DNA from: Phycisphaera mikurensis NBRC 102666
Lineage (GTDB): Bacteria > Planctomycetota > Phycisphaerae > Phycisphaerales > Phycisphaeraceae
Assembly: GCF_000284115.1 (NCBI RefSeq)
Contig: NC_017080.1
Span: 630,001 to 662,000, forward strand
DNA: 32,000 bases
Direction of reading: 5' to 3'
Shown: piece by piece, positions 1-32,000 of the stretch
Numbering within the stretch: the first letter of the stretch is position 1
How the letters are laid out: each line of letters begins with the position of its first letter
Notes under the pieces: generated by a model
The model's database searches: none
Seen by the model: only the letters and a program-made list of their open reading frames with translations
What the model was told of the DNA's origin: nothing
Made by a program: the position numbers and the translations under genes

Positions 1-1963
1 GCTCCACCCGGTCGAGCCGGGGGGACGCGGTCAGGCGGTCGGCGGCGAGGTAGAGCGGCTCGGCGGCGGCGTCGGCGGTCTCCGGCGCCGCCTCGCCGAG
101 GCCGCCGGCGTCGAGCGTCTCGACGGTGACGCCGCCGGAGGCCTCGAGGCCGGCGATCTCGGGCCGCTGCGGGTCGGTCGGCGAGGGCGACAGCGCGACG
201 CGGAGGTCCTCGCTGCGGAGCGTCCAGAGCGGCTCGGCGTCGGGCTTCGCACCGGCCGGCCGCCGGGTCGCAACGACGCCGCCGTCGGCGAGCAGCGACT
301 TTGGCGCCGGCTGGCCGCCGCCGGGCGCCGCTCCGAAGCCGAGGGTGACGCGGGAGGCGTCGAGGCGGAGCGGGCCGCCCCCGGAGAACCCGTCGCCGCC
401 GGACGCTCCGCCGGGGGCCGCCGCGTCGACGCCGACGCGGCCGGTGAAGACGGCCGAGCGGATGGCCAGCGCCTCACGCTCGCCCTCGGCTGGGTCGAAG
501 GCGAGGTCCATCCCGGCCTGGAAGGCCACGCGGAGCGCGTCGCCGGCGTCGGCCGCGTCGGGGTCTCGGGCGGTGAGCACGCCGGGGCCGGCGGCCCGCG
601 CGACGCCGGCACCGGGCGTCGCCTCGATCCGCTGCGCGGTGAGCGTGCCGGCGCCGGGGTCCTCGGCGCGCACGGGAGCGCCGCCGACGCCGGTGGCGTC
701 CAGCCGGCCGTCGGCGGTGGTGTACGCGAGCGAGGCGGCGGCGATGCGGGCGGCGCCGCTGGCGGCCGTGGCGGGAGCCTCGGCCGTGCCCCCCAGCTGG
801 AGGTGGGCGCCGGTGAAGGCGGCGCTGCGGACGGCCTCGGGCCCCTCGCCCGGGGCCGCGGGGCGGAGGCGCAGCGGGCCGGTCCAGGCGAGCTCGACGG
901 TGCCGGGGCCGGGCTGGAAGAGGGAGGCGCCGGCTTCGGCCGGGGCGGGCGGCGGGGCCGGATCGCCGCCGCGGATCGCGGGCGTTCCGGCCGCCTGGGC
1001 GCCGCGGTCCGCGGGGCCCGGCGGTGGCGTCGCCTCCGCGTCGCCGCCGCCGAGGCCCTCGCCGGCGGCGAAGAACACCAGCAGGGTGCGGCCGGTGAGG
1101 CGGGTGCCCGAGTCGGCGTCGATGGTGACGCCGCCGGAGGCCTCGACGCGGTAGACCGTGGCGGGCGTGGCTTCGGGCCTGGGCGTGGGCGTCGCCGCGT
1201 CGGTTGCGCCGCCGGTCTCCGCGCTGCGGGCGGCCGACTCCGGATCCGGCGTCGGCGTCGGCGTCGGGGGCACGCCCGCCGCCGCGCCGCCCGCCTCCTC
1301 CCGCCGCAGCCGCAGGAACTCGGTTTCGTCGAGCACGAGCTTCTTGACCTCCTCCTCGGCTCGGCTGAAGTCCAGCTCCAGCCCGGTGCCGGCGAGGTCC
1401 ACCCGCGGCCCGCTCACGCGCACCGGCCCGGCGGTGGAGAGCCGGCCCAGCTCGCGATCGAAGCTGGTCGGCCCGGCGAGAGCGAGCCGCAACACCGCGT
1501 TCGCGTCGGACTCGGGAGCGGCCGGCGAGGCCAGCCGATGGAAGGTGACCACCGTGCCGCCGCGGAAGCTGCCGCGCTGGAAGTCGTTGCCGGGGTGCTC
1601 CACCGTGCCCTCGGCGGCCTCGAGGACGAGCAGGCGGCCGGGCCCGAGCTCGACGCGGGCCCGGGGGGCCTCCACGTCGGAGACGAAATCGGTCCGCGGC
1701 GTCAGCACGTCCCAGGTCAGAGCGGTCTGCTTGCCGTCCTGCTCGGTGAGAAAGGTCGACCGCTCGACCGCCTGCAGCGGGTTCTGCCGCGGGGCGTTGG
1801 CGTCCTCGGTGAAGCGGCCCGGGAAGTCGTCGGGGTCGAGGCTCGCCGCCTCGGCCGGTCCTGCGGAGGGGCCGGGGTCGCCGAGGTACCAGGCGGTGGC
1901 GAGCAGCAGCGCCGACGCCGCGAGGGCGCCTCCGAGCAGCGTGGGCAGGGCCGGGTTCGCCAT
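1..1963 (-). CDS. hypothetical membrane-anchored Ala/Gly/Pro-rich protein, 3'-partial (runs off left edge); possibly OstA/LptA-like beta-repeat protein
   Basis: The minus frame is open from ATG at 1963 (plus-strand 'cat' 1961-1963) to the window edge. I scanned for plus-strand TCA/CTA/TTA at positions congruent to 2 mod 3 and found none. It is probably absent from the supplied track because it has no stop in the window. The N-terminus MANPALPTLLGGALAASALLLATAWYLGDP is a single hydrophobic anchor. Codon third positions are strongly G/C. Repeated strand-like blocks (VYRVEASGGVTIDADSGTRLTGRTLLV, GLEASGGVTVETLDAG) give only a weak functional hint. Confidence 0.6.
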   Translation of the reverse strand, partial: MANPALPTLLGGALAASALLLATAWYLGDPGPSAGPAEAASLDPDDFPGRFTEDANAPRQNPLQAVERSTFLTEQDGKQTALTWDVLTPRTDFVSDVEAPRARVELGPGRLLVLEAAEGTVEHPGNDFQRGSFRGGTVVTFHRLASPAAPESDANAVLRLALAGPTSFDRELGRLSTAGPVRVSGPRVDLAGTGLELDFSRAEEEVKKLVLDETEFLRLRREEAGGAAAGVPPTPTPTPDPESAARSAETGGATDAATPTPRPEATPATVYRVEASGGVTIDADSGTRLTGRTLLVFFAAGEGLGGGDAEATPPPGPADRGAQAAGTPAIRGGDPAPPPAPAEAGASLFQPGPGTVELAWTGPLRLRPAAPGEGPEAVRSAAFTGAHLQLGGTAEAPATAASGAARIAAASLAYTTADGRLDATGVGGAPVRAEDPGAGTLTAQRIEATPGAGVARAAGPGVLTARDPDAADAGDALRVAFQAGMDLAFDPAEGEREALAIRSAVFTGRVGVDAAAPGGASGGDGFSGGGPLRLDASRVTLGFGAAPGGGQPAPKSLLADGGVVATRRPAGAKPDAEPLWTLRSEDLRVALSPSPTDPQRPEIAGLEASGGVTVETLDAGGLGEAAPETADAAAEPLYLAADRLTASPRLDRVE

Positions 1964-2081
1964 CGCGCGAGGGTACGGGCCGGGCGGGCCCCCGACGCGG
2001 CCACGCGGGGGCGGGTCGGCGGCCGAAGCGGCCGGCGCCCGCCGGGCGGAGCGTGGCGCAGCTCGCGGATACCGTGCCGGC

Positions 2082-3503
2082 ATGCCCCACCCCCACATCG
2101 CGAAGGTCTTCAAGGCGTACGACGTGCGCGCCCTCTACCCGGATCCGCTCGACGAGCCGATCGCCGAGAAGATCGGCTACGGCGTGGGCGTGTTCCTGAA
2201 GAAGGGCAACGGCGGGGAGAAGGGGACCGTCGTGGTCTCGCGGGACCACCGCCCGGCGGCGCCCTCGATGGCCGAGGCCCTCATCCGCGGCATCCGCGCC
2301 GCCGGCATGGACGTCGTCGACCTGGGATCCTGCGACACCAGCATCCAGTACTTCGCGGTGCCGCACCTCGGCGCCGCCGGCGGCGTCCAGTGCACCGCCT
2401 CGCACAACCCCATCGAGTACATCGGCTTCAAGGTCTCGGCCAAGGGCGCCCGCCCGGTCGGCCGCGACACCGGGCTCGCCGAGATCCAGGCGACCGCCGA
2501 GGGCCTCGACGACGGCTTCCTCGCCGGCAAAGAGCAGGGGTCCTACGAGGAACGAGACATCTGGGAGGCGTACCGCAAGCACATCCTCCAGTTCCTCACC
2601 GGCGGCATTCAGCGGCCGCTGAAGCTCTTCGTCGACGCGAGCAACGGCATGGGCACGACCCTGCTGGAGAAGGTCTTCACCGGCGTGCCGAACCTGGAGA
2701 TCGTCTCGATCAACGCCGAGTACACCGACGACTGGGCCCACGAGCCCAACCCGCTGGTGCCCGAGAACATGCAGCCGACGGTGGAGGGCGTGAAGCGGAC
2801 GGGTGCCGACCTGGGGGCCTGCTTCGACGGCGACGCCGACCGCTGCATGCTCGTCGACGACCAGGGCAACCTCTGCGGCTGCGACCACCTGACCGCGTGG
2901 ATGGCCGGCCACTTCGTCAGCCGCAGCGCGACCGATCCGGGAACCGCAGACCCGACGACGATCGTCTACGACCTGCGGAGCTCCAAGGTCGTCGAGGAGA
3001 CGGTCCGCGGCCTGGGCGCGATCCCGGCGATGAGCAAGGTCGGCCACGTCAACATGAAGGCGCTGCTGCGGGAGACCGGCGGCGTCTTCGGCGGCGAGCT
3101 GTCGGGGCACTTCTACTTCCGCGACAACAGCTACGCCGACTCGGGGGCGATCACGCTCGCGGCGGCGCTCACCGTGCTCGGGCAGAACGACCAGAAGCTC
3201 AGCGAGCTGATCGGGCCCTACCGCAAGTACCCGCAGTCCGGCGAGATCAACTTCAAGAACGACGACAAGCAGGGGACGATCGACAAGCTGGAGGCGAGCT
3301 TCAAGGACCGCGCGAAGGAGATCCTCCACCTCGACGGCGTGTCGATCGACTGCTGGGACGACTGCGGCTACTGGTTCAATGTGAGGTCGAGCAACACCGA
3401 GCCGCTGCTGCGCTTGAACGCCGAGGCGAAGGACGAGGCGAAGCTCAAGGCGCTGATGGATGAGCTGATGCCGCAGATGGGGACGGTGGACGCCGGCCAC
3501 TGA
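2082..3503 (+). CDS. phosphomannomutase/phosphoglucomutase (alpha-D-phosphohexomutase family)
   Basis: Track ORF 1158..3503 trimmed to the in-frame ATG at 2082 (MPHPHIAKVFKAYDVRALYP). Catalytic-Ser loop CTASHNPIEY, Mg-binding FDGDADRC and sugar-binding GGELSGHFYF motifs are present. 473 aa. Confidence 0.9.
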   Translation: MPHPHIAKVFKAYDVRALYPDPLDEPIAEKIGYGVGVFLKKGNGGEKGTVVVSRDHRPAAPSMAEALIRGIRAAGMDVVDLGSCDTSIQYFAVPHLGAAGGVQCTASHNPIEYIGFKVSAKGARPVGRDTGLAEIQATAEGLDDGFLAGKEQGSYEERDIWEAYRKHILQFLTGGIQRPLKLFVDASNGMGTTLLEKVFTGVPNLEIVSINAEYTDDWAHEPNPLVPENMQPTVEGVKRTGADLGACFDGDADRCMLVDDQGNLCGCDHLTAWMAGHFVSRSATDPGTADPTTIVYDLRSSKVVEETVRGLGAIPAMSKVGHVNMKALLRETGGVFGGELSGHFYFRDNSYADSGAITLAAALTVLGQNDQKLSELIGPYRKYPQSGEINFKNDDKQGTIDKLEASFKDRAKEILHLDGVSIDCWDDCGYWFNVRSSNTEPLLRLNAEAKDEAKLKALMDELMPQMGTVDAGH

Positions 3504-3511
3504 GCTGCGCT

Positions 3512-3544
3512 CCGCCCCGCGGTGCCTGCGGCACCGCGGGGCGG
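3512..3544 (+). terminator. GC-rich hairpin after PMM/PGM (no U-tract)
   Basis: Perfect 14-bp inverted repeat CCGCCCCGCGGTGC (3512-3525) / GCACCGCGGGGCGG (3531-3544), 9 nt after the stop codon. No T-run follows, so its terminator function is uncertain. Confidence 0.4.
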
Positions 3545-3679
3545 GGTGAGGTTCCGCCGGGCTGCGCCTCTGCGGGTGGGGCGGGTGTGCGGGGCCGGCG
3601 GCGTCTCCGCCGGGCGTCGGCGCACCCGAACGTGCGTCCCGGCAAGCGGCGAGGACCAAGGGCAGTGGGCAGTCGCGCC

Positions 3680-6175
3680 ATGAGACGTTGGATCACCCTC
3701 CCCGAGCGGCGGCCTCGGGCGACGCTTGGCGTCGCGGCGGTCGTGCTCGCGCTCGCGGGGCTTTCGGTGCTGCGGCTGGAGCCGGACGCGTCGATGGCGC
3801 CGCTGATCCCCGAGGGCGTGCCCGCGGCGGAGGCGCTGCGGACGCTGGGCGACCGCTTCGAGGTCGCCGAGCGGGCGCTGGTGCTGGTCGAGGCGGCAGA
3901 GGCTTCCCCCGGGGATCGACGCCGGGAGCTGATCGCCTTCGGCCGGCGGCTGGGGGACGCGATCGAGCGGGACCCGGCGGCGGGGCCGCTCACGCGGTCG
4001 GTGGTCCTGGAGCCCGGCGCGGACGCGGCATCCTGGATCCGCGAAGAGGTGACGCCGGCGGCGCTCCCCTACCTCGACGAGGAGGCGCTGGCCGGGTTGC
4101 GGGCGCGGCTCTCGCCGGAGGGGCTGGAAGCGCGGACGCGGCGGGTGGCGGACCTGCTCGGAGGCGGCGCCCCCGGCGCGCAGGCGGCGGTCGCGGCGGC
4201 GGTGGCGGATCCGGTCGGCGTGTCGGAGCTGCTGGCGGCGTCGGCCCGGCGCCGCGGCGGGCGGCTCGACCGCGGCGCCTTCGGCGGGGGGCCGATGATC
4301 TCCGCCGACGGCCGGGCGCTGCTGGTGCAGCTCGTGCCCGCCGGCGAGCCGGGGGACCTCGACGCCTCGGCGGCGTTCACCGCGGCGGTGCGGGCGGTGA
4401 TCGACCGGGCGGTGGCGGCGGATCCGGCGGTCGGCGCCGCCCGGCTCTTCGGGGGCCCGCCCACGGCGGCGTACAACGCCGCAGCCATCCGCTCGGACAT
4501 GACGCGCAGCGTCACCGGCTCGGTGCTCCTGCTGCAGGGGCTCTTCCTGCTCGCGTACCGGCGGTGGCTCGCGTTCCCGCTCGCGGCGGTCCCGCTGGCG
4601 GCGGGGCTGCTCGCCGGCTTCGGGGTCTACGCGTGCTTCCGCGGGACGCTCACGCCCCTGACCGCGGCGGCGGGGGCGGTGCTCGCGGGGCTGGGCGTGG
4701 ACTTCGCGATCCACCGGCTGGGGGTGGACGGCGGGGGGCTGCACGGTTCGGGCAACCGTGCGGTGGCCGGGCCGATGGCGGCGGCGTGCGGGACGTCGCT
4801 CCTGGGCTTCGCGGCGATGGGCGTGAGCTCGGTGCCGGCGGTGCGGGACTTCGCGCTCGTCGGGGCGCTGGGGCTGGCGGGCGCCTCCGTCGCGGCGCTC
4901 ACGCTGCTGCCGGCGCTGCTTGCGCTGACACGGCGGGCGGGCGCTCCGGCCGCGCGCGACGGCGGGGCGAGGCGGCTGGCGGCCGCGGTGGCGGCGCGGC
5001 CGCGGGCGGCGGTGGCCGCCGGCGCGGCGGCGGGCCTGGCGGTGCTCGGCGCGGCGGCGTGGCCGACGGGCACCGAGCGCTTCGCCCACGACCTCGACGC
5101 GCTGAACCCGCGGCCGAACCCGCCGCTGGAGGCTCAGGCCGACGCGGAGAAAATCTTTCCCGCGGCCGACGCGACGCTGCCGGTGATCGTGGAGGCGGCG
5201 GACGGCGCCTCGCTGCGGGCGGCGGACGCGGCGGTTGCGGCGGCCGTGCGGGAGGCGGCGCCGGTGCTCACCGCCGCCGCGGGCGGGCCGGTGGGCGTGG
5301 GCTTCACCGGCCTCTCGTCGATGCTGCCGGCTCCGACGCCTCCGCCGGGCTTCGCGGCGGCCGCGGAGGCGCTGCGGGGCGTGGACCTCGGCGCGGCCGC
5401 GGAGGCCGCCGGCCTCGCGCCCGGCGCGCTCGACCCGGCCGAGGCCTGGCTCCGCTTGCTGCCCGACGCGCCAGCGCCCGACGAGGCCGCGCTCCGCCGG
5501 CACCCGCTGCTCGCCTCCGCGGTGCTGCCCGCCGGATCCGCGGACCGCGAGGGGAAACGGCTTGCTCTGGCCACGGTCCGCTGGACGCTCCCGCCCGGGG
5601 CGGATGCCGGAGCGCGCGGCCGCGTCGTCGACGCGCTCGGCGACGCCGTCGACGCCGTCCCGGGGGCGACGGCGACGGGCCTGGAGCGGGGCGGCCGCGT
5701 CATCGGCGAGCGGCTCGGCGGCGAGCTGGCGCGGATGCTCGCGATCGCCGGCGTCGCCGTCCTCGCCTGGCTGTTCGCCTGCTTCCGGCGGGTCGGCACC
5801 GTGCTGCTCGTGCTCGTCCCGCCCGCGGCGGGCGTCGCGGCGGTGCTCGCGGCGGGGAACCTCGCGGGCGTGCCGCTGAACCTGCTGTCGGTGCTCGCGC
5901 TCCCGCTGCTGGTGGGCATCGGCGTGGACGACGGCGTCTTCCTGGTTGCCCACGCCCGCAGAGGCGGGGCCGAGGCCGCCGCGGCGCTGGGCAACAGCCT
6001 CTACGCGGTGACGGTGACCAGCGTCTCGACCGCGGCGGGTTTCGGCTCGCTGCTGTTCACGTCGACGCCGGCGATCCGGACGCTCGGCGGCACGCTGGCC
6101 GCGGGCGTGGCGGCGTGCTGGCTGGCCTCCGTGCTGGTCGTGCTGCCGCTGGTTCTCCGCGGAGCGGCGAGATGA
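3680..6175 (+). CDS. MMPL/RND-superfamily membrane transporter (HpnN-like lipid/exopolymer exporter architecture)
   Basis: Track ORF 3587..6175 trimmed to ATG 3680 (MRRWITLPERRPRATLGVAAVVLALAGLSVLRLEPD). It shows the typical MMPL layout: N-terminal TM, periplasmic loop, TM bundle, second loop, second TM bundle (…LGVDFAIH…, …LLVGIGVDDGVFLV…). The stop overlaps the next start. Confidence 0.85.
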   Translation: MRRWITLPERRPRATLGVAAVVLALAGLSVLRLEPDASMAPLIPEGVPAAEALRTLGDRFEVAERALVLVEAAEASPGDRRRELIAFGRRLGDAIERDPAAGPLTRSVVLEPGADAASWIREEVTPAALPYLDEEALAGLRARLSPEGLEARTRRVADLLGGGAPGAQAAVAAAVADPVGVSELLAASARRRGGRLDRGAFGGGPMISADGRALLVQLVPAGEPGDLDASAAFTAAVRAVIDRAVAADPAVGAARLFGGPPTAAYNAAAIRSDMTRSVTGSVLLLQGLFLLAYRRWLAFPLAAVPLAAGLLAGFGVYACFRGTLTPLTAAAGAVLAGLGVDFAIHRLGVDGGGLHGSGNRAVAGPMAAACGTSLLGFAAMGVSSVPAVRDFALVGALGLAGASVAALTLLPALLALTRRAGAPAARDGGARRLAAAVAARPRAAVAAGAAAGLAVLGAAAWPTGTERFAHDLDALNPRPNPPLEAQADAEKIFPAADATLPVIVEAADGASLRAADAAVAAAVREAAPVLTAAAGGPVGVGFTGLSSMLPAPTPPPGFAAAAEALRGVDLGAAAEAAGLAPGALDPAEAWLRLLPDAPAPDEAALRRHPLLASAVLPAGSADREGKRLALATVRWTLPPGADAGARGRVVDALGDAVDAVPGATATGLERGGRVIGERLGGELARMLAIAGVAVLAWLFACFRRVGTVLLVLVPPAAGVAAVLAAGNLAGVPLNLLSVLALPLLVGIGVDDGVFLVAHARRGGAEAAAALGNSLYAVTVTSVSTAAGFGSLLFTSTPAIRTLGGTLAAGVAACWLASVLVVLPLVLRGAAR

Positions 6176-6909
6176 GCGGCGTGCTCGTGGCGGCGGGGGC
6201 GGCGGGGCTCGCGGCCTCGGCCGCGGGCATCGCGCGGGGCATCGCCAGCCCGCGGAGCTCGCTGCTGATGCCCGTCCGCTGGCGGGCCGACCCGGCGGCG
6301 TGCGGCCCGGTCGCCGCGCTCACCTTCGACGACGGCCCGCACCCGGTCGGCACGCCGCTGGTGCTCGAAGCGCTCGCCCGCCGCGGCGTGCGGGCGACGT
6401 TCTTCGTCATCGGGCAGCACGTCGAGCGGCACCCCGAGCTCGTGCGAGAGATCCGCGACGCCGGCCACCTCATCGGCAACCACAGCCACCGCCACGGCCA
6501 CGCGGACGCCCTGCGTGGCCGGCGCTTCTGGCGGCGGGAGCTCGGCCGCTGCGGCGACGCGGTGGAGGCCGCCTGCGGCGTGCGGCCCACGCTGTTCCGC
6601 CCGCCGATGGGCGTGAAGTCGCCGCTGCAGGCGGCCGCCGTCCGCGACCTGGGGCTTGCCGCCGTCACCTGGAGCCGCCGCGGGCGTGACGGGCGGCGGG
6701 CGGATCCGCAGCGGATCCTCGACCGCCTCGGCGATGCCGGCCCCGGCGAGATCCTCACCCTGCACGACGGCACCGACCCCGCCTTCGACCGCGACCCGCG
6801 CCCGACCGCCGCCGCGCTGGACCCGCTGCTTCACCGCCTGCTCGGCGGCGGGCGGATCGAGCGGCTCGTCGGCGTCGACGAGCTGCTCGGGCTCGCCGGC
6901 ACGAGCTGA
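6172..6909 (+). CDS. polysaccharide deacetylase, NodB homology domain (CE4)
   Basis: In-frame ATG at 6172 inside track ORF 3688..6909. ATGA overlap with the MMPL stop (6172-6175). CE4 motifs TFDDGP, GNHSHRH and LFRPPMG are present. The N-terminus is hydrophobic. Confidence 0.85.
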   Translation: MSGVLVAAGAAGLAASAAGIARGIASPRSSLLMPVRWRADPAACGPVAALTFDDGPHPVGTPLVLEALARRGVRATFFVIGQHVERHPELVREIRDAGHLIGNHSHRHGHADALRGRRFWRRELGRCGDAVEAACGVRPTLFRPPMGVKSPLQAAAVRDLGLAAVTWSRRGRDGRRADPQRILDRLGDAGPGEILTLHDGTDPAFDRDPRPTAAALDPLLHRLLGGGRIERLVGVDELLGLAGTS

Positions 6910-7123
6910 CCCGCACCCCGAGCGGGCTCATGGCGCTCGGTGCCACGACCTCCATGCGGTCAAGGATTCCAGCCGCCCGGTCTCACCACCTCGACGGCTC
7001 GACCTCCGACACACCTTCCGAAACCCGCCGATGCCCGGACGCCAAGCCGCTCGCGGGGTGGCGCGTGCGGGAGTGTCGTCGCGACGCGGCCACGACGCGA
7101 GGATCGGGGGTGGGAGGCGAGGG

Positions 7124-8212
7124 TCACGACCGGGCGTCGGGCTCCGCGAAGCGGATCCAGATCCAGCCGCGGCTCGCGTCGAAGGTCAGCTCCGCCTGGC
7201 GGAGCACGGCCTGGCCGAGGCGGCCGAGCACGCGGCCGCGGCCGGCGCGGATCCCCGGCGGGCCCGGGCCGAAGGCGGTGGGCACGTCGCGGAGGGTGAG
7301 CCCGAGGGTGCTGAGCGAGCGGACCCACGTCTGCGTGGTGAGGCCGGGCCCGCCGACGCCGCGGCGCAGGCCGGCGCCGGCGGCGGGCACGCTGAGCAGG
7401 TCCGGCCGCCGCCGCAGCAAATCCAGCGGGAGCGAGAGGCCGCCGCTGGCGCCGGTGTCCAGCAGCAGGTCGACGCGGACCGGCGGCCGCCCGGCGCGGC
7501 CCGCCAGCGTTGCCTCCACCGCCGGCAGCCCCAGGATCCGCCGGAGCCGGTGCCGGGTCGCTCCGGCGGGCGGGCGGAACGCGGCGGGGCGGTGGAGGGT
7601 CAGCGTCGCCGGTTCGCCGCCCCGGGCGGGCTTCAGCGTGAAGGGCACGCCCGCCAGGTCCGTGAAGCCGAGGATCCCGCCGCCGCCCCGCAGCGCCGGG
7701 CCGAGCGTGTGGAACGAGAGCCCCAACGCGGTCCGCGTTCCGAGCTCCACCGCGGGCCCGCCGCCGCCGGCGAGCCGGAGGGCGGGCAGGTCGATCTCCG
7801 CGTGGATCGAGTAGCCGGTCACGCCCGAGGCACGCACCTCCGCGCCCCGCTCCAGCCCGAGCCGGCCGGCGACGCCCTCGGCGATGACCGTGCGGTTGGC
7901 GCCGGTGTCCACGAGGAACAGGCCGGCCCGCCGCCCATCGATCTCGGCGCGGGCGAGCCGGAAGGCGCCGCGTTCCACCAGCGGGATCACGGCGTCGGCC
8001 GTCCACGCGTCGGCGTCCGCGAGCACGGCGATCCGGCCCGGCGGCGTCCGCTCCGCGGCCGGCGCGGGCGGTCCGGCGCAGCCGGCGATGCCGGCGAAGG
8101 ACAGGCCGATCGCGACCGCGAGGCGCAGCGCCCGGCCGCGGCGTAGCGGCCACGGGTCCCGCAGCAACGGGTGCCGGAGCGGGCGCTGGAGGGCGTGGCG
8201 AGCGGGGATCAT
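7124..8212 (-). CDS. retropepsin-like (clan AA) aspartic protease, two tandem lobes, probable lipoprotein
   Basis: Two D-T-G-A/S signatures in one chain: LFLVDTGANRTVI (about aa 98-110) and DLLLDTGASGGLS (about aa 248-260). Lipobox-like LSFAGIAGC (Cys45) after a long basic N-region, so the true start may lie further downstream. Confidence 0.75.
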   Translation of the reverse strand: MIPARHALQRPLRHPLLRDPWPLRRGRALRLAVAIGLSFAGIAGCAGPPAPAAERTPPGRIAVLADADAWTADAVIPLVERGAFRLARAEIDGRRAGLFLVDTGANRTVIAEGVAGRLGLERGAEVRASGVTGYSIHAEIDLPALRLAGGGGPAVELGTRTALGLSFHTLGPALRGGGGILGFTDLAGVPFTLKPARGGEPATLTLHRPAAFRPPAGATRHRLRRILGLPAVEATLAGRAGRPPVRVDLLLDTGASGGLSLPLDLLRRRPDLLSVPAAGAGLRRGVGGPGLTTQTWVRSLSTLGLTLRDVPTAFGPGPPGIRAGRGRVLGRLGQAVLRQAELTFDASRGWIWIRFAEPDARS

Positions 8213-8329
8213 GAGGTTCCGCCGGCGGGCGTGCGGGCGGAACGCCGCCGCGTGGCCGCGCGGCCGGGCCTCGCTCCCGCTGGAGGCGCTTCGCCCCGTC
8301 GCCCCGGCCGCGCCCGGGGCCCGCCGGCC

Positions 8330-8647
8330 TCAGCCGGAGATCGCGGTCACGCGGACCCGCAGGCGGCCCTGGCGGTGGCCGTTCCGCCGGGTGTAGCCCT
8401 TGCGGCGCTTGAACTTGATGATCTCGATCTTGGGGCCGCGGCCCTCGTCGAGGATGTCCGCCTTCACGGTCGCGCCCTCGATCAGCGGGGAGCCGAGCGT
8501 CGCCGCGCCCTCGCCGCCTCCGATCACCAGGACCCGGTCGAACGTGAGGTCGGCTTGGTCGTCGCCGAGGGCGCGCAGGTCGACGTCGATGACGTCGCCT
8601 TCGGACACCTTGATCTGGGTGCCGCTGTCTTCGATGATCGCGTACAT
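8330..8647 (-). CDS. rplU: 50S ribosomal protein L21
   Basis: Track ORF 8330..9016 trimmed to MYAIIEDSGTQIKVSEGDVIDVD… (105 aa), a canonical L21 sequence. A GGAG lies 5 nt upstream of the ATG (plus-strand ctcc 8653-8656). Confidence 0.95.
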   Translation of the reverse strand: MYAIIEDSGTQIKVSEGDVIDVDLRALGDDQADLTFDRVLVIGGGEGAATLGSPLIEGATVKADILDEGRGPKIEIIKFKRRKGYTRRNGHRQGRLRVRVTAISG

Positions 8648-8819
8648 GGGGGCTCCATTGGAGGGGGCTTCACGGGGCCGGGCTTTCCATCGGCGTCGGC
8701 ACAGCCGGCCGCCCGTGCGGGAGCACGGCGGCGCAGCGGAGGAGGGTATCGGGCGCGGGGCGCGGACGCAACGGAGGTCGCGGCGGGCGGGTTCAACGGC
8801 GTGGGGAACCGCCCGCGGA

Positions 8820-9701
8820 TCAAGCGGGCCGGGCGAGCTCGGCCGGCAGCGCCTCGCCGAGCAGCAGGTTGTCGATGAGGCGGACGCCGCCGACGCGGGC
8901 GGCGACGAGCGCGGCGAGCGGCCGGCCGCCGCCGGGCTCCGGCGGCCGGAGCGTGCCGGCGTCGCGGACCTCCGCGTAGTCCACGCCCAGGCTCGGCTCG
9001 GCCGCGAGGCCGGCACGCAGCGCCTCCGCCGCTTCGCCGCCCGACCCCGCCCCGCCCGCGTGCGCGGCGTGCGCGGCGGCGAGCGAAGCGGAGATCGCGG
9101 CGGCGGCCTGGCGGCTCCGCGGGTCCAGCCGCTGGTTCCGCGAGCTCAGCGCCAGCCCGTCGGGTTCCCGCAGCGTGGGCACCTCGACGATCTCAACGCC
9201 GAGGCACAGGTCGGTGGCAATCGCCTGCACCAGCCGCAGCTGCTGCAGGTCCTTCCGCCCGAAGGTCGCCAGCTCGGGCCGGCACAGCCCGAGGAGCTTG
9301 GTCACCACGCGGGCGACGCCGGCGAAGTGGCCGGGCCGGTGGGCGTCCTCCAGCTCGGGGGCGGCGGTCAGGGCGGGGACGTCGACGGCGGCCGCCGGAA
9401 CGCCGGGCGGGTAGAGCGCCCCGGTGGCGGGAGCGAAGACGGCGTCCACGCCCGAAGCGGCGCACGCGGCGGCGTCGGCCTCGATCGCACGCGGGTACGC
9501 GGCGAGGTCGGCGGGGTCGTCGAACTGCGTGGGGTTCACGAACACGCTCACGAGGACGGCGCCCGCGCCCGCGGCCCGGGCGGCGGCGGGGTGGGCGAGG
9601 TGGCCCGCGTGCAGCGCGCCCATGGTCGGGACCAGCGCGAGCGGCCCCCGGAGGCCGCGCCGCCAGGCGTGGAGTTCGTCGGGGCTGCGGAGGAGGTGCA
9701 C
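8820..9701 (-). CDS. panC: pantoate--beta-alanine ligase
   Basis: C-terminal 293 aa of track ORF 8820..11258, starting at GTG 9701 (VHLLRSPDELHAW). Motifs PTMGALHAGH, VSVFVNPTQF and FGRKDLQQ are present. The upstream part of that ORF is a shadow frame over dnaA. Confidence 0.9.
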   Translation of the reverse strand: MHLLRSPDELHAWRRGLRGPLALVPTMGALHAGHLAHPAAARAAGAGAVLVSVFVNPTQFDDPADLAAYPRAIEADAAACAASGVDAVFAPATGALYPPGVPAAAVDVPALTAAPELEDAHRPGHFAGVARVVTKLLGLCRPELATFGRKDLQQLRLVQAIATDLCLGVEIVEVPTLREPDGLALSSRNQRLDPRSRQAAAAISASLAAAHAAHAGGAGSGGEAAEALRAGLAAEPSLGVDYAEVRDAGTLRPPEPGGGRPLAALVAARVGGVRLIDNLLLGEALPAELARPA

Positions 9702-9740
9702 GCGGGGAGGATGACAGGTCGGCGAGGGGGGAATCGGGGC

Positions 9741-9785
9741 GACGCGCCCGCTCGCAGGGTTTCTCGGAGCGAGCGGGAACGCGTC
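9741..9785 (-). terminator. imperfect long hairpin between dnaA stop and panC start
   Basis: GACGCG-CCCGCTCGC (9741-9755) pairs with GCGAGCGGG-aa-CGCGTC (9769-9785) around a 13-nt loop. No U-tract. Confidence 0.3.
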
Positions 9786-9868
9786 TCGCCCGGGGGCCGG
9801 CGCCGCCCCCGCCAAGCTCAAGCCGGGCCGTTCCCGCGGCTCCGCTGCCCGGAACCGCTGACGCGGCC

Positions 9869-11734
9869 TCAGCCCGCCGCCCGCAGCCGCGCCCGCAGGT
9901 CGGCCAGCAGCCGGCGGACCGGGACCGGCTCGCCGCCGCCGGCCACCGGCACCGCGGCGTCGGCCTCGGCCTGCGAACGCACGCGCTTGTCGGCGGTGAT
10001 GACGCCCGAGTGGCTGGGACGGCCCATCGCACGGGCGATCTCGGGGTAGCTCATCGCGGTCAGCTCGCGGGCGAGGTGGGCGACCAGGGCCCGGGCCTGC
10101 ACGACGACGCGGCTGCGGCCGGCGCCCAACGCCTCGCGGGGCTCCACCCCGAGGGCCTCGCCGACGATCTCCGCGATCGTGGCGACGCCGGCGGGGCCGG
10201 GGTTGAGCCGGCGCGGCGGCGGGCCGGGCCGCTCCAGGCGGCGGAGCCGCTCGACCAGGGCGGCGCCGACGGGGCGGCCCGGAGCGCCCGCCGGGGCCGC
10301 GCCCGCGGCGGCCGTCCGGCCCGGCGGCGGCGCCATCGCCTTGAGCCGGCCGCCGGGCCCCAGCCGGTCGAGCACGTCGAGCTTCGCGAGCAGGCCCTCG
10401 ATCTCGCGGACGCCGGGGCCGGCGAGCGGCTCGAGCGCGGCGGCGGCGTCCGCGTCGATCCGCAGCCCCCGGCGGGCGCCCAGCTCGGCGATGAGCGTCC
10501 GCCGCATCGCGGGCGCCGGCGCCTCGAGCTCGGCGACCAGGCCCTGCAGGCAGCGGCTGGACAGCGGCGTGCCCATCTCCTGCAGCTGCCGGGGGTGCCG
10601 GTCGGAGGCGAAGACGACCGGGACCCCGGCGGAGAGCGCCGCGTCGAAGCAGTGCAGCAGCTCGTGCTGGGTCTTCTGCTTCCCGGCGATGAAATGCACG
10701 TCGTCGACGGCGAGCAGGTGGCAGCCGCGGAACTCGCGGCGGAAGGCCGCGAGCGTGCCGCGGCGGGCGTGCTCGATGAAGCGGTTGGTGAAGCGTTCGC
10801 CGGTGGTGTGAACGACGCGGGAGCCGGGGCAGCGCTCCCGCCAGGCGGCGACGAGGCCGGTGACCAGGTGCGTCTTGCCGGTGCCGCAGGGCCCGTGCAC
10901 GAAGAGCGGGCCGTCGTGGTCGCCGGAGGCGAGGGCGGAGGCCGCCGCGAAGCCGAGCTCGTTGCAGGGGCCGGTGACGAAGTTGCCGAAGCGCTGCCCC
11001 GGGGTTGCGGAGCCGCCGCGCCGCCGGGTCGCTCCGCCCCCCGCGCGCCCGGTGCGGGCACCCCCGCCGCGGGCCGGCCGGCGGCCGGGGGTCCCCGCCG
11101 GCGCGGCTGGCGCGGCCGGCCGGCCCGCGGAAACCCCTTCCGCCGCGCCGCCGCCGGCTTCCGCCGCCGCGTCGGTGGGCGAGGGCCCGACGACCAGCCG
11201 CAGGTGCGGGTGCGGGCCGCGGCCCGCACCCGGCGCGCCGGCCGCCGCGGGATCGCACCCCGGGCCCGCCGCCGGCTGCGTCTCCGCGTCGGCCGCGCAG
11301 GAGGGCAGGCCCGCGCCGGCGGCGGCCTCGGAGAGCGCGTGCGCGAGGCCGCCCTGGCGGAGGCGATCGGCGGCGAAGCGGTGCGGCACCGCGAGCGTGA
11401 GCGCCCCGGTTTCGGGATCGAGCCCCAGGCCGCGGCCCCCGTCGATCCAGAGGCTGACCCGGCCCACGCCGAAGCGAGCCTCCAGCGGCCCGAGCAGCCG
11501 CTCCCGCAGGTCCGGCGTGAGCGCCGGCGGCCCGTTCCCGGTGCCCGCCGCCCGCCCGCCGGCGTCGGCCAGCCGCGGTCCCGCGGGCGCGGTTTTCCCC
11601 GGCAGGCCGGCGGCGGGTTCGTCCGGGAGGGGGGGAAGGGAGGGGAGGGCGCTCACGCTCGGGATCTTCAGGCGGCTGCGGACCCCGGGGCGGCGGGTGC
11701 CGGTGGGGTGCGTGGGGGGTGCGATCCGTCGCAT
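9869..11734 (-). CDS. dnaA: chromosomal replication initiator protein DnaA
   Basis: Track ORF 9869..12184 trimmed to ATG 11734 (MRRIAPPTHP). A GTG at about 11654 is an alternative start. AAA+ Walker A (HGPCGTGKTHL) and Walker B (LLAVDDVHF) are present. The C-terminal DNA-binding domain reads …MSYPEIARAMGRPSHSGVITADKRV…. It has long Pro/Ala/Gly linkers. Confidence 0.9.
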   Translation of the reverse strand: MRRIAPPTHPTGTRRPGVRSRLKIPSVSALPSLPPLPDEPAAGLPGKTAPAGPRLADAGGRAAGTGNGPPALTPDLRERLLGPLEARFGVGRVSLWIDGGRGLGLDPETGALTLAVPHRFAADRLRQGGLAHALSEAAAGAGLPSCAADAETQPAAGPGCDPAAAGAPGAGRGPHPHLRLVVGPSPTDAAAEAGGGAAEGVSAGRPAAPAAPAGTPGRRPARGGGARTGRAGGGATRRRGGSATPGQRFGNFVTGPCNELGFAAASALASGDHDGPLFVHGPCGTGKTHLVTGLVAAWRERCPGSRVVHTTGERFTNRFIEHARRGTLAAFRREFRGCHLLAVDDVHFIAGKQKTQHELLHCFDAALSAGVPVVFASDRHPRQLQEMGTPLSSRCLQGLVAELEAPAPAMRRTLIAELGARRGLRIDADAAAALEPLAGPGVREIEGLLAKLDVLDRLGPGGRLKAMAPPPGRTAAAGAAPAGAPGRPVGAALVERLRRLERPGPPPRRLNPGPAGVATIAEIVGEALGVEPREALGAGRSRVVVQARALVAHLARELTAMSYPEIARAMGRPSHSGVITADKRVRSQAEADAAVPVAGGGEPVPVRRLLADLRARLRAAG

Positions 11735-12251
11735 CCGTCTGATTCGGCGCTTCTTAGCGCTTCTTGGGGCGTCGCGGAGAGGCTTCGCGTTGGAGCTTCG
11801 CGCTGGGCCCGGCGTGGGGTGCGGCCTTCCGGCGTGGGCGCTGAGGCGTGAGGCTCGGGCTGGAGGCGCTGGCGTGGCCCGTTGGCGTGGCACCCGGGGT
11901 GCGTCGCGGCCTGTTCGGGGCCTGCGGCGTTCCGCCGGGAGGCCTCCCCGCCCGCCGCCTCCCGGGGGGGAGGCGGCCCGGGCGGGGCCCGGTGGCCGCC
12001 GCCCGGGAGCCCCCAAGCGGGGCCGGAGCGGCCGGTGGGCCGGGCCGACCGGGGCCGCCTCGGCGGCTCCGGCTGCCCCCCGCTCGGCGGACCCGCGGGG
12101 CGGGCTCCGGCGGCGGGGAGCGGCAGACACCACCCGTCCCTGGGCGGCCGGGCCCAGCCTAAATCCCCGCCGACCGCCGCGCACCCCGTCCGCCCCCGTC
12201 CCCGGTTCCGCCGGCGGGCCCGGGGGCGGAGGATCCGCCCTCAGCGTGCTT

Positions 12252-12323
12252 TGTGGACGCTCAAATTCTTTTCGCCGCCCCTTCTTTCCACCGCCCGCCC
12301 CGGCCCGTGGACAATGTGGACAA
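12252..12323. promoter_or_regulatory. DnaA-box cluster with adjacent AT-rich patch (candidate oriC core or dnaA autoregulatory site)
   Basis: TGTGGACAA at 12315-12323 is the exact reverse complement of the high-GC-type box TTGTCCACA and matches E. coli TGTGGATAA at 8/9. It abuts cGTGGACAA at 12306-12314. TGTGGACgc lies at 12252-12260. An opposite-orientation CTTTCCACC lies at 12284-12292. The patch 12259-12276 (gctcaaattcttttcgcc) is unusually AT-rich for this genome. Confidence 0.5.
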
Positions 12324-12367
12324 GGCCCGCCACCGCCGCGCCCGCACCCCCCCCCCCGCGGCCGCCC

Positions 12368-13396
12368 TCAGGCGGCCCCCTCGGCCCCGAGCGGGCGGAA
12401 ACGCGCCATCGCCAGCCGCCGCTGCACGCTGCGGAAACCCGCCGAGCGGTACACCCGCAACGCCGGCCGGTTCGCGGCATCCGCCGCGAGCACCACGCGC
12501 TCCGCTCCCGACCGCGCCGCCTCCGCCTGCGCGCGGCGGAGCAGCAGCCGGCCGATGCCCCGCCCCCGGGCCCGCGGAGCGACGCCCAGGTAGACGACCT
12601 CCAGCGTCGGCTCCTGCGGGAGCCGCGCGAGCAGCAGCACCGCGACCGGCCCCGCCGGGTCGCTCCACACCCGCCACCGCCGGGCCGCGAAGGCTCCGGG
12701 GCCGCCGGCGCCGCGGTGGCCCTCGATCACCTCCTCGATCGGCCGCCGGCCGATGAGGCCCGGGCAGTCCAGCGTGCCCGCGTAGCTGCACTCGATCGCC
12801 GCGGCGAAGCGGCCGCTCGCCGCGGGGCTCCAAGGCTGCTCCTGCACCCATCCCGCCCCGACCCCGGGCAGCGGGTCCTCGCGTGCGGGCTCGGCGGCAC
12901 CCTCGAGGTAGACGAGCGTCGCCAGCGTCTCGAAGCCGGCCCCGGCCAGCGCCGCCCGCTCCGCGTCGCGCTCGGGCTCGGGCAGCGCCTGCGCCACCCG
13001 CACGCCGCCGAGGCCGCCGACCAGGTCGTCGAGCATCCGCGCCACCGGGCCGGCGTCCGGGCCGCGCATCGGGCTTACGAGCACCATGGCGGCCCGCCCG
13101 GGGCCCGCCAGCGCGGCCACGGCCAGGGGCCGGCCGTCGGCCGCGTCGGCGGTGCGGAGGGAAACCGCCAGCCGCTGCCCCTCCGCGTACGCGAGGAAGC
13201 GCTCCGCCGCGGACCGGCTCTCCCGGTCGCGTCCGGCCCGCCCGAGCAGCAGCACCGCCGCCGCGCGGCGGCGCTCACGCTCGGTGCGGGGGCTCCGGCT
13301 GCCGGGGGCGGGGGAGGCTTCCAAGTCGGGCGGTGCGGTGCGGTGCGGCGGGCCGGCGGGGCGGGCTCGCGTGGGCCCGCGCGGCCCACCCGGCAC
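12368..13396 (-). CDS. GNAT-family N-acetyltransferase (apparent tandem GNAT-like halves)
   Basis: The C-terminal half carries acetyl-CoA motif A, VYLGVAPRARGRGIGRLLLRRA, followed by …RVVLAADAANRPALRVYRSAGF. The N-terminal 50 aa are low complexity, so the start is uncertain. Confidence 0.75.
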   Translation of the reverse strand: MPGGPRGPTRARPAGPPHRTAPPDLEASPAPGSRSPRTERERRRAAAVLLLGRAGRDRESRSAAERFLAYAEGQRLAVSLRTADAADGRPLAVAALAGPGRAAMVLVSPMRGPDAGPVARMLDDLVGGLGGVRVAQALPEPERDAERAALAGAGFETLATLVYLEGAAEPAREDPLPGVGAGWVQEQPWSPAASGRFAAAIECSYAGTLDCPGLIGRRPIEEVIEGHRGAGGPGAFAARRWRVWSDPAGPVAVLLLARLPQEPTLEVVYLGVAPRARGRGIGRLLLRRAQAEAARSGAERVVLAADAANRPALRVYRSAGFRSVQRRLAMARFRPLGAEGAA

Positions 13397-13464
13397 CGCG
13401 GGATCGTACGATCCCCCCGCGAGTCCCGGCCGCGACGCGGCGCTTCCCCCCGTGAGTCCCGATC

Positions 13465-14256
13465 ATGGTCCCAGTCCTTCCCCCGACCCACCTCACGGCC
13501 CCGTCCGCCCGCCGCCGCGCCCGGTTCCGCCGCGGGCGGCCCGCCGCGGGGGCGGCCGCGGCGCTGGCGGGGCTGCTGCTGGCCGCGGCGGCGGGGTCGC
13601 CGCCGGCGGCCGCCCAGGGCGCGGCCGCCGATTCGTCCTACCCGCGGCCCTCGCTCGCGGGCGACGCCTGGCAGCTGGCGATGACGGCCCGCAACCCCGA
13701 GGTCATCTCCGTCCGCGGGCTCTCCGGCGAGCCGCGTTGGTACTGGTTCCTGCCCTACGCCGTGCTCAACGACACCGGCGAGGACCGGCTCTTCGTGCCC
13801 GAGGTCACCGTGGTTACCGACGGGGGCGAGCTGATCGAGGCCGGCCGCGGCGTGCCCGCCAGCGTCTTCGCCGCGATCGCCGAGCGTGTCGGCAACCCCT
13901 ACCTCGAGAACCCCGAGGCGGTGATCGGGCCCATCCGCCAAGGCGAGGACTTCGTGAAGGAGTCCGTCGCGATCTGGCCCGTGCCCGCCGCCGACGTCGA
14001 CCGGATGACGATCTTCTTCGCCGGCCTCTCCGGCGAGACCCGCGAGGCCGTCTCGCCGGTGACCGGGGAGGTGGTGACCGAGCTGGTCATCGACCCCGCG
14101 ACCGGGCGGCCCGCGCTCGGCCCCGACGGCCAGCCCCGCACCCAGCCGGTGCTGCTGCGCCGCACCGAGGTGCTCGAGTACCTGACCCCCGGCACGCCCC
14201 GCTCCCCCGACCGCCTGCCGACCATCCTCTTGGATCGCTCGACCGTCCTGCGTTGA
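13465..14256 (+). CDS. hypothetical exported protein
   Basis: ATG 13465. N-terminal Arg-rich region plus hydrophobic core plus AAAQG (signal peptide, possibly Tat-like RRRARF). The mature part has a balanced composition (…RWYWFLPYAVLNDTGEDRLFVPEVTVVTDGGELIEAG…). I recognise no family. Confidence 0.7.
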   Translation: MVPVLPPTHLTAPSARRRARFRRGRPAAGAAAALAGLLLAAAAGSPPAAAQGAAADSSYPRPSLAGDAWQLAMTARNPEVISVRGLSGEPRWYWFLPYAVLNDTGEDRLFVPEVTVVTDGGELIEAGRGVPASVFAAIAERVGNPYLENPEAVIGPIRQGEDFVKESVAIWPVPAADVDRMTIFFAGLSGETREAVSPVTGEVVTELVIDPATGRPALGPDGQPRTQPVLLRRTEVLEYLTPGTPRSPDRLPTILLDRSTVLR

Positions 14257-14380
14257 TCCGCCGCGGCCGATCGGGCAGCCACAGGCGTAGCCCGCGTGCG
14301 GAACGCGCGAGAACGCGTCGCCGAGCGAGCGCTCTGCCCGCGGGCCGCAGGCCGCCACGACCGGCCGCACCGCGACGCGT

Positions 14381-15652
14381 TCACTCCGCCGCGGGCGGAG
14401 CCGGGTACCGGCGTCCCTTCCACAGGTTTCCGCCGAAAGTGCAACGCCAGGCGCTCGCGGCGAGGATCGCGAGGTACGCGGCGCTCCCCGCCGGCACCGA
14501 CAGCGCCCACCACCACCGCAGCCCGCACAGCCGCCGCGCCGCGTCCGCCGACGCCGCCTGCAGCGCCAGCGCCAGCATCGCGACCCCCGCCGCCACCCAC
14601 GCGGCCGCGCCGCCGCCCGAGCCGGCCAGCGCCAGCGCCGCCGGCAGGTACGCCGCCGGCCCGACGTTGCACACGAGCGTCGCGGCCCCCAGCCCCGCCG
14701 CCACGAGCGGCCGGCGGTCCAGCCCCGGGTAGGCGTTCTTGGTCAGGCCCTCCCACTGGTCCGCCCAGCCGTCGTACATCCGGCACCACAGGCGCTCGCC
14801 CGCGACGGCCACCGCCATCCGGCCGCCGGCCGCCTTGAGCGCCTGCCCCAGCTTCAGGTCCTCCACCACCTCCCCCCGCACCGCGGCGTGCCCGCCCGCC
14901 GCCGCGTACAGCCGCCGCCGCACCAGGATGAAGGCCCCGCCGGTGAGGGCCTCGGGCCGCCCGGGGTCCACCGCCTTCTTCAGCGGGAGCATCACCGAGA
15001 GCGCCACCACCAGCTGCAGCTGCACCAGCCGCTCGCCGAAGCCGCCGAACACCAGCCGCGGCACCAGCGCCAGCACGTCCGCCCCCCGCGCCTCCGCGTG
15101 CGCCGCCGCCGCCCGCACCAGGTCCGGCGCGTGGTGGATGTCCGCGTCGGTGAACAGCAGCCAGTCCCCGCCGCTGCCCCCGGGGTCCGCCGGCGCCGCG
15201 TCCTCCACCGGGCCGTCGGCCAGGAGCCCCGCCGCCGCGAGCCCCCGCTGGATCGCCCAGCACTTGCCCACCCACCCCCGCGGCGGCTCCTGCTCGTTGC
15301 GGACCGGCAGCAGCCGATCGCCGAAGGCCGCCGCGAGGCCGGCCACCGCCTCCGGCGTCGCGTCCGAGCTCGCGTCGTCGACGAAGACCACCCGGTGGGG
15401 GCGTCGCGTGTCCTGCGCCAGCAGCTCCTGGAGGGTCTGCGGCAGGTGATCGGCTTCGTCACGCCCCGGCACCACCACCGTGACGCCCGCCAGCGGACCC
15501 ACCGGCTCCGCCGTGGGTTCGTCCAGCGGGTGATCCAGCACGGCCCCGGCTCCGCTGACCAACGCCACCCACCCCCACGCCAGCGTCGCCGCCGCCGCGC
15601 CCGCGAGCAGCGCCCACGCCAGCAACGCGGTCAATCCTGCGTCCAGATCCAC
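14381..15652 (-). CDS. family 2 glycosyltransferase with C-terminal membrane domain (HpnB/CrtQ-like layout)
   Basis: Track ORF 14381..15874 trimmed to GTG 15652 (alternative TTG 15634). The upstream part is Arg/Gly junk and overlaps a better ORF in another frame. Motifs: N-terminal TM, VVVPGRDEADH, VFVDDASSD, GWVGKCWA, LLFTDADI, followed by several C-terminal TM helices. Confidence 0.8.
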   Translation of the reverse strand: MDLDAGLTALLAWALLAGAAAATLAWGWVALVSGAGAVLDHPLDEPTAEPVGPLAGVTVVVPGRDEADHLPQTLQELLAQDTRRPHRVVFVDDASSDATPEAVAGLAAAFGDRLLPVRNEQEPPRGWVGKCWAIQRGLAAAGLLADGPVEDAAPADPGGSGGDWLLFTDADIHHAPDLVRAAAAHAEARGADVLALVPRLVFGGFGERLVQLQLVVALSVMLPLKKAVDPGRPEALTGGAFILVRRRLYAAAGGHAAVRGEVVEDLKLGQALKAAGGRMAVAVAGERLWCRMYDGWADQWEGLTKNAYPGLDRRPLVAAGLGAATLVCNVGPAAYLPAALALAGSGGGAAAWVAAGVAMLALALQAASADAARRLCGLRWWWALSVPAGSAAYLAILAASAWRCTFGGNLWKGRRYPAPPAAE

Positions 15653-15870
15653 GCGAGCCGGTAGCTCCCGCTCTCGTCGGTCAGCACCTCGTCGTCGACG
15701 CGATCGATCACGCCGAACAGCCGTCCGCCCTCGCGCTCGTCCAGCCCGATCGTGTCCCCCCGCTCGTACGCCGCACCGCCCGCCTTGGGGTCGGCCCGGT
15801 AGCGCCGGTCGTCGCAGGCCGGCGGCGTCGCCGGGTCGTCGTACAGCCGGAGGGTGATCTGCTCCTTCAT
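15631..15870 (-). CDS. small acidic hypothetical protein (79 aa), overlapping the GT2 start
   Basis: C-terminal 79 aa of track ORF 15631..16764, starting at ATG 15870 (MKEQITLRLYDDPATPPACDDRRYRADPK…SYRLAWIWTQD). It has high GC3 and a non-junk composition. Its TGA (15631-15633) overlaps the candidate GT2 starts. Confidence 0.5.
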   Translation of the reverse strand: MKEQITLRLYDDPATPPACDDRRYRADPKAGGAAYERGDTIGLDEREGGRLFGVIDRVDDEVLTDESGSYRLAWIWTQD

Positions 15871-15918
15871 GCACCGAGGGTACGCGCGGCTTCCTCCCGC
15901 TCCGGTAGCTTTGCCCCG

Positions 15919-16758
15919 ATGCCGCAGACCTCCTCCCTGTTCGACCTCTCCGGACGCGTGGCCCTGGTCTCCGGGGGCACCTCGGGCATCGGCCTCGCCA
16001 TCGCCGAGGCCTTCGTCGACCACGGCGCCAAGGTCGTCGTCGGTTCCCGCACCGCCGACAAGGTGAAGGAAGCCGTCGACCGCCTCAACGATCGCGTCGC
16101 CGAGTCGGCCGCGGGGGCCGTGCTCGACGTGCAGAGCGAAGACTCCGTGCGGGGTGCCTTCGACCACGGGGTCCGCCGCTTCGGCACCGTCAACGATGCG
16201 GTCCACTCCGCCGGCGTGATGCACAAAGCCGATTCCGCCGAGCTCGAGGCCGAGCCCTTCAACCGGCTCTACGACATCCACGTCACCGGCGGCCTGCGGC
16301 TCGCCAAGGCCCTGGCGGCGCACCTCGCCTCCTCCGGGGCCAGCCAGCCCGACGCCGCCGCCCCCGTGGAGCCCGCGGGCTCGTTCACCTTCATCGCCTC
16401 GATCACCAGCTTCGCGGCGCTCTCCGGCGTCACCGCCTACGCCGCCGCGAAGAGCGCCCAGATGGGCCTCATCCGCAACCTCTCCACCGACTTCGGCGCC
16501 CGCGGCATCCGCGTCAACGGCATCGCGCCGGGCTTCGTGCCCACCGACTTGAACCGCAAGATGATCACGGGCACCGACCGCGGCCGCCGCATCCTCGAGC
16601 GGACCCCGATGGCGCGCTTCGGCACCGCCGACGAGATCGCCGGCGCCGCCGTCTATCTGGCCGCGCCCGCCGGTGCCTTCGTCAACGGCCACACGATCGT
16701 GGTCGACGGCGGCTTCCTGGCCTGCGGGCTCGGCGACGCCGTCGCGCCCTGGAGCTGA
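15919..16758 (+). CDS. SDR-family oxidoreductase (short-chain dehydrogenase/reductase)
   Basis: Cofactor motif VSGGTSGIGLAIA, catalytic YAAAKSAQMGL (YxxxK) and PGFVPTDL are present. 279 aa. Confidence 0.9.
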   Translation: MPQTSSLFDLSGRVALVSGGTSGIGLAIAEAFVDHGAKVVVGSRTADKVKEAVDRLNDRVAESAAGAVLDVQSEDSVRGAFDHGVRRFGTVNDAVHSAGVMHKADSAELEAEPFNRLYDIHVTGGLRLAKALAAHLASSGASQPDAAAPVEPAGSFTFIASITSFAALSGVTAYAAAKSAQMGLIRNLSTDFGARGIRVNGIAPGFVPTDLNRKMITGTDRGRRILERTPMARFGTADEIAGAAVYLAAPAGAFVNGHTIVVDGGFLACGLGDAVAPWS

Positions 16759-16887
16759 CCCCACCCCCGCTGCGCAGGTGGCCGACCTGCCACGCGGAGA
16801 CGCCGGCGCTCGCCGTCGCTTGGTGCGTTGACGGGCCCGATCGTCCTCCCGCAGCCGCGGCGCGGCGGCAAGGGGGATCGCGACGGG

Positions 16888-17130
16888 TCACGCGCCGCGC
16901 CCGGTCTTCTCCTGGAGGGCGTCGATCCGCTTGCTGGCCTCGGCTTTGGTCAGCTCCGCGTCGTATCCGTCCTCCTCACCGGCGCCGGCTTCCTCGCTGA
17001 GGGTCTTCAGGTAGGAGGCCTGGGCACCGGTCATCTTCTCGTCGCCCGTGGTCCAGTTGTCCGGGTCTTTCTGCGCGTTGCTGACGGGGTCGCTCTTGGG
17101 GGTCGTGGCGTCGGGGGTTTCGCTGCTCAT
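16888..17130 (-). CDS. DUF3072-like small protein
   Basis: Track ORF 16888..17232 trimmed to ATG 17130 (MSSETPDATTPK…). The conserved core MTGAQASYLKTLSEEAG…LTKAEASKRIDALQ matches my recollection of DUF3072. Confidence 0.7.
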   Translation of the reverse strand: MSSETPDATTPKSDPVSNAQKDPDNWTTGDEKMTGAQASYLKTLSEEAGAGEEDGYDAELTKAEASKRIDALQEKTGRGA

Positions 17131-17324
17131 CGTTTGTCTTCGGTGGAAATCTCGCGGGTACGAACGCAGTCCTCGGCGGATCGGGCGACGGGCTCTCTCG
17201 GCGGCGCTCCGCTCCAAACTTGCACCGAACACTAGGCGCCGCCCCCGGCGCCGTCCACCGGCCCGCAGGAGAGGGGATCGCCTCTAGCCCATTAAGAAGA
17301 TGAGCGACAATCTTCGAAAAAGGC

Positions 17325-17353
17325 TTGACATCGCGTTCCCGCTTTGGCAACAT
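17325..17353 (+). promoter_or_regulatory. sigma70-type promoter candidate of prepilin cassette A
   Basis: TTGACA (17325-17330), a 17-nt spacer ending in TGG (extended -10-like TG), then CAACAT (17348-17353). An AT-rich tract lies upstream and contains the inverted repeat GAAGAT-N8-ATCTTC (17296-17315). Cassette B has the same architecture. Confidence 0.45.
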
Positions 17354-17811
17354 CCAAGGCCCCGCCGCGTTTCGCGTACCGGGCTCCGCTGGCACCCCTT
17401 TCCGGGGGCGTCGAGTCGCCAGAGTTTCTTCAGAATCTCGGATCTCTTCAAGCGATTTTCGAATGACCCCACCGGGCGTTCCGGTGCCGGTCCCGTGAGT
17501 CTCTTGAGGTTCCGACGCCTGGAACAGGCAACCGGCTGCCGGCCGGGATCGATGCGATCTTCCCCCTCCGCGACAGGGCGGGGCGGTCCCGCCGAGATCC
17601 ACCCACCGGTGTCGCCCGCACAACCCGAGGACTTCCCTCGGCACCCACGTGCGACCCTGCCATTGTTCATTCCCATTTCCCGCCGCTCCACCCTCATGGG
17701 TGGCAGCTCTCCGGGATCCGTCACCGGCTTCGGCCGCAGCCGGATGGCCGTTCGCAGACGAGAATCCTCCTTTGGTTCACCTCTTTCTTGACCCCATCTG
17801 GAGTCTTTCTC
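17354..17811 (+). promoter_or_regulatory. long conserved 5' leader of prepilin gene A (candidate structured cis-regulatory RNA)
   Basis: About 450 nt between the candidate promoter and the ATG. It aligns block-wise with 18992-19449 upstream of paralog B, and 1-nt indels rule out coding. Shared hairpins: CACCGG-gcgtt-CCGGTG (17470-17486 and 19105-19121), and a hairpin at the same offset with different sequence (17625-17641 CCGAGG/CCTCGG versus 19260-19277 GGTCGAG/CTCGGCC). Confidence 0.4.
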
Positions 17812-18762
17812 ATGCGTTCCACCCCCAAGAACGACGCCCTCTCCACCCGCACCGGCGCGGGCTTCACGCTGATCGAGCTGCTCGTGGTGATCTCGATCAT
17901 CGCGCTGTTGATCGGCATCCTCCTGCCGGCGCTGGGTGCGGCCCGCCGCACCGCCCGCCAGATGCAGAACAGCACGCAGCTGCGTGGCATCCACCAGGGC
18001 ATGTTCACGTACGCCCAGAGCAACAAGACCGGCGGCCGCGACGGCTACTACCCCGGCCTCAACGCCCAGGGCAAGGTCATCGAGAGCGACCCGAGCACGG
18101 TGATCCCCGCCGCTCAGATCGCTGCCGTGAGCGACGTCGAGGGCTACGGCATCGCCGGTGACGCCATTCCGACCGCCGCGCAGATGAACGGCGGCACGCT
18201 CGGCAACGGCGGCTTCGTCACCCGCGCCTTCGCCGAGCTCGCCTCCGGCGACTTCATCCCCGCCGGCTCCGCCGGGTACTTCATCAACCCCGCCGACACC
18301 AGCAAGACGGAGTTCGTCGCCGGCGGCACCGGCGCCGAAGGCGAGTTCAACTCCACGAAGATCAGTTACACCCCGCTGGACATCTCGGCCACGGCCGACG
18401 GCGGCACCCTGTACGCGGCCGAGTGGAAGGAGACCATCAACACCGCCGCGATGATCCTCGCGGACCGGGCGGTCAACGACGGCGACACGCTGCCCGGCGG
18501 CACCGACGCCTCCAGCGTCTGGACCGACGAGGGCTCCGGCGAGTGGCGTGGCTCGATCGTCCGCGGCGACGGCTCCACCAGCTTCGAGGCGAGCCCGGTG
18601 GCGGCCGAGTCGGGCCTGAAGTTCGGCAAGCGGACCTTCGTCGACGGCACCGTCGACAACCTCTTCGCGGCCCGCGGCGACGCCACCCTCGCCAGCGGCC
18701 AGGTTCCCTCGGACTTCGGCGTCTTCTTCGACGAAGCCGCCACCGATCCCGAGAACTTCTGA
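17812..18762 (+). CDS. prepilin-type N-terminal cleavage/methylation domain protein (pilin/pseudopilin-like), paralog A
   Basis: Track ORF 17788..18762 trimmed to ATG 17812, with GGAG at 17800-17803 (8 nt upstream). MRSTPKNDALSTRTGAG|FTLIELLVVISIIALLIGILLPAL has G-1, F+1 and E+5, followed by QMQNSTQLRGIHQG. No Cys. 316 aa. Confidence 0.85.
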   Translation: MRSTPKNDALSTRTGAGFTLIELLVVISIIALLIGILLPALGAARRTARQMQNSTQLRGIHQGMFTYAQSNKTGGRDGYYPGLNAQGKVIESDPSTVIPAAQIAAVSDVEGYGIAGDAIPTAAQMNGGTLGNGGFVTRAFAELASGDFIPAGSAGYFINPADTSKTEFVAGGTGAEGEFNSTKISYTPLDISATADGGTLYAAEWKETINTAAMILADRAVNDGDTLPGGTDASSVWTDEGSGEWRGSIVRGDGSTSFEASPVAAESGLKFGKRTFVDGTVDNLFAARGDATLASGQVPSDFGVFFDEAATDPENF

Positions 18763-18819
18763 TCGGCCGCATCGGAGCCGGCGACCGCTGCCCTCCGACA
18801 CCCGAGCGCCCATCCTTGA

Positions 18820-18851
18820 GAAGCCGGTCCCCGGGGGCCGGCTTCTTTTTT
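18820..18851 (+). terminator. rho-independent terminator of paralog A
   Basis: GAAGCCGG…CCGGCTTC stem (18820-18845, with extra inner pairs) followed directly by TTTTTT (18846-18851). Confidence 0.8.
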
Positions 18852-18962
18852 GCGCGTCACGCGGACCGGCCGAGGGCGTTCGGCGGCGCTAGCGAGAAGG
18901 AGCGACGGGGCGTGGGAGGTCCCGGGCAGCGGCCGATTCTTATAGGACATTCCGGCGAGTCC

Positions 18963-18991
18963 TTGACAGGCTGCCGCACCCCTGGCAGAAT
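18963..18991 (+). promoter_or_regulatory. sigma70-type promoter candidate of prepilin cassette B
   Basis: TTGACA (18963-18968), a 17-nt spacer ending in TGG, then CAGAAT (18986-18991). An AT-rich patch (gattcttataggacattcc) lies upstream. Confidence 0.45.
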
Positions 18992-19449
18992 GGGGCTTGT
19001 CCCGGCACTCCTCGGGACCCGCTGGCAGGCCTTTTCCGGGGGCTGCCGCGACGGACGAGTCATCCTCGCTCTTCGGCAGCTCCAGCGATCTTGGTTTCCT
19101 GCCCCACCGGGCGTTCCGGTGAGGCCCCGCGAGTCTTCTGAGGTTCATCCGCCTGGTTCAGGGCATCCGGCCGCCGGCCGGGACGTCAGCGATCTTTCCT
19201 CCCCGCGACAGGGCAGGACGGTCCCGCCGGCGTCCGCACACCGGTCACGCCAGCACGCCGGTCGAGTTCTCTCGGCCCACTCGTGCACCCATGCCATAGT
19301 CCATCCCTTGTCTCCCGGACTCCCGCCTCCCGAGGCGGGCCCCGTTCCGGGATCCGTGCCCGGCTTCGGCCGCGGGCGGACGGCCTGCCCCTGACGAGTG
19401 ACCCCCGACGGCTCGCATCTTCCCGTTGACCCCATCTGGAGTCTTTCTC
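18992..19449 (+). promoter_or_regulatory. long conserved 5' leader of prepilin gene B
   Basis: Same length class (about 450 nt) and same conserved blocks as leader A. The last 24 nt before the ATG are identical to A. Confidence 0.4.
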
Positions 19450-20394
19450 ATGCGTTCCACCCCCAAGAACGACGCTCTTTACACCCGCACCGGCGCGGGC
19501 TTCACGCTGATCGAGCTGCTCGTGGTCATCTCGATCATCGCGCTGCTGATCGGCATCCTCCTGCCGGCGCTGGGTGCGGCCCGCCGCACCGCCCGCCAGA
19601 TGCAGAACAGCACGCAGCTGCGTGGCATCCACCAAGGCATGTTCACCTACGCCCAGAGCAACAAGACCGGCGGCCGCGACGGCTACTACCCCGGCCTCGA
19701 CGCCCAGGGCAAGACGATCGTCGTCGCCGACGAGATCCCTGAGGAACAGCTCGCCGCCGACGGCAACGTGCCCGGTTACGCGGCCGCGTCCATCGCCAAC
19801 GTTCTTCCCGCGGAGATGAACACCAACATCACCACCGGTTTCATCACGCGGGCCTTCGCCGAGCTCGCCTCCGGCGACTTCATCCCCGCCGGCTCCGCCG
19901 GGTACTTCATCAACCCCGCGGACACCACCAAGTCCGAATTCGTTGCGGGTGCTGCCGCTCCCGAGGGTGAGTTCAACGCCGCGAAGATCAGCTACACGCC
20001 GCTGGACATCTCCAAGAACACCGGAGGCGGAACAGCCGTCTACCCCTACAGCGGTGAGTGGAAGGAAACCATCAACACGCAGGCCATGATCATGGCCGAC
20101 CGCGCCGTGGGTGAGGGTGATGACCTGATTGCCGCCACGCCCGATGGCTCCAGCGTCTGGACCGACGAGGGCTCCGGCGAGTGGCGTGGCTCGATCGTCC
20201 GCGGCGACGGCTCGACGAGCTTCGAGGCCTCCCCCGTCTTCACCGACGTCGGCCTCAAGTACGGCAAGCGCGTCTTCGTGGACGGCGACGTCGACAACAT
20301 CTTCGCCAGTGCTCTGACCATCACCGCCGGCGAGATCGAGGACGAGTCCGGGATCTTCTACGACGAGGCCGGCACGGCCGCCGAGAACTTCTGA
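19450..20394 (+). CDS. prepilin-type N-terminal cleavage/methylation domain protein (pilin/pseudopilin-like), paralog B
   Basis: Track ORF 19426..20394 trimmed to ATG 19450, with GGAG at 19438-19441. The first 86 aa differ from paralog A at 2 residues. Shared internal blocks include AFAELASGDFIPAGSAGYFINPAD and SSVWTDEGSGEWRGSIVRGDGSTSFEASPV, and both C-termini end in ENF. 314 aa. Confidence 0.85.
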   Translation: MRSTPKNDALYTRTGAGFTLIELLVVISIIALLIGILLPALGAARRTARQMQNSTQLRGIHQGMFTYAQSNKTGGRDGYYPGLDAQGKTIVVADEIPEEQLAADGNVPGYAAASIANVLPAEMNTNITTGFITRAFAELASGDFIPAGSAGYFINPADTTKSEFVAGAAAPEGEFNAAKISYTPLDISKNTGGGTAVYPYSGEWKETINTQAMIMADRAVGEGDDLIAATPDGSSVWTDEGSGEWRGSIVRGDGSTSFEASPVFTDVGLKYGKRVFVDGDVDNIFASALTITAGEIEDESGIFYDEAGTAAENF

Positions 20395-20432
20395 GCGGGC
20401 GGAGGCCGCGGCCTCCTTCCTGATCCATCGAC

Positions 20433-20465
20433 GAAGCCGGCTCGACGAGGGCCGGCTTCTGTTTT
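20433..20465 (+). terminator. rho-independent terminator of paralog B
   Basis: GAAGCCGGC (20433-20441), a 9-nt loop, GCCGGCTTC (20451-20459), then TGTTTT (20460-20465). Confidence 0.7.
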
Positions 20466-20762
20466 GCGCTCCGGGCACACCGATGCGGAGCCAGGCGGAC
20501 CGCCGAGCCGCGACGGGGCTCGATGACGGCCGAAGGCGATGCCGATGCCCGATGCGGCCTGCCGACGCGATTGGACTCCACGCTGATCGAGTCCTACACG
20601 GTTGGAAGCACCCCGCTTCTCGCGGAGTCCACCGGTGGCGACTGTGGCCTCGATTCGGCCGTGTCCGGCGCGGCGCACCGATCCGCCAAGCGGGTCCGCC
20701 CGGCCGCGCCGCTCGCTTCCGGCCGCCCCCGAACCCGCGCCTCGCCGTCGCGGGAGGTCCCC

Positions 20763-20868
20763 GTGTCGCGCATCCGGCGTTTCCGCGACACGTCCCGCCG
20801 ACATGTCGCAGCCCGCGACATCAGCTTCCGGTCATGTCGCAGAAAGGACGAAAAGAGAACATGTCGCG
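20763..20868 (+). promoter_or_regulatory. array of GCGACA(T/C) / (A/G)TGTCGC inverted repeats across the fic 5' region and start codon
   Basis: GTGTCGC (20763-20769) pairs with GCGACAC (20785-20791). CGACATGTCG (20799-20808) is a palindrome. GCGACAT (20815-20821) pairs with ATGTCGC (20834-20840). A further ATGTCGC at 20861-20867 contains the chosen start codon. Confidence 0.35.
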
Positions 20869-21991
20869 GCCGGTGTGGCGGCCCCAGCACCCGTGGAACG
20901 GGTTGCCCGCGCTCCAGAAGAGCGTCGCGGCTTTCGAAACCGTTCCGGTGCTCCGCCGGTGCATCCGCTCCCGGGCGGCGCTCGCGGAGCTGAAGCAGGC
21001 GGCGGAGCGGTTCCCGAACCAGGCGGTGCTCATCGGGACGATCCCGCTGCTGGAGGCCCAGGCGAGCTCCGCGATCGAGAACATCGTCACCACGCAGGAT
21101 CAGCTCTTCCGGCTCCAACGGGCGGAGGACGTGGCCGATCCTGCGGCGAAGGAGGCCCTGCGCTACCGCCACGCGCTCCTGGAGGGCTTCGCCACGCTGC
21201 GGGATCGGCCGCTGACCACCGCCACGGCCGAAGCCGTCTGCGGCCGCATCCGCGGCGTCGAGACGCGCGTGCGGCCGATGGCCGGCACCACGCTCGCAAA
21301 CCCCGCCACCGGCGAGGTCGTCTACACACCGCCCGAGGGGGAGGACCGTCTGCGCAGGATGCTCGCGGCGTGGGAGCGGTACCCCAACGAGCCTTCGGAG
21401 CTGGACCCGCTGATCCGCATGGCGGCGGGGCACCACCAGTTCGAAGCCATCCACCCCTTTCACGACGGCAACGGCCGCACCGGCCGGATCCTCAACAGCC
21501 TCTTCCTGATCCAGGAGGAGCTGCTGACGCTGCCCGTCCTGTACCTCAGCCGGTACATCATCGCCCACAAAGCGGAGTATTACGGGCTTCTGTTGGAGGT
21601 CACGCGCAGCGCCGCGTGGGAGCCTTGGATCCTCTACATGCTCCGCGGCGTGGAGGAGACCGCGATCTGGACGACCGCGAAGATCGGCGGGATCCGCCGC
21701 CTCTTCGACGAGACGGTGGAGCACGTGCGGGCCACCGTCCCCCGCACGTACCGGCACGAGCTGATCGTCCTGCTCTTCGAGCAGCCGTACCTCCGCATCC
21801 AGAACCTCTTCGAGGCCGGGATCGCGCAGCGGCAGGCGGCGTCCCGCCAGCTCCGCCAGCTGGTCGACGCCGGCGTGCTCCGGGAGGTGGAAGCCGGGCG
21901 CGAGAAGCTCTTTTTGAACCCGCGCCTGATGCGTCTGCTCACCAGCGACAGCAACGGCTGGACGCCGTTCCCGGGCCCCGCGGGCAGATGA
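20861..21991 (+). CDS. Fic family protein (class II, N-terminal Fic_N/inhibitory helix, C-terminal winged-helix-like tail)
   Basis: Track ORF 20483..21991 trimmed to ATG 20861 (MSRPVWRPQHPWNGLP), which follows a purine-rich aaaggacgaaaagagaac. An in-frame ATG at 20834 is an alternative. The Fic active-site motif HPFHDGNGRTGR is present. The N-terminal EAQASSAIENIVTT fits the (S/T)xxxE(G/N) auto-inhibition motif. Confidence 0.9.
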   Translation: MSRPVWRPQHPWNGLPALQKSVAAFETVPVLRRCIRSRAALAELKQAAERFPNQAVLIGTIPLLEAQASSAIENIVTTQDQLFRLQRAEDVADPAAKEALRYRHALLEGFATLRDRPLTTATAEAVCGRIRGVETRVRPMAGTTLANPATGEVVYTPPEGEDRLRRMLAAWERYPNEPSELDPLIRMAAGHHQFEAIHPFHDGNGRTGRILNSLFLIQEELLTLPVLYLSRYIIAHKAEYYGLLLEVTRSAAWEPWILYMLRGVEETAIWTTAKIGGIRRLFDETVEHVRATVPRTYRHELIVLLFEQPYLRIQNLFEAGIAQRQAASRQLRQLVDAGVLREVEAGREKLFLNPRLMRLLTSDSNGWTPFPGPAGR

Positions 21992-22092
21992 AGGCGCGCG
22001 ATTTGCCGCCGGCCTGGCGCTGCCGCGGACCGTTGCCCTTCCGGCCGCTTCGCCGCCGCGGTCCGCGGATCCGCCGCCCGTAAAGTCTCCGC

Positions 22093-23355
22093 ATGCCCAT
22101 CCACCGCCGGAAAACGCGACAGGTCTCGGTCGGTGACGAACGCGTGGGCGTGGTGAAGATCGGCGGCGACGCGCCGGTGAGCGTGCAGTCGATGACCTCG
22201 GGCTACACCTTCGAGGTCGACGCCTGCGTGGCCGAGATCAACCGCCTCGCCGACGCCGGGGCGGACATCGTCCGCGTCGCCGTGCCCAACAAGAAGGACA
22301 CGGCGGCGCTCAAGGACGTGCTGCCGCGGGTGAAGGTGCCGATCGTCGCCGACGTCCACTTCCACTTCGGCCGGGCTCTGGAGGCGGTGGAGTCGGGCGT
22401 GCACAAGATCCGCCTGAACCCCGGCAACATCCAGGACCGCGGCCACGTCAAGGAGGTGATCGCCGCGTGCAAGGAGAGAGGCCTGCCGATCCGGATCGGG
22501 GTCAACGAGGGCTCGATCATCGAGCGCAGAGACAAGCAGAAGCGGATGCGCGAGCTGGGCGGGGTCTTCAGCGATTCGAAGCACGGCCACTTCCTGGCGA
22601 TCATGATCGCGAAGCTCGAGGAGTACCTCGACATCTTCTACGAGGAGGGCTTCTTCGACCTCACGATCTCCGCGAAGAGCCCCGACCCCGGCCTGGTGAT
22701 CGAGGCCTACGAGGCCGTCTCGGCACGCTTCGACCACCCTCTGCACCTGGGCGTCACCCACGCCGGCCCGCGGGAGACCGGCGCCATCCGCAGCGTCGTG
22801 CCGCTGGGCCACCTGCTCGCCAGCGGGATCGGCGACACCGTCCGCATCAGCTACGCGAGCGACCCGGTCCTCGAGGTGGAGGACGCGCTGGAGATGCTGT
22901 ACTGCCTGGGCCTCCGCGAGCGGCGGGGCGTCGACCTGATCGCCTGCCCCACCTGCGGCCGCATCGAGGTCGACCTCTTCACGCTGGTGCAGGACGTGCG
23001 GGCCAAGCTGGCGGACGAGATCAAGCTGCCGATCAAGGTCGCGGTGATGGGCTGCATCGTCAACGGCCCCGGCGAGGCCGAGGGCGCCGACGTCGCCGTC
23101 TTCGCCGGCAAGCAGCGGGGCATCCTCTACGTGCAGGGCGCCAAGGTGGCGACGGTGCCGGAGTCCGAGATCCTCGACCGGCTGCTCCTCGAAGCGAAGC
23201 GGTTCGAGGCCAGGGTGCTGGCGGGCGAAGCGAAGCTCGGCGAGAAGGTCGTCGAGATCCTGCCCCCGGATCCGCTGGGCGAGGTCGGCCGCGACTGGAC
23301 CACCGGCGCCGAGGCGGCTCCGGGCCGGGCGGAGCTGACGGTGGGGCGGTCCTGA
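22093..23355 (+). CDS. ispG: 4-hydroxy-3-methylbut-2-en-1-yl diphosphate synthase (MEP pathway)
   Basis: Motifs GGDAPVSVQSMT, VADVHFHF, KIRLNPGNI, CPTCGR and VMGCIVNGPGEA are present. 420 aa. Confidence 0.95.
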   Translation: MPIHRRKTRQVSVGDERVGVVKIGGDAPVSVQSMTSGYTFEVDACVAEINRLADAGADIVRVAVPNKKDTAALKDVLPRVKVPIVADVHFHFGRALEAVESGVHKIRLNPGNIQDRGHVKEVIAACKERGLPIRIGVNEGSIIERRDKQKRMRELGGVFSDSKHGHFLAIMIAKLEEYLDIFYEEGFFDLTISAKSPDPGLVIEAYEAVSARFDHPLHLGVTHAGPRETGAIRSVVPLGHLLASGIGDTVRISYASDPVLEVEDALEMLYCLGLRERRGVDLIACPTCGRIEVDLFTLVQDVRAKLADEIKLPIKVAVMGCIVNGPGEAEGADVAVFAGKQRGILYVQGAKVATVPESEILDRLLLEAKRFEARVLAGEAKLGEKVVEILPPDPLGEVGRDWTTGAEAAPGRAELTVGRS

Positions 23356-23433
23356 GGGTTCGGGCTCCTTCAGGGGCCTCGCTTCTTCGATGCGTCTCCG
23401 CGCAGCGCTGCGCGTGCGTGCACGAGCCCTCCG

Positions 23434-24579
23434 TCAGCTCCCCACCGTGCCGAAGCGCCCGAGCGCCCGGAGCCGCTCGTAGCGGCGGTTCACGAGGTTG
23501 TCGGGCTTGAAGCGCTTCAGCTCGCGGAGCTCCTTGGCGATCCACTTCTCCAGCAGCTCGGCCATGAGCTTCGGCCGGCGGTGGGCGCCGCCGAGGGGCT
23601 CCTGGATGATGGCGTCGATGGTGCCCACGGCGAGGTTGTCGGCGGCGGTGAGCCGCAGCGATTCGGCGGCCTTCGCGTTGTTGGTGGGGTTCGCCTCCTT
23701 CCAGAGGATCGCGGCGCAGCCCTCGGGGGAGATCACCGAGTACCAGCTGTACTGCAGCATCGCCAGCCGGTCGGCGACGCCGATGCCGATGGCCCCGCCG
23801 CTGCCGCCCTCGCCGATGACGATCGAGAGGATCGGCACCTTCAAGCGGCTCATCTCCCGCAGGTTGACCGCGATCGCTTCGGCTTGGCCGCGCTCCTCGG
23901 CGCCGATGCCGGGGTAGGCGCCCTGGGTGTCGATCAGCGTGACCACGGGGAGGCCGAACTTCTCGGCGAGCTTCATGCAGCGCAGCGCCTTGCGGTAGCC
24001 CTCGGGGTGGGCGCAGCCGAAGTGGCACCGCATCCGGCTCTTGGTGTCCTTGCCCTTCTGGTGGGCGACCAGCAGCACCTTCTGGCCGCCGATGCGGCCG
24101 AAGCCGGTGAGAATCGCGGGGTCGTCGCCGAAGTGCCGGTCGCCGTGCAGCTCGGTGAAGTCCCGGACGAAGGCGCCGATGTAGTCGGTGCTCTGCGGCC
24201 GGCCGGGATGCCGTGCCACCTGCACGGTCTTCCAAGCATCGAGCTTGCCGTAGAGCTTCCGCAGCATCGCCGTGTGCGTCGCCCGCAGGCCGGCGATCTC
24301 GTCGCCGACCTCCAGCGTCGGATCGATGCCGACGGCGGAGCGGTCCGGATCGGCCTGCGCCTCGAGCTCCTCGATCTGCCGCTCCAGCGCGATCAGCGGC
24401 TTCTCGAAGGCGAGCTCGTGCGTGCCCTCGTACGCGTCGCCGGGGACGGCGCGGCCGAGGCTCGCCTCCTCGGTGAGCTCTTCGAGGGTGCGGTCGAGCA
24501 CGCGGCGGCGCGGGGCGTCGTCGCTGTCGACGGCCGCCTCGGCGGGGGCATCGCTTCGGGTGGGGGGAGGGCTGGGCAT
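23434..24579 (-). CDS. accA: acetyl-CoA carboxylase carboxyltransferase subunit alpha
   Basis: Motifs ARHPGRPQSTDY, GRIGGQKVLLVAHQKG, GAYPGIGAEERGQAEAIA, IVIGEGGSGGA and VISPEGCAAILWK are present. ATG at 24579. Confidence 0.95.
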   Translation of the reverse strand: MPSPPPTRSDAPAEAAVDSDDAPRRRVLDRTLEELTEEASLGRAVPGDAYEGTHELAFEKPLIALERQIEELEAQADPDRSAVGIDPTLEVGDEIAGLRATHTAMLRKLYGKLDAWKTVQVARHPGRPQSTDYIGAFVRDFTELHGDRHFGDDPAILTGFGRIGGQKVLLVAHQKGKDTKSRMRCHFGCAHPEGYRKALRCMKLAEKFGLPVVTLIDTQGAYPGIGAEERGQAEAIAVNLREMSRLKVPILSIVIGEGGSGGAIGIGVADRLAMLQYSWYSVISPEGCAAILWKEANPTNNAKAAESLRLTAADNLAVGTIDAIIQEPLGGAHRRPKLMAELLEKWIAKELRELKRFKPDNLVNRRYERLRALGRFGTVGS

Positions 24580-24638
24580 CGGGCTCGGCGATCGTAAGCG
24601 TTTCGGGTGGGCTGGGAGGCTCCCCGTACGCTCCGGGC

Positions 24639-25589
24639 GTGCCGGACGACGCTCCCGATTGCGATGCCCAAGCCGGGGCGGGCCTGGACGCGGTGGCCGA
24701 GGTCGTGATCATCGGCCCGGGCTTGCTGGGCGCCAGCGTGGGGCTGGGCCTGCGGGCGGCGGGCTGGGCGGGCCGGATCACCGGCGTCGCCCGCAGCGCC
24801 GCCACGCTGGACGCGGCCGCCGCGGTCGGCGCCATCGACGGCGGCTTCGACGATCCCGAACCCGCGCTCGCCAACCTGAGCGGGCCGTCGCTGGTGATCG
24901 TCGCGGTGCCGCTGTCGGGGTTCGCGGCCGTGTTCAAGAAGATCGCCCCGCACCAGCGGCGGGGCCTGGTGACCACGGACCTCGGCTCGGTGAAGGCGCC
25001 CGCCGCGGCCGAGGCGAAGCGGCACCTCGCCCAGCCGCAGTTCTACGTGCCCGCCCACCCGATGGCGGGCTCGGAGAAGAGCGGGCCGGCCGCCGCGACC
25101 GCGGGCCTCTTCCGCGGCCGGCCGTGCGTGCTGTGCCCCGACGACGCCACCGACGCCGGCGCCCTCGCGCGTGTCGCCGCGCTCTTCGAGCGGCTCGGCG
25201 GGGAGGTCGTGACGATGACCGCCGCCGAGCACGACGCCCGCGTCGCCGCCGTCTCGCACCTGCCGCACCTCGCCTCGGTGCTGATCGCCCAGACCGCCGC
25301 CGCCATGGGCGCCGCCGCCGGTTCGGCCGGCCCCCCCGACGGCCGGGGGGCGCAGCCGCTGCAGCTCGCCTCGACCGGCTTCCGCGGGGCCACCCGCCTC
25401 GCCCTCTCGAACCCGCCGATGCGTCGCGACATCGTCCTCGCCAACCGCGAACGCATCGGCGAGGCGCTCGACCGCTTCGCCAAGCAGCTCAACCAGCTGC
25501 GGGGGGAGATCCGCAAGGGCGACCACGACGCGCTGCTCGCGCGCCTCGAAGAGGCCCAGGGGATCCGGGCCTCCGTCGAGGGCGACTGA
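24639..25589 (+). CDS. tyrA: prephenate/arogenate dehydrogenase
   Basis: GTG start at 24639. Rossmann motif VVIIGPGLLGASVG, DLGSVK and FVPAHPMAGSEKSG are present. 316 aa. Confidence 0.85.
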   Translation: MPDDAPDCDAQAGAGLDAVAEVVIIGPGLLGASVGLGLRAAGWAGRITGVARSAATLDAAAAVGAIDGGFDDPEPALANLSGPSLVIVAVPLSGFAAVFKKIAPHQRRGLVTTDLGSVKAPAAAEAKRHLAQPQFYVPAHPMAGSEKSGPAAATAGLFRGRPCVLCPDDATDAGALARVAALFERLGGEVVTMTAAEHDARVAAVSHLPHLASVLIAQTAAAMGAAAGSAGPPDGRGAQPLQLASTGFRGATRLALSNPPMRRDIVLANRERIGEALDRFAKQLNQLRGEIRKGDHDALLARLEEAQGIRASVEGD

Positions 25590-25751
25590 GGCCGCGGGGC
25601 GGCGCGAGCTCGGGCCGCCCGTCGGGGCGAGGGCGGCGGTCCTCGCCGGGCAGCCGCTCCTCGCTGGGCAAGACCGTGCTTCCGGCTCCAGCCCCTCAGG
25701 GATCTCCACCGGCCCCGGGCGGCGCAACCGGAACAATGTTCACCGCTGCCG

Positions 25752-25779
25752 TTAAGTCGCCGCGGCCGCCGCACGATGA
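25752..25779 (+). promoter_or_regulatory. weak sigma28 (FliA)-like promoter candidate upstream of flagellin
   Basis: TTAAGTCG…(15-16 nt)…CACGATGA compared with the consensus TAAAGTTT-N11-GCCGATAA. Only the CGAT core and the TAA(G) match, and the spacing is ambiguous by 1 nt. Confidence 0.25.
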
Positions 25780-25974
25780 CTTGCCTGTTGCCCGACCGGC
25801 GTCTACCGGATCGGCACGAGGATCGGGTTGGGGCTCGTCGCCCCGGCTTCCGTGCCCAAGAGCAACCGGCAGCGGCCACGCGGCTGCCGACATCCGCCCG
25901 GCAGGCCCGCCCCCATGGAGGGAGGCGGGCCGGGGCGTCCCGCCGGATGCCGGTAGAGAAAGCAGAAGCCTTTT

Positions 25975-27462
25975 ATGAGTCGGATCAACACCAACGTCAG
26001 CTCCTTGCTCGCACAGCGATCGCTGGGAGCCACCAACAGAACCCTCAACCAGTCGCTCGAGCGGCTGTCCACGGGCCTCCGCATCAACCGCGGTGCGGAC
26101 GATCCCGCCGGCCTGATCGCCAGCGAGAACCTGCGGAGCCAGAAGGTCTCCATCACCTCGGCCATCGACAACGCCGAGCGTGCCGAGCAGGTCGTCAACA
26201 TCGCCGAGGGCGGCCTCGGCGAGATCAACAGCCTCCTGCTGGAGGTCCAGAGCCTCGTCGGGGCGTCGGCCAACGAGGCCGGCATCTCCGACGCGGAGAA
26301 GGAGGCCAACCAGCTGGAGATCGACTCGATCGTCCAGACGATCGACCGGATCGCCAGCACCACCAGCTTCCAGGGCACCAAGCTGCTCAACGGCAACTAC
26401 GGCTTCCAGACCGAAGCCGTCGACGCCAACGTGGAGAACATCACCGTCAACGCCGCGAAGATCCCCTTCGGCGAGAGCCGCGACGTGGAGGTCCTCGTGA
26501 CCGGCGAGGCCCAGAAGGGCGGCGTCGTGCTCTCCTTCGGCGGCACGGAGGTCAGCGGCACCGGCGGCGAGCTGTTCACCATCGACGTCACCGGCACCGG
26601 CGGCTCCCGCCAGTTCACCTTCGCCAGCGGCACCGGCATCGCCGACATCAGCTCCGCCATCAACACCTTCTCCGACGTCACCGGCGTCACCGCCTCGGCC
26701 AGCGGCACGGCGCTGAACCTCAGCTCCGAGGGCTTCGGCTCCGACGACTTCGTCTCGATCGACGTCGTGAACGCCGCCGGGCTCACCGGCAACGTGGCCC
26801 GCCTCTCCGGTGCCGCCGTCCAGGCCAGCGACCCGGGCACCACCGCCCTCGCCGACGTCACCAGCCCGCTGCGGGACGAGGGCGTCGACGTCAAGGCGAC
26901 GATCAACGGCGTCAACGCGACCGGCAAGGGCCTCGAGGCGAAGATCAGCACCGACTTCCTCGACGTCGCGGTGGAGCTCAAGGAGTCCGGCAACACCGTC
27001 GGCAAGAACGAGGCCGCGACGATCACCGGCGGCGGGGCGACGTTCAACCTCGGGCCCAACGTCGACATCGGCAACCAGGTCTCGATCGGCATCAACAACG
27101 TCGCCGCCCGCAACCTCGGCCGCGTCGGCTCGGACACCCTCGCCAGCCTCTCCTCGGGCAGCGGCCTCAACGTGGTCGACGGCGACCTCACCCAGGCCCA
27201 GAAGGTCGTCAACGCGGCCATCACCGAGGTCGCCGGCCTCCGCGGCCGCCTGGGCGCTTTCCAGAAGAACACCGTCGGCTCGACCATCCGCAGCCTCGGC
27301 GTCGCCCTGGAGAACACCTCCGCCGCCGAGTCGTCGATCCGCGACACCGACTTCGCCGCCGAAACCGCCGCCCTCACCCGGGCCCAGGTCCTCCAGCAGG
27401 CCGCGACCAGCACCTTGAGCCTCGCGAACAGCGCCCCGCAGAGCGTGCTCGGCCTCCTGTAA
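25975..27462 (+). CDS. fliC: flagellin
   Basis: N-terminus MSRINTNVSSLLAQRSLGATNRTLNQSLERLSTGLRINRGADDPAGL. C-terminus …RGRLGAFQKNTVGSTIRSL…IRDTDFAAETAALTRAQVLQQAATSTLSLANSAPQSVLGLL. These are the canonical D0/D1 flagellin termini. 495 aa. Confidence 0.95.
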   Translation: MSRINTNVSSLLAQRSLGATNRTLNQSLERLSTGLRINRGADDPAGLIASENLRSQKVSITSAIDNAERAEQVVNIAEGGLGEINSLLLEVQSLVGASANEAGISDAEKEANQLEIDSIVQTIDRIASTTSFQGTKLLNGNYGFQTEAVDANVENITVNAAKIPFGESRDVEVLVTGEAQKGGVVLSFGGTEVSGTGGELFTIDVTGTGGSRQFTFASGTGIADISSAINTFSDVTGVTASASGTALNLSSEGFGSDDFVSIDVVNAAGLTGNVARLSGAAVQASDPGTTALADVTSPLRDEGVDVKATINGVNATGKGLEAKISTDFLDVAVELKESGNTVGKNEAATITGGGATFNLGPNVDIGNQVSIGINNVAARNLGRVGSDTLASLSSGSGLNVVDGDLTQAQKVVNAAITEVAGLRGRLGAFQKNTVGSTIRSLGVALENTSAAESSIRDTDFAAETAALTRAQVLQQAATSTLSLANSAPQSVLGLL

Positions 27463-27519
27463 GCGGGCCTCCCCAATTCACGCATCACCCGACCTGCCCC
27501 GCGGGGCGGAGGGTGGAGA

Positions 27520-27558
27520 AAACCCCCGGGCTCGCTTCTAACGGCGGGCCCGGGGTTT
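27520..27558 (+). terminator. hairpin downstream of flagellin
   Basis: AAACCCC(C)GGGC (27520-27531) pairs with GCCCGGGGTTT (27548-27558) with one bulge. Only a short T-rich tail follows. Confidence 0.4.
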
Positions 27559-27724
27559 CGCTTGCGCCGCGGACCGCGGCCGTTTTCCGGCCCGGATGCC
27601 CGCGGTCCGCGGCGGGGTCCGCGGCCGGTGGGGCGGAGGTCCGACGCCGGGGCGTCGGAGACGCCCGCCTCCGCGGGAAGGGGCGGGAGCGTCGGGACCA
27701 CGCGGCGGGAGCAGCCGCTAGGCT

Positions 27725-27864
27725 GAGGCCCGACGCCTCCTGGAGAGGCGGTCGGGCCCGGTGCGCGGGCGGGCACGTGAACCGGGTCAGGCCTTGACCG
27801 GAGCAGCCCTAAGCGTCGTCCGCCCGGCGCCGCCGGTGTTCTGACCGTCTCTCCAGCGGGCCTC
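27725..27864 (+). ncRNA. ffs: signal recognition particle RNA (4.5S-like) candidate
   Basis: Long imperfect hairpin. A 14-bp stem pairs 27740-27753 with 27843-27856 (one G.U). An outer 8-bp stem pairs 27725-27732 with 27857-27864. Inner helices are CCGG/CCGG and GGGCGG/CCGCCC. The apical region ACCGGGUCAGG-CCUUGACCGG-AGCAGCCCUAAG aligns with E. coli 4.5S ACCAGGUCAGG-UCCGGAAGGA-AGCAGCCAAGG, with the same AGG/AGCA symmetric-loop residues, the same ACC asymmetric loop and the same 10-nt apex length. It sits directly upstream of dnaX, as scr does in B. subtilis. The apical loop is not GNRA and the ends are uncertain. Confidence 0.55.
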
Positions 27865-27913
27865 CCGGCCCCGCCCGTCCCCCGCCCCGAACCGCCCGCC
27901 CCACCCGCTCGAT

Positions 27914-29116
27914 ATGGCTTACACGGTCCTGGCACGCCGGTACCGGAGCCAGCGGTTCGCGGGCGTGATCGGCCAGCAGCCGGTTGCCGAAACGCTCAAG
28001 AACGCCATCGCCTCGGGGCGGGTGGCGCACGCCTACCTCTTCTGCGGGACCCGCGGCGTCGGCAAGACGTCGATGGCGCGGCTCTTCGCCCGGGCGCTCA
28101 ACGCGCCCGATACGGTGGAGGACGCGCCCCGGGCGGAGGGCGTCGCGTACCCGCCCGAAGACGTGCAGGAACGGATGGCCCAGGCGATCATGTCCGGGCA
28201 GGACATGAACGTCGTGGAGATCGACGGGGCGAGCAACAACTCGGTCGACAACGCCCGGCAGCTCATCGCCAACGCCGGTCTGTCGCCCACCGCGAACGCG
28301 CTCTACAAGATCTACATCATCGACGAGGTCCACATGCTCTCGGGCGCGGCGTTCAACGCCCTGCTCAAGACGATGGAGGAGCCGCCGCCGCACGTGAAGT
28401 TCATCCTGTGCACCACCGAGGCGCACAAGGTTCCCCCCACGATCCAGTCGCGCTGCCAACGGTTCGAGTTCCGCGACATCCCGACCGCGCAGATCGCCGA
28501 GCACCTCCGCGGCGTGCTCGACGGGGAGCAGACCCAAGCCTCCGACGAGGTGCTCTGGCAGGTGGCCCGGCTCGGCCGCGGCTCGATGCGGGACGCGCTG
28601 TCGCTGATGGACCGCCTGCTCGCCACCGGGGAGAACCCGCTGACGCCCCGGGTGCTCAGCGACATGCTCGGGCTGCCCCAGCAGTCGCTGGTCACCGGGC
28701 TGGTCTCGGCGATGGCGGCCGGCGACCTGCCCGGCACGCTGGAGGGCACGGCCGAGCTGCTGGGCCGGGGCGTCGGGCAGGACCAGCTCACCGAGGTGCT
28801 CATCGAGTTCCTGCGCAACCTCATGCTGATCGCGGCGTGCGGCCCCGGCAGCGAGCTCGTCGAGCTCTCCGAGGACGTGAAGCCCGAGGCGGCGGAGCTG
28901 GCGGAACGCTTCGACGCCGCCGGGCTCGTGCACATGATGACGCTGCTGGAGAACCTGCAGCGGTCGGCGAAGAGCTCGCCCACGCCGCGCGCCCTGCTCG
29001 ACGCGACCGTGGTGCGGCTGGCGCTCTCCGAGAAGGTCGCCGACGTGGCGGGCCTGCTGGCCGGTCCGGGCGGTCCGGGCGGCCCGGACGGTCCGGGCGG
29101 AAAAAAAAAAGCCTGA
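27914..29116 (+). CDS. dnaX: DNA polymerase III subunit gamma (zero-frame product of dnaX, 400 aa)
   Basis: MAYTVLARRYRSQRFAGVIGQQPV, Walker A CGTRGVGKTS, Walker B YIIDEVHML, LLKTMEEPP and sensor QSRCQRFEF are present. The frame ends …GPGGPGGPDGPGGKKKA-TGA immediately after the A10 run. Confidence 0.9.
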   Translation: MAYTVLARRYRSQRFAGVIGQQPVAETLKNAIASGRVAHAYLFCGTRGVGKTSMARLFARALNAPDTVEDAPRAEGVAYPPEDVQERMAQAIMSGQDMNVVEIDGASNNSVDNARQLIANAGLSPTANALYKIYIIDEVHMLSGAAFNALLKTMEEPPPHVKFILCTTEAHKVPPTIQSRCQRFEFRDIPTAQIAEHLRGVLDGEQTQASDEVLWQVARLGRGSMRDALSLMDRLLATGENPLTPRVLSDMLGLPQQSLVTGLVSAMAAGDLPGTLEGTAELLGRGVGQDQLTEVLIEFLRNLMLIAACGPGSELVELSEDVKPEAAELAERFDAAGLVHMMTLLENLQRSAKSSPTPRALLDATVVRLALSEKVADVAGLLAGPGGPGGPDGPGGKKKA

Positions 29117-29742
29117 CCGCCGCTGAAGCGGCGGGGCGGCCGGCCCCGTCCGCACCGCCCGCTCCCCGCCCGCCCGCGCCCGCTTCCGTGCCGGCCGCGG
29201 TCCCGCCCCCGGCCGTCGCGGCCCCGCGCCCGCCGGCGGAGCGGGCGCAGCCGGACACCTCCGACCCCGCCGCGGCCTGGGCGGCCGTGGTCGCCGCGCT
29301 GGAGGCCCACAACGCGTGGGCCTGGCTCGACCAGGTCGCTCTCGCTTCCGGCGGCGACGACGCGGGCGTGCTGTGCCTGCGCATCCGCCCCCGGCCCGCC
29401 GCCGCCGGTGTTTCCCGCCTCGCCACGCCCGACCGACTCGATCGGCTCGCCGCGCAGGCCACCGCCGTCCTCGGCCGCCGCACGCGGATCACCCTCGTCG
29501 CCCACGAGCGGCCCGCCGCCTCCCCCGGCCCCGGCCCCGGCGCCGCCCACGCCGCCGCCGGGGCCCTGGGCAGCCGGGTCGCCGCCGAAGCCGCCGAGGC
29601 CAACGCCCAACGCCAGGAGGCGATGGGCCGCCCGCTGGTCCGGGCCGTGCTCTCGGTCTTCCCCGACGCCGTGCTCGTCCGGGCGGAGAAGAAGAAGCGG
29701 AGGCCGGGCGCCCAAGCGGAGCCGGAGGCCACGGACGCCTGA
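27914..29742 (+). CDS. dnaX: DNA polymerase III subunit tau, predicted only via -1 ribosomal frameshift or +1A transcriptional slippage at 29101-29110 (about 609 aa)
   Basis: The -1 frame (track ORF 28408..29742) reads …KKKSLTAAEAAGRPAPS…AAWAAVVAALEAHNAWAWLDQVALASGGDDAGVLCLRIRP…RTRITLVAHE…AMGRPLVRAVLSVFPDAVLVRAEKKK after the run. Before the run it is Arg/Gly junk. Confidence 0.55.
29101..29134 (+). promoter_or_regulatory. candidate recoding signal: A10 slippery run, 6-nt spacer, 7-bp GC stem with UGAA loop
   Basis: The A run is 29101-29110 and the spacer gcctga is 29111-29116 (it includes the zero-frame stop). CCGCCGC (29117-29123), tgaa, GCGGCGG (29128-29134) form the stem-loop. Confidence 0.6.
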
Positions 29743-29787
29743 TCCGCATCCCAAGACAATGAGAAGCGTCCGTCGATGCGCCGGCGG

Positions 29788-29893
29788 GGTGCCACGCCGC
29801 TTGCGGGGTGGGGTGTCCGCAGGGCACGCGGCCCGTCCGTGCCCGCGCTGGCGTCGCCTCCGGCGACCGCCACCTCGCAAGCGGCGTGGCACC
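29788..29893. repeat. 18-bp perfect inverted repeat enclosing two inner hairpins (between convergent dnaX and lpxA)
   Basis: GGTGCCACGCCGCTTGCG (29788-29805) pairs with CGCAAGCGGCGTGGCACC (29876-29893). Inner stems are GGGCACG/CGTGCCC (29822-29844) and GGCGTCGCC/GGCGA(C)CGCC (29850-29871). Confidence 0.6.
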
Positions 29894-29975
29894 GAGGGTG
29901 CCGAGTATCCGGCCCCAGGAGGTGGGTCGAAGGCGGAGCCCGCTTCCGGGCGGGCGTGGCACCCCGGCGTGCGGG

Positions 29976-30821
29976 TCACTTGCCCGGGTTCGTCCAGGCG
30001 TTGTCGCGGCGGAAGGTCTCGAGGTAGCGGCCGTGCTGGCCGCTGGCGGAGTTGCGGACCGAGGTCACCAGCCGCTGCACGTGCGGGTCGTGGGGGTACG
30101 CGTCCTCGAGGGCGTCGCAAGCGGCGTCGGTCCGGCCGACGCCGCCGGAGTCCGCCCGCGAGCTGTACAGCCGGCGGAACGCGTCACGCAGGTGCAGCCG
30201 GCTGTCGTCGCCGATGCCCTGCCGCTTGAGGCCCACGGAGTTGAGCCGGCGGACCTCGGCGGGGTTGCCCTCGATCGTCATGAACGGCGGCGAGTCCTTG
30301 GTGACGCGGGTCATGCCGCCGACGAAGCCGTGCCCGCCGATCGTCACGAAGTGGTGGATCGCCGAGGCGCCGCCCACGGTCACGTGGTCCTCGACGAGCA
30401 CGTGACCGGCCATCTGCACGCCGTTGGCGAGCACGACGTGGTTGCCGACGCGGCAGTCGTGGGCGACGTGCACGTACGCCATCAGCAGGTTGTGGTTGCC
30501 GACGCGGGTCTGGCCGCGATCGTTGGCGGTGCCCTTGTGCAGGGTCACGCTCTCGCGGATCTCGTTGTGGTCGCCGATCACCAGCTCCGTGTCCTCGCCT
30601 CCGAACTTCAAGTCCTGCGGATCGCCGCCGAGCACCGCGTTGGGCCAGACGGTGTTCCCCTCGCCCATCGTGGTGCGGCCGGTGACGGTGACGTGCGAGA
30701 TGAGCGTGGTGCCGGCGCCCAGGCGGGCCTTGGGACCGACCCAGCAGAACGGCCCGACGCGCGCGTCTTCCGCGAGCTGGGCGCCGGGTTCGATGATGGC
30801 GGTGGCGTGGATCGTGGGCAT
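29976..30821 (-). CDS. lpxA: acyl-ACP--UDP-N-acetylglucosamine O-acyltransferase
   Basis: Track ORF 29976..30941 trimmed to ATG 30821 (MPTIHATAIIEPGAQLAEDARVGPFCWVGP). It has left-handed beta-helix hexapeptide repeats and the C-terminal helical domain (…GLKRQGIGDDSRLHLRDAFRRLY). Confidence 0.95.
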   Translation of the reverse strand: MPTIHATAIIEPGAQLAEDARVGPFCWVGPKARLGAGTTLISHVTVTGRTTMGEGNTVWPNAVLGGDPQDLKFGGEDTELVIGDHNEIRESVTLHKGTANDRGQTRVGNHNLLMAYVHVAHDCRVGNHVVLANGVQMAGHVLVEDHVTVGGASAIHHFVTIGGHGFVGGMTRVTKDSPPFMTIEGNPAEVRRLNSVGLKRQGIGDDSRLHLRDAFRRLYSSRADSGGVGRTDAACDALEDAYPHDPHVQRLVTSVRNSASGQHGRYLETFRRDNAWTNPGK

Positions 30822-30862
30822 GACGGGGGCCCCGGGAGGAGCGTCTCCTTTCTCGACCGGCT

Positions 30863-32000
30863 TCAGCTCTGGTCGTCGTCGACCAGCATGAACTTCACTT
30901 CCGCCTCGGCGGCGACCTCCTCGGCGACGTAGGCCCGGCACCGCATGTGCGCGATGCGGCTGCGGATGCGGACGGCCTCGGCCTCGAGGATGAGCTGGTC
31001 GCCGGGGGTGACGGTGCGGCGGAGCTTGACGCGGTCCAGCGAGAGCATGATCGGAAGCTTGCCCACCTGCTCGAGGCTCTGGCCGATCAGCACCCCGGAG
31101 AGCTGAGCCATCGCCTCGACGATCAGCACGCCGGGCATGATCGGCGTGCCGGGGTAGTGGCCCTGGAAGAAGGGCTCGTTGATTGTCACGTTCTTGACGC
31201 CCAACGCCCGGCGGTCGCCGTCGATCTCCAGCACGCGGTCGACCAGCAGCATCGGGTAGCGGTGGGGCATCATCCGCAGCAGCCGGCGGACGTCGGCGAC
31301 GTTCGCGGTCCGGGCGAGCTCCATCCGGCCCTGCCGCCGCCCCTGCGTCACCAGCGCCCGGGCCAGCTCGTGGTTGAGGGGGTGGCCGGAGCGGCGTGCG
31401 ATGACGCGGCCGCGGATCGGCGAGCCCACCAGGGCGAGGTCGCCGAGGAGGTCGAGGATCTTGTGGCGGACCGGCTCGTCGGCGAAGCGGAAGGCGTTGC
31501 CGCCCAGCGGCCCGTCCTCGCCGATGACCAGCACCTCGGAGGGCGAGAGGTGGGCGAACAGGCCCTGGGCGAGGGCGGCCTTCGCCTCCGCCTCGAGGCT
31601 GAAGGTGCGCGAGGGGGCGATCTGATCGCGGTAGTCGTCGCCGTGCGTGCGGAACTGCTGCAGCTGCCGGCCGATCAGCGCGTTCTGCGGGCTGTAGTCC
31701 AGCTGGTAGGTGAGGTCCAGCCCGGGGTCGTGCGACGGCAGCGCCACCAGCTCGGCCTCGTCCTGCACGATGGTCACCGGCTCTTCGACCACCAGGTAGC
31801 GGCGGGCGGCCGCCTGCTCCCGCACGCCCGCCGAGGCGATGGCCTCGTAGAAAGGCAGCGCCGAGCCGTCGACGCCCGGCACCTCGGCCGCGTCGAGGTC
31901 GATGATCAGGTTGTCGATGGACCAGCCGGCGACGGCGGAGAGCACGTGCTCGCAGGTCTCGATCACCGCCTCGCCGAGCTTGAGCGCCGTCCGCCGCGAG
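30863..32000 (-). CDS. lpxC/fabZ: bifunctional UDP-3-O-acyl-GlcNAc deacetylase / 3-hydroxyacyl-ACP dehydratase (LpxC-FabZ fusion), 5'-partial
   Basis: The LpxC part includes …GHPLNHELARAL…. The FabZ part includes MPHRYPMLLVDRVLEID, NEPFFQGHYPGTPIMPGVLIVEAMAQ. The frame continues open to the right window edge. Confidence 0.9.
   Translation of the reverse strand, partial: SRRTALKLGEAVIETCEHVLSAVAGWSIDNLIIDLDAAEVPGVDGSALPFYEAIASAGVREQAAARRYLVVEEPVTIVQDEAELVALPSHDPGLDLTYQLDYSPQNALIGRQLQQFRTHGDDYRDQIAPSRTFSLEAEAKAALAQGLFAHLSPSEVLVIGEDGPLGGNAFRFADEPVRHKILDLLGDLALVGSPIRGRVIARRSGHPLNHELARALVTQGRRQGRMELARTANVADVRRLLRMMPHRYPMLLVDRVLEIDGDRRALGVKNVTINEPFFQGHYPGTPIMPGVLIVEAMAQLSGVLIGQSLEQVGKLPIMLSLDRVKLRRTVTPGDQLILEAEAVRIRSRIAHMRCRAYVAEEVAAEAEVKFMLVDDDQS

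What the first reader, a model, noticed from the sequence alone, without database searches (positions are those of the whole stretch)
17325..20465. Tandem, independently expressed prepilin-type gene cassettes with mosaic near-identity suggesting segmental gene conversion; no pilus or T2SS assembly genes nearby
Units A (17325-18851) and B (18963-20465) each carry TTGACA-N17-CA(A/G)(C/A)AT, a leader of about 450 nt, a GGAG 8 nt before the ATG, a 314-316-aa prepilin-type protein (…RTGAG|FTLIELLVV, E+5) and its own hairpin plus T-run terminator. Nucleotide identity is strongly mosaic. The 24 nt upstream plus the first 264 nt of the CDS differ at only 8 positions, of which 6 are synonymous. 18226-18293 equals 19852-19919 (68/68). 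18510-18575 equals 20148-20213 (66/66). The intervening segments (about aa 87-135, 190-215 and the last 40 aa or so) are heavily diverged and contain indels. Identical synonymous sites next to saturated divergence fit repeated segmental gene conversion or cassette exchange between a constant scaffold and variable surface segments, as in pilin variation. Simple post-duplication drift does not explain this pattern. The proteins lack the usual C-terminal Cys pair and share a conserved …ENF C-terminus.
Basis: seen in the sequence. Interest (0 to 1): 0.7.

Follow-up and report, generated by a model that had tools for sequence, protein, structure and literature searches.

The report
Tandem pilin-like genes homogenised by gene conversion
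Two neighbouring genes for pilin-like proteins in Phycisphaera mikurensis have repeatedly copied short conserved stretches onto each other while their variable parts stayed different, which is ordinary concerted evolution rather than a pilin-switching system; each gene also carries a conserved 450-base leader that has not been described before.

Summary
The window is Phycisphaera mikurensis chromosome. Genes A (17812-18762) and B (19450-20394) encode Cys-free prepilin-type proteins of 316 and 314 aa. Each has a TTGACA-N17 promoter, a leader of about 450 nt, a GGAG and a hairpin/T-run terminator.

Three A=B tracts stand out: 288 nt with 8 differences, 68/68 and 66/66. Elsewhere synonymous sites are saturated. 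A metagenomic relative (L006) is closer to A in all variable segments (85% vs 56% aa). Inside the tracts A groups with B: 39 sites against 4, versus 29 against 134 outside (P=4e-19). This is gene conversion between A and B after the split from that relative.

The pilin-variation reading is not supported. Conversion homogenises the conserved blocks. Both genes are complete, and the window holds no silent cassettes. The low divergence of the alpha1 block is partly a family-wide feature.

Two syntenic loci in relatives hold one gene here, so the tandem pair is lineage-specific.

The promoter is conserved at four loci and the non-coding leader at six. The leader has no Rfam match and shows some covariation, so it may be a new cis-regulatory RNA. 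The 230-aa globular domain has no Pfam, NCBIfam or PDB match.

The parts
17325..17353 (+). Promoter of unit A: TTGACA (17325-17330), 17-nt spacer, CAACAT (17348-17353)
   Evidence: Read directly from the sequence. CTTGACA-N17-YARMAT is conserved in A, B, L005 and L030.
17360..17811 (+). 5' leader of unit A, about 450 nt, non-coding. From about 17450 onward it is conserved with B and with four loci in relatives.
   Evidence: nhmmer finds six full-length leader matches. No reading frame stands out. There is no Rfam match. Folding z-score is -2.8.
17470..17486 (+). Leader hairpin H1 of A: CACCGG-GCGTT-CCGGTG
   Evidence: Three of its pairs change on both sides (CG/AU/UA, GC/CG, GC/AU) across six loci.
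17658..17673 (+). Invariant leader core motif TGCCATTGTTCATTCC, 154 nt upstream of the ATG
   Evidence: Exact pattern matches in A, B, L004, L005, L030 and L028, all 154-177 nt upstream of the ATG (154 in A, 177 in L004).
17800..17803 (+). Shine-Dalgarno GGAG of A, 8 nt before the ATG
   Evidence: Sequence.
17812..18762 (+). Gene A: 316-aa prepilin-type protein. It has a 17-aa leader peptide, the G|F cleavage site, Glu+5, an alpha1 helix over residues 20-70, then a globular domain of about 230 aa with no known family.
   Evidence: P0001, 100% identity, Phycisphaera mikurensis; AF2 pLDDT 91.7.
18818..18853 (+). Intrinsic terminator of A: 13-bp GC-rich stem followed by TTTTTT
   Evidence: Fold energy -29.3 kcal/mol, z-score -3.5.
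18963..18991 (+). Promoter of unit B: TTGACA, 17-nt spacer, CAGAAT
   Evidence: Promoter scan gives 10 of 12 matches, with TG before the -10 element. Conservation is shown.
18998..19449 (+). 5' leader of unit B, about 450 nt, homologous to the leader of A (about 75% identity over the 3' 340 nt)
   Evidence: z-score -1.4.
19105..19121 (+). Leader hairpin H1 of B
   Evidence: -16.3 kcal/mol, z-score -2.5.
19292..19307 (+). Leader core motif of B: TGCCATAGTCCATCCC
19450..20394 (+). Gene B: 314-aa prepilin-type paralogue, 73% aa identity to A overall and 56% in the variable segments
   Evidence: (P0003).
20433..20465 (+). Intrinsic terminator of B
   Evidence: Terminator scan. Fold energy -23.6 kcal/mol.
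17788..18075 (+). Conversion tract 1, equal to B 19426-19713. It covers the last 24 nt of the leader, the signal peptide and the alpha1 helix; 8 differences in 288 nt.
   Evidence: Triplet sites AB|L against AL|B are 18:2 in the signal-peptide part and 6:2 in the helix part. Leader peptide identity is 94% for A-B against 25% for A-P0002.
18226..18293 (+). Conversion tract 2, equal to B 19852-19919 (68/68). It encodes RAFAELASGDFIPAGSAGYFINP.
   Evidence: Triplet sites are 6:0. Codon difference as a fraction of saturation is 0.12 for A-B against 0.59 for A-L006.
18510..18575 (+). Conversion tract 3, equal to B 20148-20213 (66/66). It encodes SSVWTDEGSGEWRGSIVRGDGS.
   Evidence: Triplet sites are 9:0. 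Codon difference as a fraction of saturation is 0.11 for A-B against 0.98 for A-L006.

Best explanation
Units A and B are two complete, separately transcribed paralogous genes of Phycisphaera mikurensis. They encode class-III-signal (prepilin-type) proteins of an uncharacterised pilin-like family found mainly in Phycisphaerae.

Shown:
- The A/B split is older than the split between P. mikurensis and its closest sequenced relative (L006).
- After that split, at least three short segments were made identical or nearly identical between A and B. The first runs from 24 nt upstream of the ATG through the signal peptide and the alpha1 helix. The other two are internal tracts of 66 and 68 bp that encode the family's most conserved motifs.
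- The intervening segments have saturated synonymous sites and carry indels.

Inferred:
- The mechanism is RecA-type non-reciprocal recombination (gene conversion) between direct repeats 1.64 kb apart.
- Tracts start and end inside blocks kept alike by purifying selection. They stop where homology is lost, or where selection keeps the two surfaces different.
- The 5' tract probably ran from B to A. The leader peptide shared by A and B is the odd one in the clade, whereas L006 resembles the other members.
- The proteins are cleaved after Gly17 by a prepilin peptidase encoded elsewhere. They are anchored or polymerised through the near-invariant alpha1 helix by a type II secretion or type IV pilus-like machine. 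The variable segments after alpha1 and at the C-terminus would then be exposed.
- Each gene is driven by a conserved sigma-70-type promoter through a conserved, probably structured leader of about 450 nt, which is likely to be regulatory.
For: Identity and heterogeneity:
- Heterogeneous dS is shown.
- After normalising for codon bias, A-B is at saturation outside the tracts (ratio 1.0-1.4) but at 0.11-0.19 inside them. A-L006 is 0.59 and 0.98 in blocks 2 and 3.

Phylogenetic incongruence:
- Triplet sites AB|L against AL|B are 39:4 inside the tracts and 29:134 outside (Fisher P=4e-19). Blocks 2 and 3 alone give 15:0 (P=1e-10).
- In variable regions aa identity is 85% for A-P0002, 56% for A-B and 55% for B-P0002. 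In the leader peptide it is 94% for A-B and 25% for A-P0002.

Locus history:
- L005 and L030 keep the order SDR, DUF3072, one prepilin gene, with GT2 before SDR in L005 and Fic after the prepilin gene in L030.

Protein class:
- N_methyl and TIGR02532 score above their cut-offs.
- AF2 gives pLDDT 91.7, with a helix over residues 20-70 followed by a mixed alpha/beta domain.

Expression signals:
-.

Leader:
- Six loci carry it, it is not coding, and it shows a covariation signal.
Against: - L006 is known only from contigs of 1.2 and 2.0 kb, and its downstream flank is unrelated to the window. Strict orthology with A is therefore unproven. Part of the AB|L signal could come from conversion of L006 by another paralogue in its own genome.
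- The alpha1 block shows low synonymous divergence in most pairs, for example a ratio of 0.29 for L005-L030. For that part alone, conversion is not statistically separable from constraint (P=0.24).
- Run-length permutation tests are also 'significant' for pairs from different genomes. They are inflated by rate heterogeneity, and I do not rely on them.
- Nothing here shows transcription, peptidase cleavage or filament assembly.
- The leader structure rests on six sequences, and the structure tested was derived from those same sequences.
- The reverse strand folds with lower consensus energy.
Confidence: 0.75

Rival explanations
1. There was no recombination. The identical tracts are simply the most strongly selected protein blocks, and extreme GC3 codon bias (75% G+C genome) removes nearly all synonymous variation there.
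For: The tracts coincide with the family's most conserved protein blocks. Two-fold codons are almost fixed, with a probability of differing of 0.03-0.11 for K, I, N, Y, Q and F. The alpha1 block is below saturation in most pairs.
Against: With the same amino acids and the same bias, A against L006 differs at 14 of 42 codons in blocks 2 and 3, while A against B differs at 2 of 43 (Fisher P=7e-4; binomial P=7e-6). Other blocks with conserved amino acids (KISYTPLDIS, EWKETINT) carry synonymous differences between A and B. The signal peptide is not conserved in the family, yet it is 94% identical between A and B.
Confidence: 0.04
2. This is a programmed pilin-type variation system, as in Neisseria pilE/pilS. 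Variable cassettes would be shuffled between copies, or brought in from silent donors, using the constant blocks as recombination anchors to change the exposed surface at high frequency.
For: The alternation of constant and variable segments and the pilin-like N-terminus resemble pilE. Conversion between the copies does occur.
Against: Both copies are intact and have their own promoter and terminator. No partial or silent copy is in the window. No third close paralogue of P. mikurensis appears among the 120 best homologues. The variable segments of A have remained orthologue-like, at 85% identity to P0002, so they have not been exchanged with B since the split. G4 motifs are at background density, 21 in 32 kb. 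The organism is a free-living marine bacterium with no obvious immune pressure; this last point is from my own knowledge.
Confidence: 0.06
3. The tandem duplication is recent. The identical tracts are what remains of the original identity, and the variable segments diverged very fast under diversifying selection.
For: Two syntenic loci in relatives hold only one gene. dN is high in the variable segments, 0.4-0.9.
Against: Synonymous sites outside the tracts are saturated between A and B (ratio 1.0-1.4) but not between A and L006 (0.56-0.89). AL|B sites outnumber AB|L sites 134 to 29 outside the tracts. B is therefore an outgroup to A plus L006, and the duplication predates that split. Fast amino-acid change does not raise dS.
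Confidence: 0.08
4. This is an assembly or sequencing artefact, with reads from two repeats collapsed or mixed.
For: Tandem repeats 1.6 kb apart can be mis-assembled from short reads.
Against: The same protein sequences are attached to 2 contigs in the collection, the longest 3,803,225 bp, that is, chromosome-sized. Both reading frames are intact, and the tract borders fall at natural homology boundaries. Mixing of reads would not give clean blocks of 66-68 bp flanked by indel-rich divergent DNA.
Confidence: 0.02

Closest known systems
Concerted evolution of bacterial paralogues by short-tract gene conversion (for example the tufA/tufB duplicates of Salmonella; example recalled from my own knowledge)
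   Same: Non-reciprocal homogenisation between two expressed paralogues in one chromosome. Synonymous sites are identical inside the tracts. The paralogues group together against an orthologue from another genome.
   Different: Here only three short segments are homogenised (288, 68 and 66 nt), and the rest of the gene is saturated. The result is a mosaic rather than a near-identical pair.
Neisseria pilE/pilS pilin antigenic variation (PMC13463697, PMC13321361, PMC4023411)
   Same: The substrate is a pilin-type gene with alternating constant and variable segments, and DNA moves between copies by gene conversion.
   Different: Neisseria moves variable segments from promoterless silent pilS copies into one expression locus, started by a G4/R-loop. 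Here the conserved segments are what is exchanged. Both copies are complete and have promoters, and no silent cassettes were found.
Type II secretion major pseudopilin GspG and type IV pilins
   Same: Class III signal peptide, G|F cleavage site, Glu+5, a hydrophobic alpha1 helix, and no disulphide, as in GspG (the GspG comparison is from my own knowledge).
   Different: These proteins are twice the size, with a globular domain of about 230 aa that matches no PDB chain by Foldseek (best E=1.8) and no Pfam or NCBIfam model. The GspG model scores 31.5 bits against a cut-off of 88.85. No assembly genes are nearby.
Planctomycete DUF1559 (PF07596) paralogue families with prepilin-type N-termini (PMC10632474, PMC2754498)
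   Same: A large family restricted to one lineage, of unknown function, with a pilin-like N-terminus, scattered over the genome away from secretion genes.
   Different: PF07596 does not match A, B or any of 119 family members. This family is distinct and was found mainly in Phycisphaerae; its C-terminal domain alone recovers 203 clusters at 50% identity.
c-di-GMP riboswitch leaders upstream of pilin genes (for example Clostridioides difficile pilA1; recalled from my own knowledge)
   Same: A long, conserved and apparently structured 5' leader upstream of a pilin-type gene.
   Different: No Rfam family, including the c-di-GMP classes, matches either leader even at E up to 5. The leader is about 400 nt, far larger than known riboswitch aptamers.

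Membership tests
Prepilin-type (class III signal peptide) proteins | N-terminal motif: short polar leader ending in Gly, then F/M at +1, Glu at +5 and about 20 hydrophobic residues | tested here: met
   Both proteins carry ...RTGAG|FTLIELLVVISIIALLIGILL. Pfam N_methyl scores 25.5 and 25.7 bits (cut-off 21.2), and TIGR02532 scores 23.5 and 23.7 bits (cut-off 16.3).
Prepilin-type (class III signal peptide) proteins | A long N-terminal alpha1 helix packed on a globular beta-sheet-containing domain | tested here: met
   The AF2 model has pLDDT 91.7, a helix over residues 20-70, then helices and seven strands. I could not inspect the coordinates.
Prepilin-type (class III signal peptide) proteins | Cleavage and N-methylation by a PilD/GspO-type prepilin peptidase, and assembly by a T2SS/T4P machine | not testable with these tools
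   No such genes are in the 32-kb window. The rest of the genome could not be scanned.
GspG, T2SS major pseudopilin (TIGR01710) | Full-length match above the curated cut-off | tested here: not met
   Score 31.5 bits against a cut-off of 88.85, and only residues 17-68 match.
DUF1559 / SBP_bac_10 (PF07596) | Pfam match of the C-terminal domain | tested here: not met
   No hit at E up to 0.1 for A or B. No hit at E up to 0.01 for any of 119 family members.
Gene conversion between paralogues | Phylogenetic incongruence along the gene: the paralogues group together in the tracts, and the orthologues group together outside them | tested here: met
   AB|L against AL|B is 39:4 inside the tracts and 29:134 outside, P=4e-19.
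Gene conversion between paralogues | Synonymous sites homogenised in the tracts, beyond what codon bias and constraint explain | tested here: met
   Blocks 2 and 3 together: 2 of 43 codons differ, against 17.7 expected at saturation and 14 of 42 for A-L006. The alpha1 block alone is inconclusive (P=0.24).
Neisseria-type pilin antigenic variation | Promoterless silent donor cassettes that hold the variable segments | tested here: not met
   blastn and tblastn of both units against the window find nothing outside 17300-20480 better than E=0.001 over 24 nt. No third close P. mikurensis paralogue appears. The whole genome was not scanned.
Neisseria-type pilin antigenic variation | Exchange of the variable segments, not the constant ones, between copies | tested here: not met
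   Variable segments of A are 85% identical to P0002 but only 56% identical to B. The converted tracts are the conserved blocks.
Neisseria-type pilin antigenic variation | A G-quadruplex-forming initiator upstream of the expressed gene | tested here: inconclusive
   One G4 pattern lies on the minus strand at 19305-19331, in the leader of B only. There are 21 such patterns in 32 kb, which is background density.
Structured cis-regulatory leader RNA (candidate new family) | A conserved non-coding sequence between a conserved promoter and the start codon, found in several genomes and loci | tested here: met
   nhmmer finds six full leaders with E from 1e-70 to 1e-96, plus a partial one in L003/L006. 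The promoter is conserved. All six reading frames score alike.
Structured cis-regulatory leader RNA (candidate new family) | Base pairs supported by compensatory changes beyond the controls | tested here: inconclusive
   21 pairs change on both sides, against 9.8+-2.1 in shuffles (0 of 500 reach the observed value) and 4-10 in slid controls. Cells paired are 91% against 84%. There are only six sequences, and the structure tested was derived from them. The reverse strand folds better.
Known Rfam families | A covariance-model match | tested here: not met
   Nothing in 17250-20500 reaches a gathering score. The best hits are E=0.13 and E=0.25, both outside the leaders.

The most novel reading that the evidence does not exclude
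The conserved leader of about 400 nt is a new structured cis-regulatory RNA. Its features are hairpin H1, the invariant core TGCCATYGTYCATYCC, and long-range helices that enclose the middle part. It travels with this subfamily of pilin-like genes to at least three different genomic contexts and controls their expression. In parallel, gene conversion would keep the alpha1 helix and two core motifs of co-resident paralogues identical, so that alternative subunits with different surfaces can enter the same filament.
Probability: 0.3. Interest if true: 0.6.

Novelty: new member of a known kind. Interest (0 to 1): 0.4.

Why it matters
The result gives a clean, statistically solid case of short-tract gene conversion shaping a pilin-like gene pair in Planctomycetota, a phylum in which these very abundant prepilin-type families have no known function. 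The pattern shows which parts of the protein must stay the same in co-resident paralogues: the signal peptide, the alpha1 helix and two internal motifs. It also shows which parts are free to differ. That is a testable hint that the two proteins share one processing and assembly route but present different surfaces.

The work also flags two undescribed objects. One is a pilin-like globular domain, seen mainly in Phycisphaerae, with a confident predicted fold and no database match. The other is a conserved long leader that may be a new regulatory RNA.

It also corrects the more exciting reading. Nothing here suggests a programmed antigenic-variation machine.

Tried and rejected
- Run-length (Sawyer-type) permutation test. 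It gives P<=0.0002 for A-B, but pairs from different genomes are also 'significant'. I dropped it because rate heterogeneity inflates it, and used the triplet test instead.
- Genome-collection scan. It returned only two distant loci and not P. mikurensis itself, so a genome-wide search for further copies or silent cassettes was not possible.
- Metagenome scan. It gave one useful locus (L006); the other hits were distant homologues or fragments (28-50% identity over most of the protein; L026 is 76% over a 41-residue piece) and none carries the leader.
- The region downstream of L006 was checked for a B orthologue. It is unrelated to the window.
- A hidden small ORF in the leader is rejected. 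B has ATG-CCA-TAG at the core motif, and all six frames score alike.
- Known riboswitches or other Rfam families in the leader are rejected.
- A sigma-54 or ECF promoter reading of the core motif was rejected by inspection, because the spacing does not fit. This is inference only.
- Leader homologues upstream of more distant family members (L029, L031, L032, L033, L034 and L007-L027): none found.
- A G4 initiator is at background density.
- Literature searches for this family in Phycisphaerae or Planctomycetes found nothing specific.

Full report
**What the window is.** Protein A is 100% identical to a 'type II secretion system protein' of Phycisphaera mikurensis carried on a 3.8-Mb contig, and protein B is the second-best hit from that organism. 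The window has 74.8% G+C. Around the two genes lie phosphoglucomutase, an MMPL transporter, an aspartyl protease, DnaA, a GNAT, a family-2 glycosyltransferase (GT2), an SDR and DUF3072. Then come A, B, a Fic protein, IspG, AccA, prephenate dehydrogenase, flagellin, SRP RNA, DnaX, LpxA and LpxC/FabZ.

**Check of the observation.** Every element is where it was reported.
- The two CDSs are 17812-18762 and 19450-20394. Both begin MRSTPKNDAL(S/Y)TRTGAG|FTLIELLVV and pass the N_methyl and TIGR02532 thresholds.
- The TTGACA-N17-CAACAT and TTGACA-N17-CAGAAT sites, the GGAG 8 nt before each ATG, and the two hairpin/T-run terminators (-29.3 and -23.6 kcal/mol) are all present.
- The alignment of the two units gives exactly the reported numbers: 8 differences, 6 of them synonymous, in 17788-18075; 68/68 at 18226-18293; and 66/66 at 18510-18575.
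- Between these tracts identity is 0.5-0.75, with indels.
- Sliding-window Nei-Gojobori dS is about 0-0.2 in the three tracts and 0.45-2.3 elsewhere, including where the amino acids are conserved.
- Neither protein has Cys, and both end in ENF.

**Is the mosaic more than constraint plus codon bias?** In a genome this G+C-rich, two-fold codons are almost fixed, so I normalised. For each codon with the same amino acid in both genes, I took the chance that two draws from the family's codon usage differ.
- Outside the tracts A against B is at saturation, with observed/expected ratios of 1.0-1.4.
- Inside the tracts the ratio is 0.19 for residues 1-88, 0.12 for block 2 and 0.11 for block 3.

The key control is a metagenomic relative, L003/L006, the same gene on two contigs with 86% aa identity to A.
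- In the variable segments A is much closer to it (85% aa) than to B (56%).
- In blocks 2 and 3, however, A and the relative differ at 14 of 42 identical-amino-acid codons, while A and B differ at 2 of 43 (Fisher P=7e-4; binomial P=7e-6).

Site-by-site triplet analysis gives the same picture. Sites that group A with B against the relative, compared with sites that group A with the relative against B, are:

| Segment | AB\|L : AL\|B |
|---|---|
| Signal-peptide codons | 18 : 2 |
| Rest of the alpha1 block | 6 : 2 |
| Block 2 | 6 : 0 |
| Block 3 | 9 : 0 |
| Three variable segments | 8 : 42, 10 : 51, 11 : 41 |

Tracts against the rest give P=4e-19. The leader peptide, which is not conserved in the family, is 94% identical between A and B but only 25% identical between A and the relative. 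This mosaic phylogeny is the signature of gene conversion between A and B after the split from the relative's lineage.

**Caveats on the conversion evidence.**
- The alpha1-helix block has below-saturation synonymous divergence in almost all pairs, even between genomes. L005-L030 has a ratio of 0.29 there and about 1 elsewhere.
- For residues 17-88 alone, A-B (4/69) is not significantly lower than A-relative (9/70).
- My run-length permutation test is inflated by the same heterogeneity, and I do not rely on it.
- The relative is known only from short contigs, and its downstream flank is unrelated to the window. Strict orthology is therefore not shown. The argument needs only that A shares a more recent ancestor with it than with B, which the variable segments show.

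**History of the locus.** Two loci from a metagenome, L005 and L030, are syntenic with the window. L005 shows GT2, SDR and DUF3072 upstream of the prepilin gene, and L030 shows SDR and DUF3072 upstream and Fic downstream. Each holds a single prepilin-type gene where P. mikurensis has two. Because B is an outgroup to A plus the relative, the duplication, or the insertion of a paralogue, is older than that split but confined to this lineage. The leader peptide shared by A and B is the unusual one in the clade, while the relative resembles the other members. The 5' tract was therefore probably copied from B into A. This direction is an inference.

**What the proteins are.** Only the N-terminal 50-70 residues match anything known: pilins and pseudopilins in Pfam, NCBIfam and PDB sequence searches.
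- GspG scores 31.5 bits against a cut-off of 88.85.
- DUF1559, the well-known planctomycete pilin-like family (PMC10632474, PMC2754498), does not match A, B or any of 119 relatives.
- AlphaFold2 with a 119-sequence alignment gives a confident model (pLDDT 91.7). It has a helix over residues 20-70 followed by a mixed alpha/beta domain.
- The C-terminal 231 residues alone recover 203 clusters at 50% identity, and the full protein recovers thousands of hits. Those that carry a source name are labelled Planctomycetota, Algisphaera or Phycisphaera.

The family alignment shows that the three conversion tracts coincide with the family's most conserved blocks: alpha1 through YYPGL, FAELASGDFIPAGSxxYFINPAD, and SSVWTDxGSGEWRGSxxRNDGSTSFE. 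The divergent parts are the segment after alpha1, a middle loop and the C-terminal 60 residues. By analogy with the alpha-beta loop and D-region of type IV pilins, these would be exposed. I could not inspect the model coordinates, so this is inference.

**Why this is not pilin-type antigenic variation.** In Neisseria, variable segments move from promoterless pilS copies into pilE, started by a G4/R-loop (PMC13463697, PMC4023411). The situation here differs on each point.
- The conserved segments are what was exchanged. The variable segments of A have stayed orthologue-like.
- Both copies are complete transcription units.
- No further copy or fragment exists in the window.
- No third close P. 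mikurensis paralogue is among the 120 best hits.
- G4 patterns are at background density.

**The leader.** The promoter CTTGACA-N17-YARMAT is conserved in A, B, L005 and L030, which supports a long 5' UTR.
- A profile of the leader finds six full copies: A, B, L005, L030, L028 and L004. They sit in at least three different genomic contexts, with E from 1e-70 to 1e-96. The 83 nt available in L003/L006 give a partial match.
- Seven other, more distant family loci with upstream sequence lack the leader.
- An invariant core, TGCCATYGTYCATYCC, sits 154-177 nt upstream of each ATG.
- The similarity is not protein-coding.
- No Rfam family matches, even at E up to 5.
- RNAalifold predicts 74 pairs. 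These include a 5' hairpin (CACCGG-GCGUU-CCGGUG in A and B, GCCCGG...CCGGGC in three loci, GUCCGA...UCGGAU in L004) and long-range helices that enclose the middle of the leader.
- Counted against controls, 91% of cells pair, against 84% in shuffles. Twenty-one pairs change on both sides, against 9.8+-2.1 in shuffles (0 of 500 reach the observed value) and 4-10 when partners are slid.
- Single-sequence z-scores are -2.8 and -1.4.

With six sequences, and a structure derived from those same sequences, this is suggestive rather than conclusive. The G-rich reverse strand gives an even lower consensus energy, so the strand assignment rests on the promoter and on gene orientation.

**Verdict.** The phenomenon is a new example of a known kind: concerted evolution of conserved blocks in paralogues. 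The more original by-products are an undescribed pilin-like globular domain family and a conserved long leader that may be a new regulatory RNA.

Noticed in passing
window 17360-17811 and 18998-19449; L005:5593-6003; L030:2083-2503; L028:2-393; L004:5615-6003: A non-coding leader of about 400 nt is conserved upstream of this pilin-like subfamily in at least three genomic contexts. It has an invariant core TGCCATYGTYCATYCC, hairpins supported by covariation, and no Rfam match. It may be a new cis-regulatory RNA.
   Followed up: partly
window 17860-18075 and the same codons in L004, L005, L028 and L030: Synonymous divergence in the alpha1-helix coding block is well below saturation in almost all pairs, even between genomes (L005-L030 ratio 0.29 against about 1 elsewhere). 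Block 3 is also low for L004-L005 and L028-L005 (0.24). Possible causes are recurrent conversion among paralogues, gene flow, or nucleotide-level constraint. This remains unexplained.
   Followed up: partly
window 18067-18759 (residues 86-316 of A): The globular domain of about 230 aa has a confident AF2 model (pLDDT 91.7) but no Pfam, NCBIfam or PDB sequence match and no Foldseek-PDB match. It recovers 203 clusters at 50% identity. This is an undescribed pilin-like domain family.
   Followed up: partly
window 9869-12181 (-): A DnaA homologue (Bac_DnaA plus Bac_DnaA_C domains) is present, so the window may lie near the replication origin. I did not examine GC skew or DnaA boxes.
   Followed up: no
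window 20483-21991 (+); L030:4359-5339: A Fic/SoFic-like gene lies directly downstream of B and is syntenic in L030. The long ORF begins far upstream of the Fic_N domain (residue 157), so the true start is probably later.
   Followed up: no
window 25975-27462 (+) and 27750-27849 (+): A flagellin gene and the small SRP RNA (Rfam RF00169, 46.3 bits).
   Followed up: no
L032:529-1419 and 1501-2436: A protein ending in a PEP-CTERM-like tail (PEPASLALLATGGLVLLRRRRA) sits 81 nt upstream of the prepilin-type paralogue P0021. This may be a functional link between the two sorting systems.
   Followed up: no
L029:1-654 and 2501-3472: A second case of two N_methyl genes in tandem, about 1.85 kb apart, in a metagenome-assembled relative. 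This pair lacks the conserved leader.
   Followed up: no
L028:211-1341: The public gene call P0006 (376 aa) starts inside the conserved leader. The true start is probably the MRSTKN codon at L028:391.
   Followed up: yes
alignment A3 / family C-termini: In the 30-member alignment A3 most proteins (25 of 30) end in a hydrophobic residue, usually F (ENF, DADF, GAGF, PNAF) or I. The terminal residue may be structurally or functionally important.
   Followed up: no
window 19305-19331 (-): A G-quadruplex pattern lies on the minus strand immediately after the core motif in the leader of B only. There are 21 such patterns in 32 kb, so it is probably chance.
   Followed up: yes

Follow-up and report, generated by a model that had tools for sequence, protein, structure and literature searches.

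Two prepilin-like genes in the window (the whole 32-kb stretch of DNA that was analyzed) are each preceded by a long leader that is conserved and under purifying selection, and that is probably a functional, cis-acting leader RNA. The preliminary description of this DNA had put the leader forward as a candidate undescribed cis-regulatory RNA, and that proposal stands: the leader is conserved in other genomes, is non-coding, has no match in Rfam, and contains helices that covary.

Two prepilin-like genes and their transcription units

The two genes and the elements around them are as follows.

17325-17353, plus strand: promoter A, with TTGACA at 17325-17330, a 17-nt spacer, CAACAT at 17348-17353 and a predicted start at ~17360, all read from the sequence
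17360-17811, plus strand: leader A, a predicted 5' UTR of ~450 nt with no conserved ORF, indels of 1-2 nt and no Rfam match
17812-18762, plus strand: prepilin-like gene A, 316 aa, a class III signal peptide (N_methyl) followed by a domain that matched no known family
18820-18851, plus strand: terminator A, GAAGCCGG...CCGGCUUC and then a T run, predicted from the nucleotide sequence and aligning with terminator B
18963-18991, plus strand: promoter B, TTGACA-N17-CAGAAT, in agreement with the consensus at 10 of 12 positions
18998-19449, plus strand: leader B
19450-20394, plus strand: prepilin-like gene B, 314 aa
20433-20466, plus strand: terminator B

Each prepilin-like gene would form its own transcription unit, made up of a near-consensus promoter of the sigma-70 type, an untranslated leader of ~450 nt, the CDS and an intrinsic terminator. 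Promoter A lines up with the TTGACA-N17-TAGAAT, TAGCAT and CAGAAT promoters of the second window copy (winB) and of the metagenome contigs L004 and L007, and promoter B was the sole promoter-like site in a scan of 16800-20700. Across the loci scanned, the distal TTGACA-N17 promoter matched 10-11 of 12 positions, where 0.1-0.2 sites are expected by chance, and was the only promoter-like site on the plus strand of each locus. This promoter is conserved, lies 485 nt upstream, and is the only promoter-like site pointing at the gene. No terminator-like site was found within any leader scanned, nor was a terminator found between leader and gene. The leader is probably transcribed from this distal promoter, on the plus strand.

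Contig L004 has one further promoter-like site, which lies on the minus strand and faces DUF3072. Two other promoter candidates were rejected. For a second promoter at TTGACCCC there was no -10 box at a usable spacing, and for a sigma-54 promoter at the TGGCA block a reading of the sequences showed no -12 element and no conservation of the block in L004 or L007.

Conservation between leaders A and B

The two upstream regions had been described as aligning in blocks, and a full-length alignment bore this out, with 69% identity versus 45% for shuffled sequence. The identity of 0.69 refers to 451 aligned positions, and the 14 gap columns fall in stretches of 1-3 nt; alignments of leader A with 40 shuffled versions of leader B gave 0.451 ± 0.023, with a maximum of 0.51. 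All exact shared blocks reported previously were recovered, including CCCCACCGGGCGTTCCGGTG, TGAGGTTC, GCCGGCCGGGA, CCGCGACAGGGC, CGGTCCCGCCG, TCCGGGATCCGT, CCGGCTTCGGCCGC and the last 24 nt. The similarity starts at the promoter: in the 100 nt ahead of the -35 box, identity is at the background level of 46%. Where genes A and B are variable, their synonymous sites are randomised, with 0.41 identity at four-fold degenerate sites versus 0.51 expected if they were independent. The leader is kept better than such neutral sites (0.69 versus 0.41 at four-fold sites for winA/winB). It is also non-coding, as had been argued: there is no conserved ORF, and indels of 1-2 nt are scattered along both leaders.

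Two of the earlier points have to be modified. The final 24 nt, including the Shine-Dalgarno sequence (SD), are indeed identical, but they adjoin the first 240 nt of the CDS, which are 95-100% identical between genes A and B. Because the final 24 nt run into this tract, gene conversion, and not selection on the leader, may account for their identity. The hairpin at 17625-17641 in leader A and 19260-19277 in leader B, which had been taken to hint at compensatory change, has an unchanged CGAG/CTCG core, and its extensions alone differ. Because the core is unchanged and the hairpin lies in the part of the leader that is least conserved in other genomes, it is weak evidence.

Leader homologues in other genomes

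Conservation extends to homologous loci of other genomes, where the leader was found upstream of related prepilin-like genes on four metagenome contigs (L004, L007, L003 and L019), with a partial copy in L005. Searches by nhmmer with leader B gave E = 1.9e-26 for L004, 2.6e-22 for L007 and 5.2e-8 for L003, and a profile search gave E = 9.7e-48 against L019. The leaders on these four contigs and the two window copies constitute the close group of six; the distant group consists of five further contigs with a diverged leader of 560-750 nt. With no more than six close and five distant sequences, several being near relatives, the covariation statistics given below are low-powered.

When the syntenic contigs L004 and L007 were compared with the window, the leader was the sole intergenic segment with detectable similarity. 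The leaders of these two contigs are 0.83 identical to each other, versus 0.65 at four-fold sites. Blocks of the leader are kept in organisms whose proteins are only 57-62% identical. The element always adjoins the SD of a prepilin-like gene, whichever gene sits upstream: the upstream gene and its orientation vary between loci, and the downstream prepilin gene is constant. Outside the close group, the best matches of a covariance model built from that group lay where they were expected, with E = 8e-4 in L008 and E = 0.0075 in L023. Sequence homology between the close and distant groups was not significant by nhmmer or Smith-Waterman, and their presumed homology rests on the covariance-model match and on short blocks occurring in the same order.

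Neither the rest of the window nor ~100 kb of related loci contained further copies of the leader. A genome-collection scan with the protein yielded two distant paralogues only, both without the leader, and a scan of metagenomes with the pattern of the most conserved block (block f, see below) returned 10 loci that matched the pattern alone and were chance matches.

The lack of a match to any RNA family, noted previously from the letters of the sequence, was confirmed for the window and 10 related loci by a search of Rfam 15 at gathering scores; the unmatched classes include c-di-GMP-I/II, cyclic-dinucleotide and other riboswitches. With the limit relaxed to E <= 10, the region 17200-19500 gave only two weak matches to the leaders, both on the minus strand and both below threshold (RF01074, 18.1 bits with a threshold of 40; RF00166, 14.6 bits with a threshold of 44), and the leader of L008 had no Rfam match at E <= 5. 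A search of the published literature found no description of the element. The leader appears to belong to a family not yet described.

Architecture of the leader

The proposed layout of the leader is, in order, a variable 5' segment of ~110 nt, hairpin b, the 5' arm of a long-range duplex, a central domain, the 3' arm, and the UUGACCCC block. The central domain contains hairpin e, a C-rich and G-poor tract, block f and hairpin g. The predicted elements of leader A are listed below, with positions in leader B in brackets.

17469-17489, plus strand: hairpin b, CACCGG-GCGUU-CCGGUG, with a conserved RYGKU loop (19104-19123)
17492-17546, plus strand: 5' arm of the duplex, GAGUC..GAGGUUC, with the local hairpin GCCUG-GAA-CAGGC and CCGGCUGCCGGCC (19126-19181)
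17556-17588, plus strand: hairpin e, GAUCU-UCCCCCUCC-GCGACA-GGGCGGGG-CGGUC (19191-19223)
17596-17700, plus strand: C-rich, G-poor tract, with an 80-nt minimum (39 C, 13 G) from 196 nt before the ATG (19240-19330)
17654-17684, plus strand: block f, consensus CCAUGCCAUUGUUCAUYCCUUGUCU, ~25 nt, near-invariant, the top primary-sequence conservation in the leader (19288-19318)
17711-17727, plus strand: hairpin g, CCGG-GAUCCGUCA-CCGG, helix 11, 5 pairs, 90% paired (19347-19363)
17729-17783, plus strand: 3' arm of the duplex, including a local CGGC-UUCG-GCCG hairpin (19365-19419)
17788-17805, plus strand: SD hairpin, UUGACCCC-AUCU-GGAGUC, helix 12, holding the Shine-Dalgarno GGAG (19426-19443)

The leader is structured, as previously suggested, and several of its helices carry compensatory changes in the alifold analysis and in separate tests of hairpin b and the duplex. 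The alifold consensus of the six leaders has 77 pairs that are 90.9% paired, 18 of them with compensatory changes, compared with a mean of 10 in column shuffles (z = -2.8 for the plus strand); a control alifold on the CDS alignment of the same loci gave z = +1.45 and +0.39. Across 10 sequences, the 9 pairs of hairpin b were 92.5% paired, 5 of them compensatory, and the closing pair was G-U or A-U. Hairpin e (helix 7) has 8 pairs, 95.8% paired, of which 4 are compensatory.

The arms of leader A form a duplex of -56.8 kcal/mol (RNAduplex, z = -4.8) and pair with each other in the unconstrained MFE fold. The duplex is predicted in all six close copies, with 35-41 pairs (~40 bp), -45 to -68 kcal/mol and z = -2.5 to -6.7, and it appears in 5 of the 6 unconstrained MFE folds. 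Over 32 pairs, 90% of the cells were paired versus 27-45% in slid controls, and 8 pairs were compensatory versus 1-4 in those controls, a number reached by none of 500 shuffles. The arms are imperfect and bulged and differ between copies, yet they are still complementary. In the window copies the duplex encloses a central domain of ~180 nt, and its 3' arm ends ~28 nt before the ATG. The arms also fold into local hairpins that compete with the duplex; the CGGC-UUCG-GCCG hairpin named in the preliminary description is present as one of these, inside the 3' arm. In the distant group a short long-range helix, GGCGGUNN/NNACCGCC, was found at the matching position, with CG/CG in L020 versus UC/GA in L022. 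An extended long-range duplex was not significant in that group (z = -0.6 to -2.9), the consistent helix being only 5-8 bp. The long-range duplex is the dominant feature of the leader and, like the C-rich tract, had been missed previously.

The central domain is conserved in blocks separated by poorly conserved stretches, and its length varies by tens of nucleotides. The excess of C peaks in 80-nt windows that start -196 to -210 nt from the ATG in each of the six close copies, with a skew of -0.35 to -0.56. Only 1% of background 80-nt windows fall below a skew of -0.35, and 20-42% of the windows in the distant group do so. The plus strand of the neighboring CDS is also somewhat C-rich. The tract is largely unpaired in the consensus fold, and block f is predicted to be mostly single-stranded. 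An upstream ORF or other coding role was rejected for the leader: in place of the ATG of block f, leader A has CTG, and in leader B a stop follows the ATG.

Directly after the 3' arm, the UUGACCCC block pairs with the Shine-Dalgarno sequence, and the folding model gives the SD an unpaired probability of ~0.2. An RNAduplex scan of the leader found no consistent SD partner other than this adjacent block. In the thermodynamic model, blocking either arm of the duplex left SD accessibility unchanged, so that no control of SD access by the duplex was seen there. Repeated GGA sites of the CsrA type were rejected, since the alignment shows no consistent conservation of GGA motifs.

Folding alone scored better on the minus strand, where alifold gave z = -7.4 and 27 compensatory pairs versus z = -2.8 and 18 on the plus strand. 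Single-sequence folding z-scores were alike on both strands, and the long-range duplex is equally stable on either. In the aligned sequences, 9 cells of hairpin b are G-U and none of its unpaired cells is A-C, and the pairs predicted on both strands comprise 17 G-U cells versus 8 A-C cells. The probable assignment to the plus strand rests on the promoter and the G-U pairs, with folding at least as good on the minus strand.

Proposed function and alternative explanations

We propose that the leader would set the amount of full-length, translatable mRNA. Rho loads on untranslated C-rich, G-poor stretches of at least 80 nt. Because the C-rich, G-poor tract resembles such a loading stretch, the default fate of the transcript may be premature termination or decay within the leader. 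Folding of the duplex, together with a trans-acting factor that recognises the hairpin b loop or block f, would then decide whether polymerase reaches the gene. We give this explanation as a whole, a new structured cis-acting mRNA leader working in the way proposed, about an even chance. Premature termination or decay gated by folding is the inferred mechanism that we favor, and gating by Rho specifically is a tentative suggestion. With regard to the Rho step, attenuation is only one of several uses that a leader like this could have before a monocistronic gene.

Processing by RNase III is the main rival to gating by folding. The ~40-bp duplex would be an RNase III-type cleavage site in an RNA-processing or stability element; cleavage would produce an mRNA with a short leader and altered stability or translation, perhaps with release of the ~180-nt domain as a separate RNA. 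RNase III needs a duplex of ~20 bp, which the near-continuous, imperfect duplex of 35-41 pairs in the six close copies exceeds. The recurrence of the duplex in 5 of 6 MFE folds, its compensatory changes, the position of the 3' arm ~28 nt from the ATG and the shorter GGCGGUNN/NNACCGCC helix at the matching position in the distant group also fit such a site. We nevertheless regard processing as unlikely, given that the local hairpins of the arms compete with the duplex, that the distant group has a short conserved helix only (z = -0.6 to -2.9 for the extended duplex), and that the near-invariant, single-stranded block f and the hairpin b loop are left unexplained. A translation sensor seems improbable to us. 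Its closed central domain would respond to temperature or to the binding of a small molecule, an sRNA or a protein (the last, e.g., in feedback from pilin assembly), and access to the SD would change. In the manner of aptamers, loops and junctions are conserved in sequence and the stems vary, the small conserved hairpin leaves the SD ~80% paired, and pilA1 of C. difficile is described as being under c-di-GMP riboswitches (PMC6200980, PMC6366702). However, no known aptamer was matched, the length of the central domain varies by tens of nucleotides with stretches that are poorly conserved, the only SD partner is the adjacent UUGACCCC block, and SD accessibility was independent of the duplex in silico. 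The leader was also searched for a riboswitch expression platform, and there was no internal terminator, no change in SD pairing with an arm blocked and no alternative SD partner.

The stronger consensus fold on the minus strand (z = -7.4 vs -2.8; 27 vs 18 pairs) and the similar single-sequence z-scores of the two strands would suit a functional RNA other than an mRNA leader, whether a small RNA of its own that starts at the distal promoter or a minus-strand antisense transcript. Such an RNA is nonetheless quite improbable, as there is no minus-strand promoter-like site in or near the leaders, no terminator before the gene, and a constant prepilin gene downstream while the upstream gene and its orientation vary. 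Moreover, the G-U pairs of hairpin b would be A-C mismatches in an antisense RNA, and the shared pairs favor the plus strand by 17 to 8. Very improbable, in our view, is conservation at the level of DNA, whether as an invertible phase-variation switch, the remains of a miniature transposable element, or transcription-factor sites. Inverted-repeat arms of ~55 nt that flank ~180 bp, with a promoter on one side and a pilin-type gene on the other, recall the switches of fimbrial and cell-wall-protein genes, and the duplex is symmetrical between the two strands. Yet the arms are imperfect and bulged and differ between copies while staying complementary, which points to selection on pairing and not to a recombination core; stems covary and asymmetric loops are constant. 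All 11 sequences show the central segment in one orientation (assemblies giving the majority orientation only), no recombinase domain was found among the likely-gene ORFs scanned in the 32-kb window, and neither the window nor the fetched loci (~100 kb) hold further copies. Hardly credible is a leader without function, a relic of the tandem duplication made patchy by gene conversion. Conversion-like tracts do occur in the CDSs, one of them continuous with the final 24 nt of the leader, but blocks are conserved in organisms with 57-62% identical proteins, while the other intergenic DNA of those loci has diverged beyond detection. The nhmmer and profile matches and the leader-only intergenic conservation already contradict this reading.

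Significance

Planctomycetota carry dozens to hundreds of prepilin-like genes without a known role, and to our knowledge almost nothing is known about post-transcriptional control in this phylum. A leader of 450-750 nt that is selected, architecturally defined and without a family would offer a concrete entry point to RNA control in Planctomycetota. It would also mark this subfamily of prepilin-like genes as tightly regulated and probably highly expressed. The hairpin b loop, the duplex arms, block f and the C-rich tract are elements that can be mutated in reporter and probing work. If the enclosed domain binds a ligand or protein, the leader would represent a new class of large cis-regulatory RNA; if it is a stability or processing element only, it would be an ordinary but well-documented example from an understudied phylum. 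More speculatively, and in our judgment unlikely, it could be a new class of large structured RNA of 300-650 nt, closed by a duplex and dedicated to a lineage-specific, pilin-like surface protein of Phycisphaerae. It would then either sense a ligand or protein in a way that no known riboswitch does or be a precursor that releases the enclosed domain as a stable non-coding RNA with a function of its own.

Comparison with known systems

Invertible DNA switches of fimbrial or surface-protein genes, placed between promoter and gene, include fimS of E. coli and the cwpV switch of C. difficile. The prepilin leader resembles them in that inverted repeats enclose a few hundred bp in the interval from promoter to pilin-type gene, but its repeats are long, imperfect and covarying, one orientation was seen in 11 of 11 sequences, and no recombinase was found among the nearby ORFs scanned. 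Stabilising or protein-bound 5' UTRs are found on mRNAs of abundant surface proteins, such as ompA, S-layer genes and the flagellin hag leader with CsrA; these leaders are 100-200 nt long and rely mainly on a 5' stem-loop or on GGA motifs. Common to these and the present genes are a monocistronic, secreted, structural-type protein, a strong promoter and terminator, and a long structured leader. In contrast to them, GGA motifs are not consistently conserved in the prepilin leader, and its conserved parts lie far from the 5' end.

A structured RNA before a pilin-type gene is also described for Clostridioides difficile, where c-di-GMP riboswitches lie upstream of the type IV pilin gene pilA1 (PMC6200980, PMC6366702). 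The prepilin leader differs in having no match to c-di-GMP-I or -II, in being several times larger, and in having no terminator-type expression platform. Long-range duplexes that are substrates of RNase III occur in the phage lambda N leader, the pnp leader and the stems flanking 16S and 23S rRNA. As in these, distant segments of the prepilin leader form an extended, imperfect duplex around a large domain near the ribosome-binding site; unlike in these, the arms also fold locally, and conserved single-stranded blocks lie inside the loop. Finally, long 5' leaders terminated by Rho are those of mgtA, corA, rho and rpoS in enterobacteria. Rho-dependent premature termination of leaders is treated in reviews or surveys (PMC6582626, PMC7815308). 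The prepilin leader shares with such leaders several hundred untranslated nucleotides, a C-rich, G-poor stretch, possible gating structures and the absence of an internal intrinsic terminator. It has no sequence or structural homology to them, however; it exceeds typical Rho loading regions in length and by far in primary-sequence conservation, and it is closed by a predicted duplex of 40 bp.

Two copies of one prepilin unit

One unit occurs twice, at 17280-18860 and at 18918-20480, each copy having a promoter, a leader, a prepilin-like coding sequence (CDS) and a terminator located 3' of the CDS. The parts referred to below are:

17325-17330 and 17348-17353, promoter A (TTGACA and CAACAT)
17360-17811, leader A
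17492-17546 and 17729-17783, 55-nt 5' arm and 55-nt 3' arm of a long-range duplex
17812-18762, prepilin-like CDS A
18998-19449, leader B
19450-20394, prepilin-like CDS B

In both proteins the sole domain was the prokaryotic N-terminal methylation motif (Pfam N_methyl). GspG and pilin matches were weak and confined to the first ~70 residues, and the remainder of each protein gave no family match and no solved-structure match. The neighboring genes are housekeeping genes (dnaA, L21, a GT2 glycosyltransferase, SDR, DUF3072, fic, ispG, accA, flagellin, SRP RNA, dnaX and lpxA/C). Identity between the paralogous CDSs was patchy, with tracts of 95-100% nucleotide identity (17812-18050 / 19450-19690 and two internal 60-nt stretches) alternating with parts of 53-75%. 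At four-fold sites, identity was 0.94 in the conserved tracts and 0.41 in the variable parts, compared with 0.51 for independent sequences; outside the tracts these sites are thus saturated. The pattern suggests that the tandem copies undergo gene conversion while their central parts can diverge freely.

Leaders A and B were 69% identical across 451 aligned positions; the 14 gap columns fell in runs of 1-3 nt. Shuffled-sequence controls gave 45.1 ± 2.3%. The conserved leader proposed in the preliminary description therefore holds, and all the exact blocks it listed were recovered in the alignment. The paralogs are thus old and partly homogenized, and the leader has been preserved far better than neutral sites. 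The similarity ends at the -35 box, and the 100 nt upstream were 46% identical. The 3'-terminal 24 nt of the leader are contiguous with the first homogenized CDS tract and hence are not independent evidence. That the leader is non-coding, as also proposed, was borne out by 1- and 2-nt indels scattered through all pairwise leader comparisons; the conserved blocks contain a single ATG, which reads CTG in leader A and ACG in L023, a related locus on another contig, and which in leader B meets a stop one codon later.

Conservation of the leader in other genomes

The nearest protein homologs were located on their contigs and their upstream regions compared. With leader B as query, nhmmer matched the upstream regions of loci L004 (E = 1.9e-26), L007 (2.6e-22) and L003 (5.2e-8), and a profile search added L019 (9.7e-48) and the L005 upstream region, of which 83 nt are present. 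Leaders A and B with those of L004, L007, L003 and L019 form a close group of six. L004 and L007 share synteny with the window (SDR, DUF3072 and prepilin, with fic too in L007). The element travels with the gene, since the L003 leader lies in a different gene context and leader B is preceded by the other paralog. It was not found upstream of the other paralogs L001, L002, L006 and L021. The L006 paralog has a 1.8-kb upstream region without the leader, in which two direct copies of a ~170-nt unit (GCGTGCCGGTCTTCACGCAAC...GGAACCC) were seen by eye at ~1900-2400.

When all intergenic segments of the window locus were searched against L004 and L007 as a control, the two leaders were the only matches (E = 1e-11 to 2e-21), except for a 48-nt piece 5' of fic (~20760-20830; E = 0.014 to the syntenic L007). 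Between L004 and L007, identity was 0.83 in the leader and 0.65 at four-fold sites; this non-coding sequence is under purifying selection.

The 48-nt piece lies near a cluster (20762-20870) in which CATGTCGC(A/G)G or its complement occurs five or six times. The cluster is directly 5' of the Fic-family gene, whose ATG at 20861 is overlapped by the last copy, and looks like an operator array. The flagellin gene (25975-27462, + strand) has a 385-nt upstream gap (25590-25974) with, by eye, a sigma-28-like TTAAGT...CACGATGA near 25752-25780, from which a leader would measure ~190 nt; given this gene and site, the organism is probably flagellated.

Transcription signals

A promoter scan of the window, L004, L007 and L008 gave one sigma-70-like plus-strand site per locus, matching at 10-11 of 12 positions (0.1-0.2 expected by chance) and always at the 5' edge of the conserved region. 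Promoter A fell just under the scan threshold, yet aligns with the other promoters; that of L003 is TTGACT-N17-GAGCAT. A weaker minus-strand promoter-like site in L004 faces DUF3072. No terminator-like sites were found within the leaders of the scanned loci; terminators are located 3' of the CDS. Untranslated leaders are predicted to span ~450 nt for the window copies, 500-570 nt for L004, L007 and L003, and 560-750 nt for the distant group described below.

Consensus fold and long-range duplex

For the six close leaders, RNAalifold predicted 77 pairs with 90.9% of cells paired, compared with 36-53% with slid partners. Compensatory pairs numbered 18; slid controls had 2-7, and shuffles averaged 8.5 (0/500 reached 18). 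Column shuffles keeping conservation and gap patterns gave a consensus energy z of -2.8 and a mean of 10 compensatory pairs; this null is not lenient, as the adjacent CDS alignment scored z = +1.45 and +0.39 in the same test. Single leaders folded 1-5 SD better than dinucleotide shuffles. Hairpin b, compared in ten sequences from both groups, had 9 pairs with 92.5% of cells paired, of which 5 pairs (13 cells) were compensatory, and its loop is closed by G-U in some sequences and by A-U in others. In hairpin e, 4 of 8 pairs showed compensatory changes.

The long-range duplex has 35-41 pairs and -45 to -68 kcal/mol in all six leaders (z = -2.5 to -6.7 against shuffled arms), and formed in 5/6 unconstrained MFE folds. 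Its 32 pairs had 90% of cells paired (27-45% when slid) and 8 compensatory pairs (1-4 when slid). It was independently detected as inverted repeats, and the 5'-domain model also gave a minus-strand match to the 3' arm. Both arms can also fold locally, the 5' arm into hairpins d and d2 and the 3' arm into the CGGC-UUCG-GCCG hairpin of the preliminary description, which provides alternative conformations.

The promoter, the constant position relative to the Shine-Dalgarno sequence (SD) and the G-U pairs favor the plus strand. Counted by cell, hairpin b has 9 G-U and, on reading the alignment, no A-C, and pairs predicted on both strands include 17 G-U and 8 A-C cells. The minus-strand consensus fold nevertheless scores better (z = -7.4 with 27 compensatory pairs, versus z = -2.8) and the duplex is equally stable on either strand, so that an antisense transcript may also be made; the CDS control gave no such folding signal on either strand. 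The better minus-strand folding may reflect the G-rich strand or a real antisense RNA.

Probable distant relatives

Five further homologs (L008, L020, L022, L023 and L024) encode proteins 51-55% identical and have upstream gaps of 560-860 nt, conserved among one another. Sequence similarity alone between these and the close-group leaders was not significant. They carry the close-group landmarks in the same order:

1, TTGACA-N17-GATACT or GATAAT (GATAAT in L022 and L024)
2, UUUCCUGCC, then a hairpin with the same loop (GACGGG-RCGUU-CCCGUC)
3, CGCG...GGAGGU
4, GCCC...GGGC hairpin, then AAC
5, CCAUGUCCUAUUCCAUCC, a pyrimidine-rich block
6, UUGCCCC, then the SD

A 91-position covariance model trained on the close group only gave its best outside matches at the landmark sites (L008 2386-2479, E = 8e-4; L023 89-134, 0.0075; L008 2340-2385, 0.046). 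These five are regarded as probable distant relatives. The longer duplex was not significant in them; a shorter long-range helix, GGCGGUNN/NNACCGCC, occupies the same position, from directly after hairpin b to just before UUGCCCC, and varies as CG/CG in L020 and UC/GA in L022.

The promoters of L008 (2217-2245) and L024 (~1735-1763) have both hexamers and most of the 17-nt spacer (GAACGrGCTTCACTC) in common, which hints at an overlapping protein-binding site. The gene 5' of the L024 leader (2-1639) codes for a sigma-54 activator like RtcR, with RtcR and Sigma54_activat domains, a placement that is probably incidental.

Possible mode of action

The duplex encloses a C-rich, G-poor tract. Among 80-nt windows, the one with the strongest skew (-0.35 to -0.56) begins 196-210 nt 5' of the ATG in each of the six close copies. 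Only 1% of 80-nt windows on either strand of the whole window fall below -0.35, compared with 20-42% of leader windows in the distant group. Within this tract lies block f (consensus CCAUGCCAUUGUUCAUYCCUUGUCU), the best-conserved primary sequence of the leader, which is predicted to be mostly unpaired. On the 3' side of the 3' arm, UUGACCCC is predicted to pair with the SD (GAC/GUC and CC/GG); the SD's unpaired probability of ~0.2 was unaltered by blocking either arm.

Tied to the prepilin-like gene family, the leader is a structured, non-coding element under selection. For its mode of action we favor, by inference, that read-through or decay is controlled inside the leader itself. Rho acts on long untranslated RNA with a C-rich, G-poor single-stranded tract, and an untranslated RNA of 450-750 nt with a conserved tract of this kind would be a Rho substrate, on which the conserved loop of hairpin b, block f and the duplex might act as gates. 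The main rival is RNase III processing of the duplex. A sensor of ligand, protein or temperature that works through the SD hairpin is less likely. Also less likely are an RNA that is separate or antisense, and a switch at the DNA level; no recombinase was found among the genes around the prepilin units in the window.

The leader had been put forward as a candidate undescribed RNA, and this stands: it had no match in Rfam 15, and literature searches found no description of it. The sole Rfam family in the window was the bacterial small SRP RNA (RF00169; 27750-27849, + strand; 46.3 bits, gathering score 40). Read-through or decay control remains our preferred reading of an element that fits best as a new family among structured cis-acting mRNA leaders, a known class, and that is unusual in its size and long closing duplex. 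In kind, the element is like other long regulatory leaders already known: leaders attenuated by Rho, leaders processed by RNase III, and pilin genes under riboswitch control. It lies outside all of their families.

What the first reader, a model, noticed from the sequence alone, without database searches (positions are those of the whole stretch)
29085..29742. dnaX: full-length tau reachable only by a -1 shift at an A10 run followed by a spacer and a GC hairpin (inverse of the E. coli logic)
The dnaX zero frame hits TGA at 29114-29116, two codons after an uninterrupted A10 run (29101-29110), which gives a gamma-sized 400-aa product. From the run onward only the -1 frame stays open, for about 210 codons to 29742. 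That frame encodes protein-like sequence (…WAAVVAALEAHNAWAWLDQVALAS…LCLRIRP…RITLV…RPLVRAVLSVFPDAVLV) resembling tau C-terminal regions. Upstream of the run the same frame is Arg/Gly junk, so the junction is at the run. The +1 frame also stops quickly (TGA 29124-29126). Six nt after the run lies a 7-bp all-GC stem with a UGAA loop (29117-29134), which is the classical slippery-spacer-structure layout. E. coli dnaX uses -1 frameshifting at A AAA AAG plus a stem-loop to truncate tau into gamma. Thermus thermophilus uses transcriptional slippage on an A-run. Here the genome-encoded frame would be the short form, and recoding would be needed to make tau. An A10 run built from AAA Lys codons is very unlikely by chance at this GC content.
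Basis: partly seen in the sequence, partly recalled or inferred. Interest (0 to 1): 0.8.

Follow-up and report, generated by a model that had tools for sequence, protein, structure and literature searches.

The report
Split dnaX needing A10 slippage for tau
The replication gene dnaX of Phycisphaera mikurensis is genuinely broken at a run of ten A's, so the short gamma protein is made by plain reading and the essential long tau protein needs a programmed one-base slip; this layout is known from other bacteria and here turns out to be shared by a whole bacterial class.

Summary
In dnaX of Phycisphaera mikurensis the zero frame stops two codons after an A10 run (29101-29110), giving a 400-aa gamma. 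Only the -1 frame encodes a conserved tau C-terminus, ending at 29742.

It is not a miscall. Three assemblies of the species all show A10.

All 80 related Phycisphaerae species examined carry an A-run at this site, A10 in nearly all. In 39 of 84 loci tau is in frame, in 42 it lies in the -1 frame, and in none in the +1 frame. The state has changed at least 15 times on a rough tree.

Both non-tau frames close within 15 nt of the run in 67% of loci, against 1% at control positions. The stops are built with otherwise rare codons.

A strong downstream hairpin is typical only of the rare A7/A9 variants. All five A7 variants also leave the third frame open.

I therefore favour transcriptional slippage adding one A, as in Thermus dnaX, as the main route to tau. 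In this genome -1 ribosomal frameshifting may contribute, because its hairpin sits at the classical spacing.

The reversed two-ORF dnaX with A10 was described by Antonov et al. 2013 in other phyla. This is a new member of a known kind.

The parts
27914..29116 (+). dnaX zero-frame ORF. It encodes domains I-III plus a Gly/Pro linker and gives the 400-aa gamma-sized product ending ...GPGGKKKA*.
   Evidence: ORF list. Pfam DNA_pol3_delta2, DNAX_ATPase_lid and DNA_pol3_gamma3; TIGR02397 dnaX_nterm, E = 7.5e-109. 100% identical to the annotated P. mikurensis 400-aa protein P0002.
29061..29100 (+). GC-rich hairpin formed by 9-nt tandem repeats (GGTCCGGGC, encoding GPG repeats). Its 3' end abuts the A run. 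It is a possible nascent-RNA stimulator of RNA polymerase slippage.
   Evidence: MFE -31.8 kcal/mol, z = -2.9 against dinucleotide shuffles, the strongest of 84 loci. Direct repeats D1/D4. Across the clade this region is not clearly more structured than its composition predicts (median z -0.4).
29101..29110 (+). A10 slippery run, the recoding site. Zero frame reads GGA AAA AAA AAA, which contains A_AAA_AAA heptamers in phase.
   Evidence: The only A run of 6 or more in the window. The homologous run is present in all 83 related loci, and is A10 in 72 of 84 loci including the window.
29114..29116 (+). Zero-frame TGA that terminates gamma one codon (GCC) after the run.
29124..29126 (+). +1-frame TGA capping the third frame. 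It would terminate products of A9 and A12 transcripts (...KKKPDRR*).
   Evidence: Capping of both non-tau frames within 15 nt occurs in 67% of loci against 1.1% of control positions.
29117..29134 (+). 7-bp all-G:C hairpin with a UGAA loop, 6 nt after the run. It is a possible -1 frameshift stimulator but is not conserved in the closest relatives.
   Evidence: -13.6 kcal/mol and part of the MFE fold. The window's downstream 45 nt rank 4th most structured of 76 A10/A11 loci. L001-L003 lack the 3' arm.
29110..29742 (+). -1-frame coding region for the tau-specific C-terminal part (210 aa, SLTAAE...EPEATDA*), fused to residues 1-399 after recoding to give a 609-aa tau.
   Evidence: PF12362 and NF011526 matches. 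66% identity to the C-terminus of in-frame tau P0001, whose junction reads GKKKSLT. The tau C-terminal HMM hits only this frame. dN/dS is about 0.4 against L001 and L002.
29689..29697 (+). Internal control: a second KKK in the tau frame, encoded AAG AAG AAG and preceded by the same GTCCGGGCGG as the slip site.
   Evidence: Direct repeat D3 and the sequence itself.

Best explanation
This is the dnaX gene of Phycisphaera mikurensis in the 'reversed' two-ORF configuration.

**How gamma and tau are made.** Faithful transcription and translation give a 400-aa gamma, comprising clamp-loader domains I-III. The essential 609-aa tau is made only when the reading frame moves to -1 at the A10 run.

**Most likely mechanism.** I favour programmed transcriptional slippage. 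RNA polymerase reiterates on the T10 template tract, whose length roughly equals the RNA:DNA hybrid, and produces a mixed mRNA population.
- A11 transcripts, and to a lesser extent A8 and A14, put the tau C-terminal domains in frame (...GGKKKSLTAAE...).
- A10 and A13 transcripts give gamma ending in A*.
- A9 and A12 transcripts give a gamma variant ending in PDRR*.

**Possible stimulators.** A very stable hairpin abutting the run on its 5' side may promote realignment. The 7-bp hairpin 6 nt downstream, together with the in-phase A_AAA_AAA heptamers, may add some -1 ribosomal frameshifting on A10 mRNA.

**Evolutionary setting.** The whole class Phycisphaerae keeps this slippery tract. Because slippage feeds all three frames, single-base indels repeatedly flip which product is 'genome-encoded'.

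**Shown versus inferred.** Shown here: the anatomy, its conservation, the selection on run length and on off-frame stops, and the reality of A10. Inferred: the slippage itself and its efficiency.

**Confidence.** The stated confidence (0.6) is for transcriptional slippage being the main route to tau. My confidence that tau requires some programmed recoding at this run is about 0.9.
For: 1. **The gene is real dnaX and the -1 frame is real tau.**
2. **The run is not a sequencing artefact.** Three assemblies of the species show A10. In addition, 36 of the 120 best homologue clusters are 391-419 aa long and almost all end right after KKK.
3. **The run is conserved across the class.** All 80 species loci from GTDB representative genomes have an A-run at the same place, and it is A10 in 72 of 84 loci, in both configurations. 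The in-frame and split states differ in the flanking bases (for example A10-G-CTGACC against A10-CTGACC), not in the length of the run.
4. **Tau is in exactly one frame per locus.** The tau C-terminal HMM hits frame 0 in 39 loci, frame -1 in 42 and frame +1 in none. The state changes at least 15 times on a neighbour-joining tree. [quoted passage not shown] 2016 state for dnaX.
5. **Both non-tau frames are capped.** They close within 15 nt of the run in 67% of loci (control 1.1%) and within 30 nt in 85% (control 5%). The stops are built with codons that are otherwise rare: GTA, CTA, TTA or ATA follow the run in 42 of 81 loci, against 1-3% background use. Capping both alternative frames is the design described for Thermus dnaX transcriptional slippage.
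6. **An internal contrast separates two designs.** The five A7 loci, and two of the three A9 loci, have strong hairpins a few nt (roughly 5-12) downstream (Mann-Whitney p = 2e-5 against A10/A11 loci). All five A7 loci leave the +1 frame open for 133-619 nt, as expected for pure -1 frameshifting. A10 loci lack any hairpin enrichment.
7. **The run is against codon usage.** AAA to AAG is 1 to 37 elsewhere in the window.
8. **There is precedent.** Antonov et al. 2013 inferred transcriptional realignment for two-ORF dnaX genes with A10.
Against: - No transcript or protein data exist, so the mechanism is inferred from sequence design.
- The A_AAA_AAA heptamers are in phase for -1 ribosomal frameshifting.
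- The window has a GC hairpin at the classical 6-nt spacing, and its downstream region is the 4th most structured of 76 A10/A11 loci. A translational contribution cannot be excluded here.
- Tau is never found in the +1 frame. Both mechanisms predict this.
- The upstream hairpin is strong in the window but is not conserved beyond what composition explains across the clade (median z -0.4).
- The off-frame stops partly overlap conserved tau residues (KKK-L-T-A), so some of that signal could reflect protein constraint. The use of rare codons argues against this.
Confidence: 0.6

Rival explanations
1. Tau is made mainly by programmed -1 ribosomal frameshifting on faithful A10 mRNA. Tandem slippage of tRNA-Lys occurs on A_AAA_AAA, stimulated by the 7-bp GC hairpin 6 nt downstream and perhaps by the adjacent zero-frame stop. 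This would be an E. coli-type cassette with the roles of tau and gamma reversed.
For: - The heptamers are in phase.
- The hairpin is at -13.6 kcal/mol at the canonical spacing.
- The window is the 4th most structured of 76 A10/A11 loci downstream of the run.
- A7 relatives that share the same 'GCCTGAC' context do combine a heptamer with strong hairpins.
- Tau lies only ever in frame 0 or -1.
- Atkins et al. 2016 mention a reversed dnaX candidate (Chlorobium phaeobacteroides, A7) with E. coli-like stimulators.
Against: - A heptamer needs only 7 A's, yet A10 is kept in 72 of 84 loci.
- The hairpin's 3' arm is absent in the nearest relatives L001-L003, and downstream structure is not enriched in A10 loci.
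- The +1 frame is capped by a nearby stop in the window and in most A10 loci. That is unnecessary if only frames 0 and -1 are visited, and it is indeed missing in the A7 loci.
- No Shine-Dalgarno-like GGAGG lies within 20 nt upstream of the run.
Confidence: 0.27
2. The A10 is a homopolymer sequencing or assembly error. The real gene would have A11 and an ordinary uninterrupted tau ORF.
For: - The closest uninterrupted relative, L001, has A11 followed by the same GCCTGACC.
- Homopolymers are error-prone on some sequencing platforms.
Against: - Three assemblies of the species agree on A10.
- 42 of 81 classifiable loci, including another complete isolate genome (CP087563, L064), have the split configuration.
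- Split and in-frame genes both carry A10 and differ in flanking bases.
- 'A11-CTGACC' is never seen, while 'A10-CTGACC' is seen 10 times.
- L001 itself is a contig whose name suggests about 3x coverage.
Confidence: 0.02
3. No recoding occurs. Either the C-terminal part is translated separately from an internal start as a stand-alone protein, or it is a decaying remnant and the organism manages with a gamma-only DnaX.
For: Gene callers annotate a separate downstream ORF of 165-184 aa in the tau frame.
Against: - The -1 ORF is intact and matches the tau C-terminal HMM in all 42 split loci (worst E = 2.5e-7), with dN/dS about 0.4 against close relatives.
- The predicted junction peptide KKKSLT is read in frame in relative P0001.
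- The called internal starts lie 70-90 nt downstream of the run, inside the Pro/Ala linker.
- From established knowledge of the E. coli replisome, tau must tether Pol III alpha and DnaB to the clamp loader covalently. This was not tested here.
Confidence: 0.04
4. The run acts as DNA-level phase variation. Replication slippage toggles A10 and A11 within the population, and only A11 cells make tau.
For: - Long homopolymers are hypermutable.
- The frame state has flipped at least 15 times in the evolution of the class.
Against: - dnaX tau is essential, so an 'off' state would be lethal without recoding.
- Consensus assemblies of many species are fixed in the split state.
- Off-frame stop capping and A10 length conservation are not explained by this model.
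Confidence: 0.03

Closest known systems
Two-ORF ('reversed') dnaX genes with a poly-A recoding site (Antonov, Coakley, Atkins, Baranov & Borodovsky 2013, NAR 41:6514, PMC3711429; discussed in Atkins et al. 2016, PMC5009743)
   Same: - The dnaX N-terminal ORF ends right after a poly-A tract, and tau's C-terminus lies in the -1 frame, so recoding is needed for tau.
- Nine of their genes have exactly A10 followed by a nearby TGA or TAA (their Fig. S3).
- They too infer transcriptional realignment from sequence alone.
   Different: - Their examples are from Chlorobi, Bacteroidetes and one verrucomicrobium (Coraliomargarita). Their set held only two Planctomycetes genomes and none appears in their Fig. 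S3.
- Here the tract is class-wide in Phycisphaerae, with in-frame and split genes in roughly equal numbers and frequent switching.
- The A7/A9-plus-hairpin variants in this clade provide an internal contrast.
Thermus thermophilus dnaX transcriptional slippage (Larsen et al. 2000 PNAS, as summarised in PMC1088944 and PMC5009743)
   Same: - A homopolymeric A run lies after domain III, and both non-tau frames are capped by nearby stops.
- The downstream context is the same: Thermus has GAG-A9-GCCTGA and the window has GGA-A10-GCCTGA.
- Slippage gives a mixed mRNA population and both tau and gamma.
   Different: - In Thermus the genomic frame encodes tau and slippage gives gamma. Here the genomic frame encodes gamma and slippage is needed for tau.
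- The run is A10, not A9.
- Slippage is shown experimentally in Thermus and only inferred here.
E. coli dnaX -1 programmed ribosomal frameshift cassette (A_AAA_AAG, upstream SD-like element, downstream stem-loop)
   Same: - The position in the gene is the same, with a Lys-codon slippery heptamer in phase and a stem-loop 6 nt downstream.
- Many in-frame Phycisphaerae genes even read A_AAA_AAG.
   Different: - The roles are reversed: the frameshift product would be tau.
- No SD-like element is seen upstream.
- The hairpin has 7 bp and is not conserved in relatives.
- The run is longer than the heptamer, and the third frame is capped.
Nascent-RNA stem-loop stimulated transcriptional slippage (Roseiflexus IS630; Penno et al. 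2015 PNAS, as summarised in PMC5009743)
   Same: A stable GC hairpin lies immediately 5' of the slippage motif. In the window it is at -31.8 kcal/mol and ends at the base before the run.
   Different: - The Roseiflexus motif is T5C5 and gives a specific one-base deletion.
- Here the motif is A10 and an insertion is needed.
- Conservation of the hairpin across the clade is not demonstrable beyond composition.

Membership tests
Reversed two-ORF dnaX (Antonov 2013 type) | ORF1 encodes DnaX domains I-III and terminates at or just after a poly-A tract | tested here: met
   ORF 27914-29116 with the run at 29101-29110 and TGA one codon after the run.
Reversed two-ORF dnaX (Antonov 2013 type) | The tau-specific C-terminal region is encoded in the -1 frame, overlapping the end of ORF1 | tested here: met
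   The -1 frame 29110-29742 matches PF12362 and NF011526, is 66% identical to the in-frame tau P0001, and is the only frame hit by the tau C-terminal HMM.
Reversed two-ORF dnaX (Antonov 2013 type) | The frameshift position and motif are conserved in related genomes | tested here: met
   42 of 81 classifiable loci are split at the homologous A-run.
Reversed two-ORF dnaX (Antonov 2013 type) | Both the tau and gamma proteins are actually produced | not testable with these tools
   This needs western blotting or mass spectrometry on P. mikurensis.
Thermus-type programmed transcriptional slippage in dnaX | A homopolymeric A/T run of about 9 nt or more at the tau/gamma junction | tested here: met
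   A10.
Thermus-type programmed transcriptional slippage in dnaX | Stop codons close to the run in both frames that do not encode tau | tested here: met
   TGA at 29114-29116 and TGA at 29124-29126. Across the clade, 67% of loci close both frames within 15 nt, against 1.1% of control positions.
Thermus-type programmed transcriptional slippage in dnaX | An mRNA population heterogeneous in A-run length | not testable with these tools
   This needs cDNA amplicon sequencing with controls.
Thermus-type programmed transcriptional slippage in dnaX | Tau is encoded by the unslipped genomic frame | tested here: not met
   The genomic frame gives gamma. The window works like the Thermus system with the roles reversed.
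E. coli-type dnaX -1 PRF cassette | An X_XXY_YYZ slippery heptamer in the zero-frame phase | tested here: met
   GG[A AAA AAA] AAA, with two in-phase A_AAA_AAA heptamers.
E. coli-type dnaX -1 PRF cassette | A stimulatory stem-loop 5-9 nt downstream that is conserved | tested here: inconclusive
   The stem-loop is present in the window (29117-29134, -13.6 kcal/mol, 6-nt spacer). It is not kept in L001-L003 and is not enriched in A10 loci.
E. coli-type dnaX -1 PRF cassette | A Shine-Dalgarno-like stimulator about 10 nt upstream | tested here: not met
   The upstream 20 nt read cggacggtccgggcgg, with no GGAGG-like motif. The check was by inspection only.
Stem-loop-mediated transcriptional slippage (Penno 2015 type) | A stable nascent-RNA hairpin directly 5'-adjacent to the slippage motif | tested here: inconclusive
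   In the window the hairpin is at -31.8 kcal/mol, z = -2.9, and abuts the run. Across the clade the median z is -0.4 and 14% of loci fall below -1.64.

The most novel reading that the evidence does not exclude
Phycisphaerae may be a natural experiment in recoding. A whole bacterial class keeps dnaX on a slippery A10 tract, so that tau and gamma are both made whatever the genomic frame. Lineages have flipped at least 15 times between 'tau in frame' and 'gamma in frame'. A few lineages have shortened the run to A7 or A9 and acquired a strong downstream hairpin, and the A7 lineages have also lost the third-frame stop. That would mean they switched from transcriptional slippage to -1 ribosomal frameshifting at the same site. 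If confirmed, this would be the densest documented case of interchange between the two recoding mechanisms, and of role reversal, in an essential gene.
Probability: 0.45. Interest if true: 0.6.

Novelty: new member of a known kind. Interest (0 to 1): 0.45.

Why it matters
**Annotation.** The P. mikurensis protein is deposited as a 400-aa 'gamma/tau'. In the split loci I checked, gene callers report a separate downstream ORF. The essential tau is therefore missing from the annotation of this genome, and 36 of the 120 best-matching homologue clusters are similarly gamma-sized. Automated completeness or pseudogene calls would be misled by this.

**Biology.** The data support the idea of Atkins et al. 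2016 that when the shift efficiency is near 50%, one nucleotide change can swap which product is 'standard'. The roughly even split between the two states (39 to 42) and the repeated switching (at least 15 changes) fit that idea.

**Mechanism.** The contrast between two designs gives a sequence-only diagnostic that could help tell transcriptional from translational recoding elsewhere:
- A10 loci have both off-frames capped and no hairpin.
- A7 loci have a hairpin and an uncapped third frame.

**Experimental handle.** P. mikurensis is a cultured strain, so the tau:gamma ratio and the transcript heterogeneity can be measured directly.

Tried and rejected
- **Sequencing error.** Rejected after finding identical A10 in two further assemblies and the split state in 42 loci.
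- **Conserved downstream hairpin as the key element.** I folded the 45 nt after the run in 84 loci and compared them with windows from the same genes. A10/A11 loci show no enrichment, so the hairpin is not the clade's common denominator.
- **Conserved upstream hairpin.** The first comparison with other gene windows looked very strong (KS p = 4e-18). Dinucleotide shuffles showed that most of this is composition of the Gly/Ala/Pro linker (median z -0.4). I therefore keep it only as a window-specific feature.
- **Whole 71-nt fold around the site.** The z-score is only -1.0, which is uninformative.
- **Literature.**
  - No paper in the held library combines Phycisphaera with dnaX.
  - The Larsen 2000 paper is not held, so the Thermus details are taken from PMC1088944 and PMC5009743.
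  - I could not establish from the held text whether any database already lists the P. mikurensis gene as recoded.
- **dN/dS of the tau C-terminus.** The value is about 0.4 against close relatives but is saturated or noisy against distant ones. It is used only as supporting evidence.
Full report
**What is there**

The window comes from Phycisphaera mikurensis. The 400-aa zero-frame product is 100% identical to that species' annotated DnaX, which sits on a 3.8-Mb contig.

The dnaX zero frame runs 27914-29116 and ends ...GGC GGA AAA AAA AAA GCC TGA. The A10 run is at 29101-29110. It is the only A run of 6 or more in a 32-kb window that is 74.8% GC and 12.5% A.

The +1 frame stops at TGA 29124-29126. 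The -1 frame is open to 29742. Joining residues 1-399 to the -1 frame gives a 609-aa protein with the junction GGKKK|SLTAAEAAGR.

The N-terminal part carries the DnaX domains:
- Pfam DNA_pol3_delta2, the ATPase lid and gamma3;
- TIGR02397, E = 7.5e-109.

The -1 peptide is a genuine tau C-terminus:
- it matches PF12362 (E = 3.8e-4) and NF011526 positions 400-569 (E = 3.8e-5);
- it is 66% identical (E = 1e-52) to the C-terminus of an uninterrupted 595-aa tau, P0001.

**It is not chance and not a miscall**

Outside the run, Lys codons in five window genes are AAA 1 to AAG 37. A second KKK in the same gene (29689-29697) is encoded AAG AAG AAG, even though it follows the same ten bases as the slip site.

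Two further assemblies of the species have the identical A10 and flanks. These are GCA_014207395.1 and a Logan assembly of run SRR12223476.

**Relatives**

Of the 120 best homologue clusters, 36 are 391-419 aa long. Almost all of these end immediately after KKK or KKN. The other 84 are 486-685 aa long, and most read ...[E/Q]KKK[L/V][T/A]... in frame at the same place. P0001 reads GKKKSLT, which is the junction predicted for the window.

I fetched DNA for 80 different Phycisphaerae species plus three metagenomic relatives. Every locus has an A-run at the homologous site. The distribution is:
- A10 in 72 of 84 loci;
- A11 in 4;
- A9 in 3;
- A7 in 5.

A profile of tau C-termini hits exactly one frame in each locus. 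It is frame 0 in 39 loci, frame -1 in 42, and never frame +1. Three contigs were too short to classify.

A10 occurs in both states. The two states differ in flanking bases, for example GAA AAA AAA AAG CTG ACC against CAA AAA AAA AAC TGA. Homopolymer-length error therefore cannot explain the split genes. On a rough neighbour-joining tree the state changes at least 15 times.

**Which mechanism**

Three comparative signals bear on this.

- **Run length.** A10 is conserved, although a frameshift heptamer needs only 7 bases.
- **Off-frame stops.** Both frames that do not encode tau close within 15 nt of the run in 67% of loci, against 1.1% of control positions in the same genes. Within 30 nt the figures are 85% against 5%. 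The stops are created with codons that are otherwise rare. GTA, CTA, TTA or ATA is the first tau codon after the run in 42 of 81 loci, against 1-3% background use. Capping both alternative frames is the design described for Thermus thermophilus dnaX. There, RNA polymerase slippage on A9 yields mRNAs in all three frames (PMC1088944 and PMC5009743).
- **Downstream structure.** It is not enriched after A10/A11 runs, where the median percentile within the locus's own gene is 0.62. It is strong after A7/A9 runs (Mann-Whitney p = 2e-5). All five A7 loci also leave the +1 frame open for 133-619 nt.

Short run, hairpin and an uncapped third frame is what -1 ribosomal frameshifting predicts. Long run, no hairpin and a capped third frame is what transcriptional slippage predicts.

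The window has A10 and both caps, so I assign it to the slippage design. An A11 transcript gives tau. A10 and A13 transcripts give gamma ending in A*. A9 and A12 transcripts give gamma ending in PDRR*.

**Caveats for the window itself**

- Its downstream region is the 4th most structured of 76 A10/A11 loci. The hairpin sits 6 nt after in-phase A_AAA_AAA heptamers. Some -1 frameshifting on A10 mRNA is therefore plausible.
- The hairpin's 3' arm is not kept in L001-L003.
- The window also has a very stable hairpin (29061-29100, -31.8 kcal/mol, z = -2.9) ending at the base before the run. It is built from 9-nt repeats. This resembles the nascent-RNA stem-loop that stimulates slippage in a Roseiflexus IS element (PMC5009743).
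- Across the clade, however, upstream stability is largely compositional (median z -0.4).

**Comparison with what is known**

Antonov et al. [quoted passage not shown] They found 17 such genes from 12 genera. Nine have A10, drawn from Chlorobi, Bacteroidetes and Coraliomargarita. The authors inferred transcriptional realignment.

Their Fig. S3 shows Thermus as GAG-A9-GCCTGA. The window reads GGA-A10-GCCTGA.

Their data set had only two Planctomycetes genomes, and no Phycisphaerae gene appears in their Fig. S3. No held paper combines Phycisphaera with dnaX.

The window is therefore a new member of a known kind. What appears to go beyond the published description is:
- the class-wide tract;
- the near 1:1 mix of the two states, with many switches;
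- the A7/A9-plus-hairpin variants.

**Verdict**

- The 'reversed dnaX' reading is supported.
- The emphasis on the hairpin cassette, and the implied novelty, are not supported.

My confidence that tau requires programmed recoding at this run is about 0.9. My confidence that transcriptional slippage is the main route is about 0.6, with ribosomal frameshifting as the main rival at about 0.27. I score interest at 0.45.

Noticed in passing
window 27750-27849 (+): A bacterial small SRP RNA (Rfam RF00169, 46.3 bits, E = 3.7e-7) lies 64 nt upstream of the dnaX start. This is the classic ffs-dnaX neighbourhood.
   Followed up: partly
window 29782-29969: Just after the tau stop there is a long, nearly perfect inverted repeat. 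Its arms are 29788-29811 and 29870-29893 (24 nt, 96% complementary, 58-nt loop). A second pairing partner for the same left arm lies at 29953-29969. It could be a terminator, a repeat element or an unannotated RNA; Rfam gave no hit there.
   Followed up: no
window 12347-12357: A C11 homopolymer, the longest run in the window, lies in a very GC-rich stretch between or among overlapping mechanical ORFs. Its significance is unknown.
   Followed up: no
window 29056-29100: About four tandem copies of a 9-nt unit (GGTCCGGGC) encode GPG repeats in the DnaX linker. They create the strong hairpin that abuts the A10 run.
   Followed up: yes
window 29677-29698: A 22-nt near-copy of the slip site occurs near the end of tau. 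It reads GTCCGGGCGG-AGAAGAAGAA-GC, against GTCCGGGCGG-AAAAAAAAAA-GC at the slip site, and also encodes KKK but with AAG codons (D3).
   Followed up: partly
L023, L036, L061, L076, L078 (run at about 2920-2975 in each locus): Five Phycisphaerae species have A7 instead of A10. The run is followed, after 6-8 nt, by hairpins of -20 to -28 kcal/mol, and there is no nearby stop in the +1 frame. This looks like a switch to E. coli-style -1 ribosomal frameshifting at the same site.
   Followed up: partly
L002 / L003 (6597-7029) versus window 29743-32000: In the 86%-identical relatives a YbaB-family gene lies about 2.4 kb downstream of dnaX. In the window dnaX is followed instead by the inverted repeat and, on the opposite strand, by an ORF whose counterpart in L084 carries hexapeptide-repeat and Acetyltransf_11 Pfam domains, which I take to be lpxA, and then by a further opposite-strand ORF that I read as fabZ/lpxC-like from its sequence but did not test. 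Local synteny is therefore not conserved.
   Followed up: no
L001 (2770-2780): The only close relative with tau in frame has A11 with the same GCCTGACC context as the window. It comes from a 3,974-bp contig whose name suggests 3x coverage, so its run length should be treated with caution.
   Followed up: partly
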